Shown piece after piece: positions 1-64,000 of a stretch of 64,000 bases of DNA. The translations under genes and the position numbers were made by a program. How positions within the stretch are numbered: the first letter of the stretch is position 1; the number at the start of each line of letters is the position of its first letter. Under the pieces are notes generated by a model. It saw nothing but the letters and a program-made list of their open reading frames with translations, did no database searches and was not told the DNA's origin. Source of the DNA: Podarcis gaigeae (Eukaryota); assembly GCA_964106915.2 (NCBI GenBank), contig OZ066916.1. One strand, given 5' to 3'.

Positions 1-246
1 ACACTTCCGGGTCACATGGCCAGCGTGACATCGCTGCTCTGGCGAGCCAGAGCTGCACACGGAAACGCCGTTTACCTTCCCGCTAGTAAGCGGTCCCTAT
101 TTATCTACTTGCACCCGGGGGTGCTTTCGAACTGCTAGGTTGGCAGGCGCTGGGACCGAGCAACGGGAGCGCACTCCGCTGCGGGGATTCGAACCGCCGA
201 CCTTTCGATCGGCAAGCCCTAGGTGCTGAGGCTTTAACCCACAGCG
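1..246 (-). mobile_element. Sauria SINE (tRNA-derived head at the right end), truncated by the window edge
   Basis: Reverse complement reads CGCTGTGGGTTAAAGCC...GGTCGGCGGTTCGAATCCCCGC (A/B-box tRNA head) followed by the typical Sauria SINE body; similar to the copy at 35781-36140. Confidence 0.8.
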
Positions 247-1451
247 TCTTGCATAATTGGCCGATCTTCACTTCCAAGGACCACAGTGCCATTCAGTGAA
301 ATCTAAGCGTGCATCCAAGTTTATTAGCATTATCTGTTTAAAATCATGTCTATTTGCATATCTGTCATATCATTGCGCTTATTGAATGATCACTTCTTTT
401 CCTTTTATTTTCCAATGTGTCCCCAAACAAGATTGTCTTCACAATTCCCGCCCCCCTGCAAATCTGAAAACCAGAAAATTAAATGGTTTAAAACACACAC
501 AAAAACAATATAACTGTAATTTAGGAATCTTGAAACAACTATGTAGGACCATGTTGTGCTAGATAAGTGGTGCAAGCATACCCCTGAAAACACCCCTTTT
601 ATTAGATTAAATTCTGGGTGCACATGATAGTAAGTCCTTGGATTTACCAATGCTCACATCATGTTTTGATAACAACTTTCTACCTACAACTGCCTGGAGC
701 TGGGTGTTCCTCACTGCTTGGCTCTGACGGACCATAATAGATGAGTGGAGAAGAGAAAGCTTGGTCTTTAATTCACCTTAAGATGGAATCTGCAGAGTAA
801 AGATCTTGCTGGGAACTTCAGAACTACTCTTGCAAATCACATTAAAATGTCATGCAACATGAGGTACATGGCAGCATATCTGAGGCCACGTATGTCCATT
901 TTGTTTCTGCTTCTCATTTTTCCAATCTTAAATTCAGTTCCCTACATTTCTGCAGCAATTTGTGATTACTTTTAAATCCTCACAAACACGCACCAGCATT
1001 TTTGTGTGAATTTCCCATGTCACATTTTTGTATGCAGTGTTCACATTCTTGCAAAAAAATGAAATGCGGTTTTGTATGTTGTTGTTTTTGCCCAGTTAAT
1101 CTGTATGTACACTTTCCTCTAATATATGCATTTTTGCAAACATGGGTTGGAAAACTGCTTTGCATAATTCAGATAAGTGTGAATTTCCGAGGCTAGCTGG
1201 GTTTCCATTTTGATACCGTTTTGGGGAAAGCAATTTTTATAGATTTGCCTTTATGTACGAACTGAATTGAATTTCACTCCATCCCTGTTGCACACACACC
1301 TCTTTCCATCCGGCAAGCAAAAGGTATTATCAGAACTCAAAGACACATTCCAGTCGGGCAAAAGCTCATGAGAGCTAATGAGGGATGTGGCCCAAGGACT
1401 GGACAGAGAGATCTGGAGGGCCTCATGCAATTCCCTACCCCTATTCTAGAC

Positions 1452-1705
1452 CAGGGGTCAGCAAACTTTTTCAGCAGGGGGCCAGCCAATTTTCCCATAG
1501 ACCTTGTGGGGGGTCAGACTATATTTTGGAAAGGGAAAAAAATGAACCAATTCCTATGCCCCACAAATAACCCAGAGATGCATTTTAAATGAAAGCACAC
1601 ATTCTATTCATGTAAAAACACGCTGATTCCCGGACCGCCTGCGGGCCGGATTGAGAAGGCAATTGGGCCGGATCCGGCCCCCGGGCCTTAGGTTTCCTAC
1701 CCCTG
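1452..1705. mobile_element. hAT-type MITE
   Basis: CAGGGGT...ACCCCTG termini; 8-bp TSD ttctagac/atctagac (1 mismatch). Confidence 0.8.
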
Positions 1706-2282
1706 ATCTAGACAGTTTACCAGCTACTCTTGTGGCCTGTCACAGGGCTGCAGGTAAAACACAGCATATACAAAAAAAACCCCACATATTTCCCTAGAAA
1801 ACTAGTGGTGTCAGGGCGAAAGCACATCATTTGATTTTCTCCCTAACATGGCTAATTTTCTGTGTGTAGCGTGATAGTTTGCATTCCTTTCCATGTAGTC
1901 CAAAATGGTGCAGCATGAGAACAATTTTACTATTTGATGAACTTTTTGTCTCCTTGAGGCCTTACCACTCTACCAAGTCTATTTTGCCACTCAACAAAAA
2001 TTCAACTGCACAAATCTTTTATAAAGAGGACCAGATGGAAACTTCAGCTCAATTATTTCAACTGACGTTTGCATAAGCAAGTATCAGATAGCCGAGACCA
2101 ATTACATTATTTTAAAAGGCTTATAAAGGCAAAGGCAGGGAAGAAAGGGATTTAATATTATTCAGTGTCACATTACATTTCTGGGAGAGAAATTTGGTTT
2201 TTAGGCATTAAGCAGTTTTACTCTGATAGAACTTTATTTGCATAAAAACATAAGTGTAAAACGGCTTGTCAGCACTTTACAG

Positions 2283-2419
2283 CAGGGGCGGGAACTTTTG
2301 GCCCTCTATGTGTTGTTGAACTGCAACTCCCATCAGCTCCAGCAAGCATGACCCATGACTAGGGATGGTAGGAGCTGTAGTTCAGTGACATCTGGAAGGC
2401 CAAAGGCTCTCCATACCTG
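2283..2419. mobile_element. Degenerate palindromic hAT MITE (same broad family as 62634-62769)
   Basis: CAGG...CCTG ends with internal inverted repeat aactgcaactcccatca / ggtaggagctgtagtt. Confidence 0.6.
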
Positions 2420-4410
2420 AACTCAGAAGAAAAGAAAGAAAATCTAAGAAAGTCAAAGTTAAATGAGCACAGCCAAAATAAAATTAAAGTGCTTAACTTT
2501 GTTTAGATCAGGTTCTAAATATTTACTAATAAATTTGTGACAGTCTGGTATCCCATTATTTCCTTTGCCAATGATGATAACTCAGTTGGAAGACTGTCCC
2601 TGACCGTTCTCTGTTTTTGGTCTGATGCTTTGCCTTGTATTTCTCCGCACCCTGGCAGTCTAAACGTAGCCAAGGCAGCTTAAAACCCTGTTCCTTTTCC
2701 TACTGTAAAATAAGCAGATGTGGATGTCTGTTATTGCTATAGACATACACAGGTTTTTATATAATAATCAATTGTTTTTATCCATGAGTTACTCTGGAGT
2801 TTCACACTGGCAGTGTCCCAATGTCCCACCAAAGGGAGGCAATGGTTCGAGCAAGGGGAGGAGTCAGTACTTTCTGGTTCCTTAGACAGACAGGGCAACA
2901 CAAAAGTCAGAACCATGGACAGAGATCAAGGTGTGACTCCAGCACCATGGACAGTGCTCCTGAAGCTGAAGCGAAACATCCCATTGTCTCAGATCCTGGA
3001 GCAACTGGCTGAGTTTCATAGCAGGCATAGCCAGTCATTCACTGCCTTCTTCTGCAACTGTTGACTCCTTTGAGGTAATGGGGTTTTCAGGGCTTGGGAT
3101 CTCTCCTCAGGGAGTCTGTGGACTGGCCTTCAATATAACCTTAGGGCTCAGCGGAGGAGAATAAAGCTCCAATGTCCAGAGATACGTATGGAATAGACCA
3201 GGGCATGGAACCATCACCTTCAATTAAAAAGTTTTCATTTCAGTTGCTATTATGGATATGAATGGATAGCCAGTTTCTCTTACCTTCTTGGTAGCTCTGT
3301 ACATAGCAAAAGACTCCACATCTATGCACAATAGAGAATGGGTTTATCTCTCGCGAACATTTTTAAAAAAACATTTCTATTGAGTCTCTGCATACTAAAA
3401 ATACACCCTTTGGCTTTTGGCTTTTATGCATGAATTGGCCCTCTCAATGGACTTGATTCTCATACAGGGCTCAGAACCTAGATTCAGTTTGCAGTGCCCT
3501 CCAATGTGTAAAAAGAATGCCTTGAAACTTGTACATTTCTTCACATTCAAGCTTTAACCCAGAATGTGTTGATTTAGGAGCTCTAGCATTTTCCAGAAAT
3601 GAATTATTAGGGGTTTTGGCCTGCAATGCGGCTCTCACCATTTTACACACTATCATGGTCACACTTTTTCAAATATCACTCTCTTGAGTTTAGTTTTCTC
3701 ATATTGCGACTTAATTGTTACACAGGCATAAGCCTTTCTCACATGGCCATGATCAATATCCCTGTGTAAAAGTAGTTTGCACAGAACTCAGGGATATTGT
3801 GGTATAATTTTCACCTGTTGGGAAGAATCCGTATCCTGGAAAAGCGACATCTATGCCCTGAGATTTAAAGAAATCACTATGAGGCCTCTTACTGCAATCT
3901 CTCTTTGACATATTTCATACAGAGTTTTTCCTGTCGTGGTAGGTGACAGGTTCAGTCTTGTTAAAAAGCGGCATGAGATAAGCTCTTGGAAATCAATTAA
4001 ATTGTGATTTTCTATGGAGCAATGTAGACCTCTCCTGCTCGATTGCTTGTTCTGCTCTGTCCCTATCAGATCGGCTTGAAGTGGTTTCCAGTGACTTTGC
4101 ACGAGAGGCTAGAATAAAATGTCTGCATATATAAATAACTGATTTGCCTCCCTGCTGTGCTGTTATCAGGTATGTAAATGTATGTCATATTCAGCTATTT
4201 GAGCAAACAGGTCTCATCATTTGTATCTCACTGAATTACAGGTAAATAATGTCTGGACAGCATACTAAACCAAACCATGCCTTAGTGCAAACAAGCAGGT
4301 TCTCAAACTGCCAATCATGGCCATAGCACTTTCCCCACAATCTTGCTGCTGCCTTAACCCAGGGCTAAGCCGTGGTTTGGTTCAGCATCACATCTGTATG
4401 GAGGCTTGCA

Positions 4411-4655
4411 GTTTGGATTTGAATTTGATATCCCTCTTTATCACTACCCTAAGGAGTCTCAAAGAGGCTAACATTCTCCTTTCCCTTCCTCCCCCACAAC
4501 AAACACTCTGTGAGGTGAGTGGGGCTGAGAGACTTCAGAGAAGTGTGACTAGCCCAAGGTCACCCAGCAGCTGCATGTGGAGGAGCGGGGAAGCTAACCT
4601 GGTTCACCAGATTACGAGTCCATTGCTCCTAACCACTACACCACACTGGCTCTCC
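4411..4655 (-). mobile_element. tRNA-CORE SINE (MIR/Squam3-like)
   Basis: CORE motif gtgactagcccaaggtcacccagc; reversed tRNA head ctaaccactacaccacactggctc; short-repeat tail gtttggatttgaatttga. Confidence 0.7.
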
Positions 4656-5289
4656 TGGGGGAGACAAGTTTGTCTGGGGGAGACGAGCCTGGGTTCAGGT
4701 GTATTATTATTGCTATTATTCATTTCATTTCTAGACCACTTAATATTTTAGAGGGGGGAAATCACGAAGCAGTTTACAACACATTAAAACATTGAATACA
4801 GCAATCCAGAATAAAACTTTACTGAAGAAAATCAGATATAAAGTATACCCTCAAAGCGACATGCTTTACAGGAAACTAAAATATTATCATAAAGATTTCA
4901 AAATGAAACATTACAAAGGAGGTAAACTACTGAATGCACACTTAACACAGAAAAATTAAGAAAAAATCTTTGAAACATTTAAAAGGATCCTGGGAACGTT
5001 AGTTTGTTGAGGGGGCTGGGAATTGTAGCTCCCATTATTCTTTGGGAGAAGTCATGTCCTTTAAATGTGTGTTGTATATGCTTTCAGTGTTTGGTATAGC
5101 TCTGCCCTCATTTGCTTTCAGTGAATAATGAATTACTGAAATATGTCACTCTGAAAGACTGGATATTTCGTAGTCTCTTACTGCCACCTTATGTGATTTC
5201 TTGCCATTGCATATAATGAACTTTATTTCCCCATCCTAGTCAGTTGTTTTTAGGGTGACCAGATAAGTGACAGGACAGGTCTTCTGTAC

Positions 5290-5428
5290 TGTGGCACAAA
5301 TGGTCAGTGTCTGGTTGTTAGCCAGAAGGTTGGTGGTTTGAGCCCACCCAGGGAAGGACGTGGGCTGGACTCCTGCACTGCAGGCAATTGGAGTAGATGA
5401 CTCTTGGGGTCCCTTCCAATTCTACAAT
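5290..5428 (+). mobile_element. tRNA-head SINE with CR1-like 3' tail (Squam2-like), degenerate
   Basis: gtggcacaaatggtcag...ggtttgagccc head; tail ttggagtagatgactcttggggtcccttccaattctacaatt resembles the CR1 3' end. Confidence 0.6.
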
Positions 5429-7431
5429 TTAAGAGGGAATTACAGCAGCTGCATCTTTTTTCAAAATGTATGGCAGTATGACACAATAGCCTGTTTCTTC
5501 ACCATAGCTATTAAAGATACAAGAGCTTTCCTGTTGCATGCAGTGACACTAGCCACCTTCTCAAACAAGGTGAGTTGAAGGTATATATGATACTGGAAGA
5601 TTCTCGTCTTCCAAATTTACAGTGCCCAACTTCTGTCCTCCCTATTCTTCTGGGACGAGTGCAAGCGCCAGAAGTATACTTTGTCCTTTGTGGACAGTCA
5701 GACTCAAAAGTAAATTCAAAGCTCATAGAGACAATAAAATCACAGTTGTGGAGCACATTATGCACAAGATTCAAAATAAAATGCATCAATATCTGGCTAT
5801 CATACCACTCCTGAAATTGTTTGTAGGGTTCATCCAGATTGCAAATTTTTTTCCAGGTATATTCTACAAGTTGTTATTGATACAATAATAGTGCATTAGT
5901 GGTGGATTTATTCGGGACTGCCAGGACTTAATTCCACTTCATTAGTTCCGATATGTTCTTCCAATGCACTATAGCACAAAAAAGTGGGACAAAACAAACA
6001 CCCTGGAATGTGTTTTTTGGGGGGAGAGGACGAGTTTTAGCAGGAAGCTACAGGACATGCACTAATTAGAATGAAGCAGTATGTTTATCTCAAAACTTTT
6101 GCATGTGCAAATAGTACTGAATGCCAGATTGTGTGTAACCGCCCCAATAACATTGTGAACACAATGCACAATAAAATGCACAATAAAATGATTTACTTGG
6201 AAATTATTTATTGAACAATGTACAATAAAATAATTTATTTTATTGCACTAACATAAATTTAAAAAATTAAATAACTGAAACGTTTGGATACTTTTTAAAT
6301 GATATATTTTTAAAAGATTTTTATACTTTGAATTTGTATTTACTAAGCTAGATAACAATCTGATACATGTCCTTAGCCTGGGATCTAATGTGTGCAGTGG
6401 TAAAAATAACAAATTATTCCCTGCAACAACCCTTTCTAGTAAGTATGCCGAGAAACAAATTTTCAGTCAAGGGTCTTTTGATAAGAATAAAGTGAAAATA
6501 AAATCCATTTGGCTGCGGTGATTCATAGTAATTAAAGCTGAAAGCACAACAAAGCTCAGGTCCTCAGTATAACAAAGTCAACAAAGCTTCACATTCAGGA
6601 CATCTCTGCAATTGCAATCTTGTTATTATTTCCAAACAATCACAAACTAGCTCATTTTTTCTTTAATATGCTGGTCGCAAACATTCTCAGGCATTTTCTT
6701 ATCCCCAAAGCAAAATGCAGGTCAGATTTGTATTGATTTTACTGAAATGAACTACAATCTCTTCTTCTTAAACACACTTCAGTGATCACTCTAAATGACA
6801 GTGCAATCAAATGAGCACTGCACATTGGATAAGCATTCTCCTTGTCTGTCTGTAGCATGTGAGTGACTGCTGAATCTGCTACTGGAAGCACCAGAGTCAG
6901 GTGTTTCAAAGTTGCCCCCAACAGCAAAATCTGGTCATTAATTGAGATGTATATATGTATTTCTAAAGTACCGGACAGCCCAGCTGAATGAAGAAATGGA
7001 AGAGATTACTTTCCATTAGTAAAAGCTTCCCAATGCACATGCCCAACAAAATCATCCTACAGGTCCTACATTCATAATGCAAGACTGACGTGAGGCCCTC
7101 TCTTCCACCACAAACTGATTTGAGGAGAAACTGCGCAAACCAGGTTTCTGTGGGTTTAACTAGCAAGGAGGGCTTTATTAGACTGCACTTGTGCTCATTT
7201 ATTCTTATTAATAATAATAATTACATTTTATATCCGTACTTCCTCCTGCTGGAGCCGATGCTTACGTTTAGGATCTGCTTGTAAAAGCAACTTGAAAATA
7301 CGCTTTTTCAAATTTCAAAAGATTCTAACAGAAGTATCCTAAACACATCTTTGTAGAAGTCCTATTGAAGTCAGTGGGATTCACTGTCAGGTAAGTGGGG
7401 TTAGAACTAGTGCCTAATTCAGTACATCTGG

Positions 7432-7690
7432 CTGGATTTCCCCAGGCATTCTGGGCGGCTCCCAGCAGAATATTAAAAGCACAATAAAAAATCAAACATT
7501 AAAAGCTTCCCTAAACAGGGCTGCCTTAAGATGTCTTCTAAAAGTCAAATAGCTGCTTATTTTCTTGACAGCTGATGGGAGGGCATTCCACAGGGCGGGT
7601 GCCACTACCAAGAAGGCCCTCTGCCTGGTTCCCTGTAGCCTCACTTCTCGCAGGGAGGGAATCACCAGAAGGTCCTTGGAGCTGCACCTG
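7432..7690 (-). mobile_element. L2-clade LINE 3' fragment
   Basis: Near-identical to copies at 60120-60412 and (reverse) 40955-41232: cttccctaaacagggctgccttaagatgtcttctaaaa...gaaggccctctgcctggttccc. Confidence 0.7.
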
Positions 7691-7711
7691 AATGAAATGA
7701 CTGAGTTTTTA

Positions 7712-7953
7712 CAGTGGTACCTCGGGTTAAGTACTTAATTCGTTCTGGAGGTCCATTCTTAACCTGAAAATGTTCTTAACCTCAAGCACCACTTCAGCTA
7801 ATGGGACCTCCTGCTGCTGCCGCGCCGCCGGAGCCCGATTTCTGTTCTTATCCTGAAGCAAAGTTCTTAACCCGAGGTACTATTTCTGGGTTAGTGGAGT
7901 CTGTAACCTGAAGCGTCTGTAACCTGAAGCGTCTGTAACCCGAGGTACCACTG
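7712..7953. mobile_element. Tc1/mariner (Tigger/pogo-like) MITE
   Basis: TIR CAGTGGTACCTCGGGTTA / TAACCCGAGGTACCACTG flanked by TA TSD. Confidence 0.85.
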
Positions 7954-8279
7954 TATTTCAGTTCACTCCATGTGAAAATACAGAGCTGGTTTAATCTTAT
8001 GCGTAACAAGCCTCATACAGATAGACGGGCTTTTCCAGCACGTAAGTAGGCAAACATGCTTAATATATGCTTGATATTTTCATTTCTAAAACGTCGCCGA
8101 TTAAGTTCAATATGTGAAAGGTTGCATGTGTAGCCTAAACTAGCGGGCTCCTGTGCAGGTGAGTTTTCTCCCGTGTTGCTTTCCTTGGAATCGAGCTAAC
8201 GCTGCTTGGAGAGAAAACTACCAACTTATTCTCTAAGGACACTCCACGTAGAGAGAGAGAGAATTTTTTTTAAAAAACT

Positions 8280-8920
8280 CGATTTAGCTGCTTAAGGGAA
8301 CTCGCTGCTTCGAAGCGCCCAAGCTCCGAGCGCCCAAACTGAACAAGGCAGCAGGTTCCCTCGGCAAAACAAAGCAGCGCACCTCGGCGGGCGTCACGTG
8401 AACGGGAAGACGGCGCTACGAACCCTGGGACGCCGCGCTCCCAAGCACCGAGGAGCGTCTCCCGACGGAGGGCGCCAGATAGGCCACGTGACCAGGCCGC
8501 GTCCAGAACTACATCCCCCGTGATGCTTTGGGCGCGGAGGGCTCCGTTGCCATGGCGCCTTAGCGGTCTCCTTCCTTCAACTCCCTCGGGATGCCGTTAC
8601 CGCCGCTTTCTCCAGCCCGGGTGTTTGCCGAGCTGGTCCCTCCGCCCGCCGGGGGGGACAACAGCCGGGAGAATGAAGTCCCGAGGCCGCCGGGGAGGGA
8701 AGTTCACGTCAGCGGCACCTCGGAGCTCAGCGCTAGGCCGGACCGGGCGAAAGTCACCGTTTACCTGAAGAGCAAGAAAGGGGAGGCCGGAGCGGCGCGA
8801 AGCAGCGTCACTCGGAGGCTGGATTATGTCGCCCAGAGCGCCCGGCAGCGCGGAGGAATCTCGGTGGGTTGGAGGGCGAGGAGGAGAGCCGACCCACCTC
8901 TCGCGCATGCTCGCAGCTCA
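8280..8920 (+). promoter_or_regulatory. IRAK1BP1: CpG-island promoter of IRAK1BP1
   Basis: Sharp GC/CpG enrichment in an otherwise AT-rich window; two E-boxes CACGTG (8395, 8485), ACTACA-TCCC ZNF143/THAP11-like motif (8508), X-box/YY1-like GTTGCCATGGCG (8546). Confidence 0.8.
8591..8863 (+). CDS. IRAK1BP1: IRAK1BP1 coding exon 1
   Basis: MPLPPLSPARVFAELVP...REVHVSGTSELSARPDRAKV...RRLDYVAQS matches IRAK1BP1/SIMPL; donor TCG|GTGGGT, phase 0. Confidence 0.92.
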
Positions 8921-9515
8921 ACGGCTTTCTCTGTGGCTACACCACATCATCACCACCTTCTGCACCGGAAAAGCTTTCGCTCTTTCTTATAGTTTGGTGG
9001 GAGGGGTGGGCCGCTTGGACCCCTAGACATATCCTCAACACCACTAGACAAGCAAAACCAGCGCAGTGGGATGATTAGGCTAGAGAAGAAACCCTTGGTT
9101 AAAGCCCAAGATCATTGTGTATTTCCCGATTGTGTATTTGCTGCATTTCTGTCCTGACCTGCTGTCAGTGAACTCAAGGCTGCACACAGGTTGCTTAAAT
9201 GGCAACCAGGTTTTAAAAATTGTTCTCTGTATTTGATGCAACAAGATATATTTATGGAGTAGCAGGCTGGATGATAAATGATTTCATGCTCTACTTAGGT
9301 TGGGTTAACAGTCCAGAATAGTATTTGATACAGTAATTGTGGGTGAAGATAAGATTTACTCATCTATGCTAAGCTGGATTTATTATTTATTTTTACCTTG
9401 AAATAGTGTACCTTGAACTCTGCTGCGTTGCTTAGTACTAGTTAAGCAACCATAATGTCACCGAAAAGCATTCTCTTCTTTACCTTTGTACTTAAAGCTG
9501 TTTCTTTTTCCCTAG

Positions 9516-9581
9516 GAGAACGACATGACTGTGACAAAGAACTTTAGTAGAATAGACAATGTGTATAAGATGGAAGCAGAG
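9516..9581 (+). CDS. IRAK1BP1: IRAK1BP1 coding exon 2
   Basis: ttttccctag|ENDMTVTKNFSRIDNVYKMEAE|GCAAGT (GC donor). Confidence 0.9.
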
Positions 9582-9623
9582 GCAAGTGTCTTAAGTATGA
9601 GTATTGGTCATGTGTCTCAAATA

Positions 9624-9882
9624 CCGTATTTTTTGCTCTATTAGACTCACTTTTTCCCTCCTAAAAAGTAAGGGGAATTGTGTGTGCGTCTTATGGAGCG
9701 AATGCAGGCTGCACAGCTATCTCAGAAGCCATAACAGCAAGAGGGATCGCTGCTTTCACTGCACAGTGATCCCTCTTACTGTTCTGGCTTCTGAGATTCA
9801 GAATATTTTTTTTCTTGTTTTCCTCCTCCAAAAACTAGGTGCGTCTTGTGGTCTGGTGCGTCTTATAGGGCGAAAAATACGG
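9624..9882. mobile_element. Tc1/mariner-superfamily MITE (CCGTATTTTT TIR)
   Basis: TA-CCGTATTTTT ... AAAAATACGG-TA; homologous to 22020-22297. Confidence 0.8.
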
Positions 9883-10395
9883 TAACATTGTTTTATATGT
9901 ATCTTGAGCATTAAACAAGAAATGTGAAACTATGTCCTAATATGCTTTTCTGCATACTCCATCCCTAACACAACGGGACTTCTTATGCAGGATTGAATTG
10001 TCTTAAAATATTAGGAGCATGTTGATATGCGGTTATAAACCAGGGGTTAATAGTAATTTCCTGAATGTCTTTCCAATTCTGCAAATTCATTGCTTCTCCG
10101 TAGTTGGTTCTACAAAACGATTGTCATTCTAAAAACTTGAATTTACAAAAATTGTCTGCTTTAATTCCATATAATAATAAGCATACAGATATGAGTATTT
10201 TTCATGTATTGCTGAAAGCTATGTAAGCCACATTGAGCAAAACTTCCTCTGTACAGAGGTAGCATATAAATGAAAGTATAATCTAATTTAGCTTTGTACA
10301 AAATGCATATTATAATTGATTTTGTATTATTCATCTTTAGCCAATTTTTAGCTAAGGTACTAAAAAGGCTTGCAAATTTTTACATTCCCATATAG

Positions 10396-10526
10396 GTCTG
10401 CATTACATTCAGTGATTTCGGCAAAATGCAAGATGTTTGTAACTTCCTTGTTGAGAAGCTAGGTAGCTCTGTTATCATCAGCCCACCTCACTTTTACCAT
10501 ACAGTGGAGGCAGTAGATGCCCTTCG
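10396..10526 (+). CDS. IRAK1BP1: IRAK1BP1 coding exon 3
   Basis: tatag|VCITFSDFGKMQDVCNFLVEKLGSSVIISPPHFYHTVEAVDALR|gtaagt. Confidence 0.93.
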
Positions 10527-11109
10527 GTAAGTTATGTCCTCCTCCTTTTACCAGAAAGTTAGTTCTCGCTAGCTTGATTTACCAGTGCCATGCCTCTGGA
10601 AATCTATTCTCTAATAAGTAGCCAAAGCTTCTATTTTGTTGCCCAGTCCAAGAAAACAGCTGATGGAATACACATGTTCGTATAGATATGGCTCCTACAT
10701 AATAGTAAACCATCATTAAAATAAATGATGGTTTAAAGTGAATGTGCTAGTGCACACAGTTGGAAACTGCAGGTGTTTTACTTTTGTCCCGTTGCTGGAA
10801 AACAAGCTGTATTATGTAAGAATCCAAGCTCATCTTTTGTTTTCCCCAAATAAACCATGAACAGTAAACCAAGAACAAACCTTGATTGCTACTTGTGACT
10901 CGGAGAGAAGCAGACCAGAAGCACTAAGCCAAGCCATGGCAGGAGCAAATCCCCCATGAAAGAGGTTGATACAATATTAAAGTAGACAAAAAAGCAAAAC
11001 AAGGCTCTATAATTTTATGAAGGTTTTAAATTGGAATGTATCATTAAGATGACAAATCATTCAGTCAAGCACCCCAATGCTGGTACATGAATAACCGTGA
11101 AATCCTGTA

Positions 11110-11349
11110 CAGTCAATACCTCGGGTTGTGAACACTGCGGGTTGTGCATTTCTGGGTTATGGATCGCGCCGACCCCAGAAGTACCGGAACAGGTTACTTC
11201 CGGGTTTCAGCACTCGCGCATGTGCAAAACCACTAAATCACGCTATGAGCAGAAGAACCGAATTGCAATACACGCGTGCGCAGGCGCTGCCATGCTGATT
11301 GCGAATGTGCCACCCGCACGGGTCACGTTCGTAACCCGAGGTTCCACTG
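11110..11349. mobile_element. Tc1/mariner (Tigger-like) MITE
   Basis: TA-CAGTCAATACCTCGGGTT ... AACCCGAGGTTCCACTG-TA. Confidence 0.75.
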
Positions 11350-11505
11350 TACTCCCAGGAAAGGGGGAACAGGATTGCAGCCTAGGAGGAGGAGGAAGCC
11401 AGTCTAAGAAGAGATGAATGAAAATAAATGCAATCACATATATTTTGGCTTAGTTTCAGAGTTTTGCCTCTCTGGTATGGAAAGGTTGAAATGACAGTGT
11501 ATATA

Positions 11506-11713
11506 CAGTGGTACCTCGGGTTACATACGCTTCAGATTACAGACTCCGCTAACCCAGAAATAGTACCTCGGGTTAAGAACTTTGCTTCAGGGTGAGAACA
11601 GAAATTGTGCAGCGGCGGCGCAGCGGAAGCGGGAGGCCCCATTGGCTAAAGTGGTCTTCTGGTTAAGAACGGACCTCTGGAACGAATTAAGTACCTAACC
11701 CGAGGTACCACTG
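11506..11713. mobile_element. Tc1/mariner MITE, same family as 7712-7953, opposite orientation
   Basis: Same TIR CAGTGGTACCTCGGGTTA with TA TSD; internal sequence is the reverse complement of 7712-7953. Confidence 0.85.
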
Positions 11714-12438
11714 TATAGACCTTGATTCAGATCTGAAGTATAAAGAACTATTAAGCAGTTTTACTGCAGCAGCAGGGTCTGTGAAAGCATGAAGTTAGTA
11801 AAACTTTCAAAGAGTGAATATAGATCAATGGTATCAAAGGGTTGGGCAGCTAACTTTTCATGCATAACTACACAAAAGTTAAACGTTGCCCGTAGGATAA
11901 AAATAAATACTTTCCCATTAGTTTGTTACATGTTTATTAACTGTTAACATATCAGAACATGGGAGGTTCCACCACCAGCATACACCTCACTCTGGACACA
12001 ATGAGCTGGTTTTTGCTCTTTGCTCTGGAAAGAAAAGACAAATTAACTCTGTTTTCTGTGAGATCAGAACTTTATTTGCCTTTTTCAGCCTTTGACAAAC
12101 TTCCCTTGGATTTCCAATCTGACATAGAGTGGGAGAAGGGGGTTAATTTAGTTGTTTACGTTGCATAAATTTTAAATGTCATAAAATGGGGGAGGGGATA
12201 ACATTGCTGAATATATAGAGGCTGAAATCCTACACTGATACCTGGAATTAATCTCAATGAGATAGACCTATATAGGATTGTACTGTTAGTTGCTTTGTGA
12301 AGGTCTTTCTCATTGAAAAGCAGAGTATGCAGTGCTCAAAAGTAGGTACTACATTGGTTAATGGTTTTAATTGACACACTCCCTTTTTGTTGCTTTAATT
12401 AGCTAAATCTTCCCATTTGTCTTTGGTTTTTTTTGCAG

Positions 12439-12721
12439 ACGTCAGGTTTGTCTTGCTGCTGTTGGGAGTGCCCGGCAAAAAGCTCAAGAAGTTTGCCAGT
12501 TGCTTGGCCAGCCCCTTGGGAAGCCTTTGCTAATAAGGGAAGAGGAAGTGAAAGAGTGGGAGGGCCACCTCGAAAATCACTTGGTCAACACCCCAGACTC
12601 ACTGGGTTTGCAACAGAGACTCCAGAGTGCCACCATCTATGTTTCCTCAAGGGTATATGCTGTTTTTGAAATAAAGGGGGAAAGGAAGAGAAAACAAGCA
12701 GCTCACATAAATGTAAACTGA
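12439..12721 (+). CDS. IRAK1BP1: IRAK1BP1 coding exon 4 (terminal, TGA at 12719-12721)
   Basis: ttttgcag|RQVCLAAVGSARQKAQEVCQLLGQPLGKPLLIREEEVKEWEG...SATIYVSSRVYAVFEIKGERKRK; joined CDS 753 nt = 250 aa + stop. Confidence 0.93.
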
Positions 12722-13901
12722 TTTATTACTGAAGTCCTGAATCATTGTGTTTTCCTTTGGGAAGAACATTAGTCTTGGGAAGCTTAACTAGCTTTTCCTT
12801 AATCAAAATGTTAAAGTGACTCTGATGTTTGTTCACTTTTTAAACGATTCCATGAAATTGTAGCACGGGTTGTAATTCTCCGCACTTGGACGCAAGCTGT
12901 GGCTTGGATCCCAATTTATGTTTCATTTCTTCGAAGAAAACTTCTTGCCATGAAGAAGCCCTCGTGTTCATAGAAGACACTTTCCATTATCAGCACCTCC
13001 TTCCATGAATAAAACAAACTTTGGAATCAACCTAGTGAATGTGAAAGCCATAGATAGTACATTTTTAATATACTGTTTAGAATAATGTAAATACAGGCAA
13101 CTCCCAATTTACACAGGGGTTACGTTCCAAGGCACTGCACACTTTAAGTGAAATCACGAATATTTGAAACTAAAATATACTGTGAAAACACTAAATGAAC
13201 TAGTTTTTAAGAAACTGGTCTGCCCTTCTAGCGTGTTTCTGGAGCAAGGAAGTTTAAAGTTTTTGCTTGATAACTTAAGAGAGGTAAACTTGGAAGTTGT
13301 CTCCTACAACAGGAAACAGGAGCTCTTTGTACATGTGGATTATTTTCAGATTTGCAAATGAATGGAAGCATGCTTTCTTCACATAGGTCTTTCAGACCTT
13401 TGTATGTGGGGCAACAGTTTTGTCCAGATATCCAGTTACTCCCAAGTTTAAAGAATTGTATAAAGGCCACTTGGTTTTTCTTAATGGCTGATGACAGAAA
13501 CCACTTTTTTTCAGTGTTTTACACTGGACAAATTGCATTTGGTGAAATGCTACATTGTCAGTGTGGTTCAAGAAATCTCTGCTGAGAGTAGTTTTATCAG
13601 GGGAGAAATTCCTTGGATGCCAGAAGCTCCTGGCCTTCAAATATAAGGATGTGCATTTACTGCCTCACATGAGAAATTTCTTGAATATAACCAGTCTGAG
13701 TTAAGAAATTATGAATAAGAGATGGACATACTGTAAAACTGCATTGTTGCTGGAAAAACTTGCTAATTTTGGGGTGTTGGTGGTGAGACTAGGCAAGGTG
13801 TCGAGCGGTTTCTGCTTGAATAGTTTCACAGATTAAGGAATGCAGTTTAAACAAAAAGGATAGAACTTACAACTCTGCCTATAGTTTCTTAACTCCAATT
13901 T

Positions 13902-13907
13902 AATAAA
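13902..13907 (+). terminator. IRAK1BP1: Candidate IRAK1BP1 polyadenylation signal AATAAA (alternative at 13008)
   Basis: AATAAA followed by T/GT-rich downstream sequence. Confidence 0.45.
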
Positions 13908-14427
13908 ATTCTAACTTTCCAACCTGTACTTTGTACTTAATCTGCAGTTTGCTATTTTTGTGGAATTTATTCTGGCTTTGCTAATGTAAAGAAGCAAGGT
14001 TATGGGGACGGGACAGCTTTTCCTAACAAGGAAATGATGCAGATGTTTTTCATTCTCCTAGCCCAACACAATGTCCATTTTATATTATAGTATCATACCT
14101 GCCTATGCACCTGTTAAGAATAAGTGCCTTCAGAAAGAAAGTTGATCACACATCTCTAGATAATAGAATTTGTAAGGCTGTCTCACACATGTAATGATGG
14201 TAGTAAAATTTACCAGTTCCATTAGAGCATTTGTGTTAAGAAACTAAATTGCTCTTGTTGCCAATCAATATCCTTTATATTTAAGTCATTGAGGTTGCAG
14301 TCCTGTAGAAACTTACCTGGAACTAAGACTCATTGAACTTGATGGGGCTTATTTTTGGGTCAACATAGGACTGCAGTATGGTGAAAGTTTTTAGACACAA
14401 CTTGTGTACTTCACACATTTATATTAG

Positions 14428-14476
14428 TTTAATAACCAAAGCAAAGCAGCTTAGAAAAACGAGTTTTCTATTTATT
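14428..14476 (-). terminator. PHIP: Candidate distal PHIP polyadenylation signals (AATAAA at 14471-14476; ATTAAA at 14428-14433)
   Basis: Hexamers on the - strand at the edge of a ~6.2 kb TE-poor, AT-rich stretch running from the PHIP stop. Confidence 0.45.
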
Positions 14477-17400
14477 TAAAAATAGGTTTGTAGTTACTAC
14501 ATTGCAGTGACAGTAATTCATACACATACATTCTAGTTTGTATAAAAGGATTCCAAGTATTATTCATCAAAACCAACGTAAGTGTTTCACATAACAATAA
14601 AAGTTTCGATCAATATGTACAAAAAGAAAGGGCACTGCTCATCCTGGTGTGAGACTGCACTTTATAACTTGATAAAGCAGAAGAGAAAGAAAATAACCTT
14701 GATAAAACCTAAACTTGTAAAACTGTATGTTGGTTACATGAACATTTTTGGGATTTACACCATACTGTACAAAGTAAGCAAAGCTTTAAAATGTGTCAGT
14801 TTCAAAATTAGATGTTCCAGACAATTTCCTTAAGTTACACTACATTATATGTTTCAACATTAAGTGGCAGGATTTAAGGTATTCACTCAACTTTCTTTTC
14901 AATTTTTGCAGTGTAATGGTCCAAAAATGTAACTTCAAAATGTGTGTCAATAGCCTATCCTTTTTAAAACATGCATCTGAGATAAATATACCATGTTAAA
15001 TGTCTTATGTGAAAGTGTAGAAGTTTGGTGCTGTATCTTTAAAGGGGTAGTAATTTCCAGCACTAATTATATCATGAACAAAAATTTATACCATATCCTG
15101 AAGCAATTATCTGCATTTATTTAAAATTCAAATATTCAGCATTTGGCTCCCTTTTTGGTATCAAAAGAAAAATGATTTTTCATATAAATAGCTCCTTAAA
15201 TTATTTACCCTTTAAAAAAGGCAGATTTGGGGTTTGGTCTTTAACAGCAAATATTATGCTATTTCCATCTTCAAAATGCCATCTCACATCTACGGTACTT
15301 TAACAAAAAATATCCTGAAATAAATGTAACCTTCCTGAAACAGAGGGTACCTTTTATTCCAAAAGGTTGTGAACTAAATGGGAAAATGAGAGCGACAAAA
15401 TAATTTTCTGCTTCACCATTATTCCAAGAGTAATATGTAAAGTTAGAACATTAAAAATAACACAATACCAGATTTTGTTATATTAGAAATAATTTTCAGA
15501 CTTGGCCACTATATATGAAATGTACATCTTTTTTGAATTATAAACATATGTACATTATTTACAGCAGAAACTGAACAGCCCTTTTATCAGATGAATGCTT
15601 AGGTCCAAGAACATGAAATGCAAGATTGATACATCAAAATGTACAACAAGGCTCAATCCAGTCGGTCCCTTACACACACTAGGACACAGCTGTCCCACAA
15701 GTGCACCTCTCCAGTTGTGGGAAGTCTGATGGCCGGTGTGGGTGAGATGGATGGCAGGAAACTCCTGCATGCCCTGAGGATGCAAGGCACGACTGGATTG
15801 TGGCCTTATGCTTTCATTAAATAGACCACCAGGAGCTCTTGCTTCAAAGCAAAGGATCCAGATTCTTCAGCACAGTAGGATCAGCTCTTTGCAGAAATCA
15901 ACACACTAAGAGCTGTGTGTATGGAGTTCTGGTTGGGGTCTTAATATCACTTTAGATGTACTGAAGCTCATGAAACTGAAAGCTCAAATTGGTATTTCAC
16001 AGAGTCGTAACACAGCACATGACTTATGTACTGAAACTATGTCCCCATTCATTTTTAAACGTTGAGAAGTACTACATGCTTTTGAATCGGTATTTTACAA
16101 AGATCAATCCAAACTAAGATAAAGTATTAAACAACACATGGAAAAATTGACAGTATGGTACGAATAATTTTGTGCGAGTTTACATCACAGCAGTACTATA
16201 GGAAGACGGGTTTTGTAAAGCTGCATCGCTACTCATACCACAATGATAAAGATCATTTCTTCAGTACCCAGTATTATACCAATGTAATTCAAGCTTAATC
16301 CCTGGGAAACAATTAAATTTCAAACCCGTTTAGGCAAACAAGGGATTGATTACTGGAGTGAAAATGAACTTATTTCCCAATCAAAGAAAATGGAATGTGC
16401 TGCTATCAGACATCGCTGTATAGTAACCACTGGTTAATATTGAAGTAATTTAATGTTCAGCATTATGGAACTAATGGACCGCTCTGTATCAGAAGCTGTA
16501 TCAGTAGACTGCATTTTACATTTGTTTTCATTACTGCCAAGTTTGTAAGATAATTGCTTGTGTGAATATCTGTAATTACCAACAGAAAGAGTGTCTACAT
16601 AGTATTTTCCATGTAAATGTGCCATAAAATAAATATTACTTTGCTCTCAATAGTTTTATCCATAACACATTTCATTATGGTTTCCCCCTCCAAAAGTTAG
16701 TGAACCAGTATTTATTGCTTATATTAAAATGTGCTAAATCAAAAGCTCTTCTGTGTTGGTACAATAAATTTTTTGCAAATCAGTCAAATCTAACCAATGA
16801 CAGTAATTTAAGTCAAACCAATGCAATTTAAAGCACCTATATAGTATATCTAGCACAATTACAGTTTTAAGTGTTTCTACACAAATGTATTACCAAAATA
16901 ATGTTAGAAAAAAATAAGCTTGTGAATTCTTAGTACAAAATTATTCATGAATGGGGAACAATACATTTGTGTACTGCAAATAAGACTTGGTTCTTTTGTT
17001 CTGAAATGTGTAATTTTCAGACACTATGATGGTGATGTGTACTATTCCATTCTCCAACGTTACATACACATACTTGATGTATACAAGTATATACATAAAT
17101 ATATGCCAAGTGGGACATAGTTATAAAAGGAGTAACTTACAGTAATGGGGTTTCATGTTTGCTTTGCCAATTTCTTTTATATAACAATGCAGATAACAAA
17201 AGGAAATCACACATTTGAAATTGATTGCCTTCATCAACAGTGAAATTCTTAAATGGACCAGATAAATCTATTGCAATGCTTCCATTGTGAAATGAACTAT
17301 CACTGTACATAGGCTGCTGAAATATTTTTATGTTTAATGTCTGCAATATTAGTAAGAATGCATGTTTAAAAACATAAGTCAGTGTCCCAAATCCCATAAT

Positions 17401-20400
17401 TATAATATGCTAATGAAAATAGGTATCCAAGGAGGACTAGTGCCAATAGAATTTATTATTCTACTGTAAATCATGATTTGGCAAATACTCTTAGTTGAAG
17501 ATATTTTCTTAAAAGCCAAACCAATATGGGTTATTTAGAGGAGATGGTGATGGCAACTAACCAACCAAAACAGAATCTTCCCTGCCTCCAAACATTCTAA
17601 ACTGGCCTGATCATAACGTCGATTAGTCTATTTCAAATAAAAGTGAATTATCTTTATGTTTATGAGTATTTGCGATAAAATCAGAAATGCATTTTAAGAA
17701 CCAATTGCCATGGACACAAACGGATGAAAGATGCATATTAATCTTGAACCTCAGATGCCATCAACTGTGAGCAACATATGTGCACTAATGAATTGAGTAT
17801 CAAGTTGCATACAAAGCTGTGTTGCATACATAGTTCCTGAAGTTGCTTCCACCTGCAGTCCTCAAACCCGGACTGGAAACTACATATTAACACAGACTGT
17901 CAATGCTGCCAAAATGGTAGACACACACAAAACATAAGATAACTGGTGCCGTTAACCTAGCTGTTTGGAGGGTAAGGATCTGAATATAACCTCCCAGGCT
18001 TCCCCTGATGGGGGAAAAATGTTAAAGGGGCTGCTTTATCACCTCTCCAAACAGATTATTGGCTCTACCATGTTGGCAAAACACAGCTAAACTTTAGGTT
18101 ACATGAATATAATACTGGTTTGTGACTATGTAACTTCTTTTTCAAAAACAATTCAACATGTAATATACAATATCATAAGGTGTAATTCCATAAATCAACA
18201 GAACATATTCTGATAAATTAAAGTCCAATGGATGGTCAGGAGAGACAGTCCATTCAGTTATTAATTTGGCAAACAGGCAATAACCACGATATGGTATGCT
18301 TATCCTGTGTTGTTCCACATCTCGCTGCTTTGAGGATTCTAGTGTTCTAGTGTTCCTTACATGTAGGTATCAGATGGAAAGCTAGAAAGTATGGCATGAC
18401 AAGGATTCCGGGATAATACCTTGTTTCGCCCAATCTGGCTTCATCAGCCGTGCGTACTCATATTCTTGTGTGCCGAAAACATGGAACATAATAGGTAGAG
18501 TTATGAGTATGTATGGCTGACAAAGCCTGATGGGGCGAAACAAGGTATTATCCCTGAATCCTTGTTGTGCCATGCTTTCAAGTTTTCCATCTGCTATCTG
18601 CATGTAAGGAATACTAGAACGCTAAAATCCTGAAAGCGGTGAGATGTGGAACACCAAAGGATAAGCATACCATATCGTGGTTATTGCCTGTTTGCCAAAT
18701 TTACAACTGAATGGACTGTCTCTCCTGACCATCCATTGGACTTTAATTTATCAGAATATGTTCTCTTGATTTATGGAATTACACCTTGTGATATTGTGTA
18801 TTACATGTTGAGTTGTTTTTGAAAAAGAAGTTACGTAGTCACAAACAGCCTGACGTTTTGTGTGTGTTGTTACCAGTATTATATTCACGTAACTGAAGGT
18901 TTAGCTGTGTTTTGTCAACATGGTAGAGCCAATAATTTGTTTGGAGAGGTGGAAAAGCAGCCCCTTTAACATTCCCCCACACACACCAGTGGAAGCATGG
19001 GAGGTTATATTTAGATCCTTACCATCCAAGCAGCTAGGCTGCCGGCACCAATTATCTTTTGAACAGGTATGTATACATCTGCATCTCTAGATTGAGGCTT
19101 ACTTCTCCCAAAGAGTGTTCAATGAAAAGTGTGGTTACATTTTTGTACCATGCAACTGTTTAAAGATGTATTTTGTTTTCTTTTAAATTGGACTATACTT
19201 TCAAACAATTGAAATTGTATTAAAGTTTGTTTTAATACAAACTTTGTTTTAAAGGTATAAAATAAGTAAATGTACCATAAACAAATAAATAACTGTTTCT
19301 TTTTCCATAGCAGTACATACAGCAATACATTCCCCTAAGTCATATAGTCATTTACAATAGACAACTTAAGTTTACTAAAGATGCACAAAATAATAGACTA
19401 CAAGGCACAATCATTAAGTGGGATTTTCCTTTAGGGTGTATATATTGACTTATGTCAGCTTGATAAGTACACTGTAAAAAGTGCAGAAAAACAATGTGCA
19501 ATGAGAACACTGTATAAAACATGATTGCATAAAAAGTGATTTGGCCTTTTTATCTTTAATAATTGAAAATAACCAATCTTCCCCTTAAAATAAAAGTATG
19601 ACATTTTAAAATTTTATCTAGTATTATCTAAAAAGTCCTGAAAAAAATTATTCCTGGGTAATATTGTATATATTTATGTGCTTGGGTACATAATATATAC
19701 ATACACAGACACTTTTTAAAATTTTAGTCAGTTTTAACACAATTTGTATAAACAATCAATCTGATCGCATCGTAAACATAAGAATCTCACACTTTTCCTG
19801 CAGTTTCCTTGAATCCTTTAACCCAATTATACATTTTGCCTAAGGATCCCACCAGTGCATTAATTGTTTTTACTACAAAGTACCAGTAGAGATAATTTTT
19901 CAGAACAGTGTATATTTAGAACATAGATTCATAAGCATAATTGGAAAATGTATGCTGCACTGACACTAAAAACTTTTCTACTGCACCGGTTTTCAGTCTT
20001 TGGCACAATAAACAGAGATTTGATTGATACGAGAATGAAGGTCTGAAAAATTAGACATATTAGTCAAACTTTTTCCAATGTGGATATATATATCTACATA
20101 GTGTGATTTTCCTCTCTGGCTGAACCTAGATAAACCAACAAGCTGCACTAGGTTTGTTTGTACAAAGCTGTGTGCCCAATTACTACTGAAATTAAACATC
20201 GTATTAGCAATGTTTGGAATTTTGCATTTGTTCTCAATGGCATTTACTGCCACACTCTGCTAATGTCCTGCAAAACACAGATACTACACTCTATACAAAT
20301 GTACTGTACCTTGCTCATTCAAAAATAGGAGTTCTGTTCTCAGTCTGTTACATTAAAAATTCTATCAATTTTAATCAAATAGAGGTTACTGACTGTCCAA

Positions 20401-20676
20401 AATTACAGTAACATTTCTGCAAATCAAGAATTTCCATTTATACAATCTTCAATACCAACTGAACAAAGTGAATTGAAATGTATAACCTACTTGGAGGGCA
20501 ATAAATAGCAAAAGTTTAAAATACATACTTCTTTCAAAGAAATGGTTCAGTTTGTTTTTGCTATACTTTTTCCAAATCAGAACGTATTCTCATTTGTAAA
20601 TAGCAGCAGAAAGCAGATATCCTTAGTTTTACCACTTCCTCAGCTGTACCTGTTTATTAGCATTTTTAAATGCTGG
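14450..20676 (-). other. PHIP: Probable long PHIP 3' UTR
   Basis: Follows the stop codon; no recognisable TE over ~6 kb, unlike the introns; AU-rich with Pumilio-type TGTACATA sites (14614, 15547). Confidence 0.6.
17936..19058. repeat. Long inverted repeat / giant hairpin (arms 17936-18462 and 18502-19058, loop ~39 nt)
   Basis: Arms are reverse complements at roughly 90% identity, including perfect 60-bp (18200-18259) and 44-bp (18263-18306) runs; 27-nt bulge in the right arm. Confidence 0.97.
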
Positions 20677-21350
20677 TTACCAACCAATGAGATTAGCCTT
20701 TGCTTTTTCAGTCAACTTGCGGACTCTGCCTCTGCTAGATGTCCCAAAAGTCAAAGAGGTGTCTTCAAACAATAGTTGTCTTTGCTCCTCCTCCGAGTCA
20801 TCTTCATTGTAAAAAGCTGTCCTCCTACCCTGATTTCTAGTTCTCATGTGGGGTTCAGAATCTTTCAGTTCTTCATGCTCTTCTTCAATAGGTTCATCTG
20901 TCTTTTTTCTCTTGCTTCTCGTCTGAATCTTAGGATCTGCAGAAAACGTAAGTTCTAATCCTGGCTCTTGTGCCTCTAGCTTTCTTTTAGGCTTTCTGCC
21001 TCCACGCCCTTTTCTTTGCAACAAGTCTTCCTTCACATTATTTTCAGAGAGAGAATTGCATGCAGTGGAAACGGATGCTTCCTCTGTTGTTGTTGTTGCT
21101 GTTGTTGTTGTTGTTAAGTCTTTAGTAGTCTGGATTGTGTTCTGCCCTAAATTCTTTTGCTGAGCAAGTAATAGGCTTTTTGGTTTCCTCCCTCTTTTCT
21201 TGTGCACCACTTCACAACTATTGTTGTTTGTTTCAATCTTGGGTTTCCGTCCAGGACCCCTCTTAAACATAGGCTTTGAAGACTGTCCCCCATGTCCGTT
21301 TACCTGTATGCTTCCTGATGCCAAAGGCATGACATTATTCTTGCAATCTG
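20677..21350 (-). CDS. PHIP: PHIP terminal coding exon (40)
   Basis: ...[55 protein letters not shown] is the PHIP C-terminus; NAGNAG acceptor (21350 or 21347). Confidence 0.95.
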
Positions 21351-21677
21351 CTATAAAGACAGAGTAACATGTCAGTGACTTGCATTACCCATCTCCTTTG
21401 CAAACAAATAAAAAATTAAGTGCAGAGCAATCCTAAGTATGGGACCAATCAGGCCTCAATTTAGTTGCATACAAATTAGACTCATCTGAATGATTAAACA
21501 CACCAAAAATACCAAAAAAATTTCTAGTATTAATCAGGGCTGTAAACTGATAAGCTAAAAACTTGCCTTATAAATTACTTAGTGATTACTTGGTGGGAAT
21601 TACTTTTAATCTAAAACTGAAGCACCAGTTATTATATATTCCATAATAACCAACATTTAAAAATATAAGAAGCTTAC

Positions 21678-21839
21678 CTTGTGGGCTGAGAGTGGAAGAT
21701 TTTGGTTTACGTTTAATTTGTTTATCCTTCTCCACATTTTCTCTTGCAGTATTATTCCTAGTGTTATGAGCAGAATTGGTTTGATTATGGACTAATAAAA
21801 TATTCTGGTTCTTGGAATGTTTGGTGGAATCCTCTAATA
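21678..21839 (-). CDS. PHIP: PHIP exon 39
   Basis: ccag|(V)LEDSTKHSKNQ...RENVEKDKQIKRKP...PQ|gtaag. Confidence 0.85.
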
Positions 21840-22019
21840 CTGGGAGACAACAGAGAGAGCAAGAGTTAAGTTTTAAACAAGATTTTCAATTACTATGTAT
21901 TTGTTGGTCAAATAAATACATACCTTATTTCTTCTGAAATATATTTTCAACAAAACATTGTTGAAGGGCTCTATTTAAGATTATTTTACTCATTTATCCT
22001 CAGTCTATGGTTTTCTATA

Positions 22020-22297
22020 CCGTATTTTTCGCCCTATAGGACGCACTTTTCCCCCTCCAAAAATGAAGGGGAAATCTGTGTGCGTCCTGCGTCCTATGGG
22101 GCGAATACAGGCTTTCGCTGAAGCTTGGAGAGCGAGAGGGATCAGTGCGCACCGACCCCTCTCGCTCTCCAGGCTTCAGGAAACTATCAGCAAGCCTGGG
22201 AACCCTCGCGCCGGGCAGACATCCACAGCATGGAGATTTTTTTCCTTTATTTCCCTCCCCAAAAAACTAGATGCGTCCTATGGGATGAAAAATACGG
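22020..22297. mobile_element. Tc1/mariner-superfamily MITE (CCGTATTTTTC TIR)
   Basis: TA TSD and TIRs; homologous to 9624-9882. Confidence 0.8.
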
Positions 22298-22744
22298 TAC
22301 TTCCATGATTTACACAACCCCCACATCTGCTGACTGCATGGGGTCTGGAAGGAGACGTGGCTCTCTGTATTGGTGGTGGGTAGTATCCGAAGCCCCTACA
22401 TTCATTAGAGAAATGCTGGAATCAAGCCCTCTCTCTACAACAAGCCTGCAGCTGACTTAACTAAATTTGCCTCCATTGGAATCTGCAATGGGAAAGGAGT
22501 CAGGAATGAAAATTTTACATTGTGAAGGGAAAAAGGCAAGTTGCCCCCCCACCTCCCCCGCTAGCAGGCCTTTGGAAGCGGCAGTAAAATTGCCCCTTTG
22601 CACCCCCAACCCCACTCCATTTAGGATTGCATTCCTAATCTTCCTAATCTGAATACAAACATATAAATGTGATGTTGCATCTACAGCGGAAGCCATTATA
22701 TTTTAGGTTCCAGATCTGTGCCACTTATTAATAAGTTTACCCAC

Positions 22745-23004
22745 CTGATTTACCTGATGTAACAGTAGCACTAGGTTTCACAGTTGTAGGCTTTCCTCCT
22801 GAAGAAGTAGATGGTTGTTCATTAATAGCCATTTCTGCTACTGCCCTTGTACTCCTTGTTCGGACCAAAGCCACATCTGCTTTTCCATTCATCTGAGCAG
22901 CAGTGTTTCTCAGGGATGTTGAACGTGACGGTGCAGAGGGCAAAGGTGTAGCAGGGGGTTCAGCTTTCAGCTGTGGTTTTATTATTTTTCGTTTCCTGTC
23001 CGGA
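22745..23004 (-). CDS. PHIP: PHIP exon 38
   Basis: PDRKRKIIKPQLKAE...EQPSTSSGG...SGKS; AG/GT boundaries keep frame. Confidence 0.88.
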
Positions 23005-23732
23005 CTACAAACAGATGACAAGTCTGACAACTCATGCTATTTTATAGTGTAAAGCAATAGCAATAGGCCCTGGTTATCAACTAATTTCATCCATGAGCCA
23101 GTCTTTATGTGGTCCAATTCTCCCACACATCTCTCTCAATGCCTCTTCAGCAATTCAAATGTTGATTGTAACCTTTAAAGGCCTAAATGGCTAGGGCCAC
23201 AGGTATCCAAGGATCCCACATGAACCTGCCCAGGTCTTAGAATTCTCAGTAGAAATTGATTGCTTCTGCAGCTGAAAATTAGGTGGGTGGCAAACTGGGA
23301 AAAGGCATTGTATGTTGTGGTTCTCTGACTCTAGAATGTTCTCCATTAGCCAATGAGTCTGATGTCTAAAGCTTATCAAGCTAAGACGTTTTTAATGTCT
23401 AGGTTATTAAGTATCTTTTTAGTTGGCTTTAGGTTTTAACCACAGCTTAAGTACTGGTCTGCAAGTATCCCCTTATGGTTAGTAAATTTACTGGATTAAC
23501 TGTATTCTCTCAGATGCTGGGGTGTGGGTGGGGCGCAGGGAGAAAACAACTCCTACACCAAGGGGTCAGGTGGCCTCATGTATGATAGTGGCAGCTTAGA
23601 CAAGTGGACTGGAAGAATCAAAGCTAGCCCTGGGCCTGTTCATGGGAGTAAGCTAGGAAATATATTTTTATGCAGTGTAAAATATTAATAAAAGGTAGCC
23701 ACAAGTGCTGCCACACCAATGTAAAACATTCA

Positions 23733-23933
<201 letters not shown>

Positions 23934-24499
23934 CTATTAAAAATATTAAAGTGTATTAATATGACAAAAATATTGAACAGTTTGTCTCACATTTTAATTT
24001 CTGCCCATAGTAGTTTACACAAATCAGTAGACACATGAAGCAAGATCAACTGCACAGAAGATCCCCATAAGGCTCCACAGCATCACATTCTCTGTTTCCC
24101 ATGCACCGCAATGGGAACATTAGAAGGAATGTGCACAGTTCTTCACCCAGCCTTGTACTCTCCACAGGTGCTTTTGGTCAGAATGTAAGCAGCCAACACG
24201 AATAGAGGGAACACTGGATGAGGACAGGAGAGGGGCCACAGACTTCACATCTACACTATTGTTCCTTCCCATCACATTGCTTGTCTGCATGGCGAAGTGC
24301 AGAGAAAAAAGGTAGACAGAGGGGAATAAGGATCCGTTGAATTGTATCAGGATTATCCATGAACAGACACAAGACCCAAAATAAGGTATTATTTCAGGTA
24401 ACACCAACAATATATTTAAATATAGTCTGAGATGTGTTTTGTTGTCCATATTAAAATCAATTACACATTCCACTTCTCTAGCAACAAACACAACATTTA

Positions 24500-24715
<216 letters not shown>

Positions 24716-25075
24716 TTAGAAACATTAATGAACTGATTTCAACAATCTAATGTTATATTACTAATTACTGAAAAAGCAGAAAATAACTGCATAAGCCTGT
24801 ATGGAAAACCATAAATCTTATACTGTCTTTTAAGCAAAATCCCCCAATGGAAAAAGGCCTAAAATTTCTGAATGTACCACAAATCAGATGTATAGCAGAT
24901 GAACAGCCTCAAAAAACAGAATGCATGAAATACCAAATACAACCACACCTATAAGAGAGACAGAGAATAATATTTTGCTGAAAACTCTACATCATTGTCT
25001 TTTACTTAATAAAATGTTTATCATTATTCTTCCACTTCAGTTTTCTAAGGTGAATGTTTCAGAAGAACATCATCA

Positions 25076-25312
<237 letters not shown>

Positions 25313-25623
25313 TTATCCCCTTTGGGAAAAATGCTGAAGGGAAAAAATATTCTGTAACCTCTCTCAAATTTTGAGGCCTTGCACTGTTACTTGAATTGAA
25401 CCCGGTCAATTTTTAACATCTATCTGGTAAAAATGAGGAGAAGGAAGCCATGGGCTGATGGTGGCCCCCACCATTTGGAAAATCAATAGTTTCAACATTT
25501 ATTGAAATAATCAGTAATATTAAACATGAAGATACACATAATCAAAGAGGCCTTATTTAAATTTGTTTGTTCCCACTTCACACATAACCAAAGCAGAAAT
25601 CAATGATGTAAAACAAATATTAC

Positions 25624-25674
25624 CTTCCTCTTTCTAGTAGAAGTGCCTGGCATGTTAATGTCTTTCTCTTCTTC
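25624..25674 (-). CDS. PHIP: PHIP exon 34
   Basis: EEEKDINMPGTSTRKRK|gtaa. Confidence 0.88.
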
Positions 25675-26085
25675 CTTTGGGCAATAAAATATTCATCACA
25701 TGATGCAGAAATACTAAGCATTTGAAATATACTTAACTTTGGTACTACTTCGTATTTATTTACTTCTACTTCCTTTCTATTAAGAACCTGTAAGTCTGAA
25801 AATATTTTTACACTTTAAGAAGCCAGCATTTGTAAACAGCAGCCACAGGCACTGCCTATGCTTGTTACTGCTGCTACTAGTTCCAGTCTTCCAGTCGTTT
25901 CCTTGCCTCCATGAAGTTCAGTGTGTGATACAAGACCCACAAATACCTGTAAAGTTATTACTAGAGCCACTGGGGGGGGGGGGAATAAGCACAAACTTTA
26001 TTATATACAAGGAGTACCCTATGACGCTCGTATTGAGATAGAGATGCATTTTCCAGAATCTCAAATTTTAAAATAGTGACTGTTT

Positions 26086-26088
<3 letters not shown>

Positions 26089-26120
<32 letters not shown>
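26089..26120. repeat. (CA)n microsatellite
   Basis: ~16 AC units. Confidence 0.9.
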
Positions 26121-26123
<3 letters not shown>

Positions 26124-26802
26124 CAGTTTTAAATTACATTCTATCAGACTTTATGGATCTGATTAACATTTTCTTATACTAACATAAAGAACCAGGCAAT
26201 AATTTATCTTCCTAGCTTGAGTTACACAGGTATTCTTTGTAAACTAGAATCCAACTTTTATCCAAAAATGCACTCTATGGACACAGTCAACTGGGTTTTA
26301 TGTTGCACACTATGCTCTGGATGTGAGAGAGCTGGCAAAAGTATATAGCTTTGTACCAGCATATCATCAAAACAACAGCAGTGGCTCTAAGGACAGGGAT
26401 TCTGTGGAAGCTACACACCTGCAATGAAATTCTCTGCATACAGAATGCTTAAGGCTTAAATACTTGATTTTACTAGAATTGCATTATATTTGGGGACAGA
26501 GGTGTGTACATGTGTGTGATGCATAGACTTTCATGGAGCTTGTATGTAGAAATAATGTTCACTCATAATTCACATAACAAGTAAATTGTTGTTGCAATGA
26601 ATAAAGCACATAAATATTACTTCAAATAAATTAGGGACTAAAAACCACCCTTCCTGTAAAGAACATGAGGAGCTTGAACTAGAAGGAATTTGATTCTCAT
26701 TGCAGAACCCCTCTCTGAAAGCTAAATTTGGGCAAAAAAATACTTTAAATAATATATGTAACTACTTTCTAAAGAAATGCATGACATATTGAGTTAGCTT
26801 AC

Positions 26803-26875
26803 CTCCTCTGAATCAGACAGGACTTTTTTCTTCATGGCATTATACAGTGGGATTATGTCATAACAAGCCTGATCT
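26803..26875 (-). CDS. PHIP: PHIP exon 33
   Basis: [24 protein letters not shown]|gtaag. Confidence 0.9.
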
Positions 26876-28038
26876 CTGTTCAATAAAACACTTTGCATTA
26901 ATAAGCTTATTTGCAGCCACAGATGCACAGAGTAACTTGGATCCTGAGCAGAAATCCAGTTACAGGATACTCGCTGGTGGGAGGAAGCAATTTTGGCTGA
27001 TTCTTTTTTTCCACTGCAGCTCCTTGCTCACTGGGTGACCCACTAGAGTAGCCTAGGTCTAGGAGACAGCACTGGGGGCTGGAGGTGGAACTGAAGATAG
27101 TTTTCCCTCTCCCTTCCACCAGTGGGAGCCTCCATTGGATTAGAGTCCCTTCTATTAATGGACGGAACCCTTACGCTCATGGTAAACCAAATCAGGATCT
27201 AAATGTCTATACAATACAGAATTGTATTGTTTCATGTTATTGGATTATAGCCAAAGTAATGCCAGAAGAGTTCCCTGGTGCAATGCTTCCATTCCCTCTC
27301 CTCTCCCCAATCTTCTGAAGAAGTTTCCTCAACTTTCCAGAGCTGATTTTGAGGGTGTGCATGGAGCTGAGAGGCAGAGGAGAGAAAGTTCCATTCTGCT
27401 ATCACAAGGCTTTTGCGCTAGCAGAATGGGAGCATGGAATACTGCCCAACATTAGGAAGATTTTAAATATCAACCTTCCTACTGTTTAAATGGTAATGTT
27501 AACTAACAATGTTCTCTCCTCTAAACATGTAAAAGAATATGCCTAGTATAAAGCATTGTCTTTCTTTGTATCTTTCTCAGATTATATTTTTCCTGCCTCT
27601 CTATCCAAAGCCACTTCTACTCAAAAACAAAACAAAACAGGAAAACCCTACGCATAAGCAGCCTCTAAGCTTTCAGCAATTAATTTTCAGGATTTCAACT
27701 ACCCGGCTTTCAACCACACAAAGTTGATATCACACAAATTAATCACGCATAAGATGCGATCGTACTGTATTCCCAATTCCTTGCCTTCCAGTAATGAGAA
27801 CAAGGTTAAATGAGTCCACAAAGGAATTTACAACACACTACTTCCATGGATAAAGTTGTTTCTGGAAGAGTGGTAATTGCTAAAAAAAATGAATTCTCTT
27901 ATTCACAATAACAATTAATAGTTCACTCTTACCCATTGTAAATATAAATAACATTCACTATAGATTAAAAGCATGTAAAGAATTCCTCTGGTTTATGCTA
28001 TTTCCACAATATGCACTGTGAGTCTGTTCATTAGCTTA

Positions 28039-28257
<219 letters not shown>

Positions 28258-28554
28258 TCAGTGTTTTACAAGCAAATTTCTGATAGCCCTTCCTCTCTGT
28301 CCCTCCCACATCCCCAAAATCTCCTAAAGAGGGCCGCTTCTGGAACAATTTTCGGGATACACATTTCTCAAAGTAGGGCTACATTAATAATATGGACAAA
28401 TTGTCAGAAATATAAAACCATCCTGACGAGAAGAAAAAAATGAGAGCTTAATACATGACTGCTTCAGTCAAGGCAGGAACAAACTGAATTATGGGACCTA
28501 CCTACTTCCTGCTTTTGACCACTAGGTGGAGTCATTACATATTTTAATGGATCA

Positions 28555-28800
28555 AATTGGGGACAGGTCTTCCATAACTGGGGCACCACCACTGAGAGAG
28601 CCTTCGCTCTGGTAGCTGCCCACCTTATCTCAGATGGCGGCAGCACTCACGGCAGGCCCTCCACTGCAAATGTATAGGTACGTATATCTGGCATAAGGCA
28701 GCCCTACAATTACCCTGGGTCCAAGCCATAAAGAGTTTTAAAGATCAATGCCAACACTCTGAATTAGTCCCAGAAATGGACCAGAAAACAGTGCAGCTGG
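28555..28800 (-). mobile_element. Old L2 LINE fragment
   Basis: ggcaccaccactgagagagcc...ccaacactctgaattagtcccagaaatggaccagaaaacagtgcag resembles the reversed L2 ORF2 end. Confidence 0.5.
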
Positions 28801-29210
28801 CCTAGATAAAAGAAATCACAGAATACTGTGTTGGTTGGTTCTGGTTCCTTGGGTTATGACAGGAGGCTCAAAGAGATAAAATTATGATCTTATAATCAAA
28901 AATACCTCCTGTAGGCTTCCTTTTAAGCAGTTCCAAGAGGAACAGCAGCTTTAACGTAAGTACTTGCTCAGTTAGAAAAACAGTTAAGAAAAGAAGGGAC
29001 CCATAAGCCATTTAGGATTTCCTTTAGACAAGAGGCAATCCACATCAAGGTACAGTGGGCTGGAGCATTGCAAGATTTAACCATAGGACAAGAAAGTCTT
29101 ATACAACAGTTTGACATTTCATTGTACATCACAGTAATTGATCTGTGCTGTACACAGCTCAGCTAGAAGCAAAAGCTGCCCAGGAAATTACCCTAACATA
29201 TATAAAATCA

Positions 29211-29408
<198 letters not shown>

Positions 29409-29797
29409 TTAGTGATAGGGAAGCAATTTTCTTAATGTGCAGCAGTAATTTGAGTGAGAGAGTGCCTAGCTAAAGAGGGAATTCTACAAGTCTTTCAATA
29501 AGAATGTGAAGTAGAAGTGACTTTTTTTTTTACTTGTAAGGTACTGAATATTTGTATTCTATGACGAACACACACAAAAATATTTTCTCCAAAGTCCATC
29601 TCATGCATGCCATTTTCCGGCATAGAAATGATTGCCACAGATGAAGTGGACTGAAAAACTTTAATTTCAGTATGTGTTTTGAGAAGAATTTTAATACAGA
29701 AGGCCAAATTAAAAATATGCAGGAATGTGAGACTATCTTAATGGATAGAAATGAAAAAACAAACACTTTCCCCCCCTTCTTTCACATTAAACATTAC

Positions 29798-29953
29798 CTA
29801 AAGTCATCAGCTGGTTTATCCCTGAAATTATTCTTTCACATTCATCATCACGAGTCCTGGAACCCCACTCTCCTTCCAAAGGCTTGTAGATTAATGATCT
29901 GCTTTCAATATTAGTTAAAGGAACACTAGTTCCAAGCTCCTCTGGAAACACAG
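29798..29953 (-). CDS. PHIP: PHIP exon 30
   Basis: [51 protein letters not shown]. Confidence 0.92.
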
Positions 29954-31938
29954 CTGAAAGAGACACAAAATGAACATAATAGCTGATATAATTATCCTTG
30001 CAACTTAAGAAATTGCATACCTATATATATAAACACAATGGTATAAACAATTCACAGCCCACTATTGTTTTTAAGAGCAACTAACTGATTGTGGAATATT
30101 ATAAATGCATTTGGAAGAAAAACAAATACTTACTTCTGCGTTACAGAGCATCTTCCATTATTAACATGCTTATACAGAGTCATAGCTAGCTAGGATTTTT
30201 TTTGTTTAAAGAATGAAATGAAACAATCTATCCTTAAGGGGTGGGAGGCTATATACATTCGAGCTACACATCTACATTTTTAATATATCTAATTACTTTT
30301 ACAGTATTGCAAATCTTCTTGATTGAGGTCAGCATGTAAATGAATTCATCTCCACGTCACACAAATATAATGATAAACATTCTTGTTAACCAGTCTGGAG
30401 TCTGGCATTAAACATTTAGGATTTCTAAGGAAGAGCTAAAATGAGACCCAACTAAAATTAGAATCTTAAGTAGCTAAGTTTGAAGAATAATGTTAGAAGG
30501 CGCAAAAGAAACTTATGGTTAGGGTCTCTCCTAGCACTAGGGTACACTAAAGCGTTTTGTAAACCACTAAACCACTTTGTAACCTTGACAATTCCAACAT
30601 TTAATGGTCAAAGCTTTTCTTTATAAAAGTAGAGGCTGTTCCATATAGCAAGCAGTTTATGAAGTTTCTACTTTCCTTCTCACTGTAGTCAACATGGCAA
30701 GTGATCAGCATTCCTTCCACCTTTGGAGCTATGGAGATGGGTGGGGTACATTCTAGGAGTTGCATAGTGATTCCTGCCCCTTTCCCAAGCTCCAAGGTTG
30801 GAAGCAAGACAGAAAGTTATTTAGTTGCTCTGTTGATGAGGTGACTAGCACTTCTTTTCTCTCTTCCTGTTCGTAATGAATTGTGAATTGTTTACATTGA
30901 TGGAGATTCTTTAAATTAAGTATTTTAATGTTATTTGTATTGTATAGGAAATGACATGTATAACAATGTATTGCTGGTGTTTATTTAGAATAGAGTAGAA
31001 TTTTATTATTACGGTCACAGACCAGTTCCGGGTCACTTACAATTTCCCTTTGTTTTTCATACTTTTCTGTGAATTGCTTTTGGGTGTACTTATATAGAAG
31101 AACAGAATACAAATATAGTGACTGACTGAAAGTTGTATCCAAAAGCATTGCTGAGCAGACAGATTTCCATCAGTGGAACAGGATCCCCGTCTCCCTTGCA
31201 GCTCTTATCCAATCAGCTCTGGAGGGTTGGGGACCCAAATAGTTTGCCAAGTGCCGCTGTCTCCATACAGCTGTATTTCAAGTGATCACCAACACCAAAG
31301 TGGGGGATTTTTGGCCCTTCAAGCATTTAACTACAGCTCACATCAGCCAAAGCAACCATGGCCAATGGCTAACGTTAATGTGAGCTGTAGTTCAGCAACA
31401 TTTGAAGGGCCAGAGGTTCCCACACCTGACCTACATAAACAAATTAATTGGGAGAGTTTTCATTCTTCCACTTTACCACTCATGAGTAGGAACAATCATC
31501 ATAATACTCCTAAAGTGTTAAACTTAAACAATTTATATATCAATATCTGTTGAACCTAACAGAGCAAGGTGAATCCAGCAGTGAATCCAGTGAATTACAG
31601 TGAATCCAGCAGTGTTATGAACTCTGGCCTTGGGAATTGACCCCAGCAAGGCAGTAGAAGGACAAGTTTTGGAGTCTTTGCAAAATGTTTGCTTCCAAGT
31701 AGTTTAACAACAAAATTTTGTATCAATTTCTGAAAACCAGGCAACCAAAATGCAATGTTCAATTTTCTTAAAACAGGTAACTAGTTAGTTCACAGACATT
31801 TTATTAATGTAATAAAGAAATTGATTCGTTTTCCCTTCTTTTATAGCATAATCAGCGTAACTTCTTTATAGTTCATCACATACGTACATAGTAAGTTCTG
31901 TCTCCTTTCTGTACATCTAGGGGAAAGTAGACACATAC

Positions 31939-32000
31939 CATTGTTTGGTATAGGCTCCATATCCCAAGGACTCATTTTCTCAGCATCTCCATTGTCCCAA
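31939..32000 (-). CDS. PHIP: PHIP exon 29
   Basis: [20 protein letters not shown]. Confidence 0.92.
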
Positions 32001-32131
32001 CTTCAAGAGAGAGAGAAAATTGCAATCAAGTTAAAGTTACTATTACTTATCTGAATATGTAGATGATCAACACTTTACCCCAGAAATATTTTCAACAAAA
32101 TGCAGGTAGCAAACGTACCAGCTAATGATTA

Positions 32132-32374
<243 letters not shown>

Positions 32375-32967
32375 TTATAATCATGACCAGTATTATTAGA
32401 GGTAGCTTTTGCCAACTATTGAACAAACAAGAAGATGCAACACCCTGACAACTTTCCATTAGCAGGACTGCATAAAGCTTCAGCTCTCTAATGACACCAT
32501 TACAACCAGATAAGCTTGACAAAAGAAGATTCATTTCAGCGGGCTGCAAAATACTCCCAAAGGTAAGATGCCACAGAGGCTCTTTTGTTATTAAACAGGT
32601 CTGTGTCACATCCTTTAATCTCATGTTGAGACTGTATGACAGAAGCAGTCTGTTTCCAGATATAAAGAAGGCCGCCATAAATTTGGCCCATATTCCTTCC
32701 TCCTACTACAGCATTCATTTTCTCAACATATGGGACATGAACAGTTCAAATACAGATCTGCATCCTGCATGTGGGCTTTAGCCAGCTCTGTTCACCAGGC
32801 TTAGAGGGCGAGGGCTGACTCCTCTCCATTCAGTCCTCTCTCCCCTCCCCTGTATGTGATCAGTATTGACAACACTAGCTATCTGTTCAGCAGACACTGT
32901 TGGTCCAGGGATAAAAAATGGGCCCTGAAATCCCATTTCTTGACTTACAATTACAGGAGAAGACAAG

Positions 32968-33149
32968 TTACAGATAGGTAGCCGTGTTGGTCTGCCATAG
33001 TCAAAACAAAAAAATTCCTTCCAGTAGCACCTTAGAGACCAACTAAGTTAGTTCTTGGTATGAGCTTTCGTGTGCATGCACACGAAAGCTCATACCAAGA
33101 ACTAACTTAGTTGGTCTCTAAGGTGCTACTGGAAGGAATTTTTTTGTTT
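32968..33149. mobile_element. Penelope-like element remnant forming a perfect 146-bp palindrome
   Basis: 13-bp TSD aggagaagacaag (32955-32967 / 33150-33162); terminus gttacagataggtagccgtgttggtctg and tagcaccttagagaccaact typical of reptile Penelope pseudo-LTRs. Confidence 0.75.
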
Positions 33150-33815
33150 AGGAGAAGACAAGGCAGACAATAGCTTATTCATTCAGAACATACTCCTAAA
33201 AATATACTAAAACAAAAATGTTTAAATTCTCTTCAGGGTTGTTGTTTTTTTAGTTTTTCATACCCAACTGTATTGCAAAAGTAATATTGATTTTGAATGT
33301 TATCTATGTTAGTATTACTCATCAATACTAATATTCATTAGTATTGTCAAGAAATAAAAGATTTATCATAATCCTATGGTCAACTGTATAGTATAGAAAC
33401 GAATTTTTAAAATTTTCTGCTTTAATAATTGCTTTCAATTATTGTTGCTTCTAAAATACAGGTGAGGCAACTTGTTTTAATGTGAATCTATATGGCTTCC
33501 TGTTTCACTCATCCACCCAAAAATCTGCGATCTTGGTTGAAAGGACTTCTGTTCTTAATCAAGGAGCTCAGGCTTTGCAGGCCTTTAATTAGCTGAATAA
33601 AAGCCATGTTGCCACAGTTTTCTGCGTTGACCTAGTCAGCTCAGCTTTTACCTTCCTTAAAAAAGTGAACGCAAAATTGGGAAAATACATTAAGTCTGGT
33701 ATCTCTAGTTCAAAGCAGAAAGCTTAGCAGGTTTGAGTAAATAATCCATATTTATATTTAATGCTCAGAATTATAATTAACACCTCCCAAAATTACTGAT
33801 ACCGTGATTGTATTA

Positions 33816-33959
<144 letters not shown>

Positions 33960-34377
33960 TCATTGCTGAAAGTATTTGAGAACATATCAATTCCAAGTAA
34001 AGATTTAGTAGACTTTGTAGAAGAACTTCAGTGTCGTCGTCCCCCCCTTTAAGGGATAAAGTAGAAGTTTGGTAGAAGACCAAATTAACACTGAATTGCT
34101 GGGAAGTGGGGGGGGGGGGGCTGGTTAAAATGAAGGCGTGCACACAGAAGTATAGCCCATTACTGCTCTCTTATCTTCTCTTGATTTCTATTTTCAACAG
34201 GTGAAAGAAAGGGAAGAATGAATTTCTTTCAGAAGTTCAAAGCTTTGAAAGTTACTTAGGAAGCCCTTTTAAGCTTCATTTTATAAGGACCTTTTAATTT
34301 AGATCCACTGCGAGCATATTACAAACACTTATTTAGCCACAAATATTACAACAGCCGTATGTGAACAGTGGCCCTTA

Positions 34378-34650
<273 letters not shown>

Positions 34651-35046
34651 TTAGTAATTTTTAAATGTATTTAATGTTGTACATTACTTCAGTGTCTAAA
34701 GACGATAGAGAATGTGATTCAAATACTACAGTACATGAGAGGGGGCTGAGGAGAAGGCAATGTGGTGTATAAATTATACAGAAACTTAATATACAAACAT
34801 TATACAAAAACATAAGAAATAGGACCATGCTAACAGCTACTCTTCATTTGGCAATATATTTATCCTTTGCTGTCATGACCACAAAACACTGAAATTGCAC
34901 TCAACTTACAAGACGTTAGGAACAGTCAATGGCAGCAAGGGATGGAGGGAAATGCACACAAGATAGGAGAGTTTCAAGGATAAAGAATGCCACCTTGCCT
35001 TCTGAGTTTAGGGGAGTTACTCCAAGATAAATACGTACAGAAATTA

Positions 35047-35202
<156 letters not shown>

Positions 35203-35780
35203 TTAAAAAAATGCCACCCGACTTGATGTGTGAAAAAGTTGTTGATTCAAAAACATTAAATGTCTAGAGATATTTTTCTTGAAATTCTCTTCTTTTTAAA
35301 ACTTGGAAGTCCATTTACCCAGCCGCATAACACATACTTAAATATCAGAGGACATGCTATTTGTCATTTCTACTTCCTGACCAGCGGCCACCTCTTCCCT
35401 TACCTCGTTTTCACTGTTCCAGTCATGTCCTCTGCTACAATTCTGTTTCTACTCCCGCTAGCCTTTTCCACACAACATGAAGTGGTTGCTTTGTACATGT
35501 TTCTGTATCATCTTTGAGAAGTGCCTGCTCTCAGCAAGCACCCATAATATTTTTATACATTTATGAAATGTGTACATTTTGGGTTCTACCTAGCTTACAA
35601 TAGCAAAATAGTCATGCTATGCTTTTCTCATTATTGCACATAATAAGAAACCAGTGAAGTGGCTAATAAGGCTCGCAGCTATATTTAAAAACAGAATTCA
35701 ACACTAATAATCAGTTTAAACATTCTGAAGCTTTTAATACACCACAGTGCAAGTTTATAACATTCAGGGGGGAAAAGAAA

Positions 35781-36140
35781 AGAGGTAAGAACCCCAGGAC
35801 TGTTAAAGGCGACTATGGGGTGCAGCGCTCATCTCACTTCAGGGCAAGGGAACCAGCGTTTGTCCAGACAGCTTTCCAGGTCATGTGGCCAGCATGACTA
35901 CACTGCTTCTGGCGCAACAGGACACCGTGACAAGTGCCAGAGCACACAGAAACATCATTTACCTTCCTGCCACAGCAATACCTATTTATCTACTTGCACT
36001 GGTATGCTTTCAATCTGCTAGGTTGGCAGAAGATGGGATAGAGCAACGGGAGCTGACTCCATCATGTGAATTCAAACCGCCGACCTTCCAACAGGCAAGC
36101 CCAAGAGGCTCAGTGGCTTAGACCACAGCACTACCTGCTC
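35781..36140 (-). mobile_element. Sauria SINE, near full length, diverged
   Basis: aggtaagaccccaggactgttaaaggcgactatgggg...tttaccttcc...tatttatctacttgcact...ttcaaaccgccgaccttcc; homologous to 1-246. Confidence 0.8.
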
Positions 36141-36174
36141 CTATTTTATAACATTAGAATAAGATAACACCTGG

Positions 36175-36380
36175 AATTTTATTTATTACATCCATCTTTC
36201 ATCTAAGGAACTCAAGGTGGCATACAGGGCTCTTGGTCTCCTCATATTATCCCAACAACACCTGATGGGGAAGTATGCAGCAGGCCTAAGGTCACCCAGC
36301 AACCTTCACAGCCAAGTAGAAATTTTGAACCTTTCTCTCCCAAATCCTACTCTGACACTCTAACCATTGTAGCACCTGAG
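36175..36380 (-). mobile_element. Old MIR-like CORE SINE
   Basis: gcctaaggtcacccagc...tttgaacc...tctaaccattgtagcac. Confidence 0.5.
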
Positions 36381-37427
36381 CTCTCCTAAACAAAACAGTT
36401 TTCCAGTTTCTGAGCAAAAGGGCTGATTCAGTTTATGGTGTGATGCTGAAACACCATGCCCTCTTGCCATGGCTACAGGGCCACTGGAATCCACACACCA
36501 CAAAACTTTGGGAGGAAAACCTAAGCTCAGATAAGCCTGCCAGAATTGCGATCTTCCATAAATATGGTCCGTACAATCAACAAGCACACCACACCTATAA
36601 TTTCTTCTGGCTGACCCAGTTTTCTAGGCTGAAAATTGTTGGAGAATCAAGGACTAAACAATCCTGTAAGGTAGAATGTTTTCTCCCACACCATGTTTTC
36701 CCTTCTCTGCCAAGAATCTATTGTAACAAGTCTTACTAACTTTATAGAGAGCAGATCAGTCTAATTTCTTATCCTGAAGACCCTATTATACTGGGTGCAA
36801 ATCTAAGGATTGTTGGATGTCCTTCCCTCATGCCACCAGAGACAAATGTTTCTGTAATAGAAGCTATAATGAACTGAGTAAATTTGCTTTAGGTATCAGA
36901 CATTTGGCACTATATATAGATGGTGTGAGCTAGCTGAATTTATCAATAACTCTACCCAACCAAAATTTCTGCACTGTAACAAAAGAGGGGTTATTGGCAA
37001 CTCTAATGATGGCTCCCATAAAAGGAGCTCTCAAAAAGCTCTGCCCCAGCAGCCTGCCAAGGGAGAAGAAATAAGGGAGGGGGAGAAATGCTCTCTTAAC
37101 TCTGCACACCTCACCACTGCAATGATTTGCAAGGTTCACACATCTTGTGGACTGAAGAGTATACAGGCCTAAGAGACAAGCATCACATATATAGTTTTCC
37201 TTCTCTATGAATTGCAATGCATTCCTCTTATACTGTTTGCATCACTCAACAGTGACAAGTAGAGATAACTGGTATTTTAAAAACAAGCACCACTGTTCTG
37301 GGTTATTCCAGTGTTCTGCTTTGTTTTTGTTTTAATTACTCTGAAAATAGACTAATACAATAAAACAAGAATACCTAGACAGAGCACAGAATGAATAAAG
37401 GGGGGGGGAAGAAATTTTTTAACGTAC

Positions 37428-37547
37428 CTCATCTCCCATTTGTGGTACAAATGGGCATCGGCGAGGAACAAGGTCTGTGATCCACACAGAAGGCAGCCAT
37501 TCTTCCAATGTCAAGCCATTTTCTGCCAACACTCCCACAGCCAACCT
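37428..37547 (-). CDS. PHIP: PHIP exon 24
   Basis: [40 protein letters not shown]. Confidence 0.93.
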
Positions 37548-39028
37548 CTAAAAGAAACCCCACAATAAATCTGAATTAATCTCTAGCATTTTTTATATAA
37601 AAAACAAAAAAACAACAACTGTATTTGAGGCATCATTAAAAGTCTAAAGAATTACTGAAAAATATATTTAATTTGAAATATTATGGTTAGCCATCCGGGG
37701 GGGGGGGGGGGGGCGGACGAAATAGGAGAATGTTTGTAACAGGAGCAAACCTGACACACCCCTTGTCTACATAGGACTCCCACCATGGGTCCTGCTTCTT
37801 ATGCTAGACTGTGATAGAACTCTGAAAATGAAAGATTGTGTATTTACTAGCACATCTGTTCCTGTGTGTGCATGGAGGGTATATATTGCCTGGACCATGG
37901 GAAGGCACAAGTGGGTGGGTGCTTTGTGGGAAGCCTACTGTAATGCAACTCAACCACTTCTGCTATACCTCAATTTGCAGTTCATTTGCTTAATCCCACT
38001 GATCCACTGGTTGCCACTAAGAATCGACCCAGACTCCATCTGCATAATTTAGCTCTGTTGCAAGAGCTAACTTTTTTCAATGGGTGGATATATAGAAAAG
38101 TGCAGAGATGAAGAAACAGCTCTCTGTAATGCAGAGAGAATCTTCTTACTGCATCAAAATTGTTATTTACAGAATCTGTATTTTCTAACTATCTGGTTTG
38201 AAATAAATTCAATTGTGTGGTTTGGGAAACCACCCAAAATGTTTTTCATTAATTTAAAAAACGTCCAAATGCAATGCTGCTCTAGCTACACTGCTCTCTC
38301 TCACGCTATGCAGCCATTAACAGCAACTATGGTCTGGAAAGGATTCCAGGAGGGAGAGGGTAAAAGGGAAAGCTTATGTTAAGTGGCTAATCCTTTTCCA
38401 GCTCAGCTGCTTGTTTGTTTGTTTTAAGTACATGGTTTTCAATGTATCCATTATTTTTCCTTAATGTTTGGAGTTGCTTTGTGGAATACAGTTGGAAAGT
38501 AGAAAGCAAGTCTATTAGAATATAAACACACAGTATCAAAATCTTCTATAAGCTTGAATTTACCTTGGTTGTGCTCATATCCACATTATTAAAATAAAGC
38601 CTAATTGAGGTCTTCAAAGTAAATTTTCAAAAGATAGTCACCATCTTCACATCCTTACTGCAGAGTATGATTTTTACCAACTGCTATTTTTTAATGGTGG
38701 GTCCCCACAATTTTCATGAAAAGAATTAATGAAGCCATGAAGACTGAAGCAGTGGGACCAGTAAATGGAGATTAGTTACTTTGCAAGTTGTCTCCAATCT
38801 GATATATAGACCAACCCTGCAATTCAGTCTCTGGTTTGGAAATCGGAAGCTTCTGCTTTAAATTAGCCACAATTTAGCCTCCATCCAAACTCAGTTGTGG
38901 TTAATCTTAACTATATTGTAGTTAGTGAAAACAAGTCAGCTTCATAAATCAATTTGGTTCATTTCCACTAATCATACCTAAGACTAACTGCCATTTGTCC
39001 TGGTTTGGATGTCATAAGAAGCTACAGT

Positions 39029-39562
39029 TAGCCTGGATAGCTCAGTTGGTTAGAGCATGGTGCTGATAATGTCAAGGTTGCAAGTTTGATTCCCATATGG
39101 GAGAGCTGCATTGTCAGGGAAGAGTTAGAAGTCTCCAGTTTCTCAGAGGGAGAAAGCATTTCCCAAGGGGGGAGGGGAGCAGTGAAGCTAATAGAAGAGA
39201 ACAGGAGGAACAACAGGGAGGGACCGGCTGTTCCCAGGAAAGGCAAGGGTTCAGTTCTAGCTCAGATTCGGAGGAGGGGAGATACAGGCCAGCTCTAGCC
39301 AGGAGGTTAGAAAAAAGAGCGGGAAAACGAAGGGAAGGGTGCGTTCAACATTTTGAGGGTGGCTGGTCATGGAGAAGCAGAGCTCAGAAGGTATCTGAAA
39401 GAAGTGACTCTGAGGAATGATATTTAAGAACCGTTTATAAGATTGTTTTGTTAATAATCAATAAAAAGTTATAAAAGAACAAGAAGCGTTCGTATGGTGA
39501 TCTGAAGAGGACAACGACCAGTCCTGACATGCATATTCCTGCATTGCAGGGGGTTGGACTGA
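39029..39562 (+). mobile_element. tRNA-head SINE with CR1-like tail, interrupted by a solo LTR
   Basis: gcctggatagctcagttggttagagcatggtgctgataa head (39031-39111) resumes after the insert as attcctgcattgcagggggttggact. Confidence 0.7.
39112..39529 (+). mobile_element. Solo LTR (418 bp, probably Gypsy/ERV type)
   Basis: TG...CA termini with 7-bp inverted ends TGTCAGG/CCTGACA, perfect 5-bp TSD TGCAT, internal AATAAA near 39460. Confidence 0.8.
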
Positions 39563-40528
39563 GGCTTGGGCAAATAACATTAAATCATACGGAGTAATTT
39601 TCTGTTAGAAAATGGATATAAATATTCTACACACCAGCACACCATAGTTTAGCATTATATGTGAAACAGGTTAGGATTTTGCCATTCAAGGGATGGCAGT
39701 CCCCGCCCCCGCCCCCCCACAGGTACTCAGGATCCTGTACAATTAATCAACAAGTAGGGAACTGCTGCAGAAAAACATTGGCTCGGATCCAAACATACAT
39801 CTATGAACAGAACAGAATTTACTTTCACAGAACAGAGCTTTCCTGCCTCCCTATTCCCTTTATGCATTCTGCTACTTCAGAAATCTGCTCTGGGATTGGG
39901 AAGCCCTAATGAACAGTGTGGGATATGGTACAGAGGGCTACAAATAGAGAAGGGGTTTTACAGAAATGTCCTTCTTTCTTACAGGAACAGAGGAGCAACT
40001 TGATAGCCAAAACAATATCTGGAAAAGCCCTACAAAGTAGTAGAAAACACAGAAGAAATACAGGAATACAACCAGGGTTGTTGTTCCAAGTCCCCAAACA
40101 GCTTTTATGTGGCTGTCCTCTATGACAATGGATTAACATAATCCATAAAGCATTCCACAGGTGAATGATTAAAAAAAAGGTGCATTCAAAATGCACGAGG
40201 ACAGGTACCATCACTACATTTAATCTAAATGAAAGTCACACTGCATGAGAACAAAACCACTCTACTAATGGGTTGGATCAAAGAGATTCTCTTCTGTTGA
40301 TGAAAGGATTCCTCTCCTGTGTATTTAACACATGCAAGACTTCAAAACTCTTGCAAAGTAAAAAAGAAAGTAGCACTTTCAAGTTCAGAAACATGTAAGT
40401 ACATTAATGTAGTGTGGTGGGTGCCTTAAAATTATAACTGCCATTCATAGGAATCAATATTGACAACAATTAAAGTAATATTACTGCTAATCAGAAGTAT
40501 GTTTATATTAGCTAATGTTCTACTACTA

Positions 40529-40843
<315 letters not shown>

Positions 40844-40954
40844 TTAAAATCTAGAGAGCTACACTGGCTCCCAGTACATTTCTGAGCACAATTCAAAGTC
40901 TTGGTGCAGACCTGAAGTATACCTGAAGGAGTGTCTCCACCTTCATCGTTCTGC

Positions 40955-41232
40955 CCCGACACTAAGGTCCAGCGCCAGGGACCTTCTGGCGGTTCCCTTG
41001 CTGCGAGAAGCCAAGTTACAGAGAACCAGGCAGAGGGCCTTCTCGGTAGTGGCACCCACCCTGTAGAATGCCCTTCCACCAGATGTCAAAGAGAAGAACA
41101 ACTACCAGACTTTTAGAAGACATCTGAAGGCAGCCCTGTTTAGGGATGCTTTTAGTGTTTAACAGACCACTGTATTTTAATATTTTGTTGGAAGCTGCCC
41201 AGAGTGGCTGGGGTTATTATTATTATTATTAT
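40955..41232 (+). mobile_element. L2-clade LINE 3' end with (TTA)n tail
   Basis: gaaccaggcagagggccttctcggtagtgg...agacatctgaaggcagccctgtttaggga...ttattattatt. Confidence 0.7.
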
Positions 41233-42402
41233 TGGAAGATTTAAGTGTTTCCTACCCCACCTTTACTAGAAGAAGAATTGATTGACTCTACATGCATTTC
41301 CTGAATGGATCACTAAAGGGTGAACAGATGGGATTTCATACAACATAATCCTAAGCATAAAAACAGGTATACAAGATTAGAATGAATTTTTAAAATAAAA
41401 ACTACCAAATTATGAAACTTTCATTAAATATTCCAATTAACACATATTTGATCTTATTTCCAACATAGCAGTTAGCTTTGGGTCCCAAATACAAATATAA
41501 GCTTGAAAAAATAGGTTAACATTTACTGTACCTAAAGTAACATTTCTAATGTTTTAAAATTTCCTGTTTTCTAGTTTATACTAACTAGGTTCAGGTTACC
41601 ATTCTGTGTAACACATGAAATCAGTCACTTGCAAAACTGCAGAACTACTTTTCCAATCTCTTTAAATATACTTCTGTTATTAAACATTTAAGAATAATTG
41701 TCCTACTGAATGCCTCAAAATATACGCCCATGAAGTACTGTTTTTAATCACTGTTACACTGCCTCTTCTGTTATTTAAATGATTTCTTACATTTTGTGCA
41801 TTCTCTCAACAATGCTTTGCCTTTATCTAGTGACCCAAGTATATAGACTTTGCAAAAATATCAATACAGAATATTTTTTTGACAAATTTCCAGTTCCTTC
41901 ATTTACTTAAACTAAAGTTATCCTCTAGACCAAAATATATTTACGCATGTTTCTTCAATGTCTATCTTAAACTATTCAAACTAGAGGAAATCCATTCTCA
42001 GTGTTCAAGTTTTGCTTTAGCTTAGACAAGAAAATTTTATAGACTATAGCTGGGACCTAGAAATACTTGAACTATTTATGCAAGGGATATGGGACTGCTA
42101 CCCTAGAGCATCTCACTAACTTAAGAGTGGGTTTCAAAGTATGGAATAGACTGGTGCTTAAAAGGGGAGAACGAAAATCCCCTGTGCATGTACAGCAGCT
42201 TGGATCCCAGCCTAAGTATTTTCTTTTCTTTTCTTTTCTTTTCTTTTTTTGCATTCCATAACTGTTTGTCAATTCATCTTTCTTAATCTCATTGTTTTTA
42301 TTTCCCTTCTTAAATTTCTTTCTTTCCTTTATGCTATATATAGAGAGAGTGCGTACACGCGCATTTAACAGCCTTTATGGACCTTTATATTCAGTCTCTT
42401 AC

Positions 42403-42479
42403 CTAGAACTGCCATCACTGTGCCATGCTTTCCTCTCGTCTTCAGATGTTCCTCCACTTGCAACAACTACTTCTCCCTC
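42403..42479 (-). CDS. PHIP: PHIP exon 22
   Basis: EGEVVVASGGTSEDERKAWHSDGSS. Confidence 0.92.
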
Positions 42480-42922
42480 CTAAGAGCAAGGGAATATAAT
42501 GTTTATCCACATAATACAAACATCATATATTATATATGTGTGTGTGTGTGTCCAATAATATTTCTTCTAAGAAATATTAGTTGGGTTGGGTCTAGACTTG
42601 TCCCCTGTGAGCAAAGGGCTCCTTCTGTTCACAAAGGCAGAATTAGCTTCCAGCAGAGGTCCCTTTGCTGTAGATCCCTCTCCAATTTTCATCTACTACT
42701 CCCTGCACTCCCCCACCCACATGCTGTTTCCTGGAAGAAGGGCCTGGCTGCTGGACATGATGAGCAGGAGCCCTCCACACTGCAGCACTGCCTTGCTATA
42801 GCAAGTATGTCAATTTTGATGCATGCAACTTAAATGTCACACAAAAATGTTGACCCACCACCAACATAAACCTGAATGAATGCTACTGTCACCGTCCCAT
42901 AAAATATGATTCAGTGTCTTAC

Positions 42923-43063
42923 TTCTGAGGAACTGCTTCCTTTTTCCGCATCTTCATTTGGCCTGGCAGTTTCTTCCAGTGCATATCTAGTACGGTAGTT
43001 ATGTTGGTTGGCCTGTTGCTTTTTTGAATCACCAACATCTAACAGATGATCATGAGAATGATT
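42923..43063 (-). CDS. PHIP: PHIP exon 21
   Basis: [47 protein letters not shown]. Confidence 0.9.
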
Positions 43064-43900
43064 CTAGGAAGACACAAAATGGCCATTACAAGAAGATACA
43101 CAAGAAGTCACTGTTTCCAAATTCTTTTTGATGAACGATCTTAACATGTAGATTGAATTTTTGAACAGATTTATCTTTATATGGTTTTTATGATATAGAA
43201 GATCAGGATGAAGCAACTGCAACATTTTATCTAAGTATACTAATGTAGGGTTCTGCTTGGAGCAACTAATCCAGCTCACATACTGCTACAACATCCTAGG
43301 GCATGTTGAATTTTTCAACTTTCAAATTCAAAAAATGAGAGGTACTAAAAAGTGGTAACCCGACTTGGAAATTCAAAAATATTTTTGTTAAATTAATATA
43401 ATTTAGTTTTGCTTGGTAAGTAAAATGTGTGTAGAAGTGGACAGAAATCAGTAAAAATAATTTCCAAGTACTTGCAGTTATATTATATATTAATATTATT
43501 TAGCATTCACATGTAGTTAAATTTTCAGAAAATAAAATTAAAATTATTTGGTTTTCCAAAAGCAATTTATGTGCTTCTTCATCAAAAATAACCAGATTTG
43601 AATTCCTCACACCAAAAGCATATTTTAAAGACCCCCTTCATAGAAGAAATTTGCAAAAAAAAAAAAATCACCCCTAAAAAGCCATGCCCTACTATCCCAT
43701 ATACCCTCAGCTTTCCCGAAGATCTGCCTTGCTATGGTTGAAATCCTGTTCTACCTTATATCAGACTTCTATCCCAATTATATTTGAGTCTACCCAGCAA
43801 TAATTCCTACTGATTGCAATGAGGCTTAGTTGCAAGTAATTCTGTTGAGGGCTGTACCTTTCATGAGGGACTGCATTAGAGACAATGGTCCACTGCTTAC

Positions 43901-44024
43901 CTTAGGTAAAGATGGTATTTTATTCTCTCTAGGAACATGAGGGATAATGTGTTTTCTTTTCTCTTCTGACCTGTATAACTTGATTTCTTCTTCTCCCTTT
44001 GCTGTTCTCCATTCCTCCTGCCTA
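43901..44024 (-). CDS. PHIP: PHIP exon 20
   Basis: [25 protein letters not shown]... Confidence 0.9.
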
Positions 44025-44861
44025 CTACAAAAGAGAAATTTAGATACTAATGTGCACGTATTTTACAGTATAATTCTACATGAAGTAGAATTACAAGGTG
44101 CATGCAATTTCTGGAGAAGAGGCCATGTGCCCACACACTTCAATATGTTCCATGTTTGACAACGTAGGACTCCAAAGTAGTTATGCCAACATAAATCAAC
44201 AACTCCTTCTGCAGTTTTAAAATAGCATACCAAAAATTTTAATCCCCTCAAAAGGTGAAAAAGATGATAGATCTGTACACACATTTATTCATATTCACAA
44301 AACTGAACAATTTTGTAATGAACATTTTAGAGTTCTAAAATGTTAAGTCCAAGGAATGCATGCCAACTTCTGGCTCACAGAATTAACCCACATTTTAAAA
44401 TTAACCCATATTTTAAAAATAGGTGATCCCCCCCCCCCGTGTCATAAAGATGAACTTTTAACAGTACCATAGAATATCTCTTTCTGCAACATTGAATAGA
44501 TACAGTAAAATATAAATAATGATTAATTCAAGGCTAGATGTTCAGGACCCTAATGGTGCAGATTCTCCGGAACCAACATGGGTGATAGGTTTTTTTGTTT
44601 TAAAGGTGACCACTAAGGGTATAATAGATATACTCCAGGCACAGCAAGTGAAAGAAGAGATTCTGTATCTGCAGCCATTCCTCCAATAATAAATTTGGGA
44701 ATACTGCTTGTTATATGGATTTAAAAGAAAAGCAAAAGCATCCTATGAAAACTGATACCAGTTTGGGGCTTTTAAATGAAATATGTACAAATAACTTCCA
44801 AGGTTAATTGTAAGCCTAGCTATTCAAACTTAGCAACTTGATACCAAGATACTTGAATTTA

Positions 44862-45104
<243 letters not shown>

Positions 45105-46049
45105 TTAATGGCTTAGAACCTAATTCCTGTGAACAAACTCACTCACAGCATGTTACTGCTGGCAGAAAGGGGGATTTTCCCATCTCCCCACAGTCCAGCT
45201 CAAAAGTTGGCTACAGAGATTTGGGAACCCCCCCAGAAGAGTGTGAAAAGTGGTACTGAAAGCCATACGAGAGAATCAGGAAAAATCACCTTCCCAGCTC
45301 AAGATCCTTTGCTGAAACTGAACCCCTTCCACAGACAGAATATTTGTTCTGTTCACAGAAATACAACTCAGGATCCCAAGCAAGAAAATTACATGTAGAT
45401 TAAAAATACAATTTCTAAATATAGTTAGGTAGCTTGGCAATCTGAATTAACCCCTCATATAAAGCACTACTGTAAGTCCACTATATTCAACTAATTAAGG
45501 CTGTAAACTGTAAAATGGGTGCCACTATTGCCTTCTTCAGGTGTTACAATGATTGAACACATGAAGGGAGCCAGCAGAAATTAGCACCCTACTTCTGCTG
45601 CCCCCTCTAGATTGTGAAAATCTGAAGCACAGAACCTCCTGTACTATTCTGTATTACTCTTGTACAAGAGACTCCCCACACAATGCAAATTTTTATTTTC
45701 CAGGGATCTAAAATGCATGGGGAACCTTCACGAGCAGAAGGCTCTCTGCTGCAAACAGTCATGGCAACATGGCATGAAACTTGAGTGCTCATCCGTACTA
45801 CCCTCCGCGTGAGTTCACTCCACTCCTTATTTTAATGTCTGAAGACAGCTTGTGTAACTCCCTTAAGCTTTCCTGCTAGTTGCAATTTGATGAAGTTCCT
45901 TGGTTTAAAAACAAATGCATTTTATTACTGTAAAGTGATGAAAGACATTATTGTTGTGCTCAAGTGCCCTCTTTCCATAAATGTGATATACTGAATGGAG
46001 GCAAGTCAGATCCTGCTTATTTGGCTATTTAAATAAGGAGTTATTTTAC

Positions 46050-46175
46050 CCCGGCCAACTCTGTTAGTGTTGCTAGTTCCAGCCTCTCCTGATCGCCTTT
46101 GATCTTGCTCTTGTTGAAGTCTCTGTATCATGCTGTCCAAGGGGCTAACTTGCTGACTCAAAACCTGGTTCAGTC
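46050..46175 (-). CDS. PHIP: PHIP exon 18
   Basis: [32 protein letters not shown]... Confidence 0.9.
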
Positions 46176-46399
46176 CTATGAAAAGCAGAATTTGAATTTA
46201 GTTCTTTAGCTGATCCATAATTTCTCAATAACTATTAGAAGTATTGGAATATTAGCAAGTGATTCCCCTTTGCATTAAAGGTAGTTGGAGGTTATGAACG
46301 TGAAATTGCTCCTTTATTAGTGATAATTAATAATAATGCTGGAAAACAATTAACATTAACTCATTGCTTTTCCCATATGCACACCACTCTGTGCATTTA

Positions 46400-46744
<345 letters not shown>

Positions 46745-46975
46745 TTAAATTATAGACAAAACTAGTATTTCATTGTTATTTGCAGCTCTTTCCTATTATT
46801 ATTTTAAGAGTCAACTTCAGAAGAGCCATAAAGCACTAGCAAGCTACAGAAACACTTGTGTTCCTATTTAGGTACAAATAGGAAAAGCTATTTAAATAGG
46901 AAACAGGAAAAGCTACATAAATGCAGGAGTATCTGGATATAAACCAGAGTCAGTTTGGATGGCCATGGTAAGTTA

Positions 46976-47161
<186 letters not shown>

Positions 47162-49871
47162 CTAAAATACAACAACACACAATATCAACAAACTTCTAAC
47201 CAAAGTTGTCATATTATTTTCAAACACATGACAAACCTATTTTTAAAAGGAAATATGCTGTTAGATGAAAATTACATTCAGCGTGGTTTATTTTTTTATA
47301 TCACTTGTAAGCAAAGTCAAATATACCATTCATTAAACAATACTACATTTCCTGCCTTCTGACATTTTAAGAAAAAATATAAGGTTACTCAACTAAGTTT
47401 AAACTGTCTTTCATATAGTTATTTTTAAGGAGGATATACATTTTCCTCCACTATATTATCAATAAAGACAAAGCTGTAATCCTAATATTCTATTGTTAGG
47501 AAGCAAGTCGCATTTGAAGATACTTCTAAGTAAACATGTTTAGGATCAGGCTATTAATGTAACTATCATTAAAAGCTGCAATAAAAATTAGTTTACAACA
47601 TGGGAACAAAAGTATTTGACAGTTGCCCTTTGGTCTCATTTCATGACTAAGTGCTAAATTAGTTCTTGGCCCTTCTTGCAAAACACAATGAATTCCGTAT
47701 ATTTAAAGCACTTGCCCAATTGTTGCCACTGCAATAAGGATATTTGAACTAGTTGCTTTTTACTTCCAACCTGAACACCGTATTTGATTGATTGCAACTC
47801 ATATAAAGAACTGCAAATATTTTTTAAAAGAATTTACCTGATACTCATTTTCAGGTTTTCCACTTCCATTAATCCAGAACAAATGGGTTTTTGTTTTTCC
47901 CTGAAACCTGTCAACCAAGCACAGGTGACCAATCACCACTCTGAACTTTCATGCCCTATGTACTCTACCAATATTCCCAGTTGCAAAATAATTTCAGTGG
48001 CACTTAAGCGCAAAACACTTTCACCTAACCATGGCAAGGCAAGCGAGGAAATGGGGTTCCCTTCCACAAATAAGAGCTAGCTGAACCTTGCATTCTCTGA
48101 AGAAAGAGAATGATAAATAGTCCTATTTCTCATCAAGAAAATAAGGTACAGAGGTTGTCTTGATTAGTGTATACAGCATAGCGGGCCCAGAGATTATGGT
48201 GTAACTCCATGCTCTTCAAAATTCTAGATGTGCTTCAGAATCAGTAAACAAGAAGTCATAGTAATAAACATATTACCTGACAGTAAATTCCATTTAGTCC
48301 AAATAGAATTTACTTCAAAACAACAGGAGAAAAGCATTTACTATTCTATCCGGAAAGGAGTCAAAGAAGGGGTTGTTGAATAGGATAAGCAACCTTTATT
48401 AAAGATAGCTACATAAATTTTGTATCAACTCAAGCTCTCTATTGGTACAATTTTTAGTCTTTGATATCAAAGAGAAAGGAGGTTGGACCCTTTTGTATCA
48501 TGGGAAGAGAGAAAGTTCCACAGCACAAGCTCAAAAATGCATTTGTGCTAACAATGCCTGCGATGGATACAGCCTTGTATCTCACGTCAGTTGCTATTCA
48601 AACGTTCAGTGCTATAAGACTTACAAGTTTGTCTACAAATCTGTTAAACAGAATTAGTTTACGTAGAATAGTCATCTGACTACCAGTTTAGTAGTTTTTC
48701 TTAACACAACATTCAGAGCCTGATCCTATACATGTTTACTTGAAAGAAAGTCCTGATTTCAACAGGATCTAATCCCCAATAAGGGGAATCTAATTAATAG
48801 TGCAGGCTTAGGGTTGGAAAAGTGGCAGATGCTGAAAAGGTGTGCTGGAAGTACTGAACAGCAGTAGAGATGTGAAATACTTAATTTTAAAATTAAGACT
48901 AGATTTTCAACAACCTGGATAGTCGTCTGCTACACTTAACAGCAAAATGGTGTGTGATAACCACAACTACTAACAGAAGCACCCTAAAAGATCACGAGGC
49001 AACTTTTGGTTTGCACTGGCTCAGTTTTATCTATTCTTTTATACAACACTATCTTCAGCAAGAGACAACAACTGAAAAATGCAAGGGATTTACTGAATGA
49101 GCATGAGATGTGGAATAATCACGAGTATCACAAACCTTAATCTCTGCTTGATTTACAGTTTACAAGAACCCATTTGCTCTGAATTAGTAGATAGTATCAT
49201 ACTATCCAAAGAGAGTCTAGGCAAAAAGAATTCAATTATAACATTTCAATAAATCTCAAGTGCTCTTTTAAAGTTGGATTTCACCACAGAGTTTAGAAAT
49301 GAGTAATATTAGTATGTGAAGGATTCCCCTTAATTGTCATGTTCAAAGCAGCAACTGTATACAAACAATGTTCCTGTTACAAGGTATAAAGGAAGTGGTC
49401 CCAATTCCTTCATACAGCAATTTTATAAATAGCTATTGGCAAAGAATAACTGTTCCAGGCAACTGGACCACAGCCACATTCAGATGATCATACTTCTGCT
49501 AAATAAACGAAGATATCAACAACCCCTTTGTCAGTGTACACAGCCCCTTCATGCGAGCCATAATTAAACCAGGAAATACCAAAACAATAATTGCTTCTTG
49601 CTTTGTCTGAACTGGGAAACTATGACTACCAGTTTCAGAACAACCCAGGATCTTAAACCATGTTCTGAATTAGATTTATGATCCTGGTTTGTTCCAAAGC
49701 TGGTAACCACCATTTCCCAGTTTGCACAGAATAGAAAACTATGTTTAGTGTCTGTTTTGCATTTAGGCACAGCAAGAAGGGAAGAGCACGTGAGCATGGC
49801 CAAAAGGCTCATTTGTATCTTGGTCCATTGAGCAGGTAAGCATCTTAGTGAGCTTCTTTGTTCATCTGGTA

Positions 49872-50105
49872 CAGTCGTACCTTGGTTTTCGAACAGCTTA
49901 GTTCTCAAACATTTTGGATCCTGAACGCCGCAAACCTAGAAATGACTGTTCAGGTTTGCGAACTATTTTTGGAAGCCCAATGTCCAATGGGACTTCCGTG
50001 ACTTCCAATTGGCTGCAAGAGCTTCCTGCAGCCAATAAGAAGCCATGCTTTAGAAGTCGAACTGACTTCCGGAACAGATTCTGTTCGACTTCCAAGGTAC
50101 GACTG
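49872..50105. mobile_element. Tc1/mariner (Tigger-like) MITE
   Basis: TA-CAGTCGTACCTTGG ... CCAAGGTACGACTG-TA. Confidence 0.85.
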
Positions 50106-50848
50106 TATATACCTTCTTGGTATGCCTGAATGACATGAGACCAACTCATTTCAACATGCTATCTTATATACTACATTTCCATTTGCAAGATTGGGCAGAG
50201 GCCCAGTTTACTTAATGATATCAGGAAAATAAGCTGCAGCTCCCTCCTCTTTGCACTCCTCACTTCCAATATCACAGCAAATGTTTCCTGTTACACCTCA
50301 ACTCAGAAACGCTGGTTTAATTTCTGCTTAATGATCTAGATATAGCACCATGTCACCAACATCAATCTGCACATTTGTGCTGTTACATGTGATCATCACC
50401 AGGCCCCAAAACCTCTATGAATTCCATCAGGGGATACTGCTCTTCATTCTCTTTCTATAAAATCTAATCTTTCAAGTCATGTTCAAGTCATGTTCCTAAT
50501 TACTTAAGTTTGCCCAAACCTGATCCAACTATGGACCAGATTTGGACAGACTAGTGATGGGCTGACACAACATCATCAAACAATCCTGACTGGAAAAAAA
50601 TCCTCAAGTGATGAATAGGTGCTCCAGTTGAGATGTAATTGTGATAATGAATAAAGTGGATCAACACCATATTCTTGGTTTCAGATTTAAGTGACTAAGC
50701 AGCAATTAGTTTTTAAATCACCTATCCAATGTACATACATTAATAAGTCTAGAAAAATGTAAAGTATCAGCACAATAGTGTTCACATTACTAATCTGTCT
50801 TTATTATGGATGCATCTATAATAAGTATATACCACATACTTGATTTCA

Positions 50849-51079
<231 letters not shown>

Positions 51080-51100
51080 CTAAACCGAACATGTTAAATC

Positions 51101-51236
51101 CAATTATTTAACATGTAGCAAGTTCCAAGCATTCACTTCGCCAAATCCCATACAATGACATTTTCATCATGGCCATGATGAGATTCCTTACCATTTCAAA
51201 GAATCCTGATTTAGCATTACGTAAAAACCAGGAATC
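51101..51236 (-). other. PHIP: Diverged duplicate of PHIP exon 15 in intron 14, containing a candidate 45-nt cassette exon (51192-51236)
   Basis: Encodes HGHDENVIVWDLAK* (exon 15: [15 protein letters not shown]); ACAG|45 nt|GTAAGG at its 5' part. Confidence 0.65.
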
Positions 51237-51597
51237 CTGTTATAAAGTTGGCTTGTTTAGCAACTAATAATAGATTCTTATCTATTATTATTAAATCCAA
51301 TTTGTTTGAAACTGAGAGTGATCTCAGAAGCAGTTTTCTTCCTGGCCATACAAAAAGTGGATGAAATAGAGAGGCACTCACTGAAGCTCAACTACATAAC
51401 ACTAAACCATAGTTTAGTATTACATGCAAACCAGTCCATTAGAATCTATAATATTTCCAACGCTTCCACGCTCCAAAAATTTGTTCTCCTATCTTGCACA
51501 ATCAATATTTTAAACAATCTGAAACAATTAAAAATGTATATACAACAGAAGAATTTCAGTAGGAAGCCACAGCAATGCTATATAAAGAGGAATGTTA

Positions 51598-51804
<207 letters not shown>

Positions 51805-52425
51805 TCAGAAACTGTCAATTTTTCAGGAGTGCAAAGATTATTTTTAGAGATTTGGTCAACTTGAAAGTTGTCATGATCCTTTCACACAGTCACTAGGTAC
51901 TAGATGCAAAGAGACTGCATAATAAAGTTGAACATTAAAAAAACACAGGTGGCTGAAAATTATTATCTCTGTTGCTTGAACAGTGAGAAGGTAAATCAAT
52001 GACCACCAGCATTCTCAGAAGTGCCATTATTCCTTGGCCTGGGAAAAACAAGAAACCTAGAGATGGATTTCACTGCCAGACCATAACTCCACTTAATTGA
52101 TTCCAATACCCACCAGTTTCAGGTAGACTGTTCCCATCCGTAGCAGTTCTAAAAACTAAAGATTGCCTACATTGGTGCTCTCGGTGTATTTTGAGGTATT
52201 ACTACAGAAGTGCTGGATCTGCATTGAAATTTACAAAAAGCCCAAAAGGTCCCTAGCAGGACTGAAAGGAACTATGTGATGAAAATAGCTCATGCCTTCT
52301 AAATGGGGATGAGAGCATTGAGCCTGGGAATTTCTGCACACGAAACATCTGCATAATGCTGGGTACCCCTGAACCCCTTACTACAGTAGATGATACCTAA
52401 ACATAAATAAGATCAAAATGGCTTA

Positions 52426-52557
<132 letters not shown>

Positions 52558-52721
52558 TCACAAGCAAAACAGTTTTTTGCAATGCTTTCTCTACAGATCA
52601 TATTGCAATCTAGTAATACTTTTAAGTGCACTAGTCTATTTATGGTTTCTTGAATTCTTGACTAACAATGTTAGATGGAATCTGCAGCACATACACAAAG
52701 TGCTGTGTAACGAGAACAATA

Positions 52722-52825
52722 CTGCAATCCTATACACGCCTACTCAGAAGTAGACCAATGCTCAGCAAAGTCCAATGGATTTACTGGAACTTACTCCCTG
52801 GGAAATGTGCTTAGGATTGCAGCCC
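52722..52825. mobile_element. Short squamate fold-back element (tgcaatcct...aggattgca); degenerate relatives near 7335, 12220, 14292, 47474, 48717 and 56258
   Basis: Inverted ends tgcaatccta / taggattgca with internal aagt...actt symmetry, recurring through the window. Confidence 0.5.
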
Positions 52826-53399
52826 AACTTTTATTAACCAACAACCTGAGCCCAATGCCAAAGCTTCCAACCTATATATAATCTGAAGCAGGTGAAGCCA
52901 ATGCTGGTGCCCTCTAGGCGCTGTTGGACTACAGCTACCATTGGATTCAGGCAGCACAGGTAATGGTCAGGCACCAAGCAAAAAGGGCACTAAGGAGAAA
53001 GAATTGCTGGATAACTCAGCTGGAAGAGAGGAATCAAGTAGAGGCAGAACAGAAGCCTGCAGAACACAAGGTCAGGATTATGCAAGAGTTTTTTTAAAAA
53101 ACCATCACATGGTGATGGAGCAAATATTTTTTAAAGCATTTTCCCCTCCCCAGTATATATTTTATCTTCTAAGGGCTGCTCACTTTGTTTGCCAAACCCA
53201 CCTATCCACCCCCGATCACCTTGCCAAAACCATCCCCTCCTGTTACTCCTTATCAAAACCATTCTCCCCCTGCTCACCAGCACACACACCCTTTCAGCTT
53301 GCCATATCCTTAGGCCATGGGTGGGAAATGATTTTGGTTCTATAGGGGTCAAATTTGATAGGCATTCCTTATGATATACACAAATGGTTAAGTTGCTTA

Positions 53400-53651
<252 letters not shown>

Positions 53652-54139
53652 TCATCATCATCGTCATCATCATCATCATAATATTCCATTTCTCAATCTG
53701 ACAATCTTCCATCTCACTTCCCAATGTCTGCTCCAGTGTAATGATCATTGGACAAAAAAATCTTAACACCAAAACAATAATACTTTTACTCAACCACTAT
53801 CCAAATCTATATTGAGATTCAATGTTTCTAGACACAATTATTAGATACTTCACCTGAGCACATATTTTAGTAATTAAGCTTTCATAGGCAGAAGAGGATA
53901 AAGGTACAGTATATCATTTATGTATCATTTAAGAACGTTGCCACTTAATGGAAAATCACAAGTCTTTCTCAGACACTGCTCTCCTTACAAGATGGCCTTC
54001 AACAAATCCTTTGCTTACTGTTTACAATTCAGACATCTAGAACTCAGCATAAGGATGCTACTTAGCAAATTCTACTGCTACATTTTTAAAAGTTATGAAT
54101 ATGTCAATAATACGGGGTTTGAGAGGAGGAGCACTTTAC

Positions 54140-54210
54140 CAGCACTAAAAGATGAGCAGATCATTTGGACTCCAGGTCTTGGACGCTCTGTAAACTTTGT
54201 TGGTCTTGGA
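54140..54210 (-). CDS. PHIP: PHIP exon 10
   Basis: [23 protein letters not shown]. Confidence 0.93.
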
Positions 54211-54594
54211 CTGCAAGGTTAAAACACACAGTTAAAAGCATGAACAGAATCTAAGACAGCAACTGAATTAGTCAGTAGCTCATAAATAAAGGCATTAATC
54301 TAAATGAGAAGGAAGACTTAACTAAAATAGAGTTCATCCTACTCTCTTAGGCTAAGATATATTCTGTCACTGGAAGCTCAGGTTGCCTCAGTGGCTAGAA
54401 CTACCTGCAATTGGTTCAACAGCTACAGCTATTCCTAGACAGGGAAAGTCGAGCCCCAAAAGTTAAAGGATTGGTAATTTCAAGACTCATTGTGGGGTTT
54501 CCCATGTTCTTGATCCAGAAGCTGCAGCTAAAGCAGAACACTGCAGCAGGAATGAGACCTGTCAGCATATAGCACCTGTGTTCAAGAGACCTGC

Positions 54595-54860
54595 ACCAGT
54601 TGCCAGTTTGCTACCAGGCCAAGTTCAAGGTGTTACTGCTAGTATATAAAGCCCTTAACAACTTGGGGCCACTTTACCTGTGAGACCTCCTTACCCCATA
54701 TACACCTACTCAGCAGCTTCAATTTGCAGAACTGGCATATTTACTTTGGAACTCCTTGGCTACTGATATCAGGCATGCACCTTCACTGTACTCTTTGTAC
54801 AAAACATTTTTGTTTAGATAAGTCTACCCAGATATTGAGAATGCTGGTGCATATTTTAAT
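54595..54860 (+). mobile_element. Old L2 LINE fragment
   Basis: ttcaaggtgttactgctagtatataaagcccttaacaacttggggcc encodes an FKVLLLVYKALNNLGP motif typical of the L2 ORF2 C-terminus. Confidence 0.6.
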
Positions 54861-56669
54861 CTGTTTTTAGTTTATTAGTGATCTCTGAGAAAGAGGTTGC
54901 AATCAGCAACCAACTCCATGCAATGTTATTATAGGGGGCAGGAGTAGGGGAGAGTTTTAAAAAAATCAATGATGGCATGGTTTTTTCCTTGCAGTATTTC
55001 ACCAAGTGCTTGTTATAAATCAGAGTCTGATTCATTTCATAATTGCAAAAATCACCATGCTGTGCATCAGAATCCAAGATTTCATTAAATTATTATTATG
55101 ATGCTTTATAATGATGGAAGTAGCTAGGGTGTTTTCTGATACTAAATCTAGACACAAGCCCTAGGCCTGGACAACATGTAGGAAATCTTCTTTAATTATA
55201 TTCCCTGGGCAATATTGTAGGATTCAAATTAGGATAATGAAGCAAACTCCATTGTAACAGAAAAGCAAAATAAAATCTTACTGAAGACAGGTTTTTATAA
55301 CAGTATACGTTTTAGTTCCTTTTACAGGGATCTGAACAGTACTTCTTAGTAATAAAATAAAGGCTGTGATGCATTAGAAACCACATCTGTGTGTTGGGTC
55401 TGGAAAACATATTTTCCAGAGCCATGCCTTTTTATTTCTTTTTGAAAGGACTACAAAGTCATTTCATAAACTGTCTACTCTTTGCCTAGAGCAATTTCAA
55501 ACTTTCCCCTGCACTACAGGTACATTGGTGTTTGTTGCAATAAATATGAAAGATGTGACAGGGAGACAAGTCTCCAAACACACAGTGGGTACATGCCCTA
55601 GAGCTACAGCCACATTGTGAATCCCGGGTATATATCCCAGGCACATTCTCCGAGTATTTCAATAAACAAATCAAGAATCCCATCCTTTCTTATGCTCTAA
55701 TATAGGAGAAAGCCAATCAAGAGTTGCTAACATGAATCAGTGGCCTATTGAAGTCAGTTTCATTAAGAGTATTTCCTGTATAAGAACACATACTATAGTG
55801 GTTAAAAAATGTATTGATTTGCAATTAAACAGATCTGTCATACAGCATAGAAGCACTATCTAAAACCTATGCCCGTGCTACCTACCTACATTTTGCTCTA
55901 TGAAAATGTAGACACATACAATGAGGGTGGAGAACTGAATGTGGCCAAAGGGCTAGATTCTTATCTTCCTCCCTCATGGCCCAATTTGACAGGTGTCTAA
56001 GGCTGCCCATCTGTTAATCACCCAATGTCACAAAGACATCCAGTAGAGTCATTGATTTACCAAAGAGGTTACATTAGTAGCCTTAACATGGATGTTTACA
56101 TTCATCTCAGACATTTTGAAACGTTTTTATAATAAAAAAGATGCTGTAACTGAAATTAGTAAAATAGTAAACAGACTGTGTTTAAATGCTGCACCATCAC
56201 TTCAAATGTAGTAATGGGAGGAGACTTTTGAACGCTAACACTGAAGATTCATGGCTTAGGCAGCAATCCTACACATACTTAACTAGAAGTTTAATTAAAC
56301 TCAATGGGACTTGAATAAGAATAAACTGTAAGTCTATAATCCTAAGAACATCAACCAAGAAGCATGCCTCACTGAAGACAATGTAGCTTACTTATGAATG
56401 AAGAGGCATAGGATTTTTCTGTTATGCTAGTATGAATCCTCTGCTACATTTTATGATATATAGAAAGCAATATAAATTATAATATTAGCACCAACCCACA
56501 CAGAAACAACCTAGGGCAGAATTCTATGGAGCTTCCTCTACTTCTCCTGTCCCCTCCAGACCCCAATGCACACACAAAACCACCTCTGGAGAGTTTGGGG
56601 GGAGGGGAGAGAATAAGAAATGCTCACCAACGCAGGATAGTTTGAGGATACTGCACCAATCCTGATCCG

Positions 56670-57060
56670 ACTTCAATGGCTGCCAATTAGTTTCTGGGCA
56701 CAATTCAAAGTACTGGCTTTGACCTACACAGCCTTAAATGGCTCAGGACCACAATACCTTAAGGATCACCTCTTCCAACATGAACCGACCCAGACGCTGC
56801 AATCATCATCTGAAGCCCTTCTTTGTGTGTCTCCTCCACAAGAGGTCTGAAGGCTGACAACACAAGAATGGGCTTTCTCCAGTGGCTTCCTGTTTGTGGA
56901 ATGCTCTCCCTAGGGAAGCTTCCCTGGTGCCTTCTTTAGACACCAGGCAAAAACCTCCTTCTCCAAGGTCTTTGGCTATTTAAACAATCTATGGCCTTTT
57001 AAACTGAGAGGGGGTATGACCACCCTATGACCCTCAGGTGAAGGGCAGTATATAAATTTT
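56670..57060 (+). mobile_element. L2 LINE 3' fragment
   Basis: QFKVLALTYTALNGSGPQYLKDHL-like ORF2 remnant followed by a 3' tail. Confidence 0.65.
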
Positions 57061-57061
57061 A

Positions 57062-57289
<228 letters not shown>

Positions 57290-57643
57290 TTATAATTCTT
57301 GATTTTTTGCAAACAGTGAAAACAAGTGATCCAAATGATTCAGTATAAAGTGAAATTTCTATCATAATTACCACTTCTATAAAAAGTTACTTAATCAGCC
57401 ACATGCATAAGTCTGTCAGAAAGCTCTTCACTGCAGGCAGAAGAACGCACGCACACACGTACGCACACACATACACAAAATCACAAATAATATTCCTTCT
57501 TGCCTGCCATTGTCTTTGTTCAGAACAGTTAAAACCTATACTGTTTCAAACAGGAATGCAAAATAACCCACTTATCAATTCACACATAAACATTTGTCTA
57601 GGCATTTGATATCTGACTGAGCAGCCCTGCCTTGTTTAAGTCA

Positions 57644-57964
<321 letters not shown>

Positions 57965-60119
57965 TTACTGCCCAATTGAAGCTCATGGCACTTAGCTAGT
58001 TTATGAGGTTAGCTAGTTTATGAGAATCCAATACAGATTTCATATGGATCCTAATAGGGACCCTAATATACACTCATTTGGATCCAAGCAACCCCTTCTG
58101 CAAGGAAGTTTGCTTCTGATTCCTATTCAGTCATTGTACCAAATGTGAACTTCTCCTCCCTTCCCTGCCCAATAGCATCACACACCTTCCTTCTACAGCA
58201 AAACAGACATATATATTTCAACAACTGCAAAAGTTACACATGCTAAAAATTAAGAAAGAGCAAAACATTAATGATATGATAGCAAAGCTACAGAATTAAC
58301 GCAATTAAATTGAATTCCAAACACTGCATTAAATGCCAGCATTTCTGTTAAAATAAGCCTTTAGGAACTATTTACAGCATTGTGTTAAGAAAGACTTCTT
58401 ATCCCTAGTATCGCTTACAAGTTCTCAGTGTACGAGCGCTGGCATAGGTAATTCATGGAGAAAAAGAAAAACCAAAATCCTTTTAGTCTGATTGCCTACA
58501 TTTAATTATCACTTTCACTGAGATCTAAGCATTACAACATTAAGTCTGACAGCAAATTCTCTTAATAAGGGAATGTATGAAAGGAAGTTCAGTGACACCT
58601 ATACGGGCCTATCGAGAGGGGAGAGTAGACTACCTCTTTCCCAGTGACCCCATACATAAACAACTTCCAGCACGGCACTCTGTTCACTAGAGCAGAATAA
58701 GCAAACAGGAAGCAACTGCAATTGCCACCACAACCATCACCAATTATCATGATCACCAGAACAAAAGGGCTCAAGCCCACCTAAGCCTTCCCCCAAAACT
58801 CCAAACATTGGGGGGAGGAACAGAGAGAGAAATGCAAAGTGCATATAGCCATGACTGTGTCTGGGGGCAGGGGAAGTTGAACCCATAGTTTAAAGTTACT
58901 AATACAAATATTGCCACCACTATTTTAACCTTTTCCAGCAATCTTGCATTTTATCTTGCCATGCAGGTAGGAAATGCTGCAATCTTCCACTAGGATTGTT
59001 GCTATATTAGACCTAGAAGTGGCATCAATGTTCCAATGTTTTATCCAAACACTCTGCATGGCACCTACAACAAGAGCTGCATTAAGAATCAGTCCCCCCC
59101 ACTATCCAATTGTATTTTTCAATCAAGTTGTTGGGATCCTGCACCCTCTGCTGGTTCATATAAGGCACTGCACAGTTACAAGCAATTCAGTTAAGGCCTG
59201 CGGGGCAAAGAGTGGAAGACAAAGGGGCAGGAGACAGTATTAGCTGCTTTTGTGGGGAGCAGGGAAGACACCAGAGTTGTCAATTGGAGAGGGAAAGGAG
59301 AAATGGCAGAAATCAATGCTCTAGTTGCATCTACAGCCAGGATAGCTGAAGCCCTTCCAGGAGACAAGTACAATGGGTGAGGAAGTCAGTGGAAATTTCA
59401 CTGCACCATTGCTCAGACAGCCCACTTGGTTTTGACCACTAAGATATGCTTAACAGAAGAGGTAGCCTTAGGCGCTTCCCTTGCCAAGAGTTGAGCAGCA
59501 GGAAGGCAAGGGGCAAGTCTGAGAGGAGAAAGGCATAGGAATAGAACAATCTCTCTCTTCTTTTTTACATAAAAAATGATAGACATCACCAACAGCGGAG
59601 AAGAGGCAAAGACAAAAATGGCAGGAAAAATAGAATAATACAAGGGGGAAAACACATTTCTCTGAGCTTGAGAAATAAACACAGTGGAGGAGAGGAAATT
59701 GGATTGTTCTGAATCAAGAAATGAAATGAAGACTCAGCAAACTTATGATATGTGGTTTCCTGCCTTCCAAGCAGCAGGAGGATACCTACTACATCCAACT
59801 GAAATGGGAATTATTCTGTGTTATCCTCCAGTCACTTCCAATCAACCTTTAATCTTTCCTATCCAGAACAACACAAGGTACACAGGTGGAGAAAAACACA
59901 GAAAGTCCATCATTATCACCTTCACTAACCCCAGGTTGATCCTAGGTGATAAAGAGGAAAGTGAAATAACAAAGCTACGATACTTTGGAGTGGGAAGATG
60001 ACTCGCCAAATGTTCCTCTCCTAGAGTCAAAAGTCTGAACTGCAACTGCAGTGAGAAAACACACAAACAGAAAAATGATACCATTTTTCACCTAAATTAA
60101 TTGCTAAAGCCAGAAGCAG

Positions 60120-60412
60120 AATAATAATAATAATTTTATTACTTATACTCCGTCCATCCGGCTATTTCCTCAGCCACCCTGGGCAGCTTCCAAAAAAAGA
60201 TTAAAAATACATTAAAACGTCAGACATTAAAAACTTCCCTAAACAAGGCTGCCTTCAGATGTCTTCTAAACGTCAGATAGTTGCTTATTTCTTTGACATC
60301 TGATGAGACGGCGTTCCACAGGGCGTTCCACTACCGAGAAGGCCCTCTGCCTGGTTCCCTGTAGCTTTGCTTCCCACAGTGAGGGAACCATCAGAAGGCC
60401 CTCAGCGCCCTA
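60120..60412 (-). mobile_element. L2-clade LINE 3' end
   Basis: (AAT)n tail followed by the same sequence as 7432-7690. Confidence 0.7.
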
Positions 60413-61021
60413 CCTTTCATCCACTCAGAAAAGGAAGAGGAAGAAAATGCAACCAAGGGCACATGTGACAGAAGAAATAAACATCATAGAAAAGCAAGCA
60501 GAAACAGACCATGGAGTCCCCTCCCTCAGTTAAGTTCATTATTAATTTCCTGCCTCCAGCGGGAAGTTCCTGCTTCCAAAATGTCCCTCTGCTTATATCC
60601 AGGTAAAATATTGTTTTTCGAAACTATTTCCAAAGAAAGCAGCTCTTCTTGTCAAAAGAAGACTATGAGACTGGCCTGTACCACCACAGAAAGTATTACA
60701 TGTTGTATTATTTTATTGTTGTTAGCCGCCCTGAGCCCAGCTTCGGCTGGGGAGGGCGGGATATAAATAAAAAAAAATATTTATTGTTATTTATTATACA
60801 TTCATCCTGAAATAGGACTGCTCAGACCAGCACCTCAGAAGAGGCTCCACAGAACCGCACCACCCCCTTCAAGAGCACCATGAGAGAAATGTAGAAATTT
60901 TGTGTTTAACGAGATGAATTAACCTTTTGCCATAACCTACCTGCTTTGCATCATAGTAATGTGTACAGTACATCATCTTTAAAGATATATTTAAACATTT
61001 TCATGACTATGCACGTTTTCA

Positions 61022-61285
<264 letters not shown>

Positions 61286-61900
61286 CTAAATGGTTCCTTT
61301 TTTGATAGTAAAAAGTTGACCACCAGTGGTCCCCCAATTCTTTCACTGTTACTATTCAATAGGAGGACAACAAATATGGGAAGAAAAAGATTATGACTTC
61401 CTCTTGGCCATTTTCTATACTAACTTGAAAACATGTCATCTTCTCCAAGCTCCCAAGTACCTTCTTGCACAGAAACTACTAACTACAAGAGAGGGAAGCA
61501 ATTTGGACTTGCTACCTAGACTGATGGGCAAAAAAAGAAGAGTGTAAAGAGACAGCATGCATGCAGAAATAATCCTGTAGGCGCAGGATTAGATGTTCAT
61601 TAGATGTACACTATAATCAAATGTCTGGCAGGTTTCAGTCAGTGCTGAAGTCTCCCAGACACTGGGATGTGATGGTTACAAACAAAGGCATCTAATCAGC
61701 TATTTTGAATATGTAGATGCCTTCCTAAAGCCTGAAATCGACATCATACCAAGATTTATGAGCACTAGCACTAACATACAGAAGAATTCTAAGTGGTAGA
61801 AGTAACACACACCACAGCAACAAATATCCACCAAACCTTACAGACATAAATCCAACTGCTGCACTAGCAGTGTTACACACTTATTTAGTAAGACTCTTAC

Positions 61901-61999
61901 CTATACTAGGTGGACTGCCATAGTTTACTGGTGACTCTGGAGGTCTTCCACAGTGCAATGCAGCAAGAGCAGATCCCTTCCACACCACATGCTTGCAAC
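61901..61999 (-). CDS. PHIP: PHIP exon 6
   Basis: [32 protein letters not shown]. Confidence 0.94.
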
Positions 62000-62061
62000 C
62001 TATTTGATTATATAAAATAAAACATAAACATAGAAACATAACAAAATAAGTGTTCAAGTCA

Positions 62062-62238
<177 letters not shown>

Positions 62239-62633
62239 TTAAGAAGAAACCAGGAGTTAAATATCCAATACTCTTCTGTTAATTTAGAAAACTATCGGGG
62301 GGTGATGTTTTGAAAAGGGGACAGTATTTGACACCTGAAATGCTTCTATGATTTCTAGTATACACAGCAATGAAAGCAGTATTTAAAGGACTCACATGCA
62401 CACACAAATAAAATCTAGACTGATTATTTCCCTAACCTCATGTTTAAAATATTTATGAATTTGAAAACAAAATTATTTGAATCACTACAGAAATAGCATT
62501 GAATATGCAGTATCATAATGAGTCAATTTGAAAACAAGATGACATATTTTAGTAATAGTATTTAGCATTAACATTAAAGTGTTTTGATAGTTAAAACACT
62601 GCACATACATAGGCCTGATTCATTTAATATGCG

Positions 62634-62769
62634 CAGTGTTTCCCAACCTTGTGCCTCCAGATGTTTTTGGCCTACAACTCCCATCATCCCTGACCACTGG
62701 TCTTGCTAGCTAGGGATGATGGGAGTTGTAGGCCAAAAACATCTGGAGGCACAAGGTTGGGAAACACTG
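62634..62769. mobile_element. Palindromic hAT MITE with perfect 58-bp arms
   Basis: CAGTGTTTCCCAACCTT...AAGGTTGGGAAACACTG; 20-nt spacer. Confidence 0.85.
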
Positions 62770-64000
62770 TGCTAGAGCACACTGAAGTTCCCTTGAACCT
62801 CCCTTACTCTGGCTGCCTCACAGTCTGGTTTGTAATGCTGTCCGAACCCAGGCTTGTGGTCTGTTTCTCTACAAACTAAGAGCAGTTACCAAAGTCAGTT
62901 CTACCAAACCAGGGATTGCAGTTTGTTTCTCGTCAAATCTTAAGCCATGGGTTTGTTGCTAACTTATAGATCATGACTTATTAGGGAGAAACAAACCAAG
63001 ATCCTTGGGTTTGGAAATAATGGAAAGCCAAGGCTTCCTAGATTGTTTACTGCACCAGAGGAGAAGCAAAGCAGGAGTGATCGCACAGTGTGAATTAGCA
63101 CACTGTTTATTTATAGTATACCACAATAAGCCAGAAACCCTGGCTTACCATTACATGCAAATGCAGCCAAATTTGGATCTGCAAAGACAGAACTGTGTAC
63201 TCTTTATATCTCAGCAGGGAAGCTTTTCCGTACTGTATTTTCCCTCTCAGTATGGACCCCATCATGCAATTCATGCACTTCTTGTTCAAATACTCAAACA
63301 GTATCAATTGTGATGATACTCTTTTTAACAACGGGTTTTCCCAGATGACTAGTTTATTATATATTAAAAGAATATTTTTTCTAATTTGTGTGCACATCTG
63401 CATGTCTTTTCTCTCAATAGCACTTAAGTTACAAGGTTATTATATTCAAAATGCAGGAAAATGCAGTACTCCTCCCCAGATAAAAATGTTCATTATTATT
63501 TTAATTGCCACATGAAAATGTCATTATCCAAGTTCATCAATCTACAGGAGACAATTTATGACGTAATCAGTAACAAGCAACCCAGCTTTCTCCCTTCTCA
63601 CTGAAGTAGTTGCACAAAAGATAATCTTTTTTTAAAAAAAGCTGATTTTTGTTTTTAAAGGGTCCTCCCTCCCCCTACCTTGCCTTTGTAGATGGGTGTG
63701 GTAGTGTTTTTCTCACTGCACTTTTGTCAACTGCTGCAGAACGATACATCTAACAGACTATTTTTTATAAAAGAAAAAGAAAAAGGTGGCACACCTCCCC
63801 CTTTCATACTTATATAGTGCACAGGAGAATATTTTGCTGTACTCACCGAAGTGAATGGATAAAAACCAATTGGGGCATGATTTGAATTAACACAAACTGC
63901 TGGATTTAAATGACATCACTAACTTTTTAGTAAGAAATTAAATTAAATTTGCAACAAGCTCTGGCCACACTTTGCATAACAATCAATCAAAACCAAAGTT

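What the first reader, a model, noticed from the sequence alone, without database searches (positions are those of the whole stretch)
17936..19058. ~1.1-kb hairpin in the probable PHIP 3' UTR: candidate vertebrate long-hairpin (hpRNA/endo-siRNA) or ADAR-substrate locus
Seen: arms 17936-18462 and 18502-19058 are reverse complements at about 90% identity, closed by a ~39-nt loop, with perfect 60-bp and 44-bp cores. There are no TIR/TSD hallmarks, and the arms resemble none of the SINE, L2 or MITE families in this window. The repeat sits in an otherwise TE-free ~6 kb stretch downstream of the PHIP stop. Known: ~500-bp dsRNA is a substrate for Dicer (Drosophila hpRNA pathway, mouse oocyte endo-siRNAs), ADAR, Staufen and the MDA5/PKR sensors, and long inverted repeats are normally unstable in DNA. 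Inference: this is a maintained, functional long dsRNA element that may regulate PHIP (editing, nuclear retention, decay) or produce siRNAs against PHIP or a trans target.
Basis: partly seen in the sequence, partly recalled or inferred. Interest (0 to 1): 0.9.

Follow-up and report, generated by a model that had tools for sequence, protein, structure and literature searches.

The report
Penelope-retroelement hairpin in lizard PHIP UTR
The long hairpin in this wall lizard's PHIP messenger RNA tail is most likely the leftover of a jumping gene (a Penelope-like retroelement) of a kind that often inserts as a mirror-image pair; it changes as fast as intron DNA, so it looks like a tolerated by-product, not a regulator.

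Summary
The inverted repeat is real (528 aligned bp, 90.3% identical, 39-nt loop) and lies in the PHIP 3' UTR of a Podarcis-like lizard. It is most likely a relic of a Penelope-like retroelement (PLE). Evidence: a 16-bp target-site duplication; an empty site in five non-lacertid squamates; a hammerhead-ribozyme-like core in each arm; a ~44-nt tail at one end only; and many diverged copies of the inner arm in a DNA run. No RT or endonuclease sequence was found. The element is shared by Podarcis, Lacerta and Zootoca. Podarcis later lengthened the stem by ~200 bp with an inverted copy of the right flank. The arms evolve at the intron rate, two to three times faster than the surrounding UTR. The core has flipped in this lineage, arms have exchanged sequence, and Zootoca lost ~200 bp. 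Probable-RNA contigs from a P. muralis-like species put the site inside the UTR and show a mild A>G/T>C excess, so passive ADAR editing is plausible but unproven. No evidence for an hpRNA/siRNA gene. The scan holds no such note on other DNA.

The parts
17906..17921 (.). Left copy of the 16-bp target-site duplication
   Evidence: Exact 16-bp direct repeat in L. agilis, near-exact in Podarcis and Zootoca; single diverged copy in Rhineura and Elgaria
17922..17937 (.). Original outer end of the left arm, left behind when the Podarcis extension was inserted
   Evidence: Continuous with 18118 in Lacerta and Zootoca, where it pairs with the end of the right arm
17938..18117 (.). Podarcis-specific stem extension: inverted copy of the right flank 18872-19058 (element tail, right TSD, ~130 bp of old host UTR); 207 bp in P. 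muralis/lilfordi, 27 nt of it deleted here
   Evidence: Absent in L. agilis and Zootoca at identical breakpoints; present in four Podarcis sequences
18118..18501 (-). Copy of the Penelope-like element that is continuous with the loop (18463-18501), read on the - strand; brought to the left side by the inversion of the core
   Evidence: L. agilis main copy aligns to window 18506-18080 from its first base; other genomic copies continue through the loop to 18493
18417..18447 (-). Hammerhead-ribozyme-like core (CUGAnGA, extra A, G10.1-C11.1 stem II, GAAA); stem II shortened to 3 bp here; helices I and III imperfect
   Evidence: Core and stem II intact in both L. agilis arms and in the Zootoca left arm; 0.27 chance hits per shuffled 64 kb
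18502..18867 (+). Inverted, 5'-shorter copy of the element (right arm)
18517..18547 (+). Second hammerhead-like core, catalytic box broken (G8 to A) in this genome
18868..18911 (+). [quoted passage not shown]
   Evidence: Between arm end and right TSD in all lacertids; loose ends of other copies carry its start
18912..18927 (.). Right copy of the target-site duplication
18928..19058 (.). Ancestral host UTR sequence, recruited into the stem by the Podarcis extension
   Evidence: Aligns in + orientation to Rhineura and Elgaria
14450..20676 (-). Probable PHIP 3' UTR (~6.2 kb) that contains the hairpin
   Evidence: Conserved blocks across squamates; conserved AATAAA 14471-14476; probable-RNA contigs end at ~14344, 14454 and 14531
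20677..21345 (-). PHIP last coding exon and stop
   Evidence: Open frame ending in TAA; 1,819-1,875-aa WD40/BRWD1_N gene called at the orthologous place in relatives; the name PHIP rests on my own knowledge of the C-terminus and the IRAK1BP1 synteny

Best explanation
A 5'-truncated Penelope-like retroelement inserted into a weakly conserved stretch of the PHIP 3' UTR in the ancestor of Podarcis, Lacerta and Zootoca, in the layout that PLEs often produce: a main copy with a one-sided tail, an inverted 5'-shorter copy next to it, and a target-site duplication (shown: junctions, empty sites, copies; inferred: PLE identity and target-primed insertion). Since then it has behaved as a DNA palindrome. 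Template switching probably added ~200 bp of stem in Podarcis, recombination between the arms flipped the core in the lineage of this genome and P. raffonei, conversion homogenised parts of the arms, and deletions trimmed it (patterns shown, mechanisms inferred). In PHIP mRNA it folds into a long imperfect duplex (predicted) that ADAR probably edits as it does other repeat-derived duplexes (weak hint only). It is tolerated, not selected.
For: 16-bp TSD and empty sites in Rhineura, Elgaria, Eublepharis, Candoia, Tiliqua. Hammerhead core in both arms on opposite strands ~70 bp apart, a layout reported for truncated PLEs (PMC4209133). Inverted 5'-truncated copy plus 30-40-bp one-sided tail is the described PLE layout (PMC8557442; with 8-10-bp TSDs in PMC3846280). 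DNA run: 62 contigs laid, 52 of them under 95% alike, with the extra depth on the inner arm; summed depth 67-460 there against 11.6 on the unique flank; other copies continue into different flanks, and one has its own inverted joint. Arm divergence 0.084/0.067 against introns 0.069/0.067 and UTR 0.029/0.032 (to Lacerta/Zootoca; arm vs intron P=0.21 and 1.0, arm vs UTR P=2e-9 and 3e-4). Loop flipped in window and P. raffonei; 14 both-arm changes among 99 inner variants; Zootoca lost ~200 bp including the loop. A young PLE-type palindrome with the same fold-back sits at 33004-33149.
Against: No RT or GIY-YIG coding sequence was found; no repeat library was available, so the family is not named. 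Helices I and III of the ribozyme motif are imperfect, loop 3 is not palindromic, and Rfam gave no hammerhead hit. The TSD is longer than the 8-10 bp in the cited PLE examples. I saw the motif after forming the PLE idea. Contig depth is not a copy number. The hairpin has persisted in all six lacertid sequences, and G-U-compatible mismatches lean to one element-relative strand in all four Podarcis.
Confidence: 0.72

Rival explanations
1. Same origin, but co-opted: the duplex is kept because it tunes PHIP mRNA (ADAR editing, Staufen binding, nuclear retention or decay), and the Podarcis extension was favoured.
For: A stem of 270-540 predicted pairs persists in all six lacertid sequences. Inner-arm G-U-compatible mismatches lean to the PHIP-sense strand in unflipped P. 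muralis (16:7) and P. lilfordi (12:7) and to the matching flipped strand in this genome (17:4) and P. raffonei (12:4). A>G/T>C places in probable-RNA runs 51:25, 49:25 and 45:26 against 32:27 expected from P. muralis genome differences (binomial P 0.016, 0.025, 0.076; Fisher not significant).
Against: Intron-rate evolution. The flip turned the wobble-friendly strand away from PHIP sense in this lineage with no visible cost. No bias in L. agilis (7:7). Zootoca lost the loop and about half the stem. Five other squamates have no hairpin here. A>G excess on the non-template strand is a known transcription-linked mutation bias (own knowledge). Editing of repeat duplexes is the default across animals (PMC5625713).
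Confidence: 0.12
2. The insert is a different mobile element (fold-back or MITE-like DNA transposon, or an L1/CR1-mobilised SINE with an inverted 5' end) and the hammerhead-like motif is incidental.
For: Long inverted arms; multi-copy; 16-bp TSD fits L1-type TPRT; no PLE ORF found; the window holds several palindromic MITE-like elements.
Against: The arms do not both end at the TSD (one-sided 44-nt tail). The loop belongs to a linear element, and other copies run on past it into other sequence. 16 bp fits no DNA-transposon superfamily I know. No poly(A) tail. The hammerhead core is rare by chance.
Confidence: 0.12
3. A true hpRNA/endo-siRNA locus: Dicer cuts the duplex into 21-22-nt RNAs that silence other copies of the element or a trans target; or the + strand (IRAK1BP1 read-through) is the folded strand.
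For: The duplex is long enough; the arms are complementary to other genomic copies, some of them present in probable-RNA runs; the + strand folds better in this genome (-855 against -782 kcal/mol).
Against: No small-RNA data; no separate transcription unit seen; the + strand preference is absent or reversed in P. muralis, P. lilfordi and L. agilis; no protein-coding target found.
Confidence: 0.04

Closest known systems
Penelope-like elements (EN+ clades Penelope/Poseidon, Neptune, Nematis); inverted pLTR insertions (PMC8557442, PMC3846280, PMC4209133, PMC11167929)
   Same: Inverted 5'-truncated copy beside the main copy, one-sided tail, TSD, hammerhead-like core in each copy on opposite strands, dispersed copies, reptile host
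   Different: No ORF remnant detected; TSD 16 bp rather than 8-10; tail ~44 nt rather than 30-40; ribozyme helices I and III decayed or atypical; not the Poseidon-type family seen at 33004-33149; clade not assigned
Repeat-derived 3' UTR duplexes edited by ADAR (inverted Alus; palindromic Harbinger repeats of Xenopus, PMC5625713)
   Same: Long imperfect duplex inside an mRNA, made by a mobile element, lineage-restricted, fast evolving
   Different: One self-inverted insertion with a 39-nt loop rather than two separate SINEs; longer (~530 bp); editing here only hinted at
Drosophila hpRNA / mouse oocyte endo-siRNA hairpins (own knowledge)
   Same: Long inverted repeat able to give a Dicer-sized duplex
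   Different: No dedicated transcript, no small RNAs shown, no gene target, no sign of selection on pairing beyond conversion

Membership tests
Penelope-like element | ORF with telomerase-like RT and GIY-YIG endonuclease | tested here: inconclusive
   No Pfam, homologue or Atlas match for the arm's open frames; a 5'-truncated terminal relic need not hold them; longer copies could not be fetched
Penelope-like element | Minimal hammerhead motif in the pLTR | tested here: met
   Catalytic boxes, extra nucleotide after A9 and G10.1-C11.1 stem II in both L. agilis arms; 0.27 chance hits per 64 kb. Helices I and III imperfect; no Rfam hit
Penelope-like element | Inverted 5'-truncated copy adjacent to the 5' end | tested here: met
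   The loop is part of the longer copy; the shorter copy is inverted
Penelope-like element | 30-40-bp tail at one end only | tested here: met
   ~44 nt, 18868-18911, slightly longer than described
Penelope-like element | Insertion with TSD and an empty site in relatives | tested here: met
   16-bp TSD; empty site in Rhineura and Elgaria; insert absent in Eublepharis, Candoia and Tiliqua
Penelope-like element | Dispersed copies in the genome | tested here: met
   Dozens of diverged contigs on the inner arm, with different loose ends; number not measured
Penelope-like element | Match to a curated family or clade (Repbase/Dfam, RT tree) | not testable with these tools
   No repeat library or vertebrate genome BLAST available
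Fold-back / MITE DNA transposon | Terminal inverted repeats ending at both TSDs | tested here: not met
   One-sided 44-nt tail; other copies run on linearly past the loop
Fold-back / MITE DNA transposon | Short TSD of fixed superfamily length | tested here: not met
   16 bp
hpRNA / endo-siRNA locus | Phased 21-22-nt small RNAs from the stem | not testable with these tools
   Only contigs were offered, no small-RNA or raw reads
hpRNA / endo-siRNA locus | Stem maintained by selection across species | tested here: not met
   Intron-rate divergence, flip, truncation in Zootoca; both-arm changes fit conversion
hpRNA / endo-siRNA locus | Complementary trans target gene | tested here: inconclusive
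   Only other copies of the element were seen; no genome-wide search possible
ADAR-edited 3' UTR duplex | Lies within a mature transcript | tested here: inconclusive
   3.5-kb contigs from three runs guessed to be RNA span the distal UTR to the poly(A) region; strand unknown; none spans the hairpin
ADAR-edited 3' UTR duplex | A-to-G changes in RNA absent from the same animal's DNA | tested here: inconclusive
   Mild A>G/T>C excess; T18066C (UAG on the - strand) in three runs and A17975G, A17983G in one, none in six genomes; but unexplained non-editing differences (C17612G, C18087A) recur too, and there is no matched DNA

The most novel reading that the evidence does not exclude
A PLE-born palindrome that has been co-opted, and lengthened in Podarcis by copying host UTR, as an ADAR/Staufen- or Dicer-dependent control element of PHIP: a vertebrate case of a regulatory long hairpin growing stepwise by inverted duplication.
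Probability: 0.12. Interest if true: 0.6.

Novelty: new member of a known kind. Interest (0 to 1): 0.22.

Why it matters
As it stands it is ordinary retroelement debris, but a clean example. It suggests that PLEs, which mammals and birds lack, can place ready-made ~400-500-bp duplexes in reptile mRNAs in a single insertion, and that such a duplex has been tolerated in a conserved gene's UTR across three lacertid genera. It also carries a warning for genome scans: in a long DNA palindrome, both-arm 'compensatory' changes and strand-biased G-U pairs arise from conversion and core inversion, so they are not evidence of RNA function. The natural series (no hairpin, truncated, ~375 bp, ~530-560 bp, flipped) could be used to ask how reptiles handle self-dsRNA.

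Tried and rejected
Rfam: nothing at gathering threshold in the window; only generic miRNA-shaped hairpin hits far below threshold on the stem tip, and no hammerhead. Coding origin or endogenous virus: the arm's open frames gave no Pfam, homologue or Atlas match; one further Pfam call failed on a frame error and was not repeated. Pure local duplication of host UTR: rejected, because only the outer ~130 bp are ancestral. Assembly artefact: rejected. hAT insertion with an 8-bp TSD: first suspected, dropped when the duplication proved to be 16 bp. Folding on the + strand: real bias in this genome (17:4 inner, P=0.007) but it follows the inversion and is not shared by unflipped species. Hemicordylus and Varanus loci did not reach the site. 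No paper links PHIP, an inverted repeat and editing, and none of the four hits on Penelope elements in lacertids described this family by title or abstract. The spliced IRAK1BP1 model was not joined: one exon was searched by reference and orthologues were fetched by the returned protein ids.

Full report
Observation. The repeat is as described: arms 17933-18462 and 18502-19061, 477 matches and 51 mismatches (90.3%), perfect runs of 60 and 44 bp, and a 39-nt loop. Either strand folds into one stem of about 500 pairs. There is no second copy in the window. PHIP is on the - strand with its stop at 20679-20677, and IRAK1BP1 (SIMPL domain) is on the + strand and ends near 12721. The window is about 95-96% identical to P. 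muralis and P. lilfordi and closest to P. raffonei, so it comes from a Podarcis-like lacertid.

Orthologues. I fetched twelve squamate loci through IRAK1BP1. The UTR is conserved in blocks from about 14400 to the stop, with an invariant AATAAA at 14471-14476 on the - strand. Rhineura and Elgaria join window 17911 directly to 18921, and Eublepharis, Candoia and Tiliqua are too short at this place to hold the insert; none has a hairpin here. All lacertids carry the insert between two copies of a 16-bp sequence, identical in L. agilis. The hairpin is therefore an insertion with a target-site duplication, made after the split from amphisbaenians and before Podarcis, Lacerta and Zootoca separated.

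What was inserted. In L. agilis the insert is about 820 bp: a ~375-bp arm, the loop, the second arm, and a ~44-nt tail at the right end only. Near the loop each arm holds a hammerhead-like core: CUGACGA, one extra A, a G10.1-C11.1 stem II and GAAA. It is intact in both L. agilis arms and one Zootoca arm and decayed in Podarcis. The descriptor gives 0.27 hits per shuffled 64 kb, and most of its other hits in these loci are young Poseidon-type PLE fragments. Helices I and III are imperfect, so I call it a motif, not a working ribozyme. Minimal hammerheads mark PLE pLTRs, including pairs 100-700 bp apart on opposite strands (PMC4209133). An inverted 5'-truncated copy and a 30-40-bp one-sided tail are the described PLE layout (PMC8557442; PMC3846280; tail mechanism in PMC11167929). 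In a DNA run from another sample of this species the flank shows one contig at depth 11.6 and the outer arm two copies, while most of the 62 contigs laid fall on the inner arm, 52 of them under 95% alike, with many different loose ends. Some copies include the loop and run on beyond it, so the loop belongs to a linear element; another copy has its own inverted joint. No RT or endonuclease sequence was found, so PLE identity is inferred from anatomy and the clade is not assigned.

Later history. Podarcis inserted a 207-bp inverted copy of the right flank (tail, TSD and ~130 bp of old UTR) into the left arm, lengthening the stem to 530-560 bp; Lacerta and Zootoca lack it at identical breakpoints and their left arm end pairs continuously, so gain in Podarcis is the simpler reading. 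This genome and P. raffonei then lost part of that piece. The loop is reversed in this genome and P. raffonei relative to P. muralis, P. lilfordi and L. agilis, and the window's left arm is closer to their right arm (0.043-0.061) than to their left (0.086-0.089), so most of the core was inverted. Fourteen of 99 inner variants occur in both arms of one species, the Zootoca arms are 99% identical, and Lacerta and Zootoca arms group by species in a tree of the outer 200 columns of the inner arm: arm-to-arm conversion. Zootoca lost about 200 bp including the loop.

Selection. Against L. agilis and Zootoca the inner arms differ at 0.084 and 0.067 of sites, introns at 0.069 and 0.067, and the rest of the UTR at 0.029 and 0.032. 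The arms are indistinguishable from introns and clearly faster than the UTR. Arm-to-arm divergence of about 9% in Podarcis is no lower than independent drift since the lacertid split would give. It therefore does not show folding antisense to PHIP. The lean toward the PHIP-sense strand in unflipped Podarcis could be transcription-linked mutation bias (own knowledge) or weak selection for pairing; this is the best remaining support for co-option.

Expression and editing. Three runs guessed to be RNA, from a species matching P. muralis, each give a 3.5-kb contig from the hairpin edge to about 14344, 14454 and 14531, around the poly(A) signal. That fits a 6.2-kb PHIP UTR running through the hairpin, but strand is unknown and no contig spans the stem. 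A>G plus T>C places outnumber G>A plus C>T by 51:25, 49:25 and 45:26, against 32:27 expected from the P. muralis genome (binomial P 0.016, 0.025, 0.076; Fisher not significant), while the DNA run shows no excess. T18066C, a UAG on the PHIP strand, appears in all three runs and in none of six genomes; but other unexplained differences recur as well, other copies of the element contribute, 133 rows were not shown, and there is no matched DNA. Editing is plausible, as for other repeat duplexes (PMC5625713), but not shown. Small RNAs could not be tested.

Verdict. A retroelement relic, most likely Penelope-like, that forms a long hairpin as a by-product of its insertion and has since been reshaped by ordinary palindrome instability. 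It may work like an inverted-Alu editing substrate; it does not meet the tests for an hpRNA gene that could be run. New member of a known kind, interest 0.22.

Noticed in passing
window 33004-33149: Perfect 146-bp palindrome from a young Poseidon-type Penelope element; its centre lies in the hammerhead stem II loop, which suggests fold-back priming at that hairpin. The same family occurs singly in L002, L005 and L008.
   Followed up: partly
window 62631-62772, 9621-9880 and 22017-22299: Other palindromic, MITE-like repeats; the last two are related to each other and have terminal inverted repeats.
   Followed up: no
window 50902-50981 and 51102-51175: Direct repeat at 77.5% next to a PHIP exon, matching the relic exon duplicate of note s1-670752.
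   Followed up: no
window 9582-9583: IRAK1BP1 exon 2 appears to end in a GC donor; relatives have a 228-aa isoform, 22 aa shorter, which matches skipping of this exon.
   Followed up: no
window 19060-20670: The proximal PHIP 3' UTR is more conserved than the last coding exon (0.057 against 0.082 to Rhineura; 0.021 against 0.032 to L. agilis): strong unexplained constraint.
   Followed up: partly
L012 6898-8174 and 13396-14666 (Tiliqua): A 1.28-kb inverted pair at 96% identity flanking IRAK1BP1 exon 1.
   Followed up: no
window 13087-13477: About 390 bp present here and in Lacerta and Zootoca but missing in P. muralis and P. lilfordi.
   Followed up: no
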